From contig CABZIW010000001.1 in NCBI GenBank assembly GCA_902526005.1, forward strand, positions 94,988 to 158,987: a DNA stretch of 64,000 nt, in the 5' to 3' direction. Source of the stretch: an uncultured Pelagibacteraceae bacterium (GTDB taxonomy: Bacteria; Pseudomonadota; Alphaproteobacteria; Pelagibacterales; AG-422-B15). Made by a program: the position numbers and the translations under genes. Numbering within the stretch: the first letter of the stretch is position 1; every line of letters starts with the position of its first letter. The notes beneath the pieces are model-generated. The model was not told the DNA's origin, ran no database searches, and saw only the letters and a program-made list of their open reading frames with translations. Below are positions 1-64,000 of this stretch, in pieces.

Positions 1-332
1 TTTAAGAAATTAGGTACCTTTTCATTTTGATTACTTTCTGTTGATTGCAAACTTAAAAAAAGTATTTTCCAGGAAAGCCAGCATATATAGGCTGTACCAA
101 TTACTTTTATAATATTAACCAATATTGGATTTGAGTTCAAAATAGTTAAAAATCCAATTCCTAAACCAATTGTTAAAAATAATTTCCCACAAGTTACACC
201 TATTACAAAGGGTACTGACTTATAAAATCCATGTTGCGCTCCAGAACTCATAAGTAATAAGTTTGCGGGACCAGGTGTTATAACCATAATGGTCGCAAAA
301 ATGAATAATGCAGAATAAAGTGACAGTGTCAT
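1..332 (-). CDS. LysE/RhtB-family amino-acid exporter, N-terminal fragment (gene continues past the left edge of the window)
   Basis: Absent from the ORF track because there is no stop inside the window. The reverse-strand ATG at 330-332 overlaps the pdxA stop (ATGA). The frame is stop-free to position 1 and reads MTLSLYSALFIFATIMVITPGPANLLLMSSGAQHGFYKSVPFVIGVTCGKLFLTIGLGIGF... It is hydrophobic and has the TPGPxN motif typical of LysE translocators. Confidence 0.7.
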   Translation of the reverse strand, partial: MTLSLYSALFIFATIMVITPGPANLLLMSSGAQHGFYKSVPFVIGVTCGKLFLTIGLGIGFLTILNSNPILVNIIKVIGTAYICWLSWKILFLSLQSTESNQNEKVPNFL

Positions 333-1327
333 TTTCTTCTAGCTTGAGCAATTTTTGAAGCTGATTTCAAAGCTGCTATTAAGCTATTAGGTGATGCAAT
401 AAATTTATTTGCAATATCAAGTCCGGTTCCATGGTCAGGACTCGTTCTTACAAATGAAAGTCCAGCGGTATAATTGACCGTTTCATCAAAACTTATCATC
501 TTGACGGGTATCAAAGCTTGATCATGAAACATGCAAATAAAAATATCATATTTATTATGATTATTTTTTATAAATGCTGAGTCAGCAGGCAAAGGCCCTT
601 CAACAGATATTTTCTTTTTTTTACAATAATTAATAGCAGGTAGAATTTTTACCATTTCATCATCACCAATAAGTCCACCGTCACCCGCATGTGGGTTAAG
701 TGCTGTAACAGCTATACGAGGTTTTTTGATTTTAAAATCATTCCTCAAACTTATATTGGCATTAATGATAGCTTTGATGATATTTTTTTTATTTATTTTG
801 CTAGAAACTTTGTTTACCGCAATATGAGTTGTCAGGGGAATAGTTTTCATATTTTTATTCATCATCACCATTAATTGGTCATTTGTTCTATCTTTTTTAG
901 CAAGGTACTCAGTATGACCTCTGAAATTTTTAACTTTTTTTCCAATTACATCTTTATTAATTGGGTTCGTTACAATTGCTGCAACCTCTCCATTTTTTGC
1001 TAGTTTAACTGCAAGATCAATTGATTTTAAAATAGACTTAGTATTAGATAAATTTTTTTTTCCTAATTGTGTGCTTTTACTAATTTTTATTGGCAAAACT
1101 GCTAAATAGTTTTTTGGTAATTTTTTTGCTTCTGAAGGGCTATTTATTTCTCTAACCTTTAATTTAGATTTCATTTTTTTTATAATTTTTTTTACAAAAT
1201 CTGGATCATGTATAATAAAAAAATTTGGTTTTTTTATTTTTTTTATTTTTGCTCTGATTGCAATTTCAGTACCAACACCAGACGGATCACCCATCGTTAC
1301 AGCTATAATATTTGAATTCTTACTCAT
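329..1327 (-). CDS. pdxA: 4-hydroxythreonine-4-phosphate dehydrogenase
   Basis: 332 aa. Carries the PdxA-family motifs IAVTMGDPSGVGTEI, GHTEYL, LNPHAGDGG and SPDHGTG. Confidence 0.9.
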   Translation of the reverse strand: MSKNSNIIAVTMGDPSGVGTEIAIRAKIKKIKKPNFFIIHDPDFVKKIIKKMKSKLKVREINSPSEAKKLPKNYLAVLPIKISKSTQLGKKNLSNTKSILKSIDLAVKLAKNGEVAAIVTNPINKDVIGKKVKNFRGHTEYLAKKDRTNDQLMVMMNKNMKTIPLTTHIAVNKVSSKINKKNIIKAIINANISLRNDFKIKKPRIAVTALNPHAGDGGLIGDDEMVKILPAINYCKKKKISVEGPLPADSAFIKNNHNKYDIFICMFHDQALIPVKMISFDETVNYTAGLSFVRTSPDHGTGLDIANKFIASPNSLIAALKSASKIAQARRK

Positions 1328-1941
1328 TAAAATATTCCTAGAAATTTCTTTTGAAACTTGTGCTCACAATTATCTAACTGGTTTTTATATTTATCTGAAC
1401 GAATTTTTACTTTTTTTGCAACATCAATTAGCCAACTTTGACTCTGGTATGATTTCTTTTTGAAACCACCATGGCCCTCGTGATAAGCCAAATACTGATT
1501 GTATGCATCACTTTTATTAATGCCATTGATTTGATGAGATTTATTTATGTACCAACCCGTAAAATCAATTGCGTCAGCAAAATTTACTCTTGATGCAAGG
1601 GGTTTATTGTTTTCGTCGCGGTACCAATCCCAAGTTGCGTCTATTGCCTGTGTATAACCAAACGCACTTGATTTTCTTGTCCAAGGAATGACACCTAACA
1701 ATTTAGTTCTTTCAGGTTTAACCCTATTTTGAAAAGCAGACTCTTGTCTTAAAATTGACATTTGAACATGAATTGGTGCGCCCCATTTTTCAGAGGAATT
1801 ATTTGCTAGTCTATACCATGAAGATTTTTGTTCGAAAATAGAACAGATATTTTCCTGCTGAGAAGGAGGTTTACTGGCACATCCATAAAAAACTAAAAAA
1901 CTAAAAAACAAAAGAGTAAATAATCTCATTTTTTTATTCAT
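1327..1941 (-). CDS. lipoprotein with lytic-transglycosylase (SLT)-like domain
   Basis: Signal peptide plus lipobox (LVFYGC). Spaced motifs QESAF, GYTQ and AYHEGHGG resemble the ES / GxxQ / AYNxG motifs of family-1 lytic transglycosylases. One-nt TAATG overlap with pdxA. Confidence 0.55.
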   Translation of the reverse strand: MNKKMRLFTLLFFSFLVFYGCASKPPSQQENICSIFEQKSSWYRLANNSSEKWGAPIHVQMSILRQESAFQNRVKPERTKLLGVIPWTRKSSAFGYTQAIDATWDWYRDENNKPLASRVNFADAIDFTGWYINKSHQINGINKSDAYNQYLAYHEGHGGFKKKSYQSQSWLIDVAKKVKIRSDKYKNQLDNCEHKFQKKFLGIF

Positions 1942-1982
1942 TTACTTTGAAAGTTTAAAATAATACCTTTCTCAAACACTAA

Positions 1983-2882
1983 ATGAAACAAATAAATCAA
2001 CCAAGTATTATTAGTTGGCTACTACTCTTTTCACTTGCTATCATATGGGGTGTAAATTTTTTATTTATAAAAATTGCTGTTATAGACGTTGGTCCCATAA
2101 CTAATGTGTTTTGTCGTCTTTTTATGGCGTCCATTATTTTATACGTTTGTATGAAGTATACTGGAAATAAAATCATTCTTACTCGTACATATCTGACATT
2201 TTATATTGCTATAGGAGCATTGGGTTCAGCAATTCCATTTTATTTAATATCAGACGCGGAGAGAATTATTGATGCTGGTATTGCTGGAGTTTTGATGAGC
2301 CCTATGCCTCTTATAACTCTTGCTTTGTCAGCCATAATTTTAAAGGATCAAAACATAAATATAATTAAAGTACTTAGTTTTATCTTAGCGGCATTGGGAT
2401 TAGTTGTGCTTTTTGGTTTTGAGAATCTATCTAAATTAGGTGGAAATAATAGAGTTGAATTTTTTAGTCAGATTTTTGTATTGCTAGCTGCGATTTGCTA
2501 TGGTGTAAATTCTATTGTTTCAAAATTAGTACCAAAAATAAATTTTATTTCTTTAGCAACAGGAACAACTATGGCAAGCACAATAATTATCAGTCCATTT
2601 GCTTTTTTTTATGAGCCATTCTGGCTAGAGAGTTTCACCAGCTCTTCAACTATAGCAATTGTTGTTCAGGGTTTATTTGCAACAGCAATTGCTAATTTAT
2701 TATTTTTTAAAATTATTGAGCTTCAAGGACCAGTATTTTTATCTTTAATTAATTTTATGATACCTCTCATCGCCTATTTTTCAGGAGTTTTATTTCTAAA
2801 CGAAATAATCAGAGTGAATGTACTAGTTTCTCTCGCTATGATACTATTTGCACTTTACCTCAATCATGTATCTTCAAAGTAA
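1983..2882 (+). CDS. EamA/DMT-family permease
   Basis: 299 aa polytopic membrane protein with about 10 hydrophobic segments arranged as two EamA-like halves. Confidence 0.8.
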   Translation: MKQINQPSIISWLLLFSLAIIWGVNFLFIKIAVIDVGPITNVFCRLFMASIILYVCMKYTGNKIILTRTYLTFYIAIGALGSAIPFYLISDAERIIDAGIAGVLMSPMPLITLALSAIILKDQNINIIKVLSFILAALGLVVLFGFENLSKLGGNNRVEFFSQIFVLLAAICYGVNSIVSKLVPKINFISLATGTTMASTIIISPFAFFYEPFWLESFTSSSTIAIVVQGLFATAIANLLFFKIIELQGPVFLSLINFMIPLIAYFSGVLFLNEIIRVNVLVSLAMILFALYLNHVSSK

Positions 2883-2923
2883 GTGCAAGAGGTTTAAAAA
2901 GAGGAAATTTATTAATTATTTAA

Positions 2924-3688
2924 ATGTTAAGCATTAATCAATTATCGGTAAATTTTGGTGGTATTAAAGCGGTCGATAATGCAACTATGGATGTTGAAAA
3001 AGGCAAAATTACTGGCTTAATTGGCCCAAATGGAGCAGGCAAAACCACACTTTTCAATATCATTGCAGGTAATATTGCTCCAACAAATGGTACTGTATTT
3101 CTTGATGAAAAGAACATCACAGGACTTCAATCGCATGAGCTATTTGATCAAGGAGTGCTGAGAACTTTTCAATTAGCACATGAGTTTTCAAATATGACCG
3201 TACTTGAAAATTTAATGGTGGTTCCTGGATCTCAATCAGGAGAGAAAATTCTTAATACATGGTTTAAAAGAAAAGTTATTGAAGAAGAAGAGTCTATTAT
3301 CAAAGAGAAAGCAATTGAAGTCGTAAATTTCCTTAAGCTAGAACATTTAATGTTTGAGTTAGCTGGTAATTTGTCAGGTGGACAAAAAAAATTACTTGAA
3401 CTAGGCCGAACGATGATGGTTGATGCCAAAATAGTATTGCTGGATGAAGTTGGTGCGGGTGTAAACAGAACCTTGTTAAATGATATATCGGATACGATTA
3501 AAAAATTGAATACTGAAAAAAATTATACTTTTTTTATGATTGAACATGACATGAATTTTTTAAGTCAACTCTGCGACAAAGTAATTGTTATGACCGAAGG
3601 GTCTGTTCTCGTAGAGGGTAATATTGATGAAATCAAAAAAAATGAAAAAGTAATAGAAGCCTACTTGGGAAGAGACGATATCAAATGA
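2924..3688 (+). CDS. livG: HAAT-family (Liv-type) ABC transporter ATP-binding protein
   Basis: Walker A GPNGAGKTT, signature LSGGQKKLLELGR, Walker B VLLDE. LivG-like length and N-terminus. Confidence 0.9.
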   Translation: MLSINQLSVNFGGIKAVDNATMDVEKGKITGLIGPNGAGKTTLFNIIAGNIAPTNGTVFLDEKNITGLQSHELFDQGVLRTFQLAHEFSNMTVLENLMVVPGSQSGEKILNTWFKRKVIEEEESIIKEKAIEVVNFLKLEHLMFELAGNLSGGQKKLLELGRTMMVDAKIVLLDEVGAGVNRTLLNDISDTIKKLNTEKNYTFFMIEHDMNFLSQLCDKVIVMTEGSVLVEGNIDEIKKNEKVIEAYLGRDDIK

Positions 3689-4392
3689 GTAAATTTTTAA
3701 GTTGCACTAATATGACAGGGGGTTATGGCGGTGAAGATATTATTCATGCATGCGATATTGAAGTAGATAAAAATCAAATTGTTGTAATTGTGGGTCCAAA
3801 TGGCGCTGGTAAATCAACGGCAATGAAAGCAATGCTTGGTATGATTTCTCTTAAGGAAGGTATTTTGATGTTAGATGGTTCAGATATTTCAAAATTAACG
3901 CCTCAAGATCGGGTGGCAGCTGGGATTGCGTTTGTGCCACAAACAATGAACATATTCAGTGAGCTTACAGTAGAAGAAAATTTAGAAATGGGAGCCTTTC
4001 TTAGGGAAGATAATGTTCAAGAAACAATTGAGGAGCTTTATAATTTATTTCCAGCAATGAAAGACAAAAGAAATCAGCTTGCAGGTGAATTATCAGGTGG
4101 ACAAAGACAACAAGTTGCAGTTAGTCGCGCATTAATGACAAGACCTAAGGTTCTCATGCTCGATGAGCCAACAGCTGGCGTTTCACCAATAGTTATGAAA
4201 GAAATTTTTGAGAGAATTATAACTATTAAGAACTCAGGAGTTGCAATTGTGATTGTCGAGCAAAATGCCAAACAAGCATTAAATATTGCAGATTTTGGTT
4301 ATGTTTTGGTCGGGGGGGAGAACAAATTTAGTGGAGAAGGACAAGAGCTATTAAATAATCAAGAAGTAAGAAAAAGTTTCTTGGGAGGATAA
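3685..4392 (+). CDS. livF: HAAT-family (Liv-type) ABC transporter ATP-binding protein
   Basis: Walker A GPNGAGKST, signature LSGGQRQQVAVSRAL, Walker B LMLDEPTAG. ATGA start/stop overlap with the preceding ATPase. Confidence 0.9.
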   Translation: MSKFLSCTNMTGGYGGEDIIHACDIEVDKNQIVVIVGPNGAGKSTAMKAMLGMISLKEGILMLDGSDISKLTPQDRVAAGIAFVPQTMNIFSELTVEENLEMGAFLREDNVQETIEELYNLFPAMKDKRNQLAGELSGGQRQQVAVSRALMTRPKVLMLDEPTAGVSPIVMKEIFERIITIKNSGVAIVIVEQNAKQALNIADFGYVLVGGENKFSGEGQELLNNQEVRKSFLGG

Positions 4393-4393
4393 G

Positions 4394-5413
4394 TTGGAAA
4401 ATTTTGAATTTATTAATGCAATAGTCCTGTTGGCAAATTTTGTAATTGTCCCAGCTTTGTCATATGGAAGTCAACTTGCGTTAGCTACATTAAGTTTAAC
4501 AATTATTTATGGCGTATTAAGATTTTCAAACTTTGCTCAGGCTGATTGGATGTCATTTGGAACGATGGCTACTATTTTATTTACTTGGTTATTTCAAAGT
4601 ATAGGAATCACTGCTGGAGTTCTTCCTACTGCATTACTTGCTCTACCTTTTGCTATAATAGTAACAGCTTTGTTTTGTCTTTTAATTGACCGATCAGTTT
4701 ACAGTTTTTATCGTAAACAAAAAAGCCAACCTATAGTACTCATGATCGTTTCTGTAGGAGTTATGTTTATTCTGCAAGCAGTAGTCAGATTTATTATAGG
4801 ACCAAATGATAGAAAGTTTTTTGATGGTGAAAAGTATATAGTACACGCCTTGGATTTTAAAAATTACTTTGGATTAGAGGAAGGATTAACAATTAAATCA
4901 ACTCAATTAATCACAGTCATTGTAGCTTTAATTGCAATGATAAGTTTATTTTATTTCTTACAGAAGACTAAACTGGGCAAGTCAATGAGAGCATACTCAA
5001 ATAATGAAGACCTGGCACTATTATCAGGAATTAATCCTGAAAAGATAGTGATTGTTACCTGGGTTATATCTTCAATCTTAATTACTACTGCTGGGGTTCT
5101 CTATGGGCTAGATAAGAGTTTTAAACCATTTACATATTTTAATTTGCTGTTACCAATGTTTGCGGCTGCAATTGTAGGTGGAATAGGGTCACCAATTGGT
5201 GCAGTAATTGGAGGCTATGTCATTGCATTCTCTGAAATTACATTAACCTATGCTTATAAGAAATTCTTTGTGTATCTTCTTCCAGAAAATTTAGAGCCTT
5301 CAGGATTAATGCAAGTTCTCTCAACAGATTATAAGTTTGCTATTTCTTTCATTATTTTGGTGATTGTACTGATTGTCAGACCAACAGGAATTGTGAGGGG
5401 TAAAATAATATGA
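4394..5413 (+). CDS. livH: HAAT-family ABC transporter permease (LivH-like)
   Basis: 339 aa polytopic membrane protein following the two Liv-type ATPases. Apparent TTG start 1 nt after the livF stop. Confidence 0.85.
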   Translation: MENFEFINAIVLLANFVIVPALSYGSQLALATLSLTIIYGVLRFSNFAQADWMSFGTMATILFTWLFQSIGITAGVLPTALLALPFAIIVTALFCLLIDRSVYSFYRKQKSQPIVLMIVSVGVMFILQAVVRFIIGPNDRKFFDGEKYIVHALDFKNYFGLEEGLTIKSTQLITVIVALIAMISLFYFLQKTKLGKSMRAYSNNEDLALLSGINPEKIVIVTWVISSILITTAGVLYGLDKSFKPFTYFNLLLPMFAAAIVGGIGSPIGAVIGGYVIAFSEITLTYAYKKFFVYLLPENLEPSGLMQVLSTDYKFAISFIILVIVLIVRPTGIVRGKII

Positions 5414-6780
5414 GCGAAGACTTAAGAGCACCAGTTGCATTCACTGTAATGGCAGTTTTGCTCGCAATTGTGGGCTTTACTCAGTCCTGGTCTGTGTCTC
5501 TCAGTGTTATTAATCTCTGCATTATTTCATCAATAATGGCGATTGGTGTCAATTTGCAATGGGGGTATGGAGGTTTGTTTAATGCAGGAGTAATGGGTTT
5601 TACTGCGCTTGGAGGCTTAACGGCAGTATTGGTTTCACACGATCCAATTTACGAAGCATGGGATAAAGCGGGCATCGGAATTGTAATTAGTACAATAATT
5701 TTTGTTTTATCAATTACTGCTCTCTTATTTGTATTTAGAAATATTGAAAATAAACAAATAAGAAACACTCTTATAATCTTAATAATTGTTTTTAGTTTAA
5801 TTGGAATTAATAATTTTTATGGGCCTTCAATAGATATTATCGAGTCGATTAATCCTGCTAAAACAGGTTTTCTTGGAGGTTTGGGGTTACCAATTATTTT
5901 CTCTTGGCTAATTGCTGCAGTAGTTGCTGGACTTGTTGCATGGGTAATAGGAAAAATTACTCTCCGATTAAGGTCAGACTATTTAGCTATCGCAACTCTT
6001 GGGATTTCTGAAATTGTAATCGCAGTAGTAAAACATGAAGATTGGTTATCTCGAGGAGTTAAAAACGTTTCAGGTTTGGATAGACCTGTTCCATATGAAA
6101 TTGAACTTCAACAATCTGAATGGTTCCTTAATCTAGTCGAGAGAATAAACTTTTCAAAACTAGAAGCTATGCAATCTCTTTCATCAAGACAAGATTTGCT
6201 GAACGATCTTGTTATTGATAGTTCAGGAATATTTGTAAAACTCTGTTATGCAGGATTATTTTTTTCTGTTCTTTTGTTAATCTTCTATCTAAGTCAACTT
6301 GCTTTAAACTCACCATGGGGAAGAATGTTAAGAGCCATAAGAGATAACGAAGAAGCAGCTAGTGCAATGGGTAAAAATATCTTTGCACAACATTTACAAA
6401 TTTTTATTATTGGCTCAGCTATAATTGGAATAGCGGGAGCGATGCTCACTACCTTAGATGGCCAATTTACACCCGGGTCATATCGTCCATTAAGATTTAC
6501 ATTTATTATATGGCTAATGGTTATCATTGGTGGATCGGGTAATAACTTAGGATCAATTTTTGGAGGATTCTTTATTTGGTTTATTTGGATTGAAGCGGAA
6601 CCATTGTCCATTGGTTTTATGAACATGCTGGCTGGTGGGCTCGAATACGACAATCCTCTCAGGATGCATCTATTGGGAAGCGCAGCACATCTTAGATTAT
6701 TTATAATGGGGTTATTACTTTTATTGGCGCTGAGGTTTATGCCAAGAGGGGTAATACCTGAGAAAATCCAAAAAAAATAG
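5410..6780 (+). CDS. livM: HAAT-family ABC transporter permease (LivM-like)
   Basis: 456 aa polytopic membrane protein with the LivM-type motif LRAIRDNEEAASAMGKN. Four-nt overlap with the livH-like gene. Confidence 0.85.
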   Translation: MSEDLRAPVAFTVMAVLLAIVGFTQSWSVSLSVINLCIISSIMAIGVNLQWGYGGLFNAGVMGFTALGGLTAVLVSHDPIYEAWDKAGIGIVISTIIFVLSITALLFVFRNIENKQIRNTLIILIIVFSLIGINNFYGPSIDIIESINPAKTGFLGGLGLPIIFSWLIAAVVAGLVAWVIGKITLRLRSDYLAIATLGISEIVIAVVKHEDWLSRGVKNVSGLDRPVPYEIELQQSEWFLNLVERINFSKLEAMQSLSSRQDLLNDLVIDSSGIFVKLCYAGLFFSVLLLIFYLSQLALNSPWGRMLRAIRDNEEAASAMGKNIFAQHLQIFIIGSAIIGIAGAMLTTLDGQFTPGSYRPLRFTFIIWLMVIIGGSGNNLGSIFGGFFIWFIWIEAEPLSIGFMNMLAGGLEYDNPLRMHLLGSAAHLRLFIMGLLLLLALRFMPRGVIPEKIQKK

Positions 6781-6800
6781 GGGCCAAAATCGGCCCCTAT
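6777..6800 (-). terminator. GC-rich hairpin between the convergent livM-like and binding-protein genes; intrinsic terminator for the minus-strand gene
   Basis: ATAGGGGCC-aaaatc-GGCCCCTAT forms a 9-bp stem. Read on the minus strand it is followed directly by a run of 8 T. On the plus strand there is no good T-run. Confidence 0.65.
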
Positions 6801-6819
6801 TAATTAAAATGTTAAGATC

Positions 6820-8034
6820 TTAACGAACTGTAACTGTATTAAATTTACCGTTACCTATTTCAAGCTCTTTATAAGAACCAGAAGCTTCACCAACATCAGA
6901 GAACTCAACATTTGTTGCACCTTGATAGTTAACTTGGCCTCCATCTTTTAAAATTTGTAATGCTTTGCCTAATTCACCTGGAAAAATTTCTGTTCCAGGA
7001 GCGTTTGCAACTCCCATTACATTTTGAGCGATTGAAGATCTGTCTGCAGAATTACCTGCTTGTATTGCAAGCAATATTAAGGCAGCTGCATCGTAGGACT
7101 CTGGTTCGAATGGTCCATCACCTGGGATGCCGTTTGAAGATGCAATTGATTTAAACATGTTTGCTCCTTCTGACTCAGATCCTGGTAAAGTTCCAAAAGT
7201 TCCTGTCAAATCACCATCTACATTTTCAATCAGACTGTCGCCAATCATTCCATCGGCAAGAATAAATCTTGAAAATGCTCCAGTCTCCATCGAGTTCTGA
7301 ATGATTCCTCGACCACCTTGGTCTACGTAACCAAGAACAGCAACTTCTGAGGCACCTGAAGCTGATAGTGTTGATACTTCTGCTGAGTAATCACCTTTGC
7401 CATCTTCATGAGGTACTTCAGTAGTAACAGATCCGCCCATCGCTTTAAATGCATTTACAAAACTATCGGACAGTCCTTTACCGTAGTCATTATTAGTATA
7501 AGTAACAGCAACTTCGTTGATACCTCTATCCATAACTACTTGAGCCAATACTTGCCCTTGTCTTGCATCAGATGGTGCGGTTCTAAAGAAGTAACCTTTA
7601 TCATCAATGTCCGTTAATGCCGGCGAAGTAGCTGATGGGGAAATCATTGTTACCCCATTAGGCACTGCTACATTATTTGCAATTGCAGTTGTAACTCCTG
7701 AGCAATCCGCTCCCATTATTGCTGCAACATTATCTGATGTTACGAGTCTTTCGGCCGCTGAAGTTGCCGCACCAGCATCAACACATGTTGAGTCAGCACG
7801 AACAGAACTTACTGTTGCTCCGCCTAAAAGCAATCCAGAGTCACTTGCCTCTTTCATCGCAAGTTCAGCTGAACTGGCCATTGTTGGTGTGAGTGACTCA
7901 ATTGGACCTGTAAATCCAAGAATTACTCCGATTTTTATTTCGTCAGTAGATGCTTGATCTGACTGTCTGTCACAACCATAGAACAGTCCTAAGACCAACA
8001 CCCCTGCGATTAAACTGAATATCGTTTTTTTCAT
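6820..8034 (-). CDS. Liv-type (type-1 periplasmic binding fold) ABC substrate-binding lipoprotein
   Basis: 404 aa with a signal peptide and lipobox (LFYGC). Gly/Ala/Ser-rich mature protein resembling Leu/Ile/Val-binding proteins (IKIGVILGFTGPIESL, GADCSG). Convergent with the livGFHM-like genes. Confidence 0.85.
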   Translation of the reverse strand: MKKTIFSLIAGVLVLGLFYGCDRQSDQASTDEIKIGVILGFTGPIESLTPTMASSAELAMKEASDSGLLLGGATVSSVRADSTCVDAGAATSAAERLVTSDNVAAIMGADCSGVTTAIANNVAVPNGVTMISPSATSPALTDIDDKGYFFRTAPSDARQGQVLAQVVMDRGINEVAVTYTNNDYGKGLSDSFVNAFKAMGGSVTTEVPHEDGKGDYSAEVSTLSASGASEVAVLGYVDQGGRGIIQNSMETGAFSRFILADGMIGDSLIENVDGDLTGTFGTLPGSESEGANMFKSIASSNGIPGDGPFEPESYDAAALILLAIQAGNSADRSSIAQNVMGVANAPGTEIFPGELGKALQILKDGGQVNYQGATNVEFSDVGEASGSYKELEIGNGKFNTVTVR

Positions 8035-8120
8035 TAATAATCTCCCATTCTAATTGGCCTATATGCTAGCAAATCAGCTAATTCGGATCAACTTTGATTT
8101 TATTAATTAAGTTATTATAG

Positions 8121-9071
8121 TTGATAAAAATGACCATTTTCCAAAGTATATTTACAAGCACATTTTTTATACTTCTACTTATTATAGTTGTACTCACAGT
8201 TATTTATGCATTTAACAGCTTTGAAAAAGGGAACTTAAAATCCTATCAGGAAAAATCTGACTATAATTTTGTCAACCTTTCTAAAGGAAAAACAGCCTAT
8301 AAGGATTATGGAAATAAAAATGATCCTGCAATAATTATTATTCATGGCGCAACTTTACCTTCAGAAGGATATGTTGGTTTCTGTGAGGGATTAAGTCTAA
8401 AAGGCTATAGGGTAATCTGTTATGATCAATACGGAAGAGGTTACTCTGACAGACCTGTTTCTGATTACAACATGGAATTTTATCTAGATCAACTTAACGA
8501 ATTATTAGATTATTTAGAAATAAAGAAATCTATTCTACATGGTTCATCAATGGGAGCTCCTATTGCAATCAATTACGCTAACAAATATCCAAATCAAGTA
8601 TCTGCTATTGGTTTACAAGTTCCTCTAGTAAATAGTAACAGTAAAATACTCAGTATTCTAAAAACTCCAATCCTAGGAAATTTTGTTTTAAGAACTTTTG
8701 GGATTCCTTTTTCAAAAAATAGAGCTGAACAATGGGTAACCAATAATCCTGAACAGAGAGATTTGGTTGACAGATACATTGCTCAACTTACACTGCCTGG
8801 AACAGAGCAATCACTGCTTTCTTCAATACGTAATATTGCAAATACAAACTTTATTCCTGATTATAAAAAATTCTCACAATCCGATATTCCTATTCATATA
8901 GCCTATGCAAGTGATGATGATGAAATTGATCCAAAAACTGTTCAACGGGTTTTAGACTTAATTCCAAGGGCTGAAAGTTTTGTTTTTACAGGTGGTCACG
9001 GTGGTGGTGGATTTATTGTTGATGAGCTCAATAATATATTTACTGACTTCCTTAATAAAAATTTAAACTAA
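8121..9071 (+). CDS. membrane-anchored alpha/beta-fold hydrolase
   Basis: N-terminal TM helix, oxyanion region IIIHGATL, nucleophile elbow GSSMG, C-terminal acidic/His region. The track start at 8121 is TTG; an in-frame ATG lies at 8130. Confidence 0.75.
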   Translation: MIKMTIFQSIFTSTFFILLLIIVVLTVIYAFNSFEKGNLKSYQEKSDYNFVNLSKGKTAYKDYGNKNDPAIIIIHGATLPSEGYVGFCEGLSLKGYRVICYDQYGRGYSDRPVSDYNMEFYLDQLNELLDYLEIKKSILHGSSMGAPIAINYANKYPNQVSAIGLQVPLVNSNSKILSILKTPILGNFVLRTFGIPFSKNRAEQWVTNNPEQRDLVDRYIAQLTLPGTEQSLLSSIRNIANTNFIPDYKKFSQSDIPIHIAYASDDDEIDPKTVQRVLDLIPRAESFVFTGGHGGGGFIVDELNNIFTDFLNKNLN

Positions 9072-10325
9072 GAGCAATCTATCAATCTGCGTTGTATAGT
9101 TTCTTGTACAGTTTTCTCTTTTTTGTCTCCAATTGCCAACTTTACATTCTGATGCCATCTGAAGTGTATCCCGACCATAACGGTAGTTAATGGCATCGAC
9201 TGCTGACATAAGATCAGAATTTTGATTATAATTTTTTTCAAATAGTGTCTCTTGAATTTCTGACTCATCACACAAACCACTAAGAAGTACACCTGCTTTT
9301 TTATACTGATAGTTATTTTTAAAAATTCTCTTTGTAAGCAATAAAGATGTTTCAATAATTGTTATGCTATCGTGGGTTGGATGAGAAAGCGTTCTTGATG
9401 CCCCGTTTGAATAATAAGCACTTTTTTTATCAAAAGGATTAGTTCTTACAAAGACCGAAACACAAGACGCCGCAAGGCTTTCAGAGCGTATACGTTCAGC
9501 AGCTCTTCGCGCAAAAGTTGTAACAGCTTGCTCTATGTCGTCTAAATTTGTCAGAAGTTTTCCAAATGATCTTGTGGTACAACAGCTTTTTCTTGTCATT
9601 GAGTATTCTTCAAGAGGAATACAAGAAATCCCTCTTAACTCTGTAATTGTTTTCAAGCCATTCACACTCATCATTTTTCTTATCCATGAGTCACTGCAAT
9701 TCTTTAGTAGTTTTGCATTATGTATACCATGGTTAATTAATTTTTTTGATAAACGTCTTCCTACTCCCCATACATCACCCACTTCAGTTAGTTCAAGTAT
9801 CTGGTCAATATTATTATAATTCGCAAGTGAACATACACCATTCAAAGAATCATCTTTTTTAGCCTTATGGTTTGCAACCTTTGCAAGAGTTTTTGTTGAG
9901 GCAATGCCTATGCTGACTGGAATTCCTGTATGCTGTAAGATAGTTTGTCTCAGTTGATGGGCATAAGACTCATAGTCAATTGGTAAACTGCTCAACTCTA
10001 CGAATGCTTCATCAATCGAATATATTTCTGTATAAGGGGAAGAACTTGAAATAATATTCATTACTCGGCGCGACATGTCTGCATACAATGTGTAGTTTGA
10101 AGAAAATACAACCACTTTTTCTTTTTCTACAATATCTTTCACCTTAAAAAGTGGAACACCCATTTTTATTCCAAGAGCCTTTGCTTCTTTGGAACGTGAT
10201 ATTATACAACCATCATTATTTGATAAAGCTACAACTGGTCTATTGTTAAGTTTTGGATTAAAAACGCGTTCGCATGAAACATAAAACGCATTACAATCAA
10301 TTAGTGCAAAAACTTTATCTCTCAT
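9063..10325 (-). CDS. umuC: Y-family translesion DNA polymerase V catalytic subunit
   Basis: N-terminus FALIDCNAFYVSCERVFNPKLNNRPVVALSNNDGCIISRS is typical UmuC. 420 aa, starting 3 nt downstream of the umuD stop. Confidence 0.9.
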   Translation of the reverse strand: MRDKVFALIDCNAFYVSCERVFNPKLNNRPVVALSNNDGCIISRSKEAKALGIKMGVPLFKVKDIVEKEKVVVFSSNYTLYADMSRRVMNIISSSSPYTEIYSIDEAFVELSSLPIDYESYAHQLRQTILQHTGIPVSIGIASTKTLAKVANHKAKKDDSLNGVCSLANYNNIDQILELTEVGDVWGVGRRLSKKLINHGIHNAKLLKNCSDSWIRKMMSVNGLKTITELRGISCIPLEEYSMTRKSCCTTRSFGKLLTNLDDIEQAVTTFARRAAERIRSESLAASCVSVFVRTNPFDKKSAYYSNGASRTLSHPTHDSITIIETSLLLTKRIFKNNYQYKKAGVLLSGLCDESEIQETLFEKNYNQNSDLMSAVDAINYRYGRDTLQMASECKVGNWRQKRENCTRNYTTQIDRLLLV

Positions 10326-10328
10326 TAA

Positions 10329-10727
10329 TTATCTATTCTTTGGACTTAAACTATGAACAACGTTTGTGCACACTCCCCATATGGTAAAATCCATTTCTTC
10401 AGAGACTAGAACATCAACATAGTTCTTGTTAGATGACGACAAACAAACTTGTTTATTTTCCATTTTTAAAATTTTAACACTCAGTTCCCCATCTAAAACT
10501 GCTATGATTATAGAGTTATTTCGAGGCTTAATGCTCCGATCAACAATGAGAAGATCTCCTGGATAAATACCTGAACCAATCATAGAGTCACCACGTGCTC
10601 GGACTATGAAAGTCGCATTTGGATGTGGAATAAGTTCCTCATTTAAGTCAATTGTCCCCTCTGTAAAATCTCTCGCTGGAGAGGGAAAACCGCACTCTAC
10701 TGCTTCTTTATAAAATGTTAAAAACAT
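10329..10727 (-). CDS. umuD: DNA polymerase V accessory subunit, LexA-like S24 self-cleaving protein
   Basis: VECGFPSPARDF...DLNEELIPHPNATFIVRARGDSMIGSGIYPGDLLIVDRS matches the UmuD cleavage site (C-G) and the Ser/Lys dyad region. I place the start at ATG 10727. The ORF-track start at 10796 is GTG, and that extension contains a promoter and SOS box (see the next two features). Confidence 0.85.
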   Translation of the reverse strand: MFLTFYKEAVECGFPSPARDFTEGTIDLNEELIPHPNATFIVRARGDSMIGSGIYPGDLLIVDRSIKPRNNSIIIAVLDGELSVKILKMENKQVCLSSSNKNYVDVLVSEEMDFTIWGVCTNVVHSLSPKNR

Positions 10728-10744
10728 TGGATAAATTCTATTTT

Positions 10745-10759
10745 GTTCTTGTTTTGTTC
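10745..10759 (-). promoter_or_regulatory. alphaproteobacterial-type LexA (SOS) box, GTTC-N7-GTTC
   Basis: The plus strand reads GTTCTTGTTTTGTTC, which is GAAC-N7-GAAC on the coding strand. It begins 2 nt downstream of the -10 hexamer and ends 17 nt upstream of ATG 10727. Confidence 0.65.
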
Positions 10760-10761
10760 TA

Positions 10762-10790
10762 ATTATTGCACTAGTGGAGGTAAGAGTCAA
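10762..10790 (-). promoter_or_regulatory. sigma-70-like promoter of umuDC
   Basis: On the minus strand: TTGACT (10790-10785), a 17-nt spacer, then AATAAT (10767-10762). Confidence 0.5.
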
Positions 10791-10807
10791 TACCACTCAA
10801 TAAATTT

Positions 10808-11752
10808 TTATGAAAAAAATTGTTTTTGAAAAAATGAAACAGCGTCTTTGTGACATTGCTTACGAGCCGCCCAATTACCTCCCGCATGAGCTCCGAGAAT
10901 ATCAGGTGTTTCTTTTAACAAACGCATTCTTTCTTCAAGTGAGTCTAGATGAAAAGTATTATTGTTTTCATCAGTAAAAATTTGTCGTCCATCCATCTTT
11001 AAATCAATAAACATGTCTTTCAGCCTAATGGCATAAGGAATAAATTCAACAGGGTCAATAGAGTCAAAAGAATGATGAGCGTTTGGATAAGTTGTAAGCT
11101 CTACACTACGAACAGGTTTCATATACTCGATCATTTTCTTACAAAGACTTAAAGGAGTATAGTCGTCATCTTCTCCAAATAAAACATGCATTGGAGCATC
11201 TGACCAACGATTATCTTCGGGCTTAAGTAGTGTCCCAGGATAAATAGGTAAATGCGCAGCAAACTTTTCGCCATTCTGAGTGAGAGTATCAATAATAGGT
11301 TGCCAGGCTGCATAAAAAGCTGTGCTACCGCCAAGACTCCACCCCATGATACCTATTTTATCACTATCAACATCGGGATGTTTAGAAACTAATGTTAATG
11401 CACGAAAGGCATCAGTAATCATCGAAGCAAGCGTTACTTCTGTTTGATTTTCAACGATTGAAATAACTCCTCTAGATTCAAAATGATGAATCCTAAAAAT
11501 AGCAAACCCAGCATCTAATAAATTGACCATGTGAGTGTGATGACCTTCTCTTAACCCTGCGCTACCATGAATTGGTATTATTAGAGGACATGGCTTCTTT
11601 GCATTTTCAGGAAAAATTAGTGTACCCCAAACATCTTGTTTATCATCCATGTTCTTACCATTTAGAAGATCATAAAACTCATATGGATTAGATGACTTAA
11701 AAAAGAAGACACCTTTTTTTTTCTTTTCAAATGGATTTATTTTGTCGGACAT
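10808..11752 (-). CDS. dienelactone-hydrolase-like alpha/beta hydrolase
   Basis: 314 aa with nucleophile elbow GWSLGGSTAF, downstream Asp (GEDDDYTP) and His (NAHHSFD) in DLH-family order. Confidence 0.7.
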   Translation of the reverse strand: MSDKINPFEKKKKGVFFFKSSNPYEFYDLLNGKNMDDKQDVWGTLIFPENAKKPCPLIIPIHGSAGLREGHHTHMVNLLDAGFAIFRIHHFESRGVISIVENQTEVTLASMITDAFRALTLVSKHPDVDSDKIGIMGWSLGGSTAFYAAWQPIIDTLTQNGEKFAAHLPIYPGTLLKPEDNRWSDAPMHVLFGEDDDYTPLSLCKKMIEYMKPVRSVELTTYPNAHHSFDSIDPVEFIPYAIRLKDMFIDLKMDGRQIFTDENNNTFHLDSLEERMRLLKETPDILGAHAGGNWAARKQCHKDAVSFFQKQFFS

Positions 11753-11794
11753 TACGGGGAGAGATTAAAGGAAATAAAATACGAATACAAATGT

Positions 11795-11845
11795 AAAAAA
11801 GGGTCCACTTGAATAATCATTGGGGAAAAAAGTGGACCCTTTTTA
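11795..11845 (-). terminator. intrinsic terminator downstream of amtB
   Basis: GGGTCCACT (11801-11809) pairs with AGTGGACCC (11831-11839). It is flanked by an A-run and a T-run, and on the minus strand the stem is followed by TTTTTT. The loop is large (21 nt). Confidence 0.6.
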
Positions 11846-11864
11846 TTAGTTTAAAAGAGTGAAC

Positions 11865-13133
11865 TTAGTCTCTAATTGAGTAGGCGATAACACCTGTCTC
11901 AGCTACGTCTGTTCCTTCTTTTTCAGCTTCTTCGCTAATCCTTATACCGATTGTGGCTTTCATAATTGACCATATAATTATGGACACTACGAATACGAAC
12001 ACACAAATTGATGCTGTGCCTAGGAATTGGGTTCCAAAGCTAGTATCCGGATTAGTAATTGGTACAGCAAGAGTACCCCATACACCTGCGATAAGGTGAA
12101 CTGGAATCGCTCCTACAACATCGTCAATTTTCATGGCTGTGAGTAACTCAGTACCAGCAAATACTAGTGCACCACCAATACCGCCAATAATGATTGCCAT
12201 TAAAGGTGTTGGCATTAATGGTTCTGCAGTTATTGCAACTAAACCACCAAGCGCACCATTTAACATCATTACTACATCAGTTTTACCTCTGACCAATCTT
12301 GTGATAGCAGCACATACTAGTACACCAGCACAAGCAGCAAGGTTTGTATTAATGTAAATTGTAGCAACGGCTGTAGCATCATCAAAAGATCCTAATGCCA
12401 GCTGTGAACCACCATTAAATCCAAACCAACCTAGCCATAGAATAAATACACCTAGAGTTGCAAGAGGTATAGATGAGTTTGCAAACGGTACTAATTTACC
12501 GTTATCAAATCTTCCAAGCCTTGGACCAAGAACAATTGCACCAGCTAATGCTGCAGCACCACCTGCTGCGTGCACAAGAGTTGAACCAGCAAAGTCTGAG
12601 AAGCCAGCAGCAGATAACCATCCACCACCCCATTGCCAACCCATCTCGATTGGATAAATTACACCCGTTAAAATTGCTACGAATAAAAAGAATGGCCAAA
12701 TTTTTATTCTTTCAGCTAATGTTCCTGAAACAATTGAAGCTGTTGTTGCACAGAAAACCATTTGAAAGAACCAGTCAGATCCATCAGAATAACCTGTAGC
12801 AATAGCAGAGCCGTCACTCCAAGCTGTAAATGATCCAATGTATCCACCTTCAGGTATTCCATAGGCCAAATTATATCCTACTAGCCAGAACATAATTCCA
12901 GCAATTGAATAAAGGCCAATGTTTTTTGCGGCTATCGTAGATACGCTTTTCGATGTAACTAAACCAGACTCTAACATACAGAATCCAGCAGCCATCCACA
13001 TCACTAGGAAACCACTAATTAAAAACAAAAGTGTATTTAAAGCATATGCCGTTTCGTCATCGACAGCTGCAAAAGCATTAGCGGATAATAGTGATGAAAA
13101 TAATACTGTATAAAGTATAACTTTTTTAAACAT
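11865..13133 (-). CDS. amtB: ammonium transporter
   Basis: 422 aa with a signal peptide (SANAFA). Amt/MEP-family core includes DFAGSTLVHAAGGAAALAGAIVLGPR and LGWFGFNGGS. Confidence 0.92.
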   Translation of the reverse strand: MFKKVILYTVLFSSLLSANAFAAVDDETAYALNTLLFLISGFLVMWMAAGFCMLESGLVTSKSVSTIAAKNIGLYSIAGIMFWLVGYNLAYGIPEGGYIGSFTAWSDGSAIATGYSDGSDWFFQMVFCATTASIVSGTLAERIKIWPFFLFVAILTGVIYPIEMGWQWGGGWLSAAGFSDFAGSTLVHAAGGAAALAGAIVLGPRLGRFDNGKLVPFANSSIPLATLGVFILWLGWFGFNGGSQLALGSFDDATAVATIYINTNLAACAGVLVCAAITRLVRGKTDVVMMLNGALGGLVAITAEPLMPTPLMAIIIGGIGGALVFAGTELLTAMKIDDVVGAIPVHLIAGVWGTLAVPITNPDTSFGTQFLGTASICVFVFVVSIIIWSIMKATIGIRISEEAEKEGTDVAETGVIAYSIRD

Positions 13134-13284
13134 GTATTTTCTCCCTATTTTTTTTTGATACCGGCATCATTTATTAAATGGCGGGATTCACAATTATGGT
13201 TGAATGCCAATATGACAACGTGTGGAAAAAAATTAATATTTAATAAAATCAATAATTTAGCAATGACTTTCTAATGCTAAATAT

Positions 13285-13449
13285 TCATTTATCTCGATTC
13301 CTCCAAGCATCTGCAGCAAGAAAAACTACACCAATCATCATCGATAAGTAAACAAAGTATAAAATAGTGAGTCCATATGCAGTCAAATATGCCCAGCTAA
13401 ACAAGGAACCTACGACAACAGATATTATGCTTGGAATTAAAAATTTCAT
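13285..13449 (-). CDS. unannotated 54-aa two-TM membrane peptide (hypothetical)
   Basis: Below the ORF-track cutoff. ATG at 13449, TGA at 13285-13287. Sequence: MKFLIPSIISVVVGSLFSWAYLTAYGLTILYFVYLSMMIGVVFLAADAWRNRDK. It has two hydrophobic helices and a charged tail. The only support is the ORF and its hydropathy. Confidence 0.35.
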   Translation of the reverse strand: MKFLIPSIISVVVGSLFSWAYLTAYGLTILYFVYLSMMIGVVFLAADAWRNRDK

Positions 13450-13465
13450 GAATTCAGAAAATTGA

Positions 13466-15871
13466 TTAAGAGAGAAAATCTACATAAATTGGTGACGACC
13501 ATGCGCGATGTTCATCAATTTCAGAACAAGTTTCAATATCTCTCGGATGTCTCCAGTCTTGCGTACACAATTTAAATTCTATACAATTACCTTCATCATC
13601 AAAAGTGCATACACCACCCTTCACATTTATCTGAGGTGATGGCAATTCAATAGCGCGGACATAATAACTTGCGTCTTTTTGATCTTTAAGGAAATCCTCA
13701 TCCTTAAATCTAAACGTACACCCAACATCATCTGGATTACAATAATGTACTTTCCACGTATCAATTATACGGTCATCTATAGGTTGATCAGAATATTCTT
13801 GAGGTAAAACTTTTATGACTTCAATGCGTTGTATAAAATTTCTTTTATCACTTGGATTATAACATTCGTTGTAACACAATTCATCTACTCTGTCTTCTCC
13901 AAGAGCATTATACGCATCTTCTGGACATCCTGGCTTTTGTTCAAATGATCCCATAGCCTTGACTTCAAATTCTGGTACAGCATACATTTCAACAGATGAG
14001 CCCATAGGAATTTTTTTATCACCACTAATCATATTGAACCATAGAAGAATTCTAGTTCCACTTGTTGCATAGGTTTCTTTTCTTTTAAGAGCATCCCATA
14101 TTTCTTCTTTTGAACGTCCATCTGAATGTACAGCAGCTAATCCACCTGTAGTGAAGAAGCCTCTTTGTTTTTCCCATTCAATTGTATTAAATCCAACAAT
14201 CAACTCTGGGATTTCATATTGTTGAGGTTGAGAGTCAGATATGTATGAGTCTTTAACTGGGTTTGAATTCTTGCCGGTGGGGCTTAGACTTTTTGGAAAA
14301 TACCAAGGATCCATATGAAGTAGTCTATCAAAAAATTTAGTAGGTGGACCGCTTCCATCAATGTTATTTCCAAATAATTCTTTATATCCACTTCCCGGCG
14401 CAGAAGAGTGATTGTCACTTGAGCCTATAAAGCCGTATCGAAACCTATGTTTTGTGCCATCATCTTTGAATTTAGTGAGAGCCAAACCGTATTGAGCACT
14501 TGCTCCAGGTACGTGATTCATTGGGGGACTGTAACAATCAGTACATTGGCCAGAAATATTACGATCTAAGAAAGTATTTTTTGGGACAACTTGATAACCA
14601 GCTCGACCCCTATCTACCACTGACTGTTTTGTTTCTTCTCTTCTTGATGCGCACTCAGACTCATCTGTGCCTTCATCGATGCATCTCTCATATATTATCT
14701 TGCCGGCCTGCCAACACTGAGGAATGTAATTGTCAGATGGATCAGGACATGTTTGAGTTCCAATATCGATTACTTCTTCCGAACCATCAGGGTCTTCAAT
14801 GGTAAAAGTTCCTTGATTTAAATCAATATCACCCATTGTAAAAGTAAAAGGCCTTGACTCTTGTTGGCCATTTCTGACAACATCAACACCACGCCAAGAG
14901 CGATACTCTTCAGCGTTACCGTGCCCAGAATAGGTTTCGAGAAGCTCAAACATTTTTGGAAATTTTTTTGAGTGCTCTAAACTTTTATCAAGAGTATAGC
15001 CAGCGGGTGTATAAAGTCCCCATGATTGGCCATGAGGTATAACCATATAGTCACTATCGTACATCTCTAATCTTGTAACTAAATCAAGTGGCGTGACCGC
15101 TTGTTCGTAACAATCAAGCGGCAAATCTTTTGACGGTGTTCTTAAATTACAATCAGGTACTTTAACTGTTTCCACCTGATAACGTTGAAAGTCATTGTAA
15201 CGTTTGAAATTTTCAAGATCGACAAAAGGGTACAGTGTCCCTGGCAGCAATGGTCTTGCAGTCATTGCTTGTCGTGCTACAGATAATGATGCGATTGCTC
15301 GAGGTGGCACCAATTGATCATCTTCTTCCTTTAAAATTACATTGTGATGTCCCCAATGATTGCCTCTGACAACACCAACTTGTGTCCACTCCCAACCTAA
15401 GAATGCCACACAGTCAGGATTTGCTGGATCAACATTCAAGGCATTACATTTTCGAATAGTTTCTTTTGTTTCCATCCATCTCTTTGGAGTTGTTGCTTCT
15501 GCATGATCATTAATTGACCAAAAATCTAATGCTGAACAGTGTCTTGCAAAATCACAGGCATCTGCAACAGGATGTACGCCATTCCCTCCAGTAATAGGTA
15601 AGCTCATTGCATGCGCGTCAGCAGAAAAAGTTGAGTGAACATGCAAATCACCAAATAGGATTTGCTTTGTCGGTATTTCATTTAATGACTCCATGGCCTG
15701 AAGTTGTCGTTTTTTCTTATCTTCAACAAATTCAACTGTATTTATTTTTCCAGTGATTTCACCGGGCCCAAGGTCTTCACTGAATAAACCAAATTGTAAA
15801 ACAACAAGACAACTAATGATAAAGAGAATAGATAGAATAAAAAAATATCTTATAACTTTTAAAATATTCAT
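13466..15871 (-). CDS. exported, Cys-rich DUF3604-like (PHP-type) metal-dependent hydrolase
   Basis: N-terminal signal anchor, then LFGDLHVHSTFSADA and DFWSINDHAE (PHP-like His/Asp metal ligands), GSSDNHSSAPG, and C-terminal AWSSPIYV, as I recall for DUF3604. About 21 Cys in the extracytoplasmic part. The track start 15895 is GTG; I use ATG 15871 (MNILKVIRYFF...). Confidence 0.7.
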   Translation of the reverse strand: MNILKVIRYFFILSILFIISCLVVLQFGLFSEDLGPGEITGKINTVEFVEDKKKRQLQAMESLNEIPTKQILFGDLHVHSTFSADAHAMSLPITGGNGVHPVADACDFARHCSALDFWSINDHAEATTPKRWMETKETIRKCNALNVDPANPDCVAFLGWEWTQVGVVRGNHWGHHNVILKEEDDQLVPPRAIASLSVARQAMTARPLLPGTLYPFVDLENFKRYNDFQRYQVETVKVPDCNLRTPSKDLPLDCYEQAVTPLDLVTRLEMYDSDYMVIPHGQSWGLYTPAGYTLDKSLEHSKKFPKMFELLETYSGHGNAEEYRSWRGVDVVRNGQQESRPFTFTMGDIDLNQGTFTIEDPDGSEEVIDIGTQTCPDPSDNYIPQCWQAGKIIYERCIDEGTDESECASRREETKQSVVDRGRAGYQVVPKNTFLDRNISGQCTDCYSPPMNHVPGASAQYGLALTKFKDDGTKHRFRYGFIGSSDNHSSAPGSGYKELFGNNIDGSGPPTKFFDRLLHMDPWYFPKSLSPTGKNSNPVKDSYISDSQPQQYEIPELIVGFNTIEWEKQRGFFTTGGLAAVHSDGRSKEEIWDALKRKETYATSGTRILLWFNMISGDKKIPMGSSVEMYAVPEFEVKAMGSFEQKPGCPEDAYNALGEDRVDELCYNECYNPSDKRNFIQRIEVIKVLPQEYSDQPIDDRIIDTWKVHYCNPDDVGCTFRFKDEDFLKDQKDASYYVRAIELPSPQINVKGGVCTFDDEGNCIEFKLCTQDWRHPRDIETCSEIDEHRAWSSPIYVDFLS

Positions 15872-15955
15872 ATAAAAAAAGTATAGTTCTGGCACTGCTT
15901 ATGTCAAAAGTATTTTCGTTATAATGATAAAAAAACCTATGGTAATCTCTCTGAA

Positions 15956-16858
15956 ATGATGAAAATTTTTAATAAATTAAATGTATTATTTTTTACTGCG
16001 ATCCTAGCAGGACTTTTTTTGATTTTTTACGATACAATTAGTTTTAATGACAACTTATCTCTCAGCAATAAAAAAGCTGTTGCTTTAGTGAATGAGACAG
16101 TCATCACAGAAGACCAGTTCCTCAGATTTGCAACAAATCTTGGAGCTGATTTAGACCTTAGTAACGATTTTGAAATACTCGATCTTCTTCTTGAACGTAT
16201 GATTGAGGAGGAACTTTTGGTGCAAAGAGGTATAGAACTTAATCTTCACAAAAAAGATATTGGTGTAAGAAAGGAAATGATTACTCAGGTCATCGATTTT
16301 ATTATTCAGGTTGAAGATAATCAGATAACTGAAGCTGATGTGAGAGACTATTTTAAAAAAAATATAAATAAGTATGCGCCAACGGAAAAAATTAAATTTG
16401 ATTTTATTTTTTTAAAATCAAATAATCCAAATTCTGTTTTGCTAGGAACTGAGTCTGATCTTAAAACACTTGAAACAAAAATAAGCAATATTAACCTTGA
16501 GTTAGATACTAAAACATTTTCGGAGGTAAAGCAGAAGTATAATGAAAACAATTTGTTTGATATCCCTCAAAAATTAATAAATCTGAAAGATTGTGAACAA
16601 TTATTAGGCAAAGGCATTTGTAATCAGATAACCATGATGGAGATAAATTCTATTTCTGAACCAATTTTCGGAACCAATGGGTTTTATATTTTTAAACTAT
16701 ACGATATTCAAAAATTAGAAGTGAATGACGATTACTTCGAGGAAATAAAAGATAGAATTATATTTGATTATAACAATCAACTAGATGATCAAAAATTAAA
16801 AGACTACCTTATATATTTAAAAGAAAATTCATCCATCACTAGGTATGATTTTCAATAA
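15956..16858 (+). CDS. SurA/PpiD-like periplasmic chaperone with degenerate parvulin domain
   Basis: N-terminal anchor. SurA_N-like segment (VALVNETVITEDQFLRF...LLERMIEEELLVQ). The C-terminal parvulin-like region (FDFIFLKS...FSEVKQKY...SEPIFGTNGFYIFKL) lacks the canonical His-containing HIL motif. Confidence 0.5.
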   Translation: MMKIFNKLNVLFFTAILAGLFLIFYDTISFNDNLSLSNKKAVALVNETVITEDQFLRFATNLGADLDLSNDFEILDLLLERMIEEELLVQRGIELNLHKKDIGVRKEMITQVIDFIIQVEDNQITEADVRDYFKKNINKYAPTEKIKFDFIFLKSNNPNSVLLGTESDLKTLETKISNINLELDTKTFSEVKQKYNENNLFDIPQKLINLKDCEQLLGKGICNQITMMEINSISEPIFGTNGFYIFKLYDIQKLEVNDDYFEEIKDRIIFDYNNQLDDQKLKDYLIYLKENSSITRYDFQ

Positions 16859-16861
16859 ATA

Positions 16862-18085
16862 ATGAATTATATCATTGCAAACACAGTCATAATCCTCTTT
16901 TTTCTTTTATCGCCATTGAATGCCCACTACTTTAGTGAGTCATTCTCTAAATGGAACGTTGTAGATAACAAAGTTGAGGCAAATTTTTCTCTTTTAACAC
17001 TTGAGTCCACTCGTATTTTTCAAGTTGAAAACTACCAGAAGATTATGTTTGAAGAGAATTTGAGTGAGACCGATGTATTCAAAATCTACCTCAGCCAGCA
17101 TCTCAAAGTCACCTCAGAAGGCAAAAGTTGTTCTCTTGTTGATGAAATTAAAGAATTAAATTCGCAAGAAGGAAGTTTAAATCTCTCACTAAATTTTGAA
17201 TGTCCATCAAACAAAGAAATAAAAATTATAAATAATGCGCTGTTTAATCTTGTTCAAAGTCATATTCATATAGCACGTATCTACATTGATAATAATTTAT
17301 ATACTGAAAAAGCCTTATTTTTTAATGATCAGTCAATTGATTTAAATGAAGAAAAGGAAAATAATAGCTTCTCGAATAGTTTTTATAAATTTTTCTCATT
17401 GGGTCTTGATCATATTCTAAGTGGCTATGATCACTTGCTATTTATTCTTGGACTGTTGCTTTTAGTAACAAATTTAAAACGATTGCTTCTGGTAATCACG
17501 GGATTCACTATTGGACACAGTTTAACTCTATCACTTTCAGTAATAAACATTATCCAAGTAAAATCCTCTTTAGTTGAAGCATTAATTGGTTATACAATAA
17601 TGTTCGTCGGCTTGGAATATTTGTATAAAGAAAATAATGATCATAGAGTAAGTATGATCTTTATAACGACGCTAAGTTTATTACTTTTAATATTTGGCAA
17701 TTTAATCAATCCAAATTTTCCGTATTTCTTAATATTAGGAATACTTCTATTTTCTCTAGGTTATTTTTACTTACTTAAAAATTTAAATTCAGAAAATAAT
17801 TTGCTATCTATTATAACAATTATTTTTGGACTTATTCATGGATTTGGTTTTGGAGGATTTTTACTTGGCTCAAAAATAAGTAGTGAAAATATTTTCTCTG
17901 GATTATTAGGTTTCAATTTAGGTGTAGAAGTAGGTCAGATAATTTTTGTCTTATTAATTTTATTAATATACAAATTATTAATGACATTAAAAATTACAAA
18001 AATAATAGAAGTCATGAAAAATCTTTCATTCTTTGTGGTTGTTTTCTTTGGTTTCTTCTTTTTTATTCAAAGACTCATAGCTTAA
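16862..18085 (+). CDS. HupE/UreJ-like membrane protein with ~180-aa N-terminal extracytoplasmic domain
   Basis: Signal peptide ends ...SPLNA|HYFSES, so the mature N-terminus is predicted to be His. GLDHILSGYDHLLFILGLLLL matches the HupE/UreJ(_2) signature, followed by multiple TM helices. It starts 3 nt after the preceding gene. Confidence 0.65.
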   Translation: MNYIIANTVIILFFLLSPLNAHYFSESFSKWNVVDNKVEANFSLLTLESTRIFQVENYQKIMFEENLSETDVFKIYLSQHLKVTSEGKSCSLVDEIKELNSQEGSLNLSLNFECPSNKEIKIINNALFNLVQSHIHIARIYIDNNLYTEKALFFNDQSIDLNEEKENNSFSNSFYKFFSLGLDHILSGYDHLLFILGLLLLVTNLKRLLLVITGFTIGHSLTLSLSVINIIQVKSSLVEALIGYTIMFVGLEYLYKENNDHRVSMIFITTLSLLLLIFGNLINPNFPYFLILGILLFSLGYFYLLKNLNSENNLLSIITIIFGLIHGFGFGGFLLGSKISSENIFSGLLGFNLGVEVGQIIFVLLILLIYKLLMTLKITKIIEVMKNLSFFVVVFFGFFFFIQRLIA

Positions 18086-18531
18086 AAAACAAATAAAAAC
18101 ATCAGGCTCGTAATAACTATCACTATTGATGAAAGAGATATTCTCATTGTTATAAACCATAATTGTGAGATTTTTTGCTGTTGATACAAATAATAATCAT
18201 GAACGACAGATATTAGAAAGCTTACAAGAATTAAACCTAATGAGAGACTTAAATTCTCAATACTCAAAAGTGCAGCCCAAGCAATCAATGGGGGCATAAC
18301 AGATATAAAAAGTGGAATAAAGACGTAGTAAATTTTGTCAGCAAAAGCTGTGATTAGGCCCCACTGAATACCACCCAGAAATGATGAGATGATTGCTGCA
18401 TATGCAACATAAATAAATAAAAGTAATCCATACAATTCTTCAGTTGGAGGTGATATTGCGCATGCAATTAAAATTAAGATAAATGGAATTAATCCAAGTC
18501 CACCCAAAATAAATGATTGTTTTTGGCCCAT
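18082..18531 (-). CDS. DUF3429-like small integral membrane protein
   Basis: 149 aa with 4-5 TM helices and a GGIQWG motif, as I recall for DUF3429. Confidence 0.55.
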   Translation of the reverse strand: MGQKQSFILGGLGLIPFILILIACAISPPTEELYGLLLFIYVAYAAIISSFLGGIQWGLITAFADKIYYVFIPLFISVMPPLIAWAALLSIENLSLSLGLILVSFLISVVHDYYLYQQQKISQLWFITMRISLSSIVIVITSLMFLFVF

Positions 18532-18533
18532 AA

Positions 18534-20249
18534 CTAGTCGGTAAATAATCCCAAGAATTTTAGAAATTCAAGTTTTCCACCTTCTACTTCGATCGTGTTA
18601 TTTGCTAGGAGAAGAGAGATAGCAGCTACATTTTTTAGACCGGCAAATACTTCCTTAAGAGTTTGTTGATCAGTGATGACTTTAACTTCAGCACTAGAAT
18701 CTGGTATTTTACTTAATTGGGCTACTCCTTTTCTTATATGAATAGTGTATACTTCTTCGCTATCGATAAATCTAAATTCATATTTTTTTGTTATTTCAAC
18801 AGATTTATCCGCGTTAAGATTTACGGGAAGTGACTTCATTATTGCTTTCATTGGTGTGGCCTGTAATTGTTCAGACGTAACACTATTCGGAGTTGATGGA
18901 TTTACATCAATTTCATCCCTTAATTCACCTGCAACTGTTTTATAAAAATAGTAATCGTTAGATGCAAGTTGAAACTTGGCTAATTGATCAGCTGCAGCAG
19001 CTTTTATATTTTTGGCTTGTGTATTGTTTGCATCAAGTGCGATTAACATATCTGATAATTCCAAGGCCCACTGATATTCTCCATTATCGAGAGCATTTTG
19101 TGCCTCATCAGATATTTTAGTTTGCCTTTGAGCCATAGCTTCTAATTTTTGAGCTCTCTCTTCAACAGTCAGAGGATGAAGGTCAGATATGTTTCCACTA
19201 AACCAGCCAATATAACCACTAAATGTTGATCTAACATAAGATGATATAGATCCATAAAAAGGTTGTAAGTATGGAGACTCAGCTAGGTGCTTTGGTAATT
19301 TTACTTTTTGCACAATCTCATCAGGCGTTAATCCTTTATTTGCATATCTTATAGTTTGGTCATGAACAAACTGAATGCCATCTCTATAATCAGTGAGAGC
19401 TTTTTCTACATTTTCTTTTCCACTTATAGGACGCGAGTGACTTGGAACCAGATGCTCTGCATTAAGTAATCTGATTTTATCGAGACTATCGACCCATTCC
19501 ATAGGATTTCTAAATTTTGTTCCTCTTATTGCGTATAAATTTGCAAATGATCTATAAAAATTATCACCAACCATCACAGCTTTTTTCTTAGGTATCCACA
19601 CATATAGATGATCATCTGTCTCACCAGGCACATGTGCTAAGACAAATGTAAGATTATCAATTTCAATAGTTAACTCATCATCAAAAAGTATAGTTGGTCT
19701 GACAAGGCCAAGCGTTTCTTGATCATTAATTTCTAAAAACCCTCCAATGCCTTGATGAACTATTTCTTCCTCGGGTAGAGGTATTCCAAACTGCCTTGCC
19801 GATCTTTGAAAGATTATCGGTCTTATAGTTGTTGCTATATTATCTAAATTATAAATTATATTTTCTTGCGCATATATTTCTGTTTCATTTTCGTTATAGA
19901 AAACAGTTGCACCACCAAGATGATCTAAATGATTATGAGTGTAAACGATAGCTACAATTGGTTTTTCTGAAATTTCTCTAAAATCTTGATATAATTCTTC
20001 CGCTCTTTCAACAGAACCCAATGTATCAACAATGACTAAACTGTTTTCCGTTTCAATCATAATTGAGTTCGCAAGGCCATATCCTACACCAACATAAATA
20101 TCCTCGGTTACTTCAATTAAATCCTTTTTAAATTCTTTTTTATGCTCCTGAGACAATCCTTGATCTGAGCTAAATGTCTCATTAGACTGGTTTTGATCAC
20201 CACATGAAACCAAAAAAGTAAAAAAGAAAAAGCTTATTAATATTTTCAT
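18534..20249 (-). CDS. metallo-beta-lactamase-fold alkyl/aryl-sulfatase lipoprotein (SdsA1/BDS1-like)
   Basis: Lipobox FLVSCG. MBL motif YTHNHLDHLGG. Central dimerisation-like region and C-terminal SCP2-like domain. At 571 aa, length and architecture fit type III alkylsulfatases. Confidence 0.8.
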   Translation of the reverse strand: MKILISFFFFTFLVSCGDQNQSNETFSSDQGLSQEHKKEFKKDLIEVTEDIYVGVGYGLANSIMIETENSLVIVDTLGSVERAEELYQDFREISEKPIVAIVYTHNHLDHLGGATVFYNENETEIYAQENIIYNLDNIATTIRPIIFQRSARQFGIPLPEEEIVHQGIGGFLEINDQETLGLVRPTILFDDELTIEIDNLTFVLAHVPGETDDHLYVWIPKKKAVMVGDNFYRSFANLYAIRGTKFRNPMEWVDSLDKIRLLNAEHLVPSHSRPISGKENVEKALTDYRDGIQFVHDQTIRYANKGLTPDEIVQKVKLPKHLAESPYLQPFYGSISSYVRSTFSGYIGWFSGNISDLHPLTVEERAQKLEAMAQRQTKISDEAQNALDNGEYQWALELSDMLIALDANNTQAKNIKAAAADQLAKFQLASNDYYFYKTVAGELRDEIDVNPSTPNSVTSEQLQATPMKAIMKSLPVNLNADKSVEITKKYEFRFIDSEEVYTIHIRKGVAQLSKIPDSSAEVKVITDQQTLKEVFAGLKNVAAISLLLANNTIEVEGGKLEFLKFLGLFTD

Positions 20250-20295
20250 GAATTGATTATTGAGTAATAAGTAGTGAAATATTTTCTACGAAAAA

Positions 20296-21171
20296 ATGAA
20301 AAAATACAACAATGAAATTTTTGGTGCAATTTGTCTTCTAGCAGCTGGATTTTTTTTAAGTTTTGGTGGTTTGCTTATCAGGCTTGTAGATGATGCAACT
20401 ACAATGCAAGTAACTTCCTACAGATCGATTACATTTTGCTTAGTAGCTTTAATTTATATATTAATAAAATTTAAATCTGAAACACCCAAGGCCTTTATTA
20501 ATATTGGTAAAGACGGATTATTACTTGCTGTAATTTTAGCACTAAGTAATATTTTTTTTGTTTTTGGGATGAGTAATACTTCAGTTGCAAATGCAGTTTT
20601 TTTAATGAGCACTGGACCTCTTTGGGCTGCCTTAGCAAGTTATTTCTTTTTAAAAAAAATTGTTGGTACGAAAACTATTGTTGCAATAGCAGGGTCGATG
20701 ATTGGAATCTCAATTATGTTTTCCCAAGGATTTGAAACAGCTAACAGTCTTGGAAATTTAATTATACTTGGTGTTCCAATTTGTTTTGCATTACAGCTCA
20801 CATTAATTAATAGACGGTCAAGTATAGACTTTATGCCATCAACTTTTCTATCTGGTATATTGATTATTATTGTTGGCTTATTGATTATTCAAGATCATTC
20901 AATAAGTACGAGAGACCTGTTGCTTGTCTTATTTATGGGTGCATTTCAAGTAGGTCTTGGTTTTATGTTTATTACAATAGGATCTCGCTATATTCCACCG
21001 CACCGAGCAGCTTTATACATTCTATTAGAACCTATCTTAGCTCCAATTTGGGCATGGGCTGGTGTTGGAGAAAAACCTCCTATGATAGAATTGCTGGGTG
21101 GCCTGATAGTCTTTGCTTTTGTAACGTGGAGGCTTATAGATGAATTTATTGAGAAAGAAAAAAATAATTAA
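20296..21171 (+). CDS. EamA/DMT-family permease
   Basis: 291 aa, about 10 TM helices, two EamA-like halves. Confidence 0.8.
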   Translation: MKKYNNEIFGAICLLAAGFFLSFGGLLIRLVDDATTMQVTSYRSITFCLVALIYILIKFKSETPKAFINIGKDGLLLAVILALSNIFFVFGMSNTSVANAVFLMSTGPLWAALASYFFLKKIVGTKTIVAIAGSMIGISIMFSQGFETANSLGNLIILGVPICFALQLTLINRRSSIDFMPSTFLSGILIIIVGLLIIQDHSISTRDLLLVLFMGAFQVGLGFMFITIGSRYIPPHRAALYILLEPILAPIWAWAGVGEKPPMIELLGGLIVFAFVTWRLIDEFIEKEKNN

Positions 21172-21710
21172 TTATCGGCCAAGTTTTTTTGAATAAAAAA
21201 TGCTTGTGAGAAAATGAATATGAAAGTAAGGCCCATAATTCCAAATAATTTGAAGTTTACCCAAACTGCATCAGAAAAATTTCGATAAACTATTTCATTG
21301 GCGGCTGCTAAGAATAGAAAAAAATAAGCCCATCTTTTACTTAATTGGATCCACCCATAATCAGTAAGTTTAATTGCGGTACCCATTAGAGACTTTAATA
21401 GTGGCTTTTTAAAATATAAACCTCCAAATAATACAAAAGAAAAAATGAGATTAACTAAGGTAACTTTAAATTTAATAAAAAAGGGATCATTAAAGTAAAT
21501 TGTTAAAGCCCCAAAAATAAATATTAAAATAGTACTAAACAACAGCATTGGAGAAACTTTGCGGTCTATAATGTAAGACCCTACAATTGCAACTCCTGCA
21601 GCAATCATTAGAGGTAGAATTGCTTCTTCAATTTTACCAGTCTTGATAAAAAAATAAAAGAATACAACAAGAGGGCCGAGCTCAAATACTTGTTTTAGTG
21701 AACTTCTCAT
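21168..21710 (-). CDS. yciB: intracellular septation protein A family membrane protein
   Basis: 180 aa, 5 TM helices. N-terminus LKQVFELGPLVVFFYFF and overall layout are typical of YciB/IspZ. Confidence 0.75.
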   Translation of the reverse strand: MRSSLKQVFELGPLVVFFYFFIKTGKIEEAILPLMIAAGVAIVGSYIIDRKVSPMLLFSTILIFIFGALTIYFNDPFFIKFKVTLVNLIFSFVLFGGLYFKKPLLKSLMGTAIKLTDYGWIQLSKRWAYFFLFLAAANEIVYRNFSDAVWVNFKLFGIMGLTFIFIFSQAFFIQKNLADN

Positions 21711-21720
21711 TAAATTAAAT

Positions 21721-22083
21721 TTAGTTATGTTTTGTCTTAGAGATATATTTTCCGTTTTTTATTCCAGTAAACATCTCTTCAACAAGTGGATGTGAAACAG
21801 GATCATCTGTTTCATCTGGTAATAAATTTTGTTGAGAGACATAAGCAACATAAGAAGGTTGGCTGGGTGCTTCGGCTAACAAATGATAAAAAGGTTGATC
21901 CTTTCTAGGCCTTACTTGTAATGGAATAGATTGATACCATTCTTCAGTATTATTAAATTCTGGATCAACATCAAAAATTACTCCTCTAAAGTCAAAGTAC
22001 TTATGCTTTACAATAGAACCTATTTGAAATTTTGCTTTATTAATCATCAATAAAGAGGTTACTGTATTCGTGATGAAATTCAA
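21721..22083 (-). CDS. hspQ: hemimethylated-DNA-binding / heat-shock protein HspQ (YccV domain)
   Basis: FQIGSIVKHKYFDFRGVIFDVDPEF...EEWYQSI...QPFYHLLAE matches the YccV/HspQ core. Confidence 0.8.
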   Translation of the reverse strand: MNFITNTVTSLLMINKAKFQIGSIVKHKYFDFRGVIFDVDPEFNNTEEWYQSIPLQVRPRKDQPFYHLLAEAPSQPSYVAYVSQQNLLPDETDDPVSHPLVEEMFTGIKNGKYISKTKHN

Positions 22084-22109
22084 GTATCGAAATTTTATTT
22101 ACGAAATAA

Positions 22110-22709
22110 CTATTTAACTAAGTTACTTAATACTTCGTATTTAATATACCCTGGATAAATCGAATCATTAATCACAGATGCAGGAGTTCCTCTCAATCCT
22201 AAGCTTTTTGCTAATTTAAAGTTTTCATTTATCACAGAATTTTCAGTTTGATCCAACGCCTGATTAAAAATTTTCTCACCATCAAAATTGTTTTCATTTA
22301 ATAGAGTAATTATTGAGTCTTTTTTCATTCTTGGTCCAAGTTTCATTAGTCCATTATGAATGTCAAAATACATATCAGGATAATTATCCCAAATAATTAG
22401 TGCAATTTTTGCAGCGGTATCTGATATGTCACCAAAAATTGGCCATTCAAGATAAACAATTTTAACATTTTCTGACTCATTTAATATTTTTTCAAAATCT
22501 TTTGCCTGTTTTGCACAATAGCCACATCTATAATCGAAAAATTCTACAACTGTAATTTCTGCATCACTGTTTCCAACTGTTGGGAGAGCGCTCGCTTCGT
22601 GATTTCGAAGGATGAAACTTGCAAGATTCTGGTCATCTTGTGCATATGCTAAAGTTGAGATAGTCATTAGAAGTGTGGTGATTATAAATATATTTATTCT
22701 TTTAATCAT
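22110..22709 (-). CDS. DsbA-family periplasmic thiol:disulfide oxidoreductase
   Basis: Signal peptide, thioredoxin-fold active site FFDYRCGYCAK (CxxC), DsbA-like helical insertion. Confidence 0.8.
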   Translation of the reverse strand: MIKRINIFIITTLLMTISTLAYAQDDQNLASFILRNHEASALPTVGNSDAEITVVEFFDYRCGYCAKQAKDFEKILNESENVKIVYLEWPIFGDISDTAAKIALIIWDNYPDMYFDIHNGLMKLGPRMKKDSIITLLNENNFDGEKIFNQALDQTENSVINENFKLAKSLGLRGTPASVINDSIYPGYIKYEVLSNLVK

Positions 22710-23398
22710 AGTTTCTCGTCGTATTTTTTTAAAGCTGCTGTAGTACCAAGATGTAAAACATTTTTATTGAATTTGTAGCCTTTGATCAAATTTTTTGAAA
22801 TTAAATCATCCCATACTTGATTAATTGAAAAAACATTACTTTTTAAGTCTTTGAATGCTTCTTTTCTAATAATCTGAGCACCATTAAATACGTAGCCTTT
22901 ATTAGTTGTATCATTATATCTTTGTATATAGTCATCTTTTGTAAATGAAAAATCACCTTTACCATCATAGCCACTTATAAGATTTATCGGCGTTAGAGCA
23001 AGTAACGACATTGTATCTTTTGGAAAATTCTCTATCATTTCTCTGAAGAAGACAGTGTCTTCATCTTTCCATAAATTGTCACAATTTAAAATAAATACAT
23101 GTTCTATTTTATTTTCATCCATAATTTTTTTTATTCCACCACCAGTATCCAATAGGCAATCTGTCTCATCAGAAATTTTGATTTTTGGATTATTTAGATT
23201 TTTTAAATACGAGATAATTTGATCAGATTTGTAATGAACATTTATGAAGATTTCCTCAAAGCCTAACTCCTCCATAATATTTATTGAATATTCTATAAAG
23301 GGTTTTCCTTTTACTTCAATCAGTGGCTTTGGTAAATCCAAAGAATATTCTCTTACCCTTTTACCTAACCCTGCAGCAAGAATAATTGAAGACTTCAT
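22706..23398 (-). CDS. murU: nucleotidyltransferase, MurNAc-alpha-1-phosphate uridylyltransferase-like
   Basis: N-terminal ILAAGLGKRVRE...PKPLIEV (NTP-transferase G-loop). It lies immediately downstream of the amgK-like kinase and tsaE, a conserved alphaproteobacterial arrangement. Confidence 0.7.
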   Translation of the reverse strand: MKSSIILAAGLGKRVREYSLDLPKPLIEVKGKPFIEYSINIMEELGFEEIFINVHYKSDQIISYLKNLNNPKIKISDETDCLLDTGGGIKKIMDENKIEHVFILNCDNLWKDEDTVFFREMIENFPKDTMSLLALTPINLISGYDGKGDFSFTKDDYIQRYNDTTNKGYVFNGAQIIRKEAFKDLKSNVFSINQVWDDLISKNLIKGYKFNKNVLHLGTTAALKKYDEKL

Positions 23399-24378
23399 AA
23401 TTGAAGCCCTTTTATCTGCAACTCTTCAATCCATTTCTTCATATCAAAAAACAATGATGATTTTAAATTTGATTTAATAAAATTAAAAGTTGCAGGAAAA
23501 TACTTTAAATATGTTTCTTTTCCATCTCTAATCGAAAGTCTACTAAATATCCCAAGAATTTTTAGGTTTCTCTGGAGAGAAAAAAAGTTGATTTCTCTAA
23601 GAACCATATCATAATTTTCATTCGTCATTTTAATATAGTATTTAATTAATTCTTCTTTTTCATTTTCATTTAAGGGCATGCGTACGTCCTCCAATAGCGA
23701 AGCAAGGTCATAAAATGATGAACCTAATAATGCATCTTGAAAATCTATCAAACCAACTTGTTTCAGAGGCTCCTTATGATCCTTTAGAATTAAATTATCA
23801 ACGTGAAAATCTCTAAGAACAAGAGTATCGTTTTGAGATTTTATATTTAAGAAAGCTTGTTGTAAAATTTGATGAAATTCATCTCTTTTTTTATTGCTTA
23901 TCTGCATTCCAAGTTTTTTCTCAATGAACCATTCAATAAATAAAATTGACTCTCTATATAGCTCCTCAAAGTTATAAGTTTTTAGTTTATTTAAATAAGA
24001 TTTATTTTGATGGGATTTAATTTTTATATCTATTAGAACATCAATTGCTTTTTTATATAAATTTTTTTTATTTTCTTTATTTATATGTTTAGAAAAAACT
24101 TTATCTCCAAAATCCTCTAGAAGAATGAAACCTTCTTTGTTATTTACATCTATTATCTTAGGAGCGCTTAAATTAAATGAATGAAGTATCCTTGCAATTT
24201 CTGAAAATTTTGAAACTGACTCACCCTTTTCAGGCGCTGCATCCATGGCTAGGATATTATTTTCTAATCTATAATATTTTCTGAAAGATGCATCACTTTT
24301 AATTGCAACTAAATTTTTAGAAGAGATTTTCTGTCTCTCTAAATATAATAATAGCTTCTTGAAACGATTATCCATCAA
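23395..24378 (-). CDS. amgK: aminoglycoside-phosphotransferase-fold kinase, anomeric MurNAc/GlcNAc kinase-like
   Basis: APH-fold catalytic loop LVLRDFHVDNLIL and DFQDA. Overlaps both tsaE and murU. Confidence 0.65.
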   Translation of the reverse strand: MMDNRFKKLLLYLERQKISSKNLVAIKSDASFRKYYRLENNILAMDAAPEKGESVSKFSEIARILHSFNLSAPKIIDVNNKEGFILLEDFGDKVFSKHINKENKKNLYKKAIDVLIDIKIKSHQNKSYLNKLKTYNFEELYRESILFIEWFIEKKLGMQISNKKRDEFHQILQQAFLNIKSQNDTLVLRDFHVDNLILKDHKEPLKQVGLIDFQDALLGSSFYDLASLLEDVRMPLNENEKEELIKYYIKMTNENYDMVLREINFFSLQRNLKILGIFSRLSIRDGKETYLKYFPATFNFIKSNLKSSLFFDMKKWIEELQIKGLQL

Positions 24379-24817
24379 TTTTTAAATTTTTAAACCTACC
24401 AAATTTTTTTATGTCAACATTACGATTATTATTTTTTAAAATTTTAAATATAATTTCTATTCGATCTGATGGAAGAATTTCTTTAAATTTATCAGACCAT
24501 TCTATTAAACATGCATCGTCAAATGTAGACTCCATAAAATTTAACTCAACTAACTCTGAAGCTGAATTTAGTCTATAAAAATCAAAATGATTAATTTTAA
24601 TATTTCTATGTTCATACACCTGCAATAAGGTGAAGGTTGGACTTGGTATTTCTTTTATTTTTGCATCTTTTAAATACTCTTGAATAAAATACCTACTGAA
24701 TGTGGTTTTTCCAGATCCTAAATTACCATTAAGACAAATTACTATATTGCTACCTTTAGAAAACTTGGCTAATTTTTTAGCAAAAAGTTGAGTATCCCTC
24801 TCATTTTTCAGAAGCAT
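24368..24817 (-). CDS. tsaE: tRNA t6A37 biosynthesis ATPase TsaE
   Basis: 149 aa, P-loop GNLGSGKTTFSR, PTFTL and HFDFYRL motifs. Confidence 0.85.
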   Translation of the reverse strand: MLLKNERDTQLFAKKLAKFSKGSNIVICLNGNLGSGKTTFSRYFIQEYLKDAKIKEIPSPTFTLLQVYEHRNIKINHFDFYRLNSASELVELNFMESTFDDACLIEWSDKFKEILPSDRIEIIFKILKNNNRNVDIKKFGRFKNLKIDG

Positions 24818-24844
24818 AAATAAACTCTAACACTAAAATAAAAT

Positions 24845-26137
24845 TTAGTATCGATAAGCTTCAGGTTTATAAGGACCCTCTGGAGTTACACTAATATAGT
24901 CAGCTTGGTCTTTGGATAATTGTGTAAGTTTAGCTCCTACCTTTTCTAAATGGAGACGCGCAACCTTTTCATCCAAATGCTTTGGAAGTACATAAACTTT
25001 TTTTTCATAATTTTCCGAATTATTCCATAATTCGATTTGCGCTGTTACCTGATTTGTAAATGAAGCACTCATCACAAAGCTTGGATGGCCAGTAGCACAG
25101 CCTAAATTTACTAGTCTTCCCTCAGCTAATAAAATAATTCTTTTTTCGTCCGGGAATGTGATTTCGTGTACTTGTGGCTTGATCTCATCCCATTTATAAT
25201 TTCTAAGTGCATCAACTTGAATTTCGTTATCAAAGTGACCAATGTTGCATAAGATTGCTCTATCTTTCATATCTCTCATGTGGTCTGCGGTTACAATATC
25301 TTTATTTCCCGTGGCAGTAACAACTATATCTGCTTCCTTGATCATTTCATCCATCAATACAACTTCATAACCCTCCATTGCTGCCTGTAATGCACAAATT
25401 GGATCTGTCTCGGTAACCATTACTCTTGCACCACTTTGACGTAATGAAGCTGCGCTTCCTTTTCCAACATCACCAAAACCAGCAACAATAGCAACTTTAC
25501 CTGACATCATAACATCAGTTGCTCTTTTAATGCCGTCAACTAAACTTTCTCTACACCCATACAGGTTATCAAATTTAGATTTAGTAACTGAGTCGTTCAC
25601 ATTAATAGCTGGCACCATTAACGTTCCATCACTCTCCATTTTTTTTAACGCGAGTACACCCGTTGTTGTTTCCTCAGAGAGACCTTTTACCTCTTTTAAT
25701 AAGTCATTATATTCTTTATGCATTAAACTTGTAAGGTCACCACCATCGTCAAGAATCATATTTGGTTTCCAACCCTCTTTACCTTCAATCGTTTGTCTTA
25801 CACACCACCAATATTCTTCTTCTGTTTCACCTTTCCAAGCATAAACTGGTATACCTGCTTTGGCTATTGCAGCTGCGGCATGATCTTGCGTTGAAAATAT
25901 GTTGCACGATGACCATCTAACATCCGCGCCTAATTCTACTAATGTTTCAATTAGCACAGCAGTTTGTATGGTCATATGAAGACAACCGAGAATTCTTGCT
26001 CCTTCCAGCGGTTTTTTCCCATTGTATTCACTTCTTAATGCCATTAATCCTGGCATCTCTGTTTCAGCAAGAGAAATCTCTTTTCTGCCAAAATCGGCAA
26101 GATTTATGTCTGCTACTTTGTAATCTTCGTTTGCCAT
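24845..26137 (-). CDS. ahcY: adenosylhomocysteinase
   Basis: 430 aa. Motifs [23 protein letters not shown]-binding [18 protein letters not shown]-terminal YRY. Confidence 0.95.
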
Positions 26138-26188
26138 AGATCATAAAATATAGGTTATATAAAACATTAATCAATCTTAATATTTAAT

Positions 26189-27709
26189 CTAATCTGCCAG
26201 TGGTAGATTAACAACGAACTTAGCGCCTGCTGTGTTTCCGTCATCTGTAATGTTATCTGCAGATATATAGCCATCATGAGCATCAATAATTTGCTTAGCA
26301 ATACTCAAACCTAAACCTGAATGGCTTTGATTACTTTGATTATCTCTGAAAGAATAAAACCTTTCAAAGATTCTTTTTATATTTGGATCCTTAATTCCAG
26401 GACCCTCATCAGCAATTGAAACGCTTAGATAGTTTTCAGTTGACGATAATACAATTTCTATAATTCCACCATTTGGAGAAAATGAAGCAGCATTCATTAC
26501 TATATTGTCAAAAGCTTGATAAAGAAATGATCTTTGGCCATTAACCCAAAGACTTTGATTTTCATTGGCAATAAATTTTATATCTAATTTGTTGGAAAAA
26601 TTTTCTTTATAATTATGAATTAAATCATCTAAAAGTTCCCTAATATTGAAAACATTTGACTGACTTTTGTATAAATTAACTTCATCTTTAATCATCGACG
26701 AATAATCAGTGATAATATTTTCAATTCTCGAGATATCACTTAAGATTAAGTCTAGAAATTTTTTCTGATCATCGTCTAACTTATCATTGATTACGTCAGT
26801 CGCCATTCTTATGGATGCAAGTGGATTTCTTATCTCATGCATTAAGTCAGCTGAATTATTTTCTGCATTATCTATTTTTTGATATAAGTTTTTAAGCATT
26901 GTATTAATAATTTTTGAAAGTTGACCAATTTCGTCTTCTCTTCTATCAAGTACAGTAATTAAGGGTTTTGATTTAACATCTGCATCTACATTTTCAGCAG
27001 CTTTTGCTAATTTTTTTATTGGCTTAAGAATTATGAAATTTAGAAAAAAAGAAAAAAGAATAAGGCTAAATGCAATTGCTAGACCAGCCAAAAGTACATT
27101 AAACCTAATTTGATTATTAATCCTTTGAATTACAGTATTATCTTCATAAGCAACTATATGAAAGATATCATCATTTAGATTCACAGGTAAAATTGAAAAT
27201 AGTTCTAATTTTTTATTTTCATGTGGGATGGAAAAACTACTTTTAATTCCTATTTTTGAGTTATTATGTTTTTCAATAAAAATTTCATTTTTAAGAAATT
27301 CTCTAAATTCAATAGTTTTTTTATTTGAATTCAAAATTTTGTTATTATTGGGATATTCACCAAGCTTTTCAATCTCAATAAGCGGACTTGCATTAATGCT
27401 ACCTGAAGCAACATCATATCCTTTAGTATCAATAACCACATTTCCCTCATTATCTAAAATTAATATAGATAAATTTTTAATCTCAAGCTTAGACAAAATA
27501 GCATCGTATATAATTTGAGAGTTATTATTTCTGAGAAAATTTGATGAATTTAAAAAATTATAGATTATTAAATTTTGATTATCGATTTCCTTAAGTCTCT
27601 TATTCAAATGGTAGTTATTTAAAACAACTATTAATACTGTAGTTGCTATAGCTAGCAGAACTAGTCCTAGTAAATTGTAAAATAAATATTTTTTTAATAA
27701 ACTGTTCAA
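26189..27709 (-). CDS. chvG: ChvG/ExoS/BvrS-type sensor histidine kinase
   Basis: Two TM helices flank a periplasmic domain, followed by a HAMP-like linker, H-box LMHEIRNPLASI, and N/G boxes (NAASFSP, DEGPGI, GLGLSIA). Directly downstream of chvI and opposite pckA. Confidence 0.75.
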   Translation of the reverse strand: MNSLLKKYLFYNLLGLVLLAIATTVLIVVLNNYHLNKRLKEIDNQNLIIYNFLNSSNFLRNNNSQIIYDAILSKLEIKNLSILILDNEGNVVIDTKGYDVASGSINASPLIEIEKLGEYPNNNKILNSNKKTIEFREFLKNEIFIEKHNNSKIGIKSSFSIPHENKKLELFSILPVNLNDDIFHIVAYEDNTVIQRINNQIRFNVLLAGLAIAFSLILFSFFLNFIILKPIKKLAKAAENVDADVKSKPLITVLDRREDEIGQLSKIINTMLKNLYQKIDNAENNSADLMHEIRNPLASIRMATDVINDKLDDDQKKFLDLILSDISRIENIITDYSSMIKDEVNLYKSQSNVFNIRELLDDLIHNYKENFSNKLDIKFIANENQSLWVNGQRSFLYQAFDNIVMNAASFSPNGGIIEIVLSSTENYLSVSIADEGPGIKDPNIKRIFERFYSFRDNQSNQSHSGLGLSIAKQIIDAHDGYISADNITDDGNTAGAKFVVNLPLAD

Positions 27710-27736
27710 CTCTTTTATTTTAAACAGAAATATATT

Positions 27737-28435
27737 TTATTTCCATTGATATCCTGAACCATACAATGTGTGAATAGCATTAAACTCTGGATCTATTTTA
27801 CGAAATTTTTTTCTAATCCTTTTTATATGACTATCGATTGTCCTATCATCTACATCAAGTTCATCATTGTAAGCTATTTCCATCAGCCGGTCTCTGGACT
27901 TAACAATACCTGGCCTTTCGACTAATTCTTTTATTATTTTAAACTCTGTTGTAGTTAAATCTTCATCGAGTTGAACTTCTTTCCACTCACAAGAATGTCT
28001 TAGGCAGTCCAGTCTCAAATTACCATGTAGAATTATTTCATTTACATTTTTACTATCAGAATCAATTTTTACTCTATTTAGCGTATTTTTAATTGTTTCA
28101 ATTAAAATCTCCTTAGAAAAATTACCTCCTTTTGTGACATAACCATCGACACCTTGCATTAAACCTTTCAACTTATCTGCTTCTTGATCTTTTGATGTAA
28201 GAAATATTACTGGTATTTTAAGTTTTTCTCTTATCTTTCTAAAAAGCTCGTAACCATCCATGCGCGGCATCTTTATGTCAATTACAGCTAAGGCGGGGGG
28301 GTATCTAAACATCCCATTTAAAGCAGATTGACCATCAGCATAAGTATGAATTTCAAATTCTTCTTTTTTCAGTAGCTCTTCCAAGGAAATCAAAATATTT
28401 CGGTCATCATCTACGAGTGCAATTAAAGTCTTCAT
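27737..28435 (-). CDS. chvI: OmpR-family response regulator ChvI/BvrR-like
   Basis: Receiver domain LVDDDRNILISL...DIKMPRMDG and winged-helix C-terminus (TIDSHIKRIRKKF...GYQW). Divergent from pckA, as in Rhizobiales. Confidence 0.8.
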   Translation of the reverse strand: MKTLIALVDDDRNILISLEELLKKEEFEIHTYADGQSALNGMFRYPPALAVIDIKMPRMDGYELFRKIREKLKIPVIFLTSKDQEADKLKGLMQGVDGYVTKGGNFSKEILIETIKNTLNRVKIDSDSKNVNEIILHGNLRLDCLRHSCEWKEVQLDEDLTTTEFKIIKELVERPGIVKSRDRLMEIAYNDELDVDDRTIDSHIKRIRKKFRKIDPEFNAIHTLYGSGYQWK

Positions 28436-28459
28436 ACTTCCATTTATTAATAATGAGTT

Positions 28460-28476
28460 ATGGCATTAAAATGGCA
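28460..28476. promoter_or_regulatory. direct repeat ATGGCA-N5-ATGGCA in the chvI/pckA divergent promoter region (candidate response-regulator site)
   Basis: ATGGCAttaaaATGGCA has an 11-bp period, one helical turn. It lies 25-41 bp upstream of the chvI start. Confidence 0.3.
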
Positions 28477-28548
28477 GAAAATCATAAAAATATAACTAAC
28501 AGGTATATTAACTTTGTAAATATTTGCCCTTAACATAAATGTAATTAT

Positions 28549-30153
28549 ATGTTTTTATCACACACTCATATCATGAATAATCATCTAAATAATCAAATTA
28601 TTGAAAATGCTTCTAAAGTAAGCCGTAACTTAAGTTCTGAGGAGCTATATGAAATATCTCATAAGAATGGTGAAGGAAAGTTATCTAAACATGGCGCGTT
28701 AGTTGTTGAAACAGGGAAGCACACAGGACGTTCAGCAAATGATAAATTCTTTGTAGAAGAAAATGATAATAAAAGTAAAATTAATTGGGGTGACACTAAC
28801 GTAGCAATTTCTGAAGATAAATTCGAAAAAATAGCTAATTCATTTGTGGAATTTGCAAAAGATAAATCAATTTTCTCAAATGATTTAATGGGTGGAGCAG
28901 ACAGAAATCATTCATTAAATGTCTCAATTATTACTGAATACGCTTGGCACAGTCTATTTGCAAGACATCTTTTAGTAAGACCAACAGCTGATGAGATTAA
29001 AAACTTTGTTGCAGACTATACTATTATTAACTTTCCAAGCCTCAAATTAGATCCTGAGTTTCATGGTACTAATAGTGAAACAGCGATAATAGTAAATCTG
29101 AAAGAAAAAGTAATACTTATCGCTGGAACTGAGTACGCTGGAGAGACAAAAAAATCAGTTTTCACTCTCCTTAACTTTTTATTGCCAGAAAAAAAAGTAA
29201 TGCCGATGCATTGCTCAGTTAATTCTGGAGAAAAAGGAGACTCAGCTATTTTCTTCGGTCTCTCTGGAACTGGAAAAACAACTCTAAGTGCTGATCCAAA
29301 TAGATCTTTGTTGGGAGATGATGAACATGGCTGGTCAGATGAAGGCCTTTTTAACTTTGAAGGTGGTTGTTATGCAAAATTGATACGTTTATCTAAAGAT
29401 GCTGAGCCAGAAATCTATAAGACAACTCAAATGAAGGGTACAGTTATAGAAAATGCAGTCATGAATAATGATGGTCTTTTAGACCTTGATGACAACTCAC
29501 TCACTGAAAATACAAGAGGCGCATATCCGTTAGATTATATACCTGGAGTAATAAAATCTGGAAAAGCACCTCACCCTAATAATATTATAATGTTAACAGC
29601 AGATGCATTCGGCATATTACCACCTATTGCAAAATTAACTCCTGAACAAGCAATGTATCATTTTCTTTCAGGCTATACTGCAAAAGTAGCGGGCACCGAA
29701 ATTGGACTATCAAATGAACCTCAGGCTACATTCTCAACATGTTTTGGAGCTCCTTTTATGCCTAGAAATCCAATTGAATATGGAAATCTACTTAAAGATA
29801 AAATCTCTAAATTTTCTGTAGATTGTTGGTTAGTAAATACTGGATGGTCAGGTGGTGTTTATGGAGTTGGTAAGCGAATATCAATTAAAGATACTCGAAG
29901 ATTACTTGATGCTGCACTATCTGGCGAACTTTCAAATACACAGATGAGAAAAGATAAGAATTTTGGATTTAGTGTACCTCTAACAGTTAAAGAAATTGAT
30001 GAAGCTATATTAGATCCAAGAAATACTTGGAGTAATACATCAGAATACGATGAACAAGCTAAAAAATTGGTAAATATGTTTATTGAAAATTTTGTAAAAT
30101 TTGAGTCTGATGTAGAGGACAAAATTCTTGCATCAGGTCCAGTGACTAATTAG
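28549..30153 (+). CDS. pckA: phosphoenolpyruvate carboxykinase (ATP)
   Basis: [12 protein letters not shown], kinase-1a [24 protein letters not shown]. 534 aa. An alternative ATG lies at 28573. Confidence 0.95.
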
Positions 30154-31417
30154 GTCCCACTACTCTCTCAAGATCTTCTTTGTAGCTAAAACTTGCAATA
30201 TAATAACAAATGATTGCAATTAAACCTGTTAAGCCAACCGAAACCAATGAATATGTATATGGTGCAGAAAAATCGTTGAAAACATAATCCACTAAATATC
30301 CAGTAAAAAAGCTTCCTACTCCCATTCCAATAATATTAACTCCCAATATAAAAATAGCTACCATCGTCGATCTTACTTTCACTGGAGTTAACTCTTGAAC
30401 AGCAGCAAATACTGGTCCATAAAAAAAAGTAACATTAAATGATACAAAAAAAAGTGTAAAATAGAAAAAATATGAGTCAGGACTAATAAATCTGTAACTA
30501 ACAGTTAAAGGCGTTAAGATTATGTAAGATATAACTAAAAAAGTCATTACGCCACCTTTAAAATAATGACTCAAACGATCTGATAAAATTCCTCCAGCAA
30601 GCGCTCCTACCGTTCCTCCTATAATAAATAAAAAACCAAACAACGAGTTATAAGAGCTTGCGGTAAAACCTCTTTCATTTACTGCCCACAAAACCTCAAA
30701 GTTTCCAGCCCCTAAAGGTATGTGTAAAAAGATACTTCCTATAATTACAAATGTTAAACATTTAGAGTTATAGAGAGCAGATTTGGTCATACTCAAAATA
30801 TCTTTAATGCTATTTGGTTTTGCGGTTTTATCAAAGTTTATATCTAATTGGCCCCTTATTGGTTCAAAAAGAAAATAAGTAAGTATGCCAAGCCCCATAC
30901 CAATCAAACCAAGAAAAATAAATACTGCTCGCCAGCCAAAAATGGGGCCAAAAAATGCAGCAATTAACATTCCAAATCCAACACCTAAAGGTATACCTAA
31001 ATAATAAATTGCTGATGCTGTTCCTCTTTGATTTTGCTTAAAAAGATCTGAAAGCATTGATATTGCGTTTGGTGTTAAAGCCGACTCACCCACCCCAATA
31101 AGGGCTCTGGCAAAAATTAAATGAGAGAAATTTTTTGCTATACCAGTTACGGCGGTCATTAAACTCCATAAAAATACACCTGCAGCAGCAATTTTCATCC
31201 TGCTAAATTTATCACCAAGTACTCCCATGAAAATTCCAAATACTGAATAAAAAAAAAGAAAGTAAACGCCTGTAAGTAATCCCCATTGAACATTAGTAAG
31301 ATTAAATTCTGATTTTATTTGTGGGGCAAAAGCAATTAAAAGATTTCTGTCTACAAAATTAAAAATGTTTAAAATTAAAAAAAAGGCGAGATAGAAATAT
31401 GGGGAATTAAATTTCAT
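30146..31417 (-). CDS. MFS transporter
   Basis: 423 aa, 12 TM helices, MFS loop motif [11 protein letters not shown] between TM2 and TM3. Confidence 0.85.
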
Positions 31418-31420
31418 TAA

Positions 31421-32197
31421 TTATTCTCTATGATAGTCATCTTCATATCTTACAATATCATCCTCACCAAAATATGTGCCTGTCTGAACTTCAATTATAT
31501 TTAGTGGTGAGTCAGTATTGTTTTCCAATCGATGTTTGCTACCTACCGGGATAAAGATTGAATTATTTACTTTTAAATGATGCTCATTATCATCAATCAA
31601 TACAGTTGCATCGCCCTTAATTACTGTCCACACTTCAGATCTTTTGGAATGTGACTGATAACTAAGTCTTGAATTTGGATTTACCTGTATTTCCTTTATT
31701 TTATGATCATCACTATCATCAATAACTCTAAACCATCCCCATGGTCTGTATTCAAGTGGTCCTTGCCAATTTTTTAATATCCAACTAGATGAATTCTTTT
31801 TAAAATTTCCTCCAACACCAAATTCAAATTCTACATTTTTATTTTTTTTAAATTTTTCCATCTCAGGAATATTATCTGAGGTTCTATCCCCTCCATTTGC
31901 AAAAATTATTTTATTATCTGGATATTGATCTATTACTTTTTGAATTGCGCCTGATGCTGAATTTAATTCATCATCAGTAAATTCAATCGCTTTATCCACT
32001 ACTGATAAATTCGATACTATTTCAATTCTTTCCTCAATTGGAAGAAAAGGACTTCCTTTTTTTTGTATCAACCATTGATCAGAATTGACACCTACAATAA
32101 GTTTATCCCCTAATTTTTTTGCATCCTTTAGATATGCGATGTGCCCACTGTGAATTGGATCAAAGCCTCCAGTAACAAGTACAATTACCTTTGACAT
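31421..32197 (-). CDS. fusion protein: HIGH-motif cytidylyl/adenylyl-transferase domain + type-II phosphomannose-isomerase cupin domain
   Basis: N-terminus VLVTGGFDPIHSGHIAYL...FANGGDR...NIPE (RfaE-II/TagD-like nucleotidyltransferase). C-terminus RLSYQSHSKRSEVWTVIKG...IIEVQTGTYFGEDDIVRYEDDY (ManC-type PMI cupin). I use ATG 32197, which shares 1 nt with the polA stop (TAATG). The track start 32215 is TTG. Confidence 0.75.
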   Translation of the reverse strand: MSKVIVLVTGGFDPIHSGHIAYLKDAKKLGDKLIVGVNSDQWLIQKKGSPFLPIEERIEIVSNLSVVDKAIEFTDDELNSASGAIQKVIDQYPDNKIIFANGGDRTSDNIPEMEKFKKNKNVEFEFGVGGNFKKNSSSWILKNWQGPLEYRPWGWFRVIDDSDDHKIKEIQVNPNSRLSYQSHSKRSEVWTVIKGDATVLIDDNEHHLKVNNSIFIPVGSKHRLENNTDSPLNIIEVQTGTYFGEDDIVRYEDDYHRE

Positions 32198-35013
32198 TAG
32201 TGAGCATCGCTCCAATTTAGAGCATAGTTATGGTCAACTACTAAAGGTACAGAAAAATCAAATTTAGGCATTAATGCATTTTCCATTTCTTCTATAATAA
32301 TTTTTTTAAAGTGGTCTAATTTACCTTTTTTTATTTCAAAAATTAATTCATCATGAACCTGTAAAAGCATTTTACAGTCATTTGAATTTTTAATTTTACC
32401 ATTTATTTTAATCATGGCTAATTTAATAATATCAGCTGCAGTACCTTGAATTGGTGCATTTATTGCTGCTCTTTCTTGAAAAGATCTAAGTGCAAAATTT
32501 TTGTCCTTAATTCTTGGAAAAAAGCATTTTCTTCCACAAATCGTCTCAACATAACCATTATTTCTGCAAAACTGCTTCGTATGATCCATAAATTCTTTAA
32601 TTCCTGAAAATTTTTGAAAATATTTTTTTATAAAATCGCCTGCTTCATAATTTGATATTGAAAGCTGTTTTGCAAGTCCATAGGGTGAGATCCCATATAT
32701 GATTCCAAAGTTAACTGCTTTGGCTTTTCTTCTTAATTCGTTATCTACTTCTTTTAGTTTTACATTGAAAATTTCTGCGGCGGTAATTTGGTGAATATCT
32801 TCATTATTTATAAATGCTTCTTTTAGTTGTACCACGTCAGCCATGTGTGCGAGAACTCTTAGTTCAATTTGACTATAATCGGCAGCAAACATCACATAGC
32901 CTTGATCGGGTATAAAGGCCTTTCTAATTGATTTCCCTTCCTCTGTTCTTATTGGAATATTTTGTAGGTTTGGATCTGATGATGCCAGTCTTCCTGTATT
33001 GGTTGAAGCCATAGCAAATGAAGTATGTATTCTGCCTGTTTTTTCTACAATGTGGTTTTGAAGTGCATCTGTATATGTATTCTTTAATTTAGAGATTTGT
33101 CGCCACTGAATAATTGTGTCAGCAACTTTATTTCCTTCATATGCAAGATCTTCTAAAACTTGAATACCCGTCGATTTTTCACCAGTTTTGGTTTTTTTTG
33201 GTGGCTTAAGTTTTAATTTATCAAATAAGATTTCAGATAATTGTTTTGGAGAGCCTATATTAAATTTTGAACCTGTTTCCTTGTATATTTTTTTTTCAAG
33301 TTTCTCTATTCTTTGTGAGAATTGAAATGATAAATTATTTAGATATTTCTTGTCAACTTTAATGCCATTGATTTCCATTGATTGGATCGGATTAATTAGT
33401 TCCCTTTCAATGTTAGTGTAAATATAACTGCCTTTCTCTTGTTGAATTCTTTTTTTTAAAAACAAATATAATTTATAAGTTATTTCTGCGTCTTCAGCTG
33501 CATAATTTAATGCTTCATCAATTTTTACTTTGTCAAAAGTAATCTGTGATTTACCACTGCCAACTATATCTTTAAATTTAATTGTTTCTCTGTTTAAATG
33601 AATGTTGGCTAATTCATCCATATTATGCCGATTGACACCTGCATCGAGAACATAAGACATTAACATGGTGTCGTGGAAACCCCTTACTTCAACTCCATAT
33701 TTATTTAAAATTGAGTTATCATATTTAATATTGTGGCCTATTTTAATTATGGACTCATCTTTCATTAAAGGGGCAATTATTGATAGAAAACTTTTGAGAG
33801 ATATTTGGCTTTGAATTTTCTTTTCATCATGATCAACATGTTGCACCGGAATATAGTAAGCAATTTTCTGGTTAAAACAAAAAGAAACGCCAACTAGATT
33901 AGCCTCGATTATATTGAGCGAGTCTGTTTCAACATCATATACAAATTCACCCGTATCATAGATTTCGCTAACCAGCTTTTTAAGTTTTTTTTCATCATTT
34001 ATTAAATTGTAAGAAGATTTGGAATTAGAAATTTTGACCGATTTTTTAAAATTATCATCTAGTTTTTCAATTTGCTCATTTAAATTTTTTAGTTTTGTAG
34101 TGCTTTTTAGCTTTTTAGATGAAATTTTTATATTTGGATTTTTTTTTCTAATCCTTTCAGATAACTTCTTTAACTCCAGCTCATCCAAAAAAGGAACTAA
34201 AGTCTCAACAGAAATTTCTTTTTTAACTAAATCATCAAGAGCTGGAATATTTTTCACATCCCTTTTCAACGTTACTAATTCTTTGCTTATAAGGATATTT
34301 TTTCTACTATCCCTGACTGTTTCTCTGCGCTTTTGTTGTTTGATTTCCTCATAATTTTCCAAAAGATTCTCAATACTCTGAAATTCATTAATAAGCTGCG
34401 CTGCAGTTTTGACTCCGATACCTGGTGCACCTGGTACATTGTCAGAACTATCACCAGCCAGAGCCTGAACATCAATTACATTTTCAGGACCAACCCCAAA
34501 CTTTTCTAGGACTTCATTTGGGCCAATTGTTTTATTTTTCATTGTATCAATTAATTTCACTTGCTGTGAAACAATCTGCATTAGATCTTTATCAGAAGAA
34601 ACAATTGATACATCCCATTTTTTATTTTCAGCTGATGTTGCATATGTGGCAATTATATCATCTGCTTCGAAACCACTTAGCTCGATTGATGGAATACCAA
34701 ATGCCTTTACAGCATCTTTAATTATTTTAAATTGAGGTATTAAGTCCTCGGGCGGATCTCCTCTATTTGCCTTATATTCTTTATAAATATTATTTCGAAA
34801 AGTTTTTCTAGCACTATCAAAAATAACCGCTAAATGTGTGGGACTTATTTTTTTATCTGTATCCTCAATTAATTTAAAGAGCATATTACAAAAACCATTG
34901 ACAGCCCCAGTTGGTAATCCATCACTTTTTCTGTAAAGCGGGGGCAATGCATAGTAAGCTCTGAAAATATAGCCAGAGCCGTCAACCAAAAATAAGTGGT
35001 TTTTATCTTTCAT
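32197..35013 (-). CDS. polA: DNA polymerase I
   Basis: 938 aa with a 5'-nuclease N-terminus (LVDGSGYIFRAYYA), a 3'-5' exonuclease domain, and polymerase motifs DYSQIELRVLAH, RRKAKAVNFGIIYG and QVHDE. Confidence 0.96.
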   Translation of the reverse strand: MKDKNHLFLVDGSGYIFRAYYALPPLYRKSDGLPTGAVNGFCNMLFKLIEDTDKKISPTHLAVIFDSARKTFRNNIYKEYKANRGDPPEDLIPQFKIIKDAVKAFGIPSIELSGFEADDIIATYATSAENKKWDVSIVSSDKDLMQIVSQQVKLIDTMKNKTIGPNEVLEKFGVGPENVIDVQALAGDSSDNVPGAPGIGVKTAAQLINEFQSIENLLENYEEIKQQKRRETVRDSRKNILISKELVTLKRDVKNIPALDDLVKKEISVETLVPFLDELELKKLSERIRKKNPNIKISSKKLKSTTKLKNLNEQIEKLDDNFKKSVKISNSKSSYNLINDEKKLKKLVSEIYDTGEFVYDVETDSLNIIEANLVGVSFCFNQKIAYYIPVQHVDHDEKKIQSQISLKSFLSIIAPLMKDESIIKIGHNIKYDNSILNKYGVEVRGFHDTMLMSYVLDAGVNRHNMDELANIHLNRETIKFKDIVGSGKSQITFDKVKIDEALNYAAEDAEITYKLYLFLKKRIQQEKGSYIYTNIERELINPIQSMEINGIKVDKKYLNNLSFQFSQRIEKLEKKIYKETGSKFNIGSPKQLSEILFDKLKLKPPKKTKTGEKSTGIQVLEDLAYEGNKVADTIIQWRQISKLKNTYTDALQNHIVEKTGRIHTSFAMASTNTGRLASSDPNLQNIPIRTEEGKSIRKAFIPDQGYVMFAADYSQIELRVLAHMADVVQLKEAFINNEDIHQITAAEIFNVKLKEVDNELRRKAKAVNFGIIYGISPYGLAKQLSISNYEAGDFIKKYFQKFSGIKEFMDHTKQFCRNNGYVETICGRKCFFPRIKDKNFALRSFQERAAINAPIQGTAADIIKLAMIKINGKIKNSNDCKMLLQVHDELIFEIKKGKLDHFKKIIIEEMENALMPKFDFSVPLVVDHNYALNWSDAH

Positions 35014-35190
35014 TTATTTCAATATGAATAGTTTGCTACAATAAGGACAAATGATCTGATTTTTATCTCCCATATCTAAATATACTTTAGGATGACCCAA
35101 GGGCCCATCAAGTCCATTACAACTCAATTTTTTTGAATTGGTGTATTCAATTTCTCGATGCTTGTCTTTTTTTATTTCTGGAGAATTCAT
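35014..35190 (-). CDS. unannotated 58-aa zinc-finger (zf-CHCC / NDUFS6 C-terminal-like) protein
   Basis: Below the ORF-track cutoff. Sequence: MNSPEIKKDKHREIEYTNSKKLSCNGLDGPLGHPKVYLDMGDKNQIICPYCSKLFILK. The C-x8-H-x17-C-x2-C pattern and GHPxVYL match the small conserved alphaproteobacterial zinc-finger protein. Its stop abuts the polA ATG. Confidence 0.75.
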   Translation of the reverse strand: MNSPEIKKDKHREIEYTNSKKLSCNGLDGPLGHPKVYLDMGDKNQIICPYCSKLFILK

Positions 35191-35252
35191 TCGCTCAATG
35201 ATACAAGAAATTAATTTGAAAAACTATATTTTCTAATATTTATTGTACATAT

Positions 35253-36182
35253 ATGCTAAGCGATATCGCTATATCTGTTAAGAATTTAAAAAAAGTTTAT
35301 AGCACAAATAATCAGGAGAAAAAAACAGCTTTAGATAATGTCTCTCTTAATATCAATAAGGGTACAATTTTTGGATTATTAGGACCTAATGGTGCCGGTA
35401 AATCAACTTTTATTAATATTTTAGCTGACTTGGTAAAAAAAACTTCAGGTCAAATAGAAGTATTGGGTATTAATCATGAAAAAAATTTAAAAGAGGTAAA
35501 AAAATTAATGGGAATTGTGCCACAAGAATTAAATATCGATCCATTTTTTACACCTTACGAACTTTTAGAGATACAAGCTGGATTATTTGGCGTGCCTAAA
35601 AAAGAGAGAAGAACAGAGGAAATATTAAAGCTTTTATCTTTAGAAGATAAATCTCACGCTTATGCAAGGACATTGTCGGGAGGAATGAGGAGAAGATTGC
35701 TAATTGCAAAGGCAATGGTTCATGACCCTGACATACTCATACTTGATGAGCCCACAGCAGGAGTCGATGTTGAACTTAGGGCTAATTTGTGGGGAAATAT
35801 TTATAAACTAAATGAGCAAGGTAAAACTATCATTATTACTACCCATTATTTACAAGAAGCTGAGGAGCTGTGTAATGAAATTGCGATAATAGATAAAGGT
35901 AATTTAATTGCAAAAGATACGACACTAAATATTAAGTCATTAATAGATAAAAGACAGATCATAATTTTATTTGATAATACTAATTTTGATATAGAACCCA
36001 TATTGAAATTAAATATAGAACATAAATTGTGCAAAGATAATTTGGTAATTAGTTATAAACCCAGTGAAATAACATTTAATAAAATTTTAGAAGCGCTTAA
36101 ATTGTCTGATATCAAAATAAAAGATCTTAAAATCAATGAAACAAAGCTTGAAGATGTATTTCTTAAGTTGACTAAGAATTGA
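35253..36182 (+). CDS. ABC-2/DrrA-type ABC transporter ATP-binding protein (no adjacent permease)
   Basis: Walker A GPNGAGKST, signature LSGGMRRRLLIAKA, Walker B ILILDEPTAG, and a C-terminal ~80-aa accessory domain typical of ABC-2 exporter ATPases. Confidence 0.85.
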   Translation: MLSDIAISVKNLKKVYSTNNQEKKTALDNVSLNINKGTIFGLLGPNGAGKSTFINILADLVKKTSGQIEVLGINHEKNLKEVKKLMGIVPQELNIDPFFTPYELLEIQAGLFGVPKKERRTEEILKLLSLEDKSHAYARTLSGGMRRRLLIAKAMVHDPDILILDEPTAGVDVELRANLWGNIYKLNEQGKTIIITTHYLQEAEELCNEIAIIDKGNLIAKDTTLNIKSLIDKRQIIILFDNTNFDIEPILKLNIEHKLCKDNLVISYKPSEITFNKILEALKLSDIKIKDLKINETKLEDVFLKLTKN

Positions 36183-38853
36183 TTTTTTTTCTTGGAAATA
36201 ATTTATCCAATACCACAGCCAAAGCGGGTAGTGTTGTCATTGCACAAATCATATTGATAATAAACATAAATGTTAAGAGAGATCCCATATCTGCTTGAAA
36301 CTTAAGCGCAGAAAAAGACCAAGTTGATACACCAATTGCGAGAGTGATAGCAGTAAATACAACTGCCGCACCTGTATTTGCAAATGTATGCTCAAAAGCT
36401 TCTGTTATGTCCATACCTTCTTTCATGCGCATGTTAAGTCTATTGTATATGTAAAACGCGTAATCCACTCCAACGCCTACTGCAAGCACCATAACAGGCA
36501 AAGTTGAAACCTTTAAACCAATTTGTGCCAACTCCATAAAAGCATAACCCAGCATTGTTGCAAACGTAAGTGGAACAGTACAACATATTGTCGCTCGCCA
36601 ATCTAGATAAGTAGTGAAAACTAAAATAATGATTACTATATATACAGCTATCATCATTGGAAGCTCACCCTCTTCAATAACCTCATTTGTGGCATGCTGT
36701 ATTCCCACTGTACCGCTCGCTAGTCTGTACTTTATTTCATCAGTATCAAAGATAAGGTGAGAATATTCTGGGTTGTCTTTGAAAAAGTCTTTTATTACTT
36801 GTTCTGATTGTTTAATGTCTTTTACTCTAAAATTTACATTTTCATCAAATGAATCAATATCCCGATAGTAGTTTCCTAGATTTTGCACCCATAAATTTCT
36901 TGAATTAAATTTATTTTGATATCCAAATTCAGTGAATTCATCATCAGTAAATAAAACTGGATTATCTGCATTTAAGTCATCAACCGGATTGAGATTGCTG
37001 CCAACAAATTGGGCATATGGGATAACCTCTGTTCCTTCAGCAGGTTTTTGTATTAATACCCTAAATGTTATTGTTTCCTCAAGATCTCTGAACTTTAAAT
37101 TATAATCTTCAATGACTTCTATAACATGACTAATAGTTGTTGCCTTATGATCCTCAGTGAAAACATATATTGGCATAATTGAGCACGCTTCATTTATCAA
37201 TCCAGTTGAAGGATCAACTACACTAGTCGCGAACGCAAGAGCCCTTTCATTTCGTGGTAAATATGTCCATTTTAAGTTACCTTCTGCGTAACCACTTAAT
37301 GCTCTTTTTGCCACACTTGATAAAGAAATTACTTTGGTAACACCAGGTATGTTTTCAAGATACCAATGGAGATTATCTTGTGCCTCCATAACATAATCTG
37401 ATCTACAAGGATTAATGCCTCCAGTTGCACCAGTTTCAGCGATGACAACCAAGACATCAGTTGTGACTGCGTATCTTTTTGTAATTTCTGTAATATCTTT
37501 ATTGAATCTTGCTTCTGGTCGTAACTCTGGAGCTCCAGCATGTAAATCCCCTACATGTCTCTCACTTGCTAAGTAAGTTGCTCCCGCAAATAACAAGGCG
37601 CTAACTGATAGTGTTATTACAGCTGGTTTAGGTCTAGCTAATTTACCAAAAAAACCCATCAAATTTTGCCTGTAGACAATCGCTGATTGAGCTCTTGTCG
37701 CAAAACTATCATTGTATCTGGCATATGAAGCAGCAAGAGGAAGCATTACTAAATTTGTAATAATTTTAAACGCGACCCCTATTGATGCAGTAATAGCAAG
37801 TTCCTGTATCATTCCAATTGGAAGTAAAATTAAAGTTCCAAATCCAACCAAATCTGTCACTAAAGCCATGGTTCCAGGAACTAATAATCTTGAAAAAGAA
37901 GCCCTTGCTGCGTATTCAGCTGTTTGGCCTTCTATAACTTCTTTTGTAATTTGATTTACTTGTTGTATGCCATGAGAAACACCAATAGCAAAAACCAAAA
38001 ATGGGACAAGAATTGCTAGTGGGTCTAATCCAAAACCTAGAATTTTTAACATTCCAAATTGCCAAACTAGTGATGTTAAAGAGCAGACTAATGGTAAAAA
38101 AGTAAGAGTCCAAGAACGCGAATACCAATATACCGCCAATACAGTTAATAAAAATGCTAAAGCAAAAAATATAACAACATTATAAGCTTCACTTGCAATG
38201 TCTGAAATCATTTTAGCAAAGCCGATGATTTCTACTTTATAATTACCATTCTCAAATTCATCCCTTATTTCTTCTATATCTCTACCAAGTTGAAGGTAAT
38301 CTAATTTTTCACCTGTTTTTCTATTAAATTCTGTTAACTCAACTTTAATGAGTGATGAAGTAAAATCGTTTGATACAATACTACCAACATGGCCTCCTGT
38401 TAGTATTCGTTCTTTAATTTTATCAATTTCTTCTTTTGATAGTTTTTCAGGAGTAAGATTTCCTGGAATCACTTCAGTACTTTCAAAACCCTCTTCGGTA
38501 ACTCGCATGACCTTTACATTTGGAGTCCACAAAGATTGCATGGAACCTTGGTTGACACCAGGCAAATATCTTATGGTTTGATTAAGTTCAAACAATTTTG
38601 AAAAGTATTCTTTATTAAAAATATCTCCTTCTGTCGTTCTTAATGCAACTGTGATACTGTTGGTACCACTCAAATCATCTTGATATTCGTAGTAAGTTTT
38701 AACGAATGAATGACTGTTTGGTAATTGCTTATAGAAGCCAGCGTCCATTCTTATTTGTACTGCAAAGTAGCCCATAATAACGGTGAGCAATACAAAACTT
38801 GCTAGCACCATCAAACGGTACTTAAAAAACCAATTTTCAATTTTTTGCAGCAT
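36172..38853 (-). CDS. MMPL/RND-superfamily exporter
   Basis: 893 aa in a 1+5 / 1+5 TM arrangement with two large periplasmic loops. Conserved core LDPLAILVPFLVFAIGVSHGIQ and a second-half repeat (VLAVGVGVDYAFYIY). Confidence 0.8.
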   Translation of the reverse strand: MLQKIENWFFKYRLMVLASFVLLTVIMGYFAVQIRMDAGFYKQLPNSHSFVKTYYEYQDDLSGTNSITVALRTTEGDIFNKEYFSKLFELNQTIRYLPGVNQGSMQSLWTPNVKVMRVTEEGFESTEVIPGNLTPEKLSKEEIDKIKERILTGGHVGSIVSNDFTSSLIKVELTEFNRKTGEKLDYLQLGRDIEEIRDEFENGNYKVEIIGFAKMISDIASEAYNVVIFFALAFLLTVLAVYWYSRSWTLTFLPLVCSLTSLVWQFGMLKILGFGLDPLAILVPFLVFAIGVSHGIQQVNQITKEVIEGQTAEYAARASFSRLLVPGTMALVTDLVGFGTLILLPIGMIQELAITASIGVAFKIITNLVMLPLAASYARYNDSFATRAQSAIVYRQNLMGFFGKLARPKPAVITLSVSALLFAGATYLASERHVGDLHAGAPELRPEARFNKDITEITKRYAVTTDVLVVIAETGATGGINPCRSDYVMEAQDNLHWYLENIPGVTKVISLSSVAKRALSGYAEGNLKWTYLPRNERALAFATSVVDPSTGLINEACSIMPIYVFTEDHKATTISHVIEVIEDYNLKFRDLEETITFRVLIQKPAEGTEVIPYAQFVGSNLNPVDDLNADNPVLFTDDEFTEFGYQNKFNSRNLWVQNLGNYYRDIDSFDENVNFRVKDIKQSEQVIKDFFKDNPEYSHLIFDTDEIKYRLASGTVGIQHATNEVIEEGELPMMIAVYIVIIILVFTTYLDWRATICCTVPLTFATMLGYAFMELAQIGLKVSTLPVMVLAVGVGVDYAFYIYNRLNMRMKEGMDITEAFEHTFANTGAAVVFTAITLAIGVSTWSFSALKFQADMGSLLTFMFIINMICAMTTLPALAVVLDKLFPRKKINS

Positions 38854-39026
38854 TTCAGTTAAATGTATTTATTTGGTAGTGGGACAAAATATGAGAAAAT
38901 TCAGTATTTGTACATTGTTAAATTATAATCATTAACTCATATTTGAGAAGTAATACAAACTTGTAAAATAATGAGAAATTTTAAATATAATTTTAAACTG
39001 CTGATTTTATTATGAAATTACAATAA

Positions 39027-39050
39027 AAATATGAACAAATGTTCATATTT
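39027..39050. promoter_or_regulatory. perfect 11-bp inverted repeat AAATATGAACA-AA-TGTTCATATTT (candidate operator)
   Basis: 22 of 24 positions are palindromic. It sits in the 234-bp divergent spacer, 37 bp upstream of the di-iron gene ATG (39088), just upstream of TATAAA and TATAAT-like hexamers. Confidence 0.5.
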
Positions 39051-39087
39051 CTATTTATAAAATATATGAAAAATATATAATGAATGT

Positions 39088-40287
39088 ATGGTTGAATTAT
39101 CGCAAAAAATACAAATAGCAAAAATTGTAGCTAAAGACCAAGTTTATAAGGTCCAAGAAAAATGGCAAACTTCCAAATCAGGTAAAAACTCGCTTACTAA
39201 AGACCCTGCGTATAATGCAGCAAATCCAAGACATTTTATTCCGATGATGGATGAAGATCGCTACAGTGATCGATCAGATGCTTTCGATAAAATAATTAGC
39301 GCTACACATAAACATTTCTGGGATCCTAATGACAAAAAATACATTGATTTCGAAATTCCATTTGACATAGAGAATGAAAACATTGTTGACCCTGATGGAC
39401 CTTTCGGAATTGAATTACAAATTCCAAGCATTAGAGAGAAGTTATCAAAGCAACAGTTAATCAAATTAAACAATGAGAGTTTTAGATTTGTATTGTCGCA
39501 AATCCTCCATGGCGAGCAGGCTGCTCTATCATTGAGTGCAAGTTTATGTCACGTACTAAGAGACCCAGGCGCTCAAGAATATGCAGCTAATCAAACAAGG
39601 GAAGAAGCTAGGCATGTTGCAGGCTTTACTAAATATATACAAGCAAGATGGGGGTCACCCTATAAAGTTGGGCCAACTTTAGGTAGAGTAGCTAACGAAA
39701 TTGTTTCGTCTGATTTGGTATATAAAAAAATTATTGGAATGCAAATGATGATCGAAGGATTGGCTATGGGCGCATTTGCTATGGCATATGAAAATACAAA
39801 TGACCCAGTACTGAAAACATTGTTAAAATATACGATGAGTGATGAAGCATTTCATCATAAGTTTGGCAAAATATGGGCAGATAGAACAGTGCCAAAATTG
39901 ACCAAGAAAGAGCATATTAAAGTTGAAGATTGGGCTGAAAAGATATTTGTTGAACTTCTGTTTAACCTAGTCAATCCATTTGAAAAGAAACACGTATATT
40001 CCTGTGTTGGCTTGGATCATAAGTGGGTTGATCGTGAATTCCATAAATATATTGATCAAGGAGAAGTAATCAAGGATGAGATGAAAAATCAAAATAATAT
40101 CTTTAGAGTTCTCGTCAAAACACTTTTAAAGGCGCACATAATTACTGATAGAACTAGAGCAACTTATGCCGAATTTGTTAACATGGACGAGTTAAATAAT
40201 GAGAGTGATACTGTTGCCGGTCAGGAAATTGCCGATCAAGGTGTAAGTGCCTTAAGTGAAATCAATCAATTAAAGAAAACTGCTTAG
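39088..40287 (+). CDS. ferritin-like di-iron carboxylate protein (oxygenase/desaturase-like), function unknown
   Basis: Two symmetric ligand sets: HGEQ-x29-EEARH and IEGL-x29-DEAFHH (E...ExxH twice, spacing identical). N-terminal ~130-aa extension with HFWDPNDKKYIDF. Reminiscent of AurF-type or acyl-ACP-desaturase-type proteins, but not assignable by eye. Confidence 0.6.
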   Translation: MVELSQKIQIAKIVAKDQVYKVQEKWQTSKSGKNSLTKDPAYNAANPRHFIPMMDEDRYSDRSDAFDKIISATHKHFWDPNDKKYIDFEIPFDIENENIVDPDGPFGIELQIPSIREKLSKQQLIKLNNESFRFVLSQILHGEQAALSLSASLCHVLRDPGAQEYAANQTREEARHVAGFTKYIQARWGSPYKVGPTLGRVANEIVSSDLVYKKIIGMQMMIEGLAMGAFAMAYENTNDPVLKTLLKYTMSDEAFHHKFGKIWADRTVPKLTKKEHIKVEDWAEKIFVELLFNLVNPFEKKHVYSCVGLDHKWVDREFHKYIDQGEVIKDEMKNQNNIFRVLVKTLLKAHIITDRTRATYAEFVNMDELNNESDTVAGQEIADQGVSALSEINQLKKTA

Positions 40288-40291
40288 ATAA

Positions 40292-40825
40292 TTATTTCGG
40301 TGACTTTTTCTGCAGTATTCTCTGTAATGTTCTTCTGTGCATCTTTAATCTTCTAGCAGTCTCAGAAACATTCCGGTTACACAACTCATATACTCTAAGT
40401 ATATGCTCCCATTTTACCCTATCTGCAGACATTGGGTTTTGTGGGGGTTCAGGCGTAGATGAATAAGGGGCCTTTAGTGCAGCTTCAATATCATCAGCGT
40501 CCGCCGGTTTAGCGAGATAATCGCACGCACCTTCTTTAACGGCCGCAACTGCTGTAGGTATATTACCATAACCAGTGAGCATTACGATCTTACTATCTGG
40601 CCTTTTATTTGATAAAACTGAAACAACCTCAAGACCATTTCCGTCGTTAAGTCGTAAATCAATAACTGCGTACTTTGGAGCGTTTGAGTTAACTAATGAT
40701 TTCGCTTCTGAAACAGATGATGCACCATAAGCCTCATAGCCTTTTCTTTTCATTGCAGTTATTAATCGATTTCGAAATATATCATCATCGTCAATAATCA
40801 TCAGAGATTTATCATTCAAGTTCAT
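40292..40825 (-). CDS. regA: redox response regulator RegA/PrrA/ActR
   Basis: Receiver domain (IIDDDD...DLRLNDGNG) plus the highly conserved C-terminal HTH NVSETARRLKMHRRTLQRILQK. Confidence 0.85.
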   Translation of the reverse strand: MNLNDKSLMIIDDDDIFRNRLITAMKRKGYEAYGASSVSEAKSLVNSNAPKYAVIDLRLNDGNGLEVVSVLSNKRPDSKIVMLTGYGNIPTAVAAVKEGACDYLAKPADADDIEAALKAPYSSTPEPPQNPMSADRVKWEHILRVYELCNRNVSETARRLKMHRRTLQRILQKKSPK

Positions 40826-40844
40826 ATAATTATCTTTTGTATTA

Positions 40845-42140
40845 TTATTTCAATAAATCGAGCTGGTCTTTTGATAAAACTATTTTTACCATTCCACCAC
40901 CACTTTCCCTATGAGAAAACTTAATCTGACCATTGGACTTTGCAAGAAGGTTTTTTGATATAAATAAACCTAGTCCCAACCCTTGTTTTTCGGCTTTATT
41001 GTTATTTTTTATATATGGTTCCCCTAAGAAAGGAAAAATTTCTGGCGCAAAGCCGGGGCCGTCGTCTGCTACTTCAATGATAATACTCTCTTTCTCACTT
41101 ATTAAATTTATATTAATAACTGCGTTAGCAAATTTGTAAGCATTATCAATAACATTTGTAATCGAATGTACAATTTCAGCTGATCTTGGAATTGTAACAT
41201 CTGTATCTTCAAAGTAAGAGTCGCTAGAAATTATGGCTTTGATATTATTATTCTGATAAGAAGAAATAATTTCATTAATTAAACGGATAAAATCTAAACG
41301 ATTGATAAATTCATTATTTTTTTCATCAAGATTATTGGACCTTAATCTCTCGAGAATTTCACTGCATCTTTTAAGTTGAGATTGTATTACATTTAAATCT
41401 TCTTTTAAGTCTTGCTCTTGATTATTGTTAACAAGCTCACTTATAATTACTGATATGGTTGACAGTGGAGTTCCCAACTCATGTACAGCGGCAGCTGTCA
41501 GTCCCATTAATGCTGAAACTTTTTCTTCATTTGATAATGAAAGCTGTGTTTCTTTTAATGCCCTGCGAGTTTTTCTTGAGTCATCTGCAACTCTAAAACA
41601 GTAAAATGTTAAGAATATGGTTGCAATAATTAGTGCTGACCAAATTAAAAATATCTCAAATCTTGAAAATTCGTTTTGACTGATTCCAAGTATGTCACTT
41701 TCTAAAGGGTAATAGAAGAATGCTAAAAAATTAAGTGAGACGATGGCAATAAAAGTAATAATTATTATTCTTTTTAAATCAAGATAGGTAGCAGAAATTA
41801 CTAGCGGAGCAAGAATCAATACACAAAAAGGATTAGTTAGCCCACCTGTTAAAAAAAGAAGCCCTACAAGCTGGAGCAGGTCAAAAACTAATATGAAAAA
41901 TGTTTCGTTATAATTAAGTATTTTTGTTAAAGGAAAAAATATACTGACAATAATATTCAGTATGACACTTAACAAGATCAATAATATACAAAGATATATA
42001 TTAAAATTTATTTCAAAATAAAAAAAAGCAATTACGACAGAAATAAATTGACCAAATATTGCAGTCCAATGTATTAAATTTAATGTTCTTAACTTTAAAT
42101 TAATTTCTTCATCAAATGATTGTTTAAGCAAATTAGTCAA
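40845..42140 (-). CDS. regB: redox sensor histidine kinase RegB/PrrB/ActS
   Basis: Six TM helices with the conserved quinone-site heptapeptide GGLTNPF (GGxxNPF). H-box AAAVHELGTPLSTI, a Cys-containing region (LKRCSEILERL), and an ATPase domain. Apparent TTG start. Confidence 0.8.
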   Translation of the reverse strand: MTNLLKQSFDEEINLKLRTLNLIHWTAIFGQFISVVIAFFYFEINFNIYLCILLILLSVILNIIVSIFFPLTKILNYNETFFILVFDLLQLVGLLFLTGGLTNPFCVLILAPLVISATYLDLKRIIIITFIAIVSLNFLAFFYYPLESDILGISQNEFSRFEIFLIWSALIIATIFLTFYCFRVADDSRKTRRALKETQLSLSNEEKVSALMGLTAAAVHELGTPLSTISVIISELVNNNQEQDLKEDLNVIQSQLKRCSEILERLRSNNLDEKNNEFINRLDFIRLINEIISSYQNNNIKAIISSDSYFEDTDVTIPRSAEIVHSITNVIDNAYKFANAVININLISEKESIIIEVADDGPGFAPEIFPFLGEPYIKNNNKAEKQGLGLGLFISKNLLAKSNGQIKFSHRESGGGMVKIVLSKDQLDLLK

Positions 42141-42194
42141 GGTTTATTTCCTAATATTGGATATAATAATTAAATAATATTCTATATTCTTTCA

Positions 42195-45322
<3,128 letters not shown>

Positions 45323-45345
45323 TTAATTGTTGTTTGTTTTTAATA

Positions 45346-46461
45346 TTATATAATATTTTTCATTTCAAAGAAAACTGTTTGATCACTTATATTCTCAAAT
45401 AAGTTTTTTGATACACCAGAAAACCATACTTGAGATTTCAAATCTGATAGCTCGCTAAATAGGAATTCTTTACGATCAATGTCGAGATGCGCCATTGCTT
45501 CATCAATCAAAATGATGGGGGCGCGCCCATTATTTTTATTTTTTACCATTTTGGCAACTGAAAGAAATATAGAAAGTAAGATAGACTTTTGCTCTCCAGT
45601 TGAACAATTTTTTGCTTCAATGATTTTGTCAGTATTGTTAAATATCTTAATCGTAACCTTATTGACAGTCAGTGATGTTTTATTTAAAGCGCTGTCGATT
45701 TCTCTATTATTACTTAAAACCGTGATATATTTTGAAATAAGCTCCTCAGAGTTAAGTATGTTACCCAATTTTGATAGCTCATGATCGACATCAATCTGAC
45801 ACGTATTGAAAGGCCTTTTGACTGTTTCCAGGTCCTTATTGAGTTGATCTATAAAACTTTTCCTATTAATAAGCAGTTGTACCGATAAATTTGCAATATT
45901 TTTCTCAATGATACTTAGCCAATTAAAGTCGTATTTTTTATTCTTTAACAAAGCCAACCGCTCACTTAGAAGTTTTTGCAATTTTGTATAATGTTTTAAG
46001 TGATTTTTATTAATATTAAAGATAAGACGATCAAAAAAATTTCTTTTTTCTGAATTGCTTTGAAGCATTACTTTTTCCATTATTGGTGTAATCCATAAAA
46101 TGTTTATGAATTCCAATAATTGATAATTATTAATTTTTTCATTATCAGCTAAAATATGATTTTTATTCTTATCCTCATTGTGGAAACTTCGAGAAAGTTG
46201 GATCTCACCAGTTTCATATTTAATATTTAATTTAATATCAAAACTTTGCTGGTTTTGATTTTTATTTGGTATTTCGGATAGACGCGAATTTTTCATACCT
46301 CTGCCAGGAGAAAAAAGTGAAATTGCCTCAAGTATATTTGTTTTACCTGAACCATTTTTTCCATTCAGTACTATGAATGTATTAAGGTCCTCAAGATTGG
46401 TGTTTAAATGATTTTTAAAATTAATTAATGAGATTTTTTCAATCCTAGTATTAGGATTCAT
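45346..46461 (-). CDS. recF: DNA replication and repair protein RecF
   Basis: Walker A GKNGSGKTNILEAI and the SMC-like signature STGEQKS. The ATG at 46461 is 2 nt after the dnaN stop; the track start 46467 is TTG. Confidence 0.9.
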   Translation of the reverse strand: MNPNTRIEKISLINFKNHLNTNLEDLNTFIVLNGKNGSGKTNILEAISLFSPGRGMKNSRLSEIPNKNQNQQSFDIKLNIKYETGEIQLSRSFHNEDKNKNHILADNEKINNYQLLEFINILWITPIMEKVMLQSNSEKRNFFDRLIFNINKNHLKHYTKLQKLLSERLALLKNKKYDFNWLSIIEKNIANLSVQLLINRKSFIDQLNKDLETVKRPFNTCQIDVDHELSKLGNILNSEELISKYITVLSNNREIDSALNKTSLTVNKVTIKIFNNTDKIIEAKNCSTGEQKSILLSIFLSVAKMVKNKNNGRAPIILIDEAMAHLDIDRKEFLFSELSDLKSQVWFSGVSKNLFENISDQTVFFEMKNII

Positions 46462-46463
46462 AA

Positions 46464-47591
46464 TCAAATTCGCATAGGCATTAATACAAAAAATAAATTT
46501 TCATCAGTCTTATCAAGGATAATTGCTGGAGAAATTGAGTCAGATAAACTAATACTAATTTCATCTCCATCAACCTCATTACAAATATCTATGATATATT
46601 TAGAATTAAATCCTATATCAACTTTATCACCACTATAGTTAACATCTATCATCTCATTTGCTGATCCCTTAGATTGACTCTCAACGCTAAGACTGAGCGA
46701 ATTATTTTCTATGCAAAACTTTATAGCTTTTGATTTTGATTCTTCATTTGCAGCTACTGCTGAAACACGATCTATGGCATTTTTAAGATCACTGTTGTTA
46801 GTTTTAAAATTTTTATCATTTTTTTGCGGTATAACTTTAGTATAATCAGGAAAGGTGCCATCAATAACTTTCGATACAACCTTTAGATCGTTGAAAGAAA
46901 ATTTAATTTTATTTTCATTTAGCGATACACTGACATCTCCATTTGCATCATCAAGAACCTTTCTTAATTCATATATAGTTTTTTTTGGAATAATTATCCC
47001 AGTTATATCTTCTGCGCCCTGAGGGAGCGGAATATCATATTGTGCTAAACGGTGACCGTCCGTAGCAACCGCTCTCAAAAATTGAATAGAATTCCTCTCA
47101 GCCTTATGTAAAAAAATGCCATTTAAATAATAACGTGTTTCCTCATTTGAAACTGCAAATTTTGTTTTATCTATAATTCTAATAAGCTCATCTGCACTAA
47201 GAACAAAATTTGTAGACAAATCACTATCAGATATTATTGGAAAATCGTCAGTTTTAAGAGTAGATAGATTAAATTTTGACCTACCGCAGGTCAATCTGAT
47301 TTCATTTTCACCTTCTTCCATTATCATCAAGACTTCCGATCCAGATGGTAAACGTTTAATAATTTCAAAAAAAGTTACAGCGGAGACAGATACTTCACCA
47401 GATTGTAAAACTTCAGCTTTAATTTTATCAGAACAATAAATGTCCAGATTTGTAGACGATAAGATCAGTTTATCATCTTTAGCTTCTAAAATTATATTAG
47501 AAAGAATAGGTAGTGTATGTCTAACTTCTACAATTCCGTGTATATGAGACAATGCCTTGAGTAAGTCTGTACTGTTTATTTTGAATTCCAT
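46464..47591 (-). CDS. dnaN: DNA polymerase III beta sliding clamp
   Basis: 375 aa with three-domain clamp length. LPILSNIILEA near the N-terminus, LMPMRI at the C-terminus. Positioned between dnaA and recF. Confidence 0.95.
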   Translation of the reverse strand: MEFKINSTDLLKALSHIHGIVEVRHTLPILSNIILEAKDDKLILSSTNLDIYCSDKIKAEVLQSGEVSVSAVTFFEIIKRLPSGSEVLMIMEEGENEIRLTCGRSKFNLSTLKTDDFPIISDSDLSTNFVLSADELIRIIDKTKFAVSNEETRYYLNGIFLHKAERNSIQFLRAVATDGHRLAQYDIPLPQGAEDITGIIIPKKTIYELRKVLDDANGDVSVSLNENKIKFSFNDLKVVSKVIDGTFPDYTKVIPQKNDKNFKTNNSDLKNAIDRVSAVAANEESKSKAIKFCIENNSLSLSVESQSKGSANEMIDVNYSGDKVDIGFNSKYIIDICNEVDGDEISISLSDSISPAIILDKTDENLFFVLMPMRI

Positions 47592-47616
47592 AAAAAATTT
47601 AATTTACAGCCGAAGG

Positions 47617-49026
47617 TTATAAGGAAGTAATCATTTGTGTAATCAAGTTTACATCCTCATCAAATTTAGAATCGTTTTCTTTTAACTCATCTATTTTTTT
47701 AACAGCATGAATAACAGTTGTATGATCTCTTCCTCCAAATTTTCTTCCAATTTCAGGTAACGATCTGGTTGTCAGTTTTTTTGACAAGTACATTGCGATT
47801 TGTCTAGGTCTGGCAAAAGTTCTGATTCTTCTACTGGAAATTAAATCATCAATTCTTATGTTGTAGTAACTCGATACCTTTTTTTGAATTTCATCAATCG
47901 TAATTCTTTTATCATTAGATTTCAGTAAATCCTTTAGAACTGATTTAGTTAACTCAACATCAATTTTCTTACCTAAAATATTTGAAAATGTATAAACTTT
48001 ATTTAAAGCTCCTTCTAATTCTCTTACATTTGATGTAACTGTCTTGGCAAGAAAAGATAATACTTCCTCATCTAAACTTAATGTATTTTTATTTCTATCT
48101 TTTAGTTCATTGTATTTATTTTTGATAATTGAAAATCTCAAGTTATAATCAGCAGGCATTATATCTACGACCAAGCCGCCTGAAAGCCTGGATTTCATTC
48201 TTTCGTTGAAACTTCCGAGATCACTTGGTGGTCTATCTCCGGAGATTATAACTTTTTTATTCATATCCAGTAGAGAGTTAAAAGTATGAAAAAATTCTTC
48301 TTGAGTAGAAACTTTTCCAATCATAAATTGTATATCATCAAGTATCAATATATCTACAGATCTAAATTTTTGTTTAAAAGACATTGTATCTTTTTGTCTT
48401 AGTGATTTTATAAATTGAAACATAAATCGTTCTGCTGAGAGATATAAAACACTCTTTTCTAAATTTTCTTCTTTGTATTTCCAACCAATCGAATGCAATA
48501 AGTGAGTTTTACCTAAACCAACGCCTCCATAAACATACAACGGATTAAAATCATTAATGTCTTTTGTACAAAAACGTTTTGCTGAAGCAAAAGCTAACTC
48601 ATTTGACGGTCCAACAATAAACTTTTCAAACTTAAATCTATCATCTAATGGCCAATCATCTGAAAAGCTTGATGAGCTCGAGTAAATATTTGTCTTTTTA
48701 ACATCACTAGAAACTTTATCAATGTTAAGCATATTAGCGGTAAGAGAATTATCAATATTGATCTTTACTCTTTTAATTTGTGAATTTTCTTGATTTAAAA
48801 AAAATATAATTTTGTCTAGATAGTGTGAGGTGATCCAGTCTCTTATAAATCTTGTTGGCACAGTGAAGTACAGGACATCTTCATCTAAGTTTCTTATTGA
48901 AATATTTTTAATCCAACTGTTAAAAATTTCGTTTCCATATTCTGCATTGAGTTTCTTGAGGACTGAATTCCACTGATCTTTTAAGTCAATTGTTGAAGCT
49001 TGATTCTTATTTAAATCTTGATACAT
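47617..49026 (-). CDS. dnaA: chromosomal replication initiator protein DnaA
   Basis: AAA+ Walker A GGVGLGKTHLL, Walker B ILILDDIQF, sensor/box VII, and domain IV GRKFGGRDHTTVIHA. I use ATG 49026; the track start 49035 is TTG. Confidence 0.95.
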   Translation of the reverse strand: MYQDLNKNQASTIDLKDQWNSVLKKLNAEYGNEIFNSWIKNISIRNLDEDVLYFTVPTRFIRDWITSHYLDKIIFFLNQENSQIKRVKINIDNSLTANMLNIDKVSSDVKKTNIYSSSSSFSDDWPLDDRFKFEKFIVGPSNELAFASAKRFCTKDINDFNPLYVYGGVGLGKTHLLHSIGWKYKEENLEKSVLYLSAERFMFQFIKSLRQKDTMSFKQKFRSVDILILDDIQFMIGKVSTQEEFFHTFNSLLDMNKKVIISGDRPPSDLGSFNERMKSRLSGGLVVDIMPADYNLRFSIIKNKYNELKDRNKNTLSLDEEVLSFLAKTVTSNVRELEGALNKVYTFSNILGKKIDVELTKSVLKDLLKSNDKRITIDEIQKKVSSYYNIRIDDLISSRRIRTFARPRQIAMYLSKKLTTRSLPEIGRKFGGRDHTTVIHAVKKIDELKENDSKFDEDVNLITQMITSL

Positions 49027-49127
49027 TTTTTGCAAGCCCCTCCAATAGCCCTATATAAAATCTTATCTAATTTACAAAAAAAGCATAATTCTTTTTATAC
49101 TTTTTTATTAAAAACCAAAATTGGATC

Positions 49128-49164
49128 AAAAAAAGCCCTGACTAAAATATTAATAATTTTAGTC
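49128..49164 (-). terminator. AT-rich hairpin plus T-run, possible rpsT terminator
   Basis: GACTAAAAT-attaata-ATTTTAGTC forms a 9-bp stem. On the minus strand it is followed by AGGGC and then T7. The stem is entirely AT-rich apart from its ends, so support is weak. Confidence 0.35.
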
Positions 49165-49351
49165 TAAAAAATTATTTTTTCTGAATAATTAAAAAAGAGA
49201 TTTTTTAATTTGAAATAAACTAGCTTCTCTAAAAATGAATCGCAATAATAAAAGTAGTTAAGATACTTATAAAATTTAGAATTAAATTAGTCTGTTATGT
49301 TTGCATGTAACTTTCACTGCTTTTCATAAGCTACGGAAAAGTTTAATGAAT

Positions 49352-49615
49352 CTATTTGATAGATTTTATTTGGCTGGATAAACGTGAAATTTTTCTTGAG
49401 GCAGTGTTCTTGTGAACAATCTTTTTCGAAACAGCTGACATTATTTCTGACTCTGCATGCTTTAGAGCCTCTTGAGCTTCATTTTTATTGCCTTTAACAA
49501 TATTTAGTTCTACTTTTTTAATATAAGTACGATATCTGTTCCTAACAGATTTATTAATGTCTGTTTTTTTAGAAATCTCTCTTACTTTACCTTTTGCAGA
49601 TTTTGTATTGGCCAT
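49352..49615 (-). CDS. rpsT: 30S ribosomal protein S20
   Basis: 87 aa, very basic, with the MANTKSAKGKV N-terminus typical of S20. Confidence 0.92.
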   Translation of the reverse strand: MANTKSAKGKVREISKKTDINKSVRNRYRTYIKKVELNIVKGNKNEAQEALKHAESEIMSAVSKKIVHKNTASRKISRLSSQIKSIK

Positions 49616-49631
49616 AATTAACTATATTTTT

Positions 49632-50459
49632 TTATCTTTGACATTCAGAACAATAAAATGATGAACGTTGCGCTATTACTATTCGTATTATGGGCGACTG
49701 ACAAGATCTTTTTGCACATTTTGATCCCTCCTTACCATAAACATACAATTTATTTTGAAAATATCCCATCTTTCCAGAAACCATCGTATGATCGTTTATG
49801 CTTGAACCACCTAATTTTATAGATTTTTTTAGTACACTTTTAATAGCGCGTACCAATTTTACACAATCCCGTTTTGTAATATCTTTACCTAACCTGAATG
49901 GATGAATACCTGAAATGAATAATGCTTCAGAAGCATAAATATTTCCAACACCAACAATATATTTTTGATTCATAATTATATTTTTAATCGGCGATTTTTT
50001 ATTTTTCGTTACGTTCAAAAGATACCGATCATTAAATTGTCTAATAAGGGGCTCAACTCCAAGGTTCACAAAGAATCTATGTCTTTCTAATGAGGCCGTT
50101 TCCGTAACGAAAATATATCCAAATCTTCTTGGGTCAATAAATTGAAAAACTAAGTTCTTGTCAAATAAGATAGAGAAATGTGTGTGTTTAAATTTTTTTT
50201 TATTATTTTTTACGATAATAATCCTTCCTGACATGCCTAAGTGTATTACTAATGATCTGTTATTTGATAAATTTATAATTATATATTTTGCTTTTCGATA
50301 AACAGTTGTAACTGTAGAGCTCTCTACTTCTGAAGATAAATTTTTTTGGATAGGATATCTTAATTTACTTATATATTTCTTGAATCGTAAAATTTTATGC
50401 TTATTAATTTTGCTTTTTATGCCATTTACAACTGTTTGGACTTCTGGTAGCTCTGGCAT
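49632..50459 (-). CDS. mutM: formamidopyrimidine-DNA glycosylase
   Basis: Catalytic N-terminus MPELPEVQT, an H2TH region, and a C-terminal CxxC...CxxC zinc finger (CAKRSC...CSECQ). Confidence 0.9.
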   Translation of the reverse strand: MPELPEVQTVVNGIKSKINKHKILRFKKYISKLRYPIQKNLSSEVESSTVTTVYRKAKYIIINLSNNRSLVIHLGMSGRIIIVKNNKKKFKHTHFSILFDKNLVFQFIDPRRFGYIFVTETASLERHRFFVNLGVEPLIRQFNDRYLLNVTKNKKSPIKNIIMNQKYIVGVGNIYASEALFISGIHPFRLGKDITKRDCVKLVRAIKSVLKKSIKLGGSSINDHTMVSGKMGYFQNKLYVYGKEGSKCAKRSCQSPIIRIVIAQRSSFYCSECQR

Positions 50460-50512
50460 ATATTACATTTATACTTTTTTAGTTTATAAGATATTAAATA
50501 AATAAACGTATT

Positions 50513-51202
50513 ATGGAAACAAAAGAAGTTTTTGATAAAGTTGCAAGCAAATACGATATCATGAATGATATTATGTCACTTGGTGCACATAGGTATTGGA
50601 AAGAATTACTAATCGATTGGCTTTCTCCGGAAAAGGAGATGCATATAATTGATGTAGCCGGAGGAACTGGTGATGTTGCAAGACGATTCTTAAAAAGAGT
50701 TAAAGGCAAAGGAAAGGCTACTGTGTGTGATCCTAATGAATTTATGGTTGAAGAAGGAAAAAAAAATCACAACTTTAAAGATAAAATTGAATGGATTGTT
50801 GCGCCTGCAGAAGATCTTCCTTTTAAAGAAAATACATTTGATGCATACCTCGTGTCCTTTGGTGTTAGGAATTTTTCTAATATTGAAAAATCATTGGGTG
50901 AAGCATATAGAGTGTTAAAACCTGGGGGAAAATTTTATTGCTTAGAATTTTCCAAAGCAGAGAATGAAACAATTTCAAATGTGTATAATTTTTATTCTTC
51001 AATTATACCAGTAATGGGTAAAATTATTGTTGGAGATGAAAAGCCTTATGAGTACTTAACAAAAACAATTAGTAATTTCCCATCACAAGAAAATTTTAAA
51101 AAAATCATTGAGGGTACAAAATTTAAAGATGTAAACTATCGTAATATTTTTAATGGAATAGTAGCCATACACAATGGCACAAAAATTATAAATGCTCAGT
51201 AA
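50513..51202 (+). CDS. ubiE: ubiquinone/menaquinone biosynthesis C-methyltransferase
   Basis: FDKVASKYDIMNDIMSLG..HRYWK and the SAM motif DVAGGTGD. Followed by ubiB. Confidence 0.9.
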   Translation: METKEVFDKVASKYDIMNDIMSLGAHRYWKELLIDWLSPEKEMHIIDVAGGTGDVARRFLKRVKGKGKATVCDPNEFMVEEGKKNHNFKDKIEWIVAPAEDLPFKENTFDAYLVSFGVRNFSNIEKSLGEAYRVLKPGGKFYCLEFSKAENETISNVYNFYSSIIPVMGKIIVGDEKPYEYLTKTISNFPSQENFKKIIEGTKFKDVNYRNIFNGIVAIHNGTKIINAQ

Positions 51203-52727
51203 TTTACTTTTTTTGATCAAACTGATTAGAGTACTAAAAAAGTACAATGTATTAATCTTAATAAATAAAAATATACGATTTAAATTTTTATTTATTTTTT
51301 TTACTAATTTAATTTCTATAGGTGTGTCTTATGATAAAAACCACAAGAATAAATCTGACGGATTAAGAATTGCGCAAGCATTGAACGAACTTGGTCCTTC
51401 ATTTGTTAAACTAGGACAGTTAATATCTACAAGGCCAGATATCGTAGGCAATACAATTGCAGAGGATCTGTCATTATTAAGAGATAATTTGCCACCCTTT
51501 TCTAGAAAAATAGCTATTGAAATTATTGAAGATGAGTTTGGAACAAGTATTGATAGTATTTTTTCACAATTTAGCGAACCAATTGCTGCAGCTTCAATTG
51601 CTCAAGTGCATTTTGCTAAAATAAAATCATCTAATACAGAAATTGATGTGGCGGTGAAAGTTCTAAGGCCAGATATAGAAAAAATTATCAATCAGGAAAT
51701 GGAAAGGCTTGAGTGGCTTACCACTTTCATGGAAAATTTCACTGAATTTCAAAGGTTAAGGCCTAATTCTATAATAAAAAAAGCAAAGGAAGTCATAAAG
51801 TTTGAGCTGGATTTAAGATATGAGGCTGCGGCTGCTTCAGAGTTATCTGAGAATACGAATATGGATGAGAGTTTTTATGTACCAAAAGTTTATTGGGATA
51901 AAGTTACTCAAAAAATACTCACGATGGAAAAAATTATTGGTGTTCCTGCAGATAAAATTGATGAGTTGAATGAAAAAAAAGTAAATAAAAAACAGGCAGC
52001 TGAAAATCTGATTATAAATTTTTTAAGACAATCAATAAGAGATGGGTATTTTCATGCCGACCTTCATCAAGGTAATTTATTCCTTAATCCAAAAGGTAAA
52101 CTTTTAGCAGTTGATTTTGGTATTATGGGTAGATTGGATAAAAAAAATAGATCTTATTTAGCAGAAATTATTTATGGATTTATAAAACAAGATTATTTAC
52201 ATATTGCAAAAATTCATCAAGAAGCAGGCTTGATTGACAAAAATCAATCTATAGAGGATTTTTCACAAGCTTTGAGATCGATCGGGGAACCAATCATAAA
52301 TCAAAAAGCTAAAAATATTTCAATGGGAAATGTGCTTCTCCAGTTATTTGATATAACAAAGCAATTTAATATGTTTTTACAACCACAGCTTTTGCTTTTA
52401 CAGAAAACAATGATAACGGTTGAGGGCGTTGCCAGAAAGTTGGATCCAGATATTAATTTTTGGGAAGTATCGAAACCTGAAATTGAAACATGGCTAAAAG
52501 ATGAGTTAGGAATAAAAAATAGACTTCAACAAACGCAACAGGCATTACAAAGTATAGCAAGAAAAGTTCCTGACATTCCCGACTTTATCTCAAGAGCTGA
52601 TCAAGCCTTTGATTTGATTGTAAAGAATGAAGAGGATAAAACTCCAAAAAATAGTGCTAGCAATTCATATGTAATAGGCGGTGTAGCCCTTATAGTTGGA
52701 ATAATGCTTGCTTTTGTATTCATTTAG
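51192..52727 (+). CDS. ubiB: ubiquinone biosynthesis regulatory kinase-like protein UbiB (ABC1 family)
   Basis: LGPSFVKLGQLISTRPD, AAASIAQVH, HADLHQGN, and a C-terminal TM helix. Confidence 0.9.
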   Translation: MLSNLLFLIKLIRVLKKYNVLILINKNIRFKFLFIFFTNLISIGVSYDKNHKNKSDGLRIAQALNELGPSFVKLGQLISTRPDIVGNTIAEDLSLLRDNLPPFSRKIAIEIIEDEFGTSIDSIFSQFSEPIAAASIAQVHFAKIKSSNTEIDVAVKVLRPDIEKIINQEMERLEWLTTFMENFTEFQRLRPNSIIKKAKEVIKFELDLRYEAAAASELSENTNMDESFYVPKVYWDKVTQKILTMEKIIGVPADKIDELNEKKVNKKQAAENLIINFLRQSIRDGYFHADLHQGNLFLNPKGKLLAVDFGIMGRLDKKNRSYLAEIIYGFIKQDYLHIAKIHQEAGLIDKNQSIEDFSQALRSIGEPIINQKAKNISMGNVLLQLFDITKQFNMFLQPQLLLLQKTMITVEGVARKLDPDINFWEVSKPEIETWLKDELGIKNRLQQTQQALQSIARKVPDIPDFISRADQAFDLIVKNEEDKTPKNSASNSYVIGGVALIVGIMLAFVFI

Positions 52728-52773
52728 AAAAATTTTTCGTTTATTACTAGTCATTTAGAATAAAAAAGTATAC

Positions 52774-53979
52774 GTGTACAAAATGCAAAATAAAAAAGTT
52801 CTATTGATTATTACTGGAGGTATTGCTGCATATAAGTCGCTAGAAACAATACGTGAATTAAAGAAAAATAACGTAGACGTAACATGTATTTTAACAAAAT
52901 CTGGATCTGAATTTGTAACACCTTTATCTATTGAAAGTCTCTCAGGAAATAAAGTTTATACTGATTTGTTTAATTTAACAGATGAGCATGAAATGGGTCA
53001 CATTCAACTTTCTAGATTGTCAGATATTATTTTAGTTGCTCCAGCAACTGCAAATATGATTTCAAAAATGGCTTACGGGGTAGCTGATGATCTTGCATCT
53101 ACTGTTCTCATGGCTACAAACAAGCCAATACTGATTGCACCGGCAATGAATGTGAGAATGTGGTTGAATAATTCTACACAAAGAAATGTTGAGACATTGA
53201 AAAATGATGGCATCGAATTTATCGGCCCAGATAACGGTGAAATGGCTTGCGGTGAATACGGCGAAGGCCGCATGGCTGAACCGAATGAAGTCGTAAAATT
53301 TATTATAAAATATTTTGATGCGCTTGATTATAAACCTCTTGTGAATCGAACTGCCTTAGTGACTGCTGGTCCAACTAAAGAAATGATAGACCCTGTAAGA
53401 TTTATCTCTAATGAGTCCTCTGGAAAACAGGGTTATGCAATAGCAGAAACATTACAAAGCTTAGGTGCAAAAACAACTTTAGTTTCTGGCCCAACGAGCT
53501 TGGCCGAGCCTAATGTAGAACAGGTCATAAAAGTGAACTCAGCTGATCAAATGTTAGAAGCATGCGAAAGTTCACTGCCAGCAGATATAGCAGTATGTGC
53601 TGCTGCCGTAGCAGACTATAAGATTGCTAATAAAGAGATTGCAAAGATAAAGAAAGATGGATCACGTCAAAATATTATTTTAGAAGAAAACCCAGATATT
53701 TTAGAAAGACTAAGTAAAAGAAACCATTTAAGGCCAAAACTGGTAGTAGGTTTCGCAGCTGAGACTAGTAATCTTGAAAGAAACTCCAATGAAAAACTAA
53801 GTAAAAAAGGCTGTGATTGGGTTCTAGGCAACAATGTTTCAGAAAATAGTATATTTAATCAGGATACAAATAAAATATACTTTACGTCAAAACTATATTC
53901 TGAAAACTGGGAATTGATGACAAAAAAAGAAGTAGCCAAGAAACTATGTCAAAAAATTTCTCTTCACTTAAATAATTGA
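52774..53979 (+). CDS. coaBC: bifunctional phosphopantothenoylcysteine decarboxylase / phosphopantothenate-cysteine ligase
   Basis: Flavoprotein N-terminus ITGGIAAYK...PAMN plus a CoaB domain (VTAGPT.E.IDPVRFISN.SSGKQG). The track start is GTG; an in-frame ATG lies at 52783. Confidence 0.92.
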   Translation: MYKMQNKKVLLIITGGIAAYKSLETIRELKKNNVDVTCILTKSGSEFVTPLSIESLSGNKVYTDLFNLTDEHEMGHIQLSRLSDIILVAPATANMISKMAYGVADDLASTVLMATNKPILIAPAMNVRMWLNNSTQRNVETLKNDGIEFIGPDNGEMACGEYGEGRMAEPNEVVKFIIKYFDALDYKPLVNRTALVTAGPTKEMIDPVRFISNESSGKQGYAIAETLQSLGAKTTLVSGPTSLAEPNVEQVIKVNSADQMLEACESSLPADIAVCAAAVADYKIANKEIAKIKKDGSRQNIILEENPDILERLSKRNHLRPKLVVGFAAETSNLERNSNEKLSKKGCDWVLGNNVSENSIFNQDTNKIYFTSKLYSENWELMTKKEVAKKLCQKISLHLNN

Positions 53980-53989
53980 TATTATTGAT

Positions 53990-54451
53990 TTGGCTAATCT
54001 ACCTTTCTCAGAAGTACGCATAAAAAAAATTTCAAAGCTTAAGGATTTTGATGTTCCTTCTTATCAGACTGATGAGGCTGCTGGAGTTGACTTAAGTGCA
54101 TCCATTGAAAATTCAGTTAAAATTCGTCCATGGGAAAGAGAAATTATTCCATGTGGAATTTCAATTGCAATGCCAAAAGGTTTGGAGGCTCAGATTCGGC
54201 CAAGATCCGGTTTAGCATTTAAACATGGTATAACAATATTAAACACCCCTGGAACAATAGACAGTGATTATAGAGGTGAAATTAAAGTTGTATTAATAAA
54301 TTTAAGCAAAGATGAATTTACCATTCATCCAAAAGATAGAATTGCTCAAATGGTCTTCACAAATGCTATACAAGTAAAGTTCAAAGAAGTTCAAAATCTT
54401 GATCAAACAAAAAGGGGAGATGGAGGATTTGGATCTACCGGAAAAGATTAA
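53990..54451 (+). CDS. dut: dUTP diphosphatase
   Basis: The five dUTPase motifs AGVDL, PRSG, GTIDSDYRGE, RIAQ and RGDGGFGSTG. Apparent TTG start. Confidence 0.92.
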   Translation: MANLPFSEVRIKKISKLKDFDVPSYQTDEAAGVDLSASIENSVKIRPWEREIIPCGISIAMPKGLEAQIRPRSGLAFKHGITILNTPGTIDSDYRGEIKVVLINLSKDEFTIHPKDRIAQMVFTNAIQVKFKEVQNLDQTKRGDGGFGSTGKD

Positions 54452-55041
54452 TCAAAATCTTTTATTAGTGCAGCTTTTACCTCATTAGTAAGTACAGAGA
54501 TATGTGGATAGTGTTCGTGGTCGGTTCCAATCTCAACAGTGCAATCCATATCTTTAAAATCTTTAACATGATGATCTTCAAACTTAAAGTGTAGAAAATG
54601 AACTGATGATGTTTTTCCTGAGTTGTCTGTACGATCTACATCATTTTCAGGCATAGCAAAAATTTTATTTCCATTAACCTTTATATATGTCTTATTTTCT
54701 ACATTACCTAAAGAGGACAAAACTTTTTTCCTAGTTAATGGATTATCAATTTCAAACATGAATGTAGCAACTAATTCTGAACCATTTGGTATTAGTGGAT
54801 TATAGGCCTCTAACTCATCTCTTAATTGTTCATCGCCACCTTTTTCAATATAAAGCATTTCCTGTATCTGAGCTTTCATTGTAAAAAAATTTTCAAAGTA
54901 GAAAGTAGAATGTGGTCCTAACTCTACTCGTCTATTTTTTTTCATTGCAACAACTTCTTTTCGAATTGCCTTACGCTCTTTTGAATAAGTAGTTAAGTCT
55001 AATAAATCTGACGAGTCGATTTTTTTTTGTTCGATTGGCAT
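54448..55041 (-). CDS. DUF3501-like protein, function unknown
   Basis: 197 aa. Y..ER..IR..V...K..RRVELGPH.TFYFEN..T...QIQEML and YNPLIPNG.ELVATF match my recollection of DUF3501. Last gene of the rubrerythrin operon. Confidence 0.65.
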   Translation of the reverse strand: MPIEQKKIDSSDLLDLTTYSKERKAIRKEVVAMKKNRRVELGPHSTFYFENFFTMKAQIQEMLYIEKGGDEQLRDELEAYNPLIPNGSELVATFMFEIDNPLTRKKVLSSLGNVENKTYIKVNGNKIFAMPENDVDRTDNSGKTSSVHFLHFKFEDHHVKDFKDMDCTVEIGTDHEHYPHISVLTNEVKAALIKDFD

Positions 55042-55071
55042 ATCACTTACCTAATAATTAATCATTAAATA

Positions 55072-56412
55072 TCAAGTTAAATTATAGGATTTTGCTATAA
55101 CTTCTATTGGGTGCATTGATATATATTTTGTATCTTTATCTTCATTTAAAAATTCATTTAAATGCTTACAAGCAAGAGGGCAGTCCGAGACCATATACTT
55201 GTTTTTTTTGTTTCGGATTTGACGAGCGGTCGCCTTGCCGTATTTAATTGCCGACTTTCTTGTTTTTTTCATAACCCCAAAAGTTCCTCCATGTCCAGCA
55301 CACTTTTCAACGACATCTACTTTGGTTTCGGGAATTTTTTTCAACATTTCTAGTGCTTTATTGCCCATATTTTGTGCCCGAGCATGGCAGGCGTTGTGAA
55401 CAGTAATTCCATCATCAAAAGATTGTAAACCATCAACAAGCCCTTCTTTTTTAGCTATATCAACAATATATTCATCAATGTCAAAAACATGCTTTGATAG
55501 CCGTTTAACATTTTTATTTTCTGGGTTAATTAATGGCCATTCAAATTTTAACATTAAACCACAACTGGCTGTGAGAGTTACTATGTCATAACCTTGATCG
55601 ATAAGTTTACATAATTCTTCTGAGATATTTTCCGATTGAATTTTTACTTTTTCATGCTGCGCTTGCTCTAAATGAGGCATTCCGCAACAACCTGGGTACG
55701 TTGATATTGTATCCACACCATTAAAATTTAAAACATTATTAGCTGCTACTCCTACTTTTGAATTATTATGGTTAACATAACATGTTGAATAAATTGCGAC
55801 CTTTCTTCCGTAAGCTGGTGCATTTTTATTTAGCTTATTAGAAATATTTTTGAAGTTATCATGAAATGACTTTTTTTCGAACTTAGGTAATTCAGCATCT
55901 TTATCTATACCTGTCATAAGTTCCAATGGACTTCTTGTTAATTTATTTTTTTTATCAGATGACCAATTAGCTATACTGGGCGACAGTCTTGCGAGACTCG
56001 CATTTCGATCTACCTTTGCAAGTTCTTTTGGAATTTTAGATAATTTTTTTTGATTTTCTTGATAAGTTCTATATCTGAGCATCAGATGAGGAAAATCGAT
56101 ATTAAATTCATGGGGTGGTACGTAAGGACATTTAGTCATAAAACACATATCACATAATGTGCATTTATCTGTAACGTCCTCGAAATGTTTTTTTGTTAAA
56201 TCATCAACTGACTCATTTGGCGAGTCGTCAATAAAATCAAATAATGTTGGAAAACTATCGCAGAGATTAAAGCACCGTCGGCAACTATGACAAACTTCAA
56301 ACTGTCGACGCATCTCAGCATCTAAAGCTTTTTCATTTAGATATTCATCTGAGTTCCAATCTACAATATCACGTGTAGGTGCAGCTAAACTGCCTTCTTT
56401 TTTTATATCCAT
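55072..56412 (-). CDS. (Fe-S)-binding protein with two 4Fe-4S ferredoxin motifs and two CCG domains (GlpC/HdrD/LutA-like)
   Basis: CHSCRRCFNLC and CTLCDMCFMTKCP (CxxCxxCxxxC type), plus C-terminal Cys-rich CCG-type motifs (YSTCY...PGCCGMP; HNACH...CAGHGG). Confidence 0.8.
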   Translation of the reverse strand: MDIKKEGSLAAPTRDIVDWNSDEYLNEKALDAEMRRQFEVCHSCRRCFNLCDSFPTLFDFIDDSPNESVDDLTKKHFEDVTDKCTLCDMCFMTKCPYVPPHEFNIDFPHLMLRYRTYQENQKKLSKIPKELAKVDRNASLARLSPSIANWSSDKKNKLTRSPLELMTGIDKDAELPKFEKKSFHDNFKNISNKLNKNAPAYGRKVAIYSTCYVNHNNSKVGVAANNVLNFNGVDTISTYPGCCGMPHLEQAQHEKVKIQSENISEELCKLIDQGYDIVTLTASCGLMLKFEWPLINPENKNVKRLSKHVFDIDEYIVDIAKKEGLVDGLQSFDDGITVHNACHARAQNMGNKALEMLKKIPETKVDVVEKCAGHGGTFGVMKKTRKSAIKYGKATARQIRNKKNKYMVSDCPLACKHLNEFLNEDKDTKYISMHPIEVIAKSYNLT

Positions 56413-56418
56413 GATAGA

Positions 56419-56445
56419 AAAAAGGGGCTATTTAAGCCCCTTTTT
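56419..56445 (-). terminator. strong hairpin between rubrerythrin and the Fe-S gene (intra-operon terminator/attenuator)
   Basis: AAAAAGGGGCT-attta-AGCCCCTTTTT forms an 11-bp stem. On the minus strand it follows the rubrerythrin stop by 2 nt and runs into T5. Confidence 0.6.
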
Positions 56446-56447
56446 AA

Positions 56448-56867
56448 TTAATCGATTGAGTCTAATGTTTTTTGGAATTTGCCTGCGTGAGACTTTTCAG
56501 CTTTAGCCAATGTTTCGAACCAATCAGCTATTTCGTCAAAACCCTCTTCTCTTGCAGTCTTTGCCATGCCTGGATACATATCTGTATACTCATGAGTTTC
56601 TCCAGCTATAGCAGCTTTTAGATTATCCTCTGTTGAACCAATTGGTTCTCCTGTTGCAGGATCACCTACTTCTTCCATAAACTCTAAATGTCCATGAGCG
56701 TGTCCTGTTTCACCTTCTGCTGTTGATCTAAATACAGCAGCTACATCATTGTGGCCTTCAACATCTGCTTTTTGTGCAAAGTATAAATATCTTCTATTTG
56801 CTTGGCTCTCACCTGCAAATGCTGCTTTTAGGTTATCCAAAGTTTTACTATCTTTTAATTCAGTCAT
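56448..56867 (-). CDS. rubrerythrin-family di-iron protein (no rubredoxin domain)
   Basis: 139 aa four-helix bundle with GES...EGETGH and GETHEY...AEKSH (E...ExxH twice). Strong SD AAGGAGA. Confidence 0.85.
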
Positions 56868-56924
56868 TTGTCTCTCCTTAATAAGTTAGTACAAAGATAT
56901 AATTGATTTAAGAAAAGTCAATAC

Positions 56925-56941
56925 ATTAGAATCGTTCTAAA
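56925..56941 (-). promoter_or_regulatory. Irr iron-control element (ICE) upstream of rubrerythrin
   Basis: The minus strand reads TTTAGAA-CGA-TTCTAAT, matching the ICE consensus TTTAGAA-N3-TTCTAAA at 13/14 positions. It ends 3 nt upstream of a TTGACT -35 hexamer (56916-56921). Confidence 0.65.
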
Positions 56942-56943
56942 CT

Positions 56944-56962
56944 GATATTGAGAATTATTATC
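56944..56962. promoter_or_regulatory. Fur-box-like 19-mer
   Basis: GATATTGAGAATTATTATC matches the classical Fur box GATAATGATAATCATTATC at 16/19. It lies 2 nt from the ICE and 2 nt from the irr stop. The AT-rich background raises the chance expectation. Confidence 0.3.
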
Positions 56963-56964
56963 AA

Positions 56965-57357
56965 TTAATTATCTAAGTGAACTAGAACTTCTATCTTATT
57001 AATTTTTTTATTTTTTGGAGGCTTTGGGAGGCCACTTACTTTCATGTCTACATTTATATCAATCAATTTTTGATCCTTTTTAGAATAAAAGTGGTGATGA
57101 TGCTCAGTGTTAGTATCAAAATAAATACGATCAGAATTAATCATTAATTTTTTTAAAAGACCTTTTTCGTAAAAGTCATGAAGAGTATTATAGATTGTTG
57201 CAAGAGATATCCCTGCTTTCATCTTCAAAAGTTTATTTGATAGAGTTTCAGCTGTTACATGCTTGTTTACACCGTCAAATAAGTAACTTGCTATAATCAC
57301 TCTTTGCTTGGTTGGTCTTAGCGAGTTTTGTCTCAAAAAATGCTTGATATCTTTCAT
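56965..57357 (-). CDS. irr: Fur-family iron response regulator Irr
   Basis: LRPTKQRVIIASYLF...HVTAE...ISLATIYNTLHDF...GLLKK...IYFDTNTEHHHHFY...LIDI closely parallels Bradyrhizobium Irr, including the FDTN..HHH motif. It lacks the Fur C-terminal Cys pairs. Divergent from fabA-fabB-fabI, as in Rhizobiales. Confidence 0.85.
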   Translation of the reverse strand: MKDIKHFLRQNSLRPTKQRVIIASYLFDGVNKHVTAETLSNKLLKMKAGISLATIYNTLHDFYEKGLLKKLMINSDRIYFDTNTEHHHHFYSKKDQKLIDINVDMKVSGLPKPPKNKKINKIEVLVHLDN

Positions 57358-57378
57358 AAATTTATTTTTATTAAAATT

Positions 57379-57406
57379 TAATGTATTTTACAATAATAAT
57401 ACATTA
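57379..57406. promoter_or_regulatory. inverted repeat TAATGTATT-N10-AATACATTA in the irr/fabA divergent promoter region
   Basis: Perfect 9-bp arms (57379-57387 and 57398-57406) within the 91-bp spacer. Confidence 0.3.
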
Positions 57407-57448
57407 ATCTTACAAACTTCATATAAAACAATAAGATAGATAAACCTT

Positions 57449-57949
57449 GTGGAAAAAAAATCAAGCTTTACAAAAGAAGATCTTTTAGATTGCGCTCACG
57501 GCACAATGTTTGGTATTGGAAATGCACGGCTTCCACTTCCGCCAATGTTAATGTTTGATAGAATAACAAAAATTACTGATAGTGGTGGTAAATTCGGTAA
57601 AGGTGAAATTGTTGCTCAATTGGACGTAACACCAGACTTATGGTTTTTTGATTGTCATTTTGAAATGGATCCTGTGATGCCAGGATGTCTAGGCTTGGAT
57701 GCAATGTGGCAATTAGTTGGGTTCTATTTGGGATGGATTGGTGAACCTGGACGCGGTAGGGCGCTAGGTTCAGGTAATGTAAAATTTGGTGGTGAAATTT
57801 TAAAGGACTCAAAATTGGTTGAATATAAAATTGAAATGAAAAAAATAATAAAAAGAGGTGTTATTGTAGGAGTAGGCGATGGAGTGGTAGAAGTAGATGG
57901 TAAGCAAATATATTCTGCCGAAGGATTAAAGGTAGGACTGATTAAATAA
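57449..57949 (+). CDS. fabA: 3-hydroxydecanoyl-ACP dehydratase/isomerase
   Basis: [16 protein letters not shown], active-site region [18 protein letters not shown]. Apparent GTG start. Confidence 0.92.
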
Positions 57950-59160
57950 TGAGAAGAGTTGTAATTACAGGCCTTGGAATCGTATCATCGCTTGGAAATA
58001 ATAAGGATGAAGTAAAATCATCATTATACAATGCTTCGTCTGGTATTTCTTTTGACCAATCACAAAAAGAAATGGGTTTTAGAAGCCAGGTAAGTGGCCA
58101 AATAGATCTCAATATAGAAGAAACTATAGAAAGAAAGTTTCTTAGATTTATGGGAGATGGAGCGAGCTATAATTATATTGCTATGAATGAGGCCATTGAG
58201 GACTCCGGACTTAATGAAGATGAAATATCGAATAATATGACAGGTTTAATTATGGGATCGGGTGGACCATCTACCAAAAGCTTACTGAGAGCGTTTGACA
58301 TCACTCGAGAAAAAGGTCCGAAAAAAATTGGTCCTACAAGTGTTCCAAAAGTCATGTGCAGCACCAACTCTGCAACTTTATCAACGTATTTCAAAATTAA
58401 AGGTATAAATTATTCAATAAGTTCAGCATGCTCTACAAGTGCCCATTGTATAGGTAATGCTTATGAAATTATACAAATGGGAAAACAAGATCGTATATTT
58501 GCTGGAGGAGGTGAGGAATTAGATTGGACTTTGTCAGCGCTCTTTGATGCAATGCCTGCTTTATCCTCAAAATATAATGATCAACCCTCAAAATCTTCAA
58601 GGGCTTTTGATAAACATCGTGATGGTTTTGTTATTGCCGGCGGAGGTGGGGTAGTCGTTTTGGAAGATTTAGAAACAGCGGTAAAGAGAAATGCTAAGAT
58701 ATACGCTGAAATAGTCGGTTATGGAGCTACATCAGATGGTCATGACATGGTTCAACCATCAGGAGAAGGTGCTGAAAGGTGCATGATCATGGCAAAAAAA
58801 GATATTGAAAAAATTGATTACATTAATGCTCATGGAACATCAACACCTGTTGGTGATATTGCTGAATTAAAAGCAATAAAAAAAGTATTTAAAGATGATT
58901 TGCCTCTTATCAGTTCTACAAAATCTTTGAGTGGACATTCCTTAGGCGCAGCAGGTGTTCATGAGTCAATTTACACTTTATTAATGATGAATAATAATTT
59001 TGTTTCAGAATCTGCTAATATCGAGGAGTTGGATGAAGAAGCAATTGGAATGAATATTCTTACTTCACGTCATGATGAAAAAATTGATACCGCAATGAGT
59101 AATAGCTTTGGATTTGGCGGTACAAATGCATCATTAGTATTTAAGAGGTTTGAAGGATGA
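57949..59160 (+). CDS. fabB: 3-oxoacyl-ACP synthase I
   Basis: [12 protein letters not shown], active-site Cys in [40 protein letters not shown]. Confidence 0.92.
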
Positions 59161-59936
59161 GTTTACTGCATGGAAAAAAAGGGGTGGTTATGGGTGTTGC
59201 TAATGATCATTCCATTGCTTGGGGAATTTCAAAAAAATTATCTGATGAAGGTGCTAAGCTTTGTTTTACTTATCAGGGAGAGTCCTTACATCGAAGAGTG
59301 AAGCCTTTAGCAGATTCGATTAAAAGTAATTTTTTAATCGAATGTGACGTATTAAAAGAAGGATCAGTAAAAAAATCATTTGATGAAATTAGAAATCATT
59401 GGGGCGAAATTGACTTTGTATTACATTCAATAGCATTTTCTGAAAAAGAAGAATTAAAAGGAAAATATTTGAATACATCACGCAATAATTTTTCAAATAC
59501 TATGCTTATTTCATGTTTTTCTTTTACGGAGGTAGCTCACGAAGCTGAAAAACTAATGAAAAATGGTGGTTCACTTCTAACACTTACCTATGATGGATCT
59601 CAAAAATATATTCGGAACTACAACGTAATGGGTGTTGCAAAAGCTGCTCTTGAGTCCAGTGTAAGATATTTAGCTGCTGATCTCGGCCCTTCCAACGTTA
59701 GAGTCAATGCATTATCAGCAGGACCAATGAAAACACTTGCTATGGCTGGTATTTCTGGTGGCAAAGACATGATGAAGTGGTCTGAGAAAAATTCTTTAAT
59801 GAATAGAAACATTGATTTAGAGGATGTTGGAAAATCAGGCCTATACTTACTAAGTGATTTGTCTTCTGGCGTAACAGGTGAGACACATTACGTTGACTGT
59901 GGCTATAATATTGTTGGTGTTCCTAAAGAAATTTAG
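59157..59936 (+). CDS. fabI: enoyl-ACP reductase (NADH)
   Basis: [19 protein letters not shown], Tyr/Lys region [21 protein letters not shown]. Confidence 0.92.
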
Positions 59937-61384
59937 TTTTTTTCTGTTAAAAGAGAAAACTGTTTTGATACATTCCCCTTTTCACGATCAATTAAACTTG
60001 TGGGGTACTCGCCTGTAAAACAATGATCAGTAAATTGAGGTTGGTCAGGATTTCTGTTCTCATAGCCCATAGCTCTATAAGTGCCCTCTATTGATAAGAA
60101 AAATAATGATTTAGATCCAATAGTCTTACTAATTTCTTCAATACTATTTTTTGACGCAATAAGTTCATTATAATCTGGAGTATCTATACCATAAAAATCA
60201 GGATGCTTTATCGGAGGGCATGCTATACCTAAATGTACTTCTTTCGCACCTGCATCATAAATCATTTTAATTATTTTTTTTGCTGTAGTTCCCCTTACAA
60301 TAGAGTCATCGATTAAAATAATTTTTTTATTTTTAATATAAGATACATTAGCGTTATGTTTAAGCTTAACACCAAATTGTCTGATACTTTGGGATGGCTC
60401 GATAAATGTTCTTCCAACATAGTGATTTCTAATTATACCTAGTTCAAATGGCGTATTTGACTGCTGTGCATAGCCAAGGGCGGCTGGAACTCCTGAGTCA
60501 GGAACAGGTACAACTGTATCTGCATCAACATAATGTTCTTTTGCTAATTCTATTCCAAGATTTTTTCTATAAGTATAAACTGTGTTTCCTCCTAGCATAC
60601 TGTCAGGACGAGAAAAATAGATTCTCTCAAAAATACATGGTCTTTCTGCAACTTTTGGGAAAGGTCTAATGCTTTCCATCCCTTTTTCTGAAATTATTAT
60701 TATTTCTCCATTTTCAATTTCTCTGACAAATTTTGCACCGATAATATCAAGAGCACACGATTCTGAAGCTAGAACTGGGGCCCCATTGAGGTCACCAAGA
60801 ACTAAAGGCCTTATTCCATAAGGATCTCTTACACCAATAAGTTTTTTGTTTGTAAGAATAACAAGTGAATAGGCCCCATGGATTTGAAATAAAGCATCTA
60901 TAAGTTTATCAACTATTTGCTTTCTCTCAGACTGCGCTACTAATTGCAAAATTGTTTCAGTATCAGATGTAGATTGAAAAATTGATCCGCGACTGACAAG
61001 TTTTTCTCTTAAAGCTGAAGCATTTGTGAGATTTCCATTATGAGCACATGCAAAGCCACCTGACATTAAATCTGCATACAACGGCTGAATATTTTTTAAA
61101 ATTGAGTCACCAGTTGTAGAATATCGAACGTGACCAATTGCATTGCTACCCTGCAACCTATTAATCACCTCTTGTTTATTAAAGTGATCCCCAACAAGTC
61201 CTGGCCTTCTAACGCCGTGAAATTTTTCTCCATCAAATGAAACAATTCCTGCACCTTCTTGACCACGATGTTGTAAGGCATGTAATCCTAAGGCAGTAAG
61301 TGCGGAAGCGTCTGGGCTTCCAAATATACCAAATACACCACATTCTTCATGAAGTTTATCTTCTGAAGTATTAATGTATTCCAT
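59933..61384 (-). CDS. purF: amidophosphoribosyltransferase
   Basis: Ntn Cys in ECGVFGIFG, HRGQEGAGI, PRTase loop ILIDDSIVRGTT. Confidence 0.95.
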   Translation of the reverse strand: MEYINTSEDKLHEECGVFGIFGSPDASALTALGLHALQHRGQEGAGIVSFDGEKFHGVRRPGLVGDHFNKQEVINRLQGSNAIGHVRYSTTGDSILKNIQPLYADLMSGGFACAHNGNLTNASALREKLVSRGSIFQSTSDTETILQLVAQSERKQIVDKLIDALFQIHGAYSLVILTNKKLIGVRDPYGIRPLVLGDLNGAPVLASESCALDIIGAKFVREIENGEIIIISEKGMESIRPFPKVAERPCIFERIYFSRPDSMLGGNTVYTYRKNLGIELAKEHYVDADTVVPVPDSGVPAALGYAQQSNTPFELGIIRNHYVGRTFIEPSQSIRQFGVKLKHNANVSYIKNKKIILIDDSIVRGTTAKKIIKMIYDAGAKEVHLGIACPPIKHPDFYGIDTPDYNELIASKNSIEEISKTIGSKSLFFLSIEGTYRAMGYENRNPDQPQFTDHCFTGEYPTSLIDREKGNVSKQFSLLTEKN

Positions 61385-61399
61385 TAATGAAACCTTTGT

Positions 61400-63469
61400 T
61401 TAGATTTCAGCATCCTTTATTGATAATTTAACCTTGCCTTTATCAAAACCGATTACTTTGACTTTCACTATATCACCTTCACTTACAACGTCAGTAACTT
61501 TCTCAACTCTCTCTTCAGATAGTTGTGAAATATGAACAAGCCCGTCCCTTTTACCAAAGAAATTAACAAATGCGCCAAATTCCATAATTTTAACAACCTT
61601 ACCCTCATAAACCTGACCAACTTCTGGTTCTTCAATAATTGAGTTTATTAATTCAATTGCGGCTTGAATTGATTCATTATTGGTTCCAGCTATTTTTACA
61701 TTTCCACTATCACTAATATCGATTCTTGCTCCAGATTTTTCAATTATATCTTTTATGGTTGCGCCACCTTTTCCAATGATTTCGCCAATATTATCTCTTT
61801 TGACTTTCATCATTTCAACTCTTGGTGTGTAAGGTCCAAGCTCAGTTCTTGGAGAGTCTAACGCTTTATTCATTTCATTTAAGATGTATTCTCTTCCACC
61901 TTTAGCTTGGTCGAGAGCTTTTTCCATAATTTCATATGTAATTCCGGTGATTTTAATATCCATCTGCAATGAGGTAACACCGTCTTTAGTACCTGCTACT
62001 TTAAAATCCATATCACCTAAATGATCTTCATCACCCAGAATATCAGATAATACAGCAAAATCATCGCCCTCTTTAATTAATCCCATTGCTATACCTGAAA
62101 CTGAGTTTTTGATGGGAACTCCAGCATCCATCAGGGCAAGTGAAGATCCACAAACAGTCGCCATCGATGATGAACCATTTGATTCAGTAATATCTGATAC
62201 TAAGCGGATTGTATAATCAAAATCCTCTTTATTAGGCAATACTGCTTTAAGGGCTCTCCAAGCTAATTTACCATGACCAATTTCTCTTCTACCTGCTGAA
62301 CCCATTCTTCCAACCTCACCAACTGAATATGGAGGAAAATTATAATGAAGCATGAAATTTTCTTTATAAGAACCTTGAAGTGCCTCAATTCTTTGCTCAT
62401 CTTCTCCAAATCCTAGCGTTGCAACAACTATTGCCTGTGTTTCACCTCTAGTAAACAAAGACGATCCATGTGTTCTGGGCAACCATGAGACTTCTGAAGA
62501 AATATCTCTTACTTCATCAAGCTTACGCCCGTCAATTCTAGATTTGTCATTCAAAATTTGAGATCTGACCAAATCTTTTTCAATTTTTTTGAAATATGAC
62601 ATTACTTCATTAATATTTTTATCTTCAATGTCAGCGTATTTTTCTTCTACAGCAGACTTAATTTCGCTTAAAGAGTTTTGCCTTTCCATCTTATCAACAA
62701 TTGAATAGCTTTTTTTGATTTGATCTTCGAATTCACTTTTGAGCTCATTAATCAACTCATCGTTAACAATGTATTCAAATTCCCATGGATCTCTAGCGCA
62801 CTCCTCAGCAAGATTAATAATTATTTTTATGACTTCTTGCATTGACTCGTGTCCAAATTTGACTGCACCCAACATAATTTCCTCAGAAAGTTCTTTAGCT
62901 TCAGACTCTACCATCAGAACAGCATCTTGAGTTCCAGATACGACAAGGTCTAATTGAGTTTCTTCATTAATTTTTGGATTTAATATGTAATCTTTTCCGT
63001 CATAACCAACTCTACATCCACCAATTGGTCCCATGAATGGTATTCCGGATAATGTCAAGGCGCTAGAAGCTGCTATCATTGCAACTATGTCAGGGTTTGT
63101 TTCCGTATCGTGTGACAATACAGTTAAAATAACTTGAGTTTCGTTTTTGAATCCCTCAGGAAATAATGGTCTTATAGGTCTATCAATTAATCTTGAAGTA
63201 AGTGTTTCAAATTCAGTAGGCCTACCTTCACGTTTAAAAAAGCCCCCTGGAATTTTACCTGCAGCATAAAATTTTTCTTGATAACTGACAGTTAATGGAA
63301 AAAAATCAATGTCGGGTTTTGCAGTTTTAGCAGCTACGACATTAGCCATAACAACTGTGTCTCCGTAACTAACTATTGTTGAAGCAGTTGCTTGTTTTGC
63401 TACCTTTCCTGTTTCTATTTTTAATACTTGGTTTCCCCAATTCATTTCTCTTGAAATAGCTTTTTCCAT
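61400..63469 (-). CDS. pnp: polyribonucleotide nucleotidyltransferase
   Basis: 689 aa with two RNase PH domains, a KH domain ([11 protein letters not shown]) and an S1 domain ([17 protein letters not shown]). Confidence 0.96.
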
Positions 63470-63507
63470 ATTCTTTCATTCCTCTAAAATTTTTATTTAT
63501 CATTGTT

Positions 63508-63777
63508 TTATTTTCTAATACCGAGCTTTTCTATTAATTTCTCGTAAGATTCCTTATTGCTTTTTTTTAAGTATGCTAGCAAGCTCCGCCTTTGATTTAT
63601 AAGTCTCATAAGACCAGTTCTTGAATGATTATCTTTTTTATGTGACTGAAAATGTTCAGTTAAATTAGATATTCTCTCACTAAGAATAGCTATTTGTACC
63701 TCTGGGGATCCTGTATCTTTTTCAGATCTCGCATATTCATCAATTATCTTAGTCTTATTTTCTCTATTTATCGACAT
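63508..63777 (-). CDS. rpsO: 30S ribosomal protein S15
   Basis: [22 protein letters not shown]...[23 protein letters not shown] at 63777; the track start 63780 is GTG. Confidence 0.93.
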
Positions 63778-63788
63778 CACTGTTCCTT

Positions 63789-64000
63789 TTATAAATTAAA
63801 AACCCTCACAGGTTTTATTTTACCCTCAATAGCTTTACCTATACCTACAAACTTTGTATTTGTTTCAATTAATAAATAATCATTTTCAGATTTTTTACTA
63901 AAATACTCAAAGCTAAGACCATTTCGAAATTTACGACTTAATTCCTGATCGATCAATACTGCTGGGATGTCGTCCAGTACATCTCTAATTGAATGCATTA
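63789..64000 (-). CDS. truB: tRNA pseudouridine-55 synthase, C-terminal fragment (gene continues past the right edge)
   Basis: The open frame reaches the window edge. The C-terminal PUA-like tail ...[21 protein letters not shown] and the position upstream of rpsO-pnp fit truB. Confidence 0.75.

Follow-up and report, generated by a model that had tools for sequence, protein, structure and literature searches.

A DUF3604 metallo-hydrolase-family gene and its linked parvulin-like and HupE-like genes in SAR11 and other bacteria

Comparative gene-neighbourhood analysis showed that a DUF3604 gene of a SAR11 bacterium (Pelagibacteraceae) lies beside a parvulin-like and a HupE-like gene, and that the three families co-occur far beyond chance and in a subfamily-specific manner. 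We tentatively favour, at slightly less than even probability, the reading that these genes encode a dedicated module that gives the enzyme metal and folding help where it sits on the membrane, by a mechanism that we infer. No description of a link among the three genes was found in the literature searched, and the link appears to be new. The persistence of the trio across many bacterial phyla suggests how the large uncharacterised DUF3604 family gets its metal.

The locus and its recurrence across genomes

In the window, the 64,000-nucleotide stretch of DNA that was analysed, three ORFs were confirmed at the coordinates given in an earlier note. The parvulin-like and HupE-like genes were on the (+) strand, divergent from the enzyme gene on the (-) strand, and each of the three proteins had an N-terminal membrane or signal segment. 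The features were as follows.

13466..15871, (-) strand: DUF3604 gene, 801 aa plus stop (ORF; PF12228 E = 2e-22)
13469..14071, (-) strand: C-terminal all-beta domain, residues ~600-801, with 8 invariant Cys (DSSP; Foldseek; alignment)
14072..15664, (-) strand: PHP-like catalytic region with Cys-rich insertions, residues ~70-600 (invariant residues; Foldseek)
15794..15868, (-) strand: predicted signal-anchor helix, DUF3604 residues 2-26 (hydrophobic stretch and AF2 helix)
15872..15955, no strand: divergent intergenic region, 84 bp, between the DUF3604 ATG and the parvulin-like gene
15956..16858, (+) strand: parvulin-like gene, SurA/PrsA/PpiD-like, 300 aa (Rotamase_2 match)
16862..18085, (+) strand: HupE-like gene, 407 aa (HupE_UreJ_2 match)
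16862..16924, (+) strand: predicted signal peptide, residues 1-21, ending SPLNA before H ((A/S)-x-(A/S), then His)
16925..17356, (+) strand: anglerase-like/ZrgA-like periplasmic domain, candidate metal-binding, residues 22-~165 (invariant columns; AF2)
17369..18085, (+) strand: HupE/UreJ-2 transmembrane permease core, residues ~170-407 plus stop (PF13795, PF04955)

The true DUF3604 start is almost certainly ATG 15871 (801 aa) and not GTG 15895. The homologues were all about 795-807 aa and began at an aligned Met, GTG 15895 was not kept at other SAR11 loci, and public gene calls contained the exact 801-aa product. The intergenic region is therefore 84 bp and not 60 bp as first described, while the HupE-like start, exactly 3 nt past the parvulin-like stop, and the length of 407 aa had been given correctly. 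A strong promoter-like sequence (TTGACA-16-TATACT, (-) strand, 15907..15880, 11/12 consensus match) fell within the GTG extension of the DUF3604 ORF, and the consensus scan gave a weaker (+) strand match at 15858..15887; the total of such sites in the intergenic region was not above shuffled expectation. No Rfam element was found in this region, and no conserved operator among more distant SAR11 loci.

The three genes had earlier been described as one unit. The linkage stood, and the tightest unit was the parvulin-like and HupE-like pair, which was adjacent wherever both genes could be seen (about 37 of 38 genome loci with either gene, the exception being cut by a contig end). DUF3604 adjoined this pair in about two-thirds of assessable cases (including L118, L145, and L151). 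In the DUF3604-based sample, 12 of 13 SAR11 loci had the divergent arrangement. Outside SAR11, an adjacent pair was found at 21 of 67 DUF3604 loci (the overall share being put at about 40%): 18 were co-directional in the order DUF3604>PPI>HupE, often with overlapping ORFs, two had the order P>H>D, and one was divergent; at three further loci the pair was elsewhere within the locus. Loci with DUF3604 and the pair ranged over Alpha- and Gammaproteobacteria, Myxococcota, and Binatia, so the families co-occur across phyla, contrary to the possibility, raised with the original proposal, that they do not.

Unbiased clustering of all neighbour ORFs returned the PPI and HupE clusters as the only strongly recurrent real neighbours. 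By reciprocal sampling, 5 of 5 diverse HupE-like homologues (P0243, P0257, P0245, P0250, and P0248) were in an operon with DUF3604, and these operons also contained SurA_N/Rotamase_2 genes. In metagenome loci seeded with the HupE profile, DUF3604 adjoined at least 17 pairs and was missing beside at least 7 despite adequate flanks; the neighbours of pairs lacking a nearby DUF3604 were heterogeneous. About 31 non-SAR11 DUF3604 loci lacked the pair although 2.5 kb or more of sequence was available on either side. Linkage is thus facultative, or else operates in trans.

Cys-rich DUF3604 proteins always occurred with a HupE-like N-domain of the type H-x-R/F-S-x-S-F-S-x-W. Canonical Cys-poor PF12228 proteins (E = 1e-175 to 1e-231) occurred with the type H-E/D-x-R-P-x-Y-x-E and had their own distinct parvulin-like/HupE-like pair; one MAG locus (L057) held both cognate sets inside 13 kb.

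Inherited SAR11 synteny with no functional link is a highly improbable explanation, already contradicted by the comparative data. The trio was adjacent in distant phyla in a different, operon-like order and in all five reciprocally sampled loci, and the adjacency recurred in another DUF3604 subfamily with its own pair. What speaks for such synteny is the divergence of DUF3604 from the pair in the window and the wider SAR11 neighbourhood (DLH, AmtB, DUF3429, alkylsulfatase), which was itself syntenic in 12 loci, so that local synteny alone proves little.

In four Halieaceae-type loci, DUF3604 was directly followed downstream by alkylsulfatase-like MBL genes, and such genes also occurred close to the module in L020, L057, and SAR11. 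Other neighbours of the module were often lipid, alcohol, or acyl-CoA enzymes, together with DUF1329.

The DUF3604 protein

The window DUF3604 protein matched PF12228 with 79.8 bits (cut-off 20.4; Pfam). It had more than 5000 homologues, and its near-identical cluster at 90% identity comprised 512 member sequences. The length of ~800 aa in the earlier note agreed with the 801 aa from ATG 15871; the Cys count was 22, not about 21. The protein was predicted to be a membrane-anchored, periplasmic PHP-type metallo-hydrolase of a Cys-rich subfamily of ~750-800 aa.

Alignment of 25 homologues showed that the hydrophobic N-terminal stretch was kept in all 25, and no AxA cleavage motif was found at this N-terminus. 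K5 and R8 precede the helix and acidic residues follow it, which by the positive-inside rule would give an N-in, C-out topology; an extracytoplasmic, membrane-anchored protein is plausible.

The PHP-type metal ligands proposed earlier were conserved, GDLHVHS (H77, H79) and NDHAE (D122, H123) being invariant in the 25 homologues. Nine putative ligands in the PHP pattern (H77, H79, D85, H123, E161, H175, H280, D486, and H488) were invariant in this alignment, and also after canonical PF12228 proteins were added. These residues were common to both DUF3604 subfamilies and superfamily-wide, whereas the 20 invariant Cys were specific to the Cys-rich subfamily, the canonical proteins having 0-7 Cys.

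Foldseek comparison of the AF2 model (pLDDT 78, pTM 0.84) with the PDB gave the PHP phosphoesterases 3o0f, 3e0f, and 3e38 as top matches (prob 0.85-0.99), with the PHP domain of Pol III alpha next; the PHP matches were weak (E ~1e-3, TM ≤ 0.34 relative to target), and no sequence-level match to solved structures was found. DSSP on the model showed strands all through residues 600-799, and this C-terminal domain had Ig-like and beta-sandwich matches in Foldseek. Sub-threshold matches to the CehA/McbA metallohydrolase profile occurred in 13 of the 25 family members and touched the N-terminal PHP motifs (best E 4.7e-9; ~80 profile positions aligned). Membership of the window protein in CehA/McbA was rejected (20.7 bits; cut-off 80).

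The parvulin-like and HupE-like proteins

The parvulin-like protein matched Rotamase_2 (32.6 bits, cut-off 27, E = 1.5e-7; Pfam), with weak SurA_N_3 and SurA_N_2 matches, and its family profile matched SurA (6.5e-13), HP0175, PEB4/Cbf2, and PrsA in the PDB. From N- to C-terminus, it had a TM anchor (~8-25), a helical domain resembling SurA_N in which an EELL motif was invariant, a degenerate parvulin domain (~124-266), and a final helix. Alignment of 28 sequences showed that A43, V45, E85, L87, and P204 were invariant, and that the catalytic sites (His, Cys/Asp, and His) were not conserved in the family. The window protein had Y at Par10 H84 and I at Par10 C40, so its parvulin catalytic residues are lost, in agreement with the degenerate domain noted before. 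Since Cys-poor DUF3604 proteins have the same partner kinds, a need for oxidative folding in a Cys-rich enzyme does not account for this chaperone.

The HupE-like protein matched HupE_UreJ_2 (PF13795; 129 bits, E = 1.5e-37) and PF04955 (E = 3.4e-5) in Pfam; the family assignments proposed for all three proteins were thereby borne out, SurA_N weakly. Both GYDHLLFILGLLLL and LNA-HYF (predicted cleavage at the hyphen) were found. All 28 locus homologues and all 23-24 database homologues aligned had the motif (A/S)-x-(A/S) directly before an invariant His, and H22 is the predicted mature residue 1; the N-terminal His predicted in the earlier note was invariant in 28 + 23 aligned homologues. That note had also correctly described a HupE core with an N-terminal periplasmic domain, but its ~180 aa counts the signal peptide, past which the extracytoplasmic part is ~145 aa.

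Invariant residues of this N-domain were H22, S27, W31, T50, C90, C114, H134, and H136. Its AF2 model consisted of beta1-beta2, three helices, and then a beta-sandwich, and matched Zn-ZrgA, Cu-bound Ang-1 (9GCE), and PA4063 in Foldseek. In the permease core, H184-x5-D190-H191, H219, E239, H326, N352, E356, and Q359 were invariant, and the AF2 model was helical over residues 170-406.

These invariant residues bear on a quite unlikely alternative, in which the three proteins would assemble into a membrane complex that processes a substrate and does not handle metal. The hydrolase DUF3604 would act on a periplasmic ester, hydrophobic or organic, the HupE-like protein would be an anchor, regulator, or product conduit with structural metal sites, and the parvulin-like protein would stabilise the complex. 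However, the N-terminal His, SHxH, HX5DH, and TM His/Glu are the residues expected for metal binding. The membrane tethering of all three proteins fits such a complex, as do the alkylsulfatase-like genes and the frequent lipid, alcohol, acyl-CoA enzyme, and DUF1329 neighbours, although the acyl-CoA-type neighbours may be chance because they belong to very large families and vary by locus. The nearest named relatives in catalytic motif, the periplasmic carbamate-ester hydrolases CehA/McbA (PMC8292978), also fit it.

Proposed mechanism and comparison with known systems

In the favoured reading, all three products would lie at the inner membrane, on its periplasmic face, as one conserved module. 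DUF3604 would be a signal-anchored periplasmic hydrolase with a PHP-fold site predicted to hold up to three divalent metal ions (predicted ligands H77/H79, D85, H123, E161, H175, H280, and D486/H488), its Cys-rich fold would be stiffened by ~10 disulfides, and the bond cut in an organic substrate would most likely be an ester of phospho-, sulfo-, carboxyl-, or carbamate type. In the cleaved HupE-like protein, N-terminal H22 would capture a transition-metal ion above the permease mouth, possibly joined by the invariant SHxH (H134/H136). The parvulin-like protein may be a PpiD/PrsA-like membrane-anchored holdase whose parvulin domain would no longer isomerise prolines. The chaperone-permease pair would be the cognate accessory unit of DUF3604, concentrating metal or passing it to the enzyme at the membrane surface and holding the enzyme, after Sec export, in a state that can accept metal. 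The metal could be Zn, Ni, Cu, Co, or Mn. Against this reading, Ni import by HupE/UreJ and the uptake proposed for anglerase would be of no obvious help to a Sec-exported periplasmic enzyme.

The gene context fits either direction, the pair serving the enzyme or the enzyme serving the pair. A reversed dependence is unlikely: here the pair would be a metal-uptake system and DUF3604 would act upstream, hydrolysing a periplasmic organic metal ligand or metal-binding (phospho)ester, and the N-terminal His domain would catch the released ion for import. Organic ligands bind most trace metals in the open ocean, which counts for such a system. So do the occurrence of the pair as the invariant unit, also without an adjacent DUF3604, the published anglerase-HupE/UreJ-2 model of capture and then uptake (PMC12537917), and the Zn-uptake operons of the structural relatives ZrgA and PA4063 (PMC9820375, PMC8561739). 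However, the full catalytic metal site is kept in DUF3604, so the enzyme itself would be a metal consumer. The double set in L057 and the strict subfamily pairing fit a protein-specific partnership more easily than a generic importer, and no metal-responsive regulator or other metal-uptake gene was found among the annotated recurrent neighbours.

A fusion of an N-terminal-His domain to HupE/UreJ-2 was described in 2025 under the name 'anglerase' (Franco Cairo et al., Nat Commun 2025, PMC12537917; PDB 9GCE), so this fusion is not new. RbAng-1a binds Cu2+ (Kd 74 nM) and Ni2+ (220 nM) via His1, and metal uptake was proposed (PMC12537917). Anglerase-HupE/UreJ-2 shares with the HupE-like protein a signal peptide, an invariant mature His1, a short linker, and the PF13795 transmembrane domain; RbAng-1a also has three helices between beta-sandwich strands 2 and 3 (PMC12537917), 9GCE matched the N-domain model with Foldseek prob 1.0, and H184/H191/H219 are spaced (7, 28) exactly as are His194/His201/His229, the candidate metal site reported for MmAng-2a-HupE/UreJ-2. 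Differently, the crystallised domain had no HMMER-detectable similarity to the N-domain, 9GCE going undetected by the family profiles, and the present lineage adds invariant C90/C114 (presumably a disulfide) and SHxH 134-136. The neighbours reported for anglerase were unknowns, DUF4198, indigoidine-A-like proteins, and PfkB kinases (PMC12537917); the main text of that paper and the supplementary text searched mention neither DUF3604 nor a dedicated parvulin-like partner.

The HupE/UreJ Ni permeases of [NiFe]-hydrogenase and urease operons are likewise small superfamily permeases encoded beside the metalloenzyme served, with a signal peptide, HX5DH, and conserved TM-helix His and Glu. Characterised members import Ni to the cytoplasm (Brito 2010, as cited in PMC12537917), where their clients receive it. 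DUF3604, the putative client in the present module, is instead a predicted periplasmic protein with a membrane anchor. They belong to PF04955 and not PF13795, and lack the ~145-aa periplasmic domain and the obligatory parvulin-like partner. ZrgA (Vibrio cholerae) and PA4063 (Pseudomonas aeruginosa), the best N-domain fold matches (TM 0.5-0.67, prob 1.0), are periplasmic Zn-handling proteins whose genes accompany that of a membrane transporter (PMC9820375, PMC8561739). Unlike the HupE-like protein, they are soluble and stand-alone, belong to ABC-type Zn uptake operons, and have His-rich loops, with no permease fusion or N-terminal His brace; identity to the N-domain was 4-13%.

PHP phosphoesterases (3e38, 3o0f/3e0f; YcdX and histidinol-phosphate phosphatase type) share the pattern HxH...D...H...E...H...H...DxH with DUF3604, and 3e38 also has a C-terminal beta domain. 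The DUF3604 ligands presumably map onto YcdX H7/H9/H15/H40/E73/H101/H131/D192/H194. DUF3604 differs in being two to three times larger, with long insertions, in being exported and membrane-anchored by prediction, and in the invariant Cys of its Cys-rich subfamily. The CehA/McbA carbaryl hydrolases (NF038032) are also periplasmic with a PHP-like His-dependent domain, and McbA has an N-terminal TM segment (PMC8292978); Cys-rich insertions and partner genes are not known there.

Like the parvulin-like protein, PpiD, PrsA, SurA, HP0175, and PEB4 have a helical chaperone domain at the N-terminus, a single parvulin domain, and a helix at the C-terminus. A parvulin domain without catalytic residues also occurs in PpiD and SurA P1. 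The membrane anchor resembles that of PpiD, although the parvulin-like protein is half its size. It differs from these periplasmic chaperones in its obligatory metal-permease partner, the stop and start codons of the two genes often overlapping, a pairing that would not be expected for a general secretion chaperone.

Organization of the locus and the DUF3604 start codon

The three open reading frames (ORFs) of the earlier note were all found, with a gap of 3 nt between the parvulin-like and HupE-like genes. They and their neighbours are arranged in the window as follows.

10808..11752, dienelactone-hydrolase-like protein, flanking gene
11865..13133, ammonium transporter, flanking gene
13466..15895, minus strand, DUF3604 ORF (PF12228, 79.8 bits; cut-off 20.4)
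15956..16858, plus strand, parvulin-like ORF (Rotamase_2, 32.6 bits; cut-off 27; SurA_N matches weaker)
16862..18085, plus strand, HupE-like ORF (HupE_UreJ_2, 129 bits; HupE_UreJ weakly)
18082..18531, minus strand, DUF3429 membrane protein, converging on the HupE-like gene with a 4-nt coding overlap (18082-18085)
18534..20249, minus strand, alkylsulfatase-type metallo-beta-lactamase (MBL) with a lipoprotein-like N-terminus (FLVSC; Lactamase_B, Alkyl_sulf_dimr, Alkyl_sulf_C)

The GC content was about 0.28-0.38. The DUF3604 protein of the locus was 100% identical to that of the SAG AG-422-B15 and 98-100% identical to those of several AG-89x SAGs. Synteny of the DUF3429 gene was confined to SAR11 loci (12 loci) and was absent from other lineages.

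ATG 15871 is almost certainly the start codon of the DUF3604 gene and gives a protein of 801 aa. Its homologues were 793-807 aa long and aligned from the Met at this position, and the ATG was kept in other SAR11 loci while the upstream GTG was not. A start at GTG 15895 was ruled out by the homologue lengths, the SAR11 conservation, the promoter position and the public gene calls, which contain the exact 801-, 300- and 407-aa products. This start leaves 84 bp between the divergent genes; the divergence described earlier stands, and the length of 60 bp does not.

The strongest promoter-like site of this region was a sigma-70-like TTGACA-16-TATACT (11/12) on the minus strand at 15907..15880, within the GTG-extended ORF. 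It ends 9 nt upstream of ATG 15871, and the DUF3604 mRNA would therefore be almost leaderless. No Shine-Dalgarno sequence was visible before any of the three module genes, an Rfam scan of the divergent region returned no family (metal riboswitches included), and no operator or intergenic conservation was seen among more distant SAR11 loci. A partial Fur-box-like ATAATGATAA, picked out by eye in the divergent region, was dismissed because it was unconserved and uninformative in a genome of 30% GC.

Of two adjoining ORFs at 9063-10796 of the window (minus strand), one of 155 aa resembled an umuD-like S24 peptidase and one of 420 aa a DNA polymerase of the Y family (UmuC/ImpB type). Judged from their translations, the two would make up a pair for SOS mutagenesis in the streamlined genome of a SAR11 bacterium.

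The enzyme and its two partner proteins

Homology searching yielded more than 5,000 DUF3604 homologues. When 1.84 billion cluster representatives (50% identity) were searched with a profile, 3,583 DUF3604 relatives were found at E ≤ 1e-3 and 535 at E ≤ 1e-30; among the best 150 representatives, no Rosetta-stone fusion was evident from the lengths. The PF12228 match of the window protein exceeded the gathering score and was confined to two to three stretches, the best covering profile positions 320-413. Twenty-five homologues (44-84% identity) were aligned, and all of them matched PF12228. They shared an N-terminal hydrophobic helix without a cleavage motif, 20 invariant Cys, and invariant D75, H77, H79, D85, D122, H123, E161, H172, H175, H280, H317, D486, N487, H488 and H582. 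The window protein, credited earlier with about 21 Cys, has 22.

The window subfamily was then aligned with 8 canonical PF12228 proteins encoded beside other chaperone-permease pairs (Pfam E down to 4e-231). The two groups were colinear, with 36 invariant columns from G74 to P794, and were set apart by insertions and by the 20 Cys, whose positions were not kept in the canonical members (most have 0-7 Cys). H77, H79, D85, D122, H123, E161, H175, H280, D486 and H488 were still invariant. Nine of these residues (D122 excepted) follow the ligand order of the PHP superfamily, HxH / D / H / E / H / H / DxH, and the PHP-like pattern recognized previously is thus invariant in both DUF3604 subfamilies. 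The residue-by-residue mapping of the ligands and their metal-site assignment are presumably those of YcdX and histidinol-phosphate phosphatase (HPP).

The AlphaFold2 model of the DUF3604 protein had a pLDDT of 78 and a pTM of 0.84. Its four best Foldseek matches in the PDB were PHP-like metal-dependent phosphoesterases (3o0f, 3e0f, 3e38; prob 0.85-0.99), with weak E-values of about 1e-3 and TM scores of 0.30-0.34 relative to the target, and the PHP domain of Pol III alpha came next. A DUF3604 profile detected no relevant solved structure among the PDB sequences. The sole other named family with any signal was that of the CehA/McbA metallohydrolases (NCBIfam NF038032), for which the window protein scored 20.7 bits, below the curated cut-off of 80, and 13 of the 25 relatives gave sub-threshold signals (best E = 4.7e-9). 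On these scores the DUF3604 protein is a distant relative of CehA/McbA, not a member. Both CehA and McbA hydrolyse carbamate esters in the periplasm and contain a PHP-like domain; McbA bears a membrane segment at its N-terminus (PMC8292978), a feature shared with the DUF3604 protein. The DUF3604 protein would be a signal-anchored periplasmic hydrolase with a putative PHP-type multinuclear metal site. The Cys-rich subfamily probably carries about ten structural disulfides, because its invariant Cys are even in number and subfamily-specific, and in view of the predicted topology.

The HupE-like protein matched PF13795 (HupE_UreJ_2) at 129.1 bits (cut-off 24.5) and also PF04955 at 23.9 bits (cut-off 23). 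The features typical of HupE/UreJ permeases are present: the first TM helix contains HX5DH, and the helices after it contain conserved His and Glu. The Pfam matches and the structural model agree with the earlier description of a HupE/UreJ-type core behind an N-terminal periplasmic domain. In a first homologue search, the best 120 matches listed were only 99-100% identical SAR11 proteins; one exact sequence occurred on 721 contigs and another on 217, which shows this SAR11 genotype to be very abundant in public marine metagenomes. Diverse homologues were obtained with a profile built from the locus translations, and alignments of 28 locus homologues and of 24 database homologues (about 30% identity) were used.

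The predicted signal peptide ended in AxA and was followed by His (H22) in 28/28 locus and 24/24 database homologues, in line with the His predicted previously as the mature N-terminus. Invariant residues were S27, W31, T50, C90, C114, H134 and H136 in the N-domain and, in both alignments, H184-x5-D190-H191, H219, E239, H326, N352, E356 and Q359 in the membrane core. In the model (pLDDT 76), the N-domain consisted of two strands (26-34, 37-45) and three helices (46-54, 56-64, 69-80), followed by further strands of a beta-sandwich. Foldseek matched the N-domain to Zn-bound ZrgA (8f1b; E = 5.5e-4, TM 0.67), to 9gce (E = 6e-4) and to PA4063, all with prob 1.0.

The 9GCE structure is that of the anglerase RbAng-1a. 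The name anglerase denotes a domain that starts with His and is fused to a HupE/UreJ-2 permease (Franco Cairo et al. 2025, PMC12537917). The mono-histidine brace of anglerases binds Cu2+ (Kd 74 nM) and Ni2+ (220 nM), and a role in fishing for metal ions and passing them on to the permease has been proposed. The anglerase fold is a beta-sandwich with strands 2-3 joined by three helices, and the nearest structure is ZrgA (PMC12537917). The window protein resembles these anglerase-HupE/UreJ-2 proteins in architecture and predicted fold, and the spacing of H184/H191/H219 (7/28) equals that of the site proposed for the anglerase-type permease (PMC12537917). A profile of the N-domain (28 sequences) found no PDB chain at E ≤ 10, and so no sequence homology to RbAng-1a. 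The invariant Cys pair and the SHxH motif are the window N-domain's own, unlike RbAng-1a. For both reasons the window N-domain is best treated as a separate anglerase-like lineage.

The window N-domain is of type A (H-x-R/F-S-x-S-F-S-x-W). A second type, B, was also predicted to start with His after the signal peptide (H-E/D-x-R-P-x-Y-x-E in 13/15); a type-B representative did not match 9GCE in the PDB. For DUF3604 and the HupE-like proteins, searching the PDB by sequence thus gave nothing relevant, and fold comparison alone was informative. The other 2/15 had Asp as the predicted first mature residue, namely DEARP after GWA in locus L151 (6004-7068) and DEIRP after VNA in locus L146 (1829-2878). 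In the type-B sister lineage, conservation of the N-terminal His is thus not absolute.

An alignment of 28 parvulin-like homologues showed a common N-terminal hydrophobic anchor, an invariant AxV strand, an EELL(V/L)Q motif and P204. SurA_N_3 was below its cut-off in the window protein (19.6 vs 27.2 bits). The family profile matched SurA (6.5e-13), HP0175 (1e-10), Cbf2/PEB4 and PrsA in the PDB over the N-terminal chaperone and parvulin regions, and the protein fits an architecture in which a Rotamase domain is flanked by a SurA_N-like helical chaperone domain. The catalytic parvulin His pair and Cys/Asp (Par10 H8, C40, H84) were not conserved in the window protein according to a mapping that is approximate, with a low hhalign probability. 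The first His had no counterpart, and no His occurred in the first-strand region of any of the 28 homologues. The C40 position (Cys/Asp) was I, and the H84 position was Y (FYIFKL), with H retained by a minority of homologues (FHILKL). The earlier reading of a chaperone only is reasonable, because the parvulin catalytic residues are absent. Inactivation of parvulin domains is also known for PpiD and for domain P1 of SurA.

Conserved linkage and cognate pairing

Gene neighbourhoods were compared in 80 species-representative genome loci seeded with DUF3604 (13 SAR11 and 67 other). The parvulin-like and HupE-like genes were each detected in 38/80 loci and were adjacent wherever both were seen; among the few loci that showed just one of the two are contig-end or short-contig cases, such as L006 and L056. 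The divergent arrangement of the window occurred in 12 of the 13 SAR11 loci. Outside SAR11, the pair adjoined DUF3604 in 21/67 loci (18 co-directional in the order DUF3604, parvulin-like, HupE-like, often with overlapping ORFs; 2 in the order parvulin-like, HupE-like, DUF3604; 1 divergent) and lay elsewhere in the locus in 3 more. Thirty-one loci with ≥ 2.5 kb of flank on both sides had no pair. The carriers include Robiginitomaculum, Hyphomonadaceae, Parvibaculales, OCS116, Hyphococcus, Woeseiaceae, Nevskiaceae, Salinisphaerales, Myxococcaceae and Binatia. Unbiased all-against-all clustering of neighbour ORFs revealed no other real family that recurred comparably, the remaining large clusters being alternative-frame artefacts within the DUF3604 gene.

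A second set of 80 metagenome loci was seeded with the HupE profile. Among closer relatives, the parvulin-like gene lay directly upstream of the HupE-like gene wherever the sequence sufficed. DUF3604 was adjacent in at least 17 cases (14 by automatic count, plus L118, L145 and L151), and 7 cases with adequate flanks were without it; the neighbours of these 7 pairs were heterogeneous and suggested no alternative client. In a reciprocal sample, the contigs of 5/5 diverse HupE-like database proteins carried DUF3604 and SurA_N/Rotamase_2 in the same operon, and some of them also had a short SurA_N-only gene and an HbpS-like gene. On the question of co-occurrence raised in the earlier note, the families were found together across distant lineages from both starting genes, and chance synteny is effectively excluded as an explanation.

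The module was enlarged in four non-SAR11 loci (L161 6426-8663, L165 4002-6324, L166 6423-8687, L167 2795-5119). There the HupE-like gene was preceded directly by a SurA_N-only gene of about 190-205 aa and followed directly by an HbpS-like gene (PF03928), with DUF1329 and DUF1330 genes nearby; the full SurA_N + Rotamase_2 gene was placed separately. In other loci, 2-3 DUF3604 paralogues were in tandem or clustered (L033 2645-10063, L043 9872-14410, L134 3993-8980, L151 1174-5119). Two canonical paralogues preceded one pair in L134 and L151, and one pair may therefore serve several enzymes.

More distant pairs adjoined canonical PF12228 proteins. At every assessable locus, a Cys-rich DUF3604 was accompanied by a type-A N-domain and a canonical DUF3604 by a type-B N-domain, and a Salinisphaerales MAG (L057) had both cognate sets within 13 kb. 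The idea that the chaperone is explained by a Cys-rich client was ruled out: canonical DUF3604 proteins, with only 0-7 Cys, are accompanied by partners of the same types.

The pairing bears on the possibility that the enzyme liberates something that the pair imports. This reading was kept, as rather unlikely, because characterised HupE proteins import Ni (Brito et al. 2010, as cited in PMC12537917) and because metal uptake is the role proposed for anglerase-permeases (PMC12537917); subfamily-specific pairing and duplication of the whole set speak against a generic ion importer and therefore favour a specific enzyme partnership.

Proposed function and relation to known systems

The earlier proposal, a module supplying metal and folding assistance to the hydrolase, is partly supported: the functional linkage seen in the gene neighbourhoods is strong, and the mechanism is what we infer. 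In the best-supported account, DUF3604 would be a membrane-tethered periplasmic PHP-type metallo-hydrolase, a transition metal would be caught by the anglerase-like domain at the mouth of the permease, the PpiD/PrsA-like protein would work as a holdase, and the pair would jointly serve the metal centre of the enzyme. We tentatively suggest that the holdase and the anglerase-HupE/UreJ-2 permease might form a client-specific periplasmic 'metal insertase' for PHP-type DUF3604, each enzyme subfamily having co-evolved with its own pair. As for the metal, Cu or Ni would fit the analogy with RbAng-1a and Zn that with ZrgA, PA4063 and many PHP enzymes; Mn, Co or Fe are further possibilities.

There are weak hints that the substrates are esters of hydrophobic or organic molecules. 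The first is the distant CehA/McbA relationship. The second comes from alkylsulfatase-like MBL genes. In four Halieaceae-type loci such a gene lay directly downstream of DUF3604, and SAR11, L020 and L057 had one close to the module; this proximity may hint at a substrate class shared with DUF3604. Outside the window, these genes (Lactamase_B, Alkyl_sulf_dimr) were located as follows.

L038, L047, L055 and L074, about 12190-13680
L020, 14273-15778
L057, 4517-6358

The Halieaceae-type MBLs were shorter than the window copy and followed or overlapped DUF3604, in loci without the chaperone-permease pair. The third hint comes from the frequent lipid-, alcohol- and acyl-CoA-related genes among the other neighbours (SDR, acyl-CoA dehydrogenase, CoA-transferase, enoyl-CoA hydratase, acyl-CoA synthetase, thiolase, GST, PQQ-ADH, MFS and also DUF1329). 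It was kept as a weak clue only, because these neighbours differ from one locus to another and their families are very large. With respect to substrates, a substrate-processing membrane complex was also considered and was judged improbable.

DUF3604 is a sizeable, biochemically uncharacterised family in abundant marine heterotrophs, and the linkage is a lead on its function. A streamlined SAR11 genome invests heavily in encoding an enzyme of 801 aa plus two dedicated partners, and the genotype is common in ocean metagenomes, with near-identical HupE-like proteins on hundreds of contigs. The partner genes point to a testable route, in which the inserted metal is sought before ester substrates. 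The 2025 description of anglerases treated them only as generic metal 'fishing' domains, and the module offers a specific enzyme as their possible client. If the metal-insertase reading is true, DUF3604 would be the first physiological client of anglerases, and SAR11 and many other marine heterotrophs would possess a maturation system of a new class for periplasmic metalloenzymes; if confirmed, the reading would show how a Sec-exported enzyme obtains the right metal in metal-poor seawater. A large DUF family in the ocean's most abundant bacteria and the new anglerases are thereby joined in a directly testable pair of hypotheses.

All the components come from known families, and the fusion of an N-terminal-His domain to HupE/UreJ-2 has been in print since 2025. 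What appears not to have been described is that DUF3604 enzymes, a parvulin-like chaperone and an anglerase-type permease are linked in a conserved way that is specific to each subfamily. A literature search found DUF3604 named only in an unrelated context and did not find PF12228 or HupE_UreJ_2. In the text and available supplements of the anglerase paper (PMC12537917), the neighbourhood analysis gives other families, with no mention of DUF3604 or a dedicated PPIase. The window module varies a known theme, in which the gene of a metalloenzyme is accompanied by that of an accessory HupE/UreJ-type permease; in contrast to that theme, the putative client here is extracytoplasmic and the chaperone partner is obligatory.
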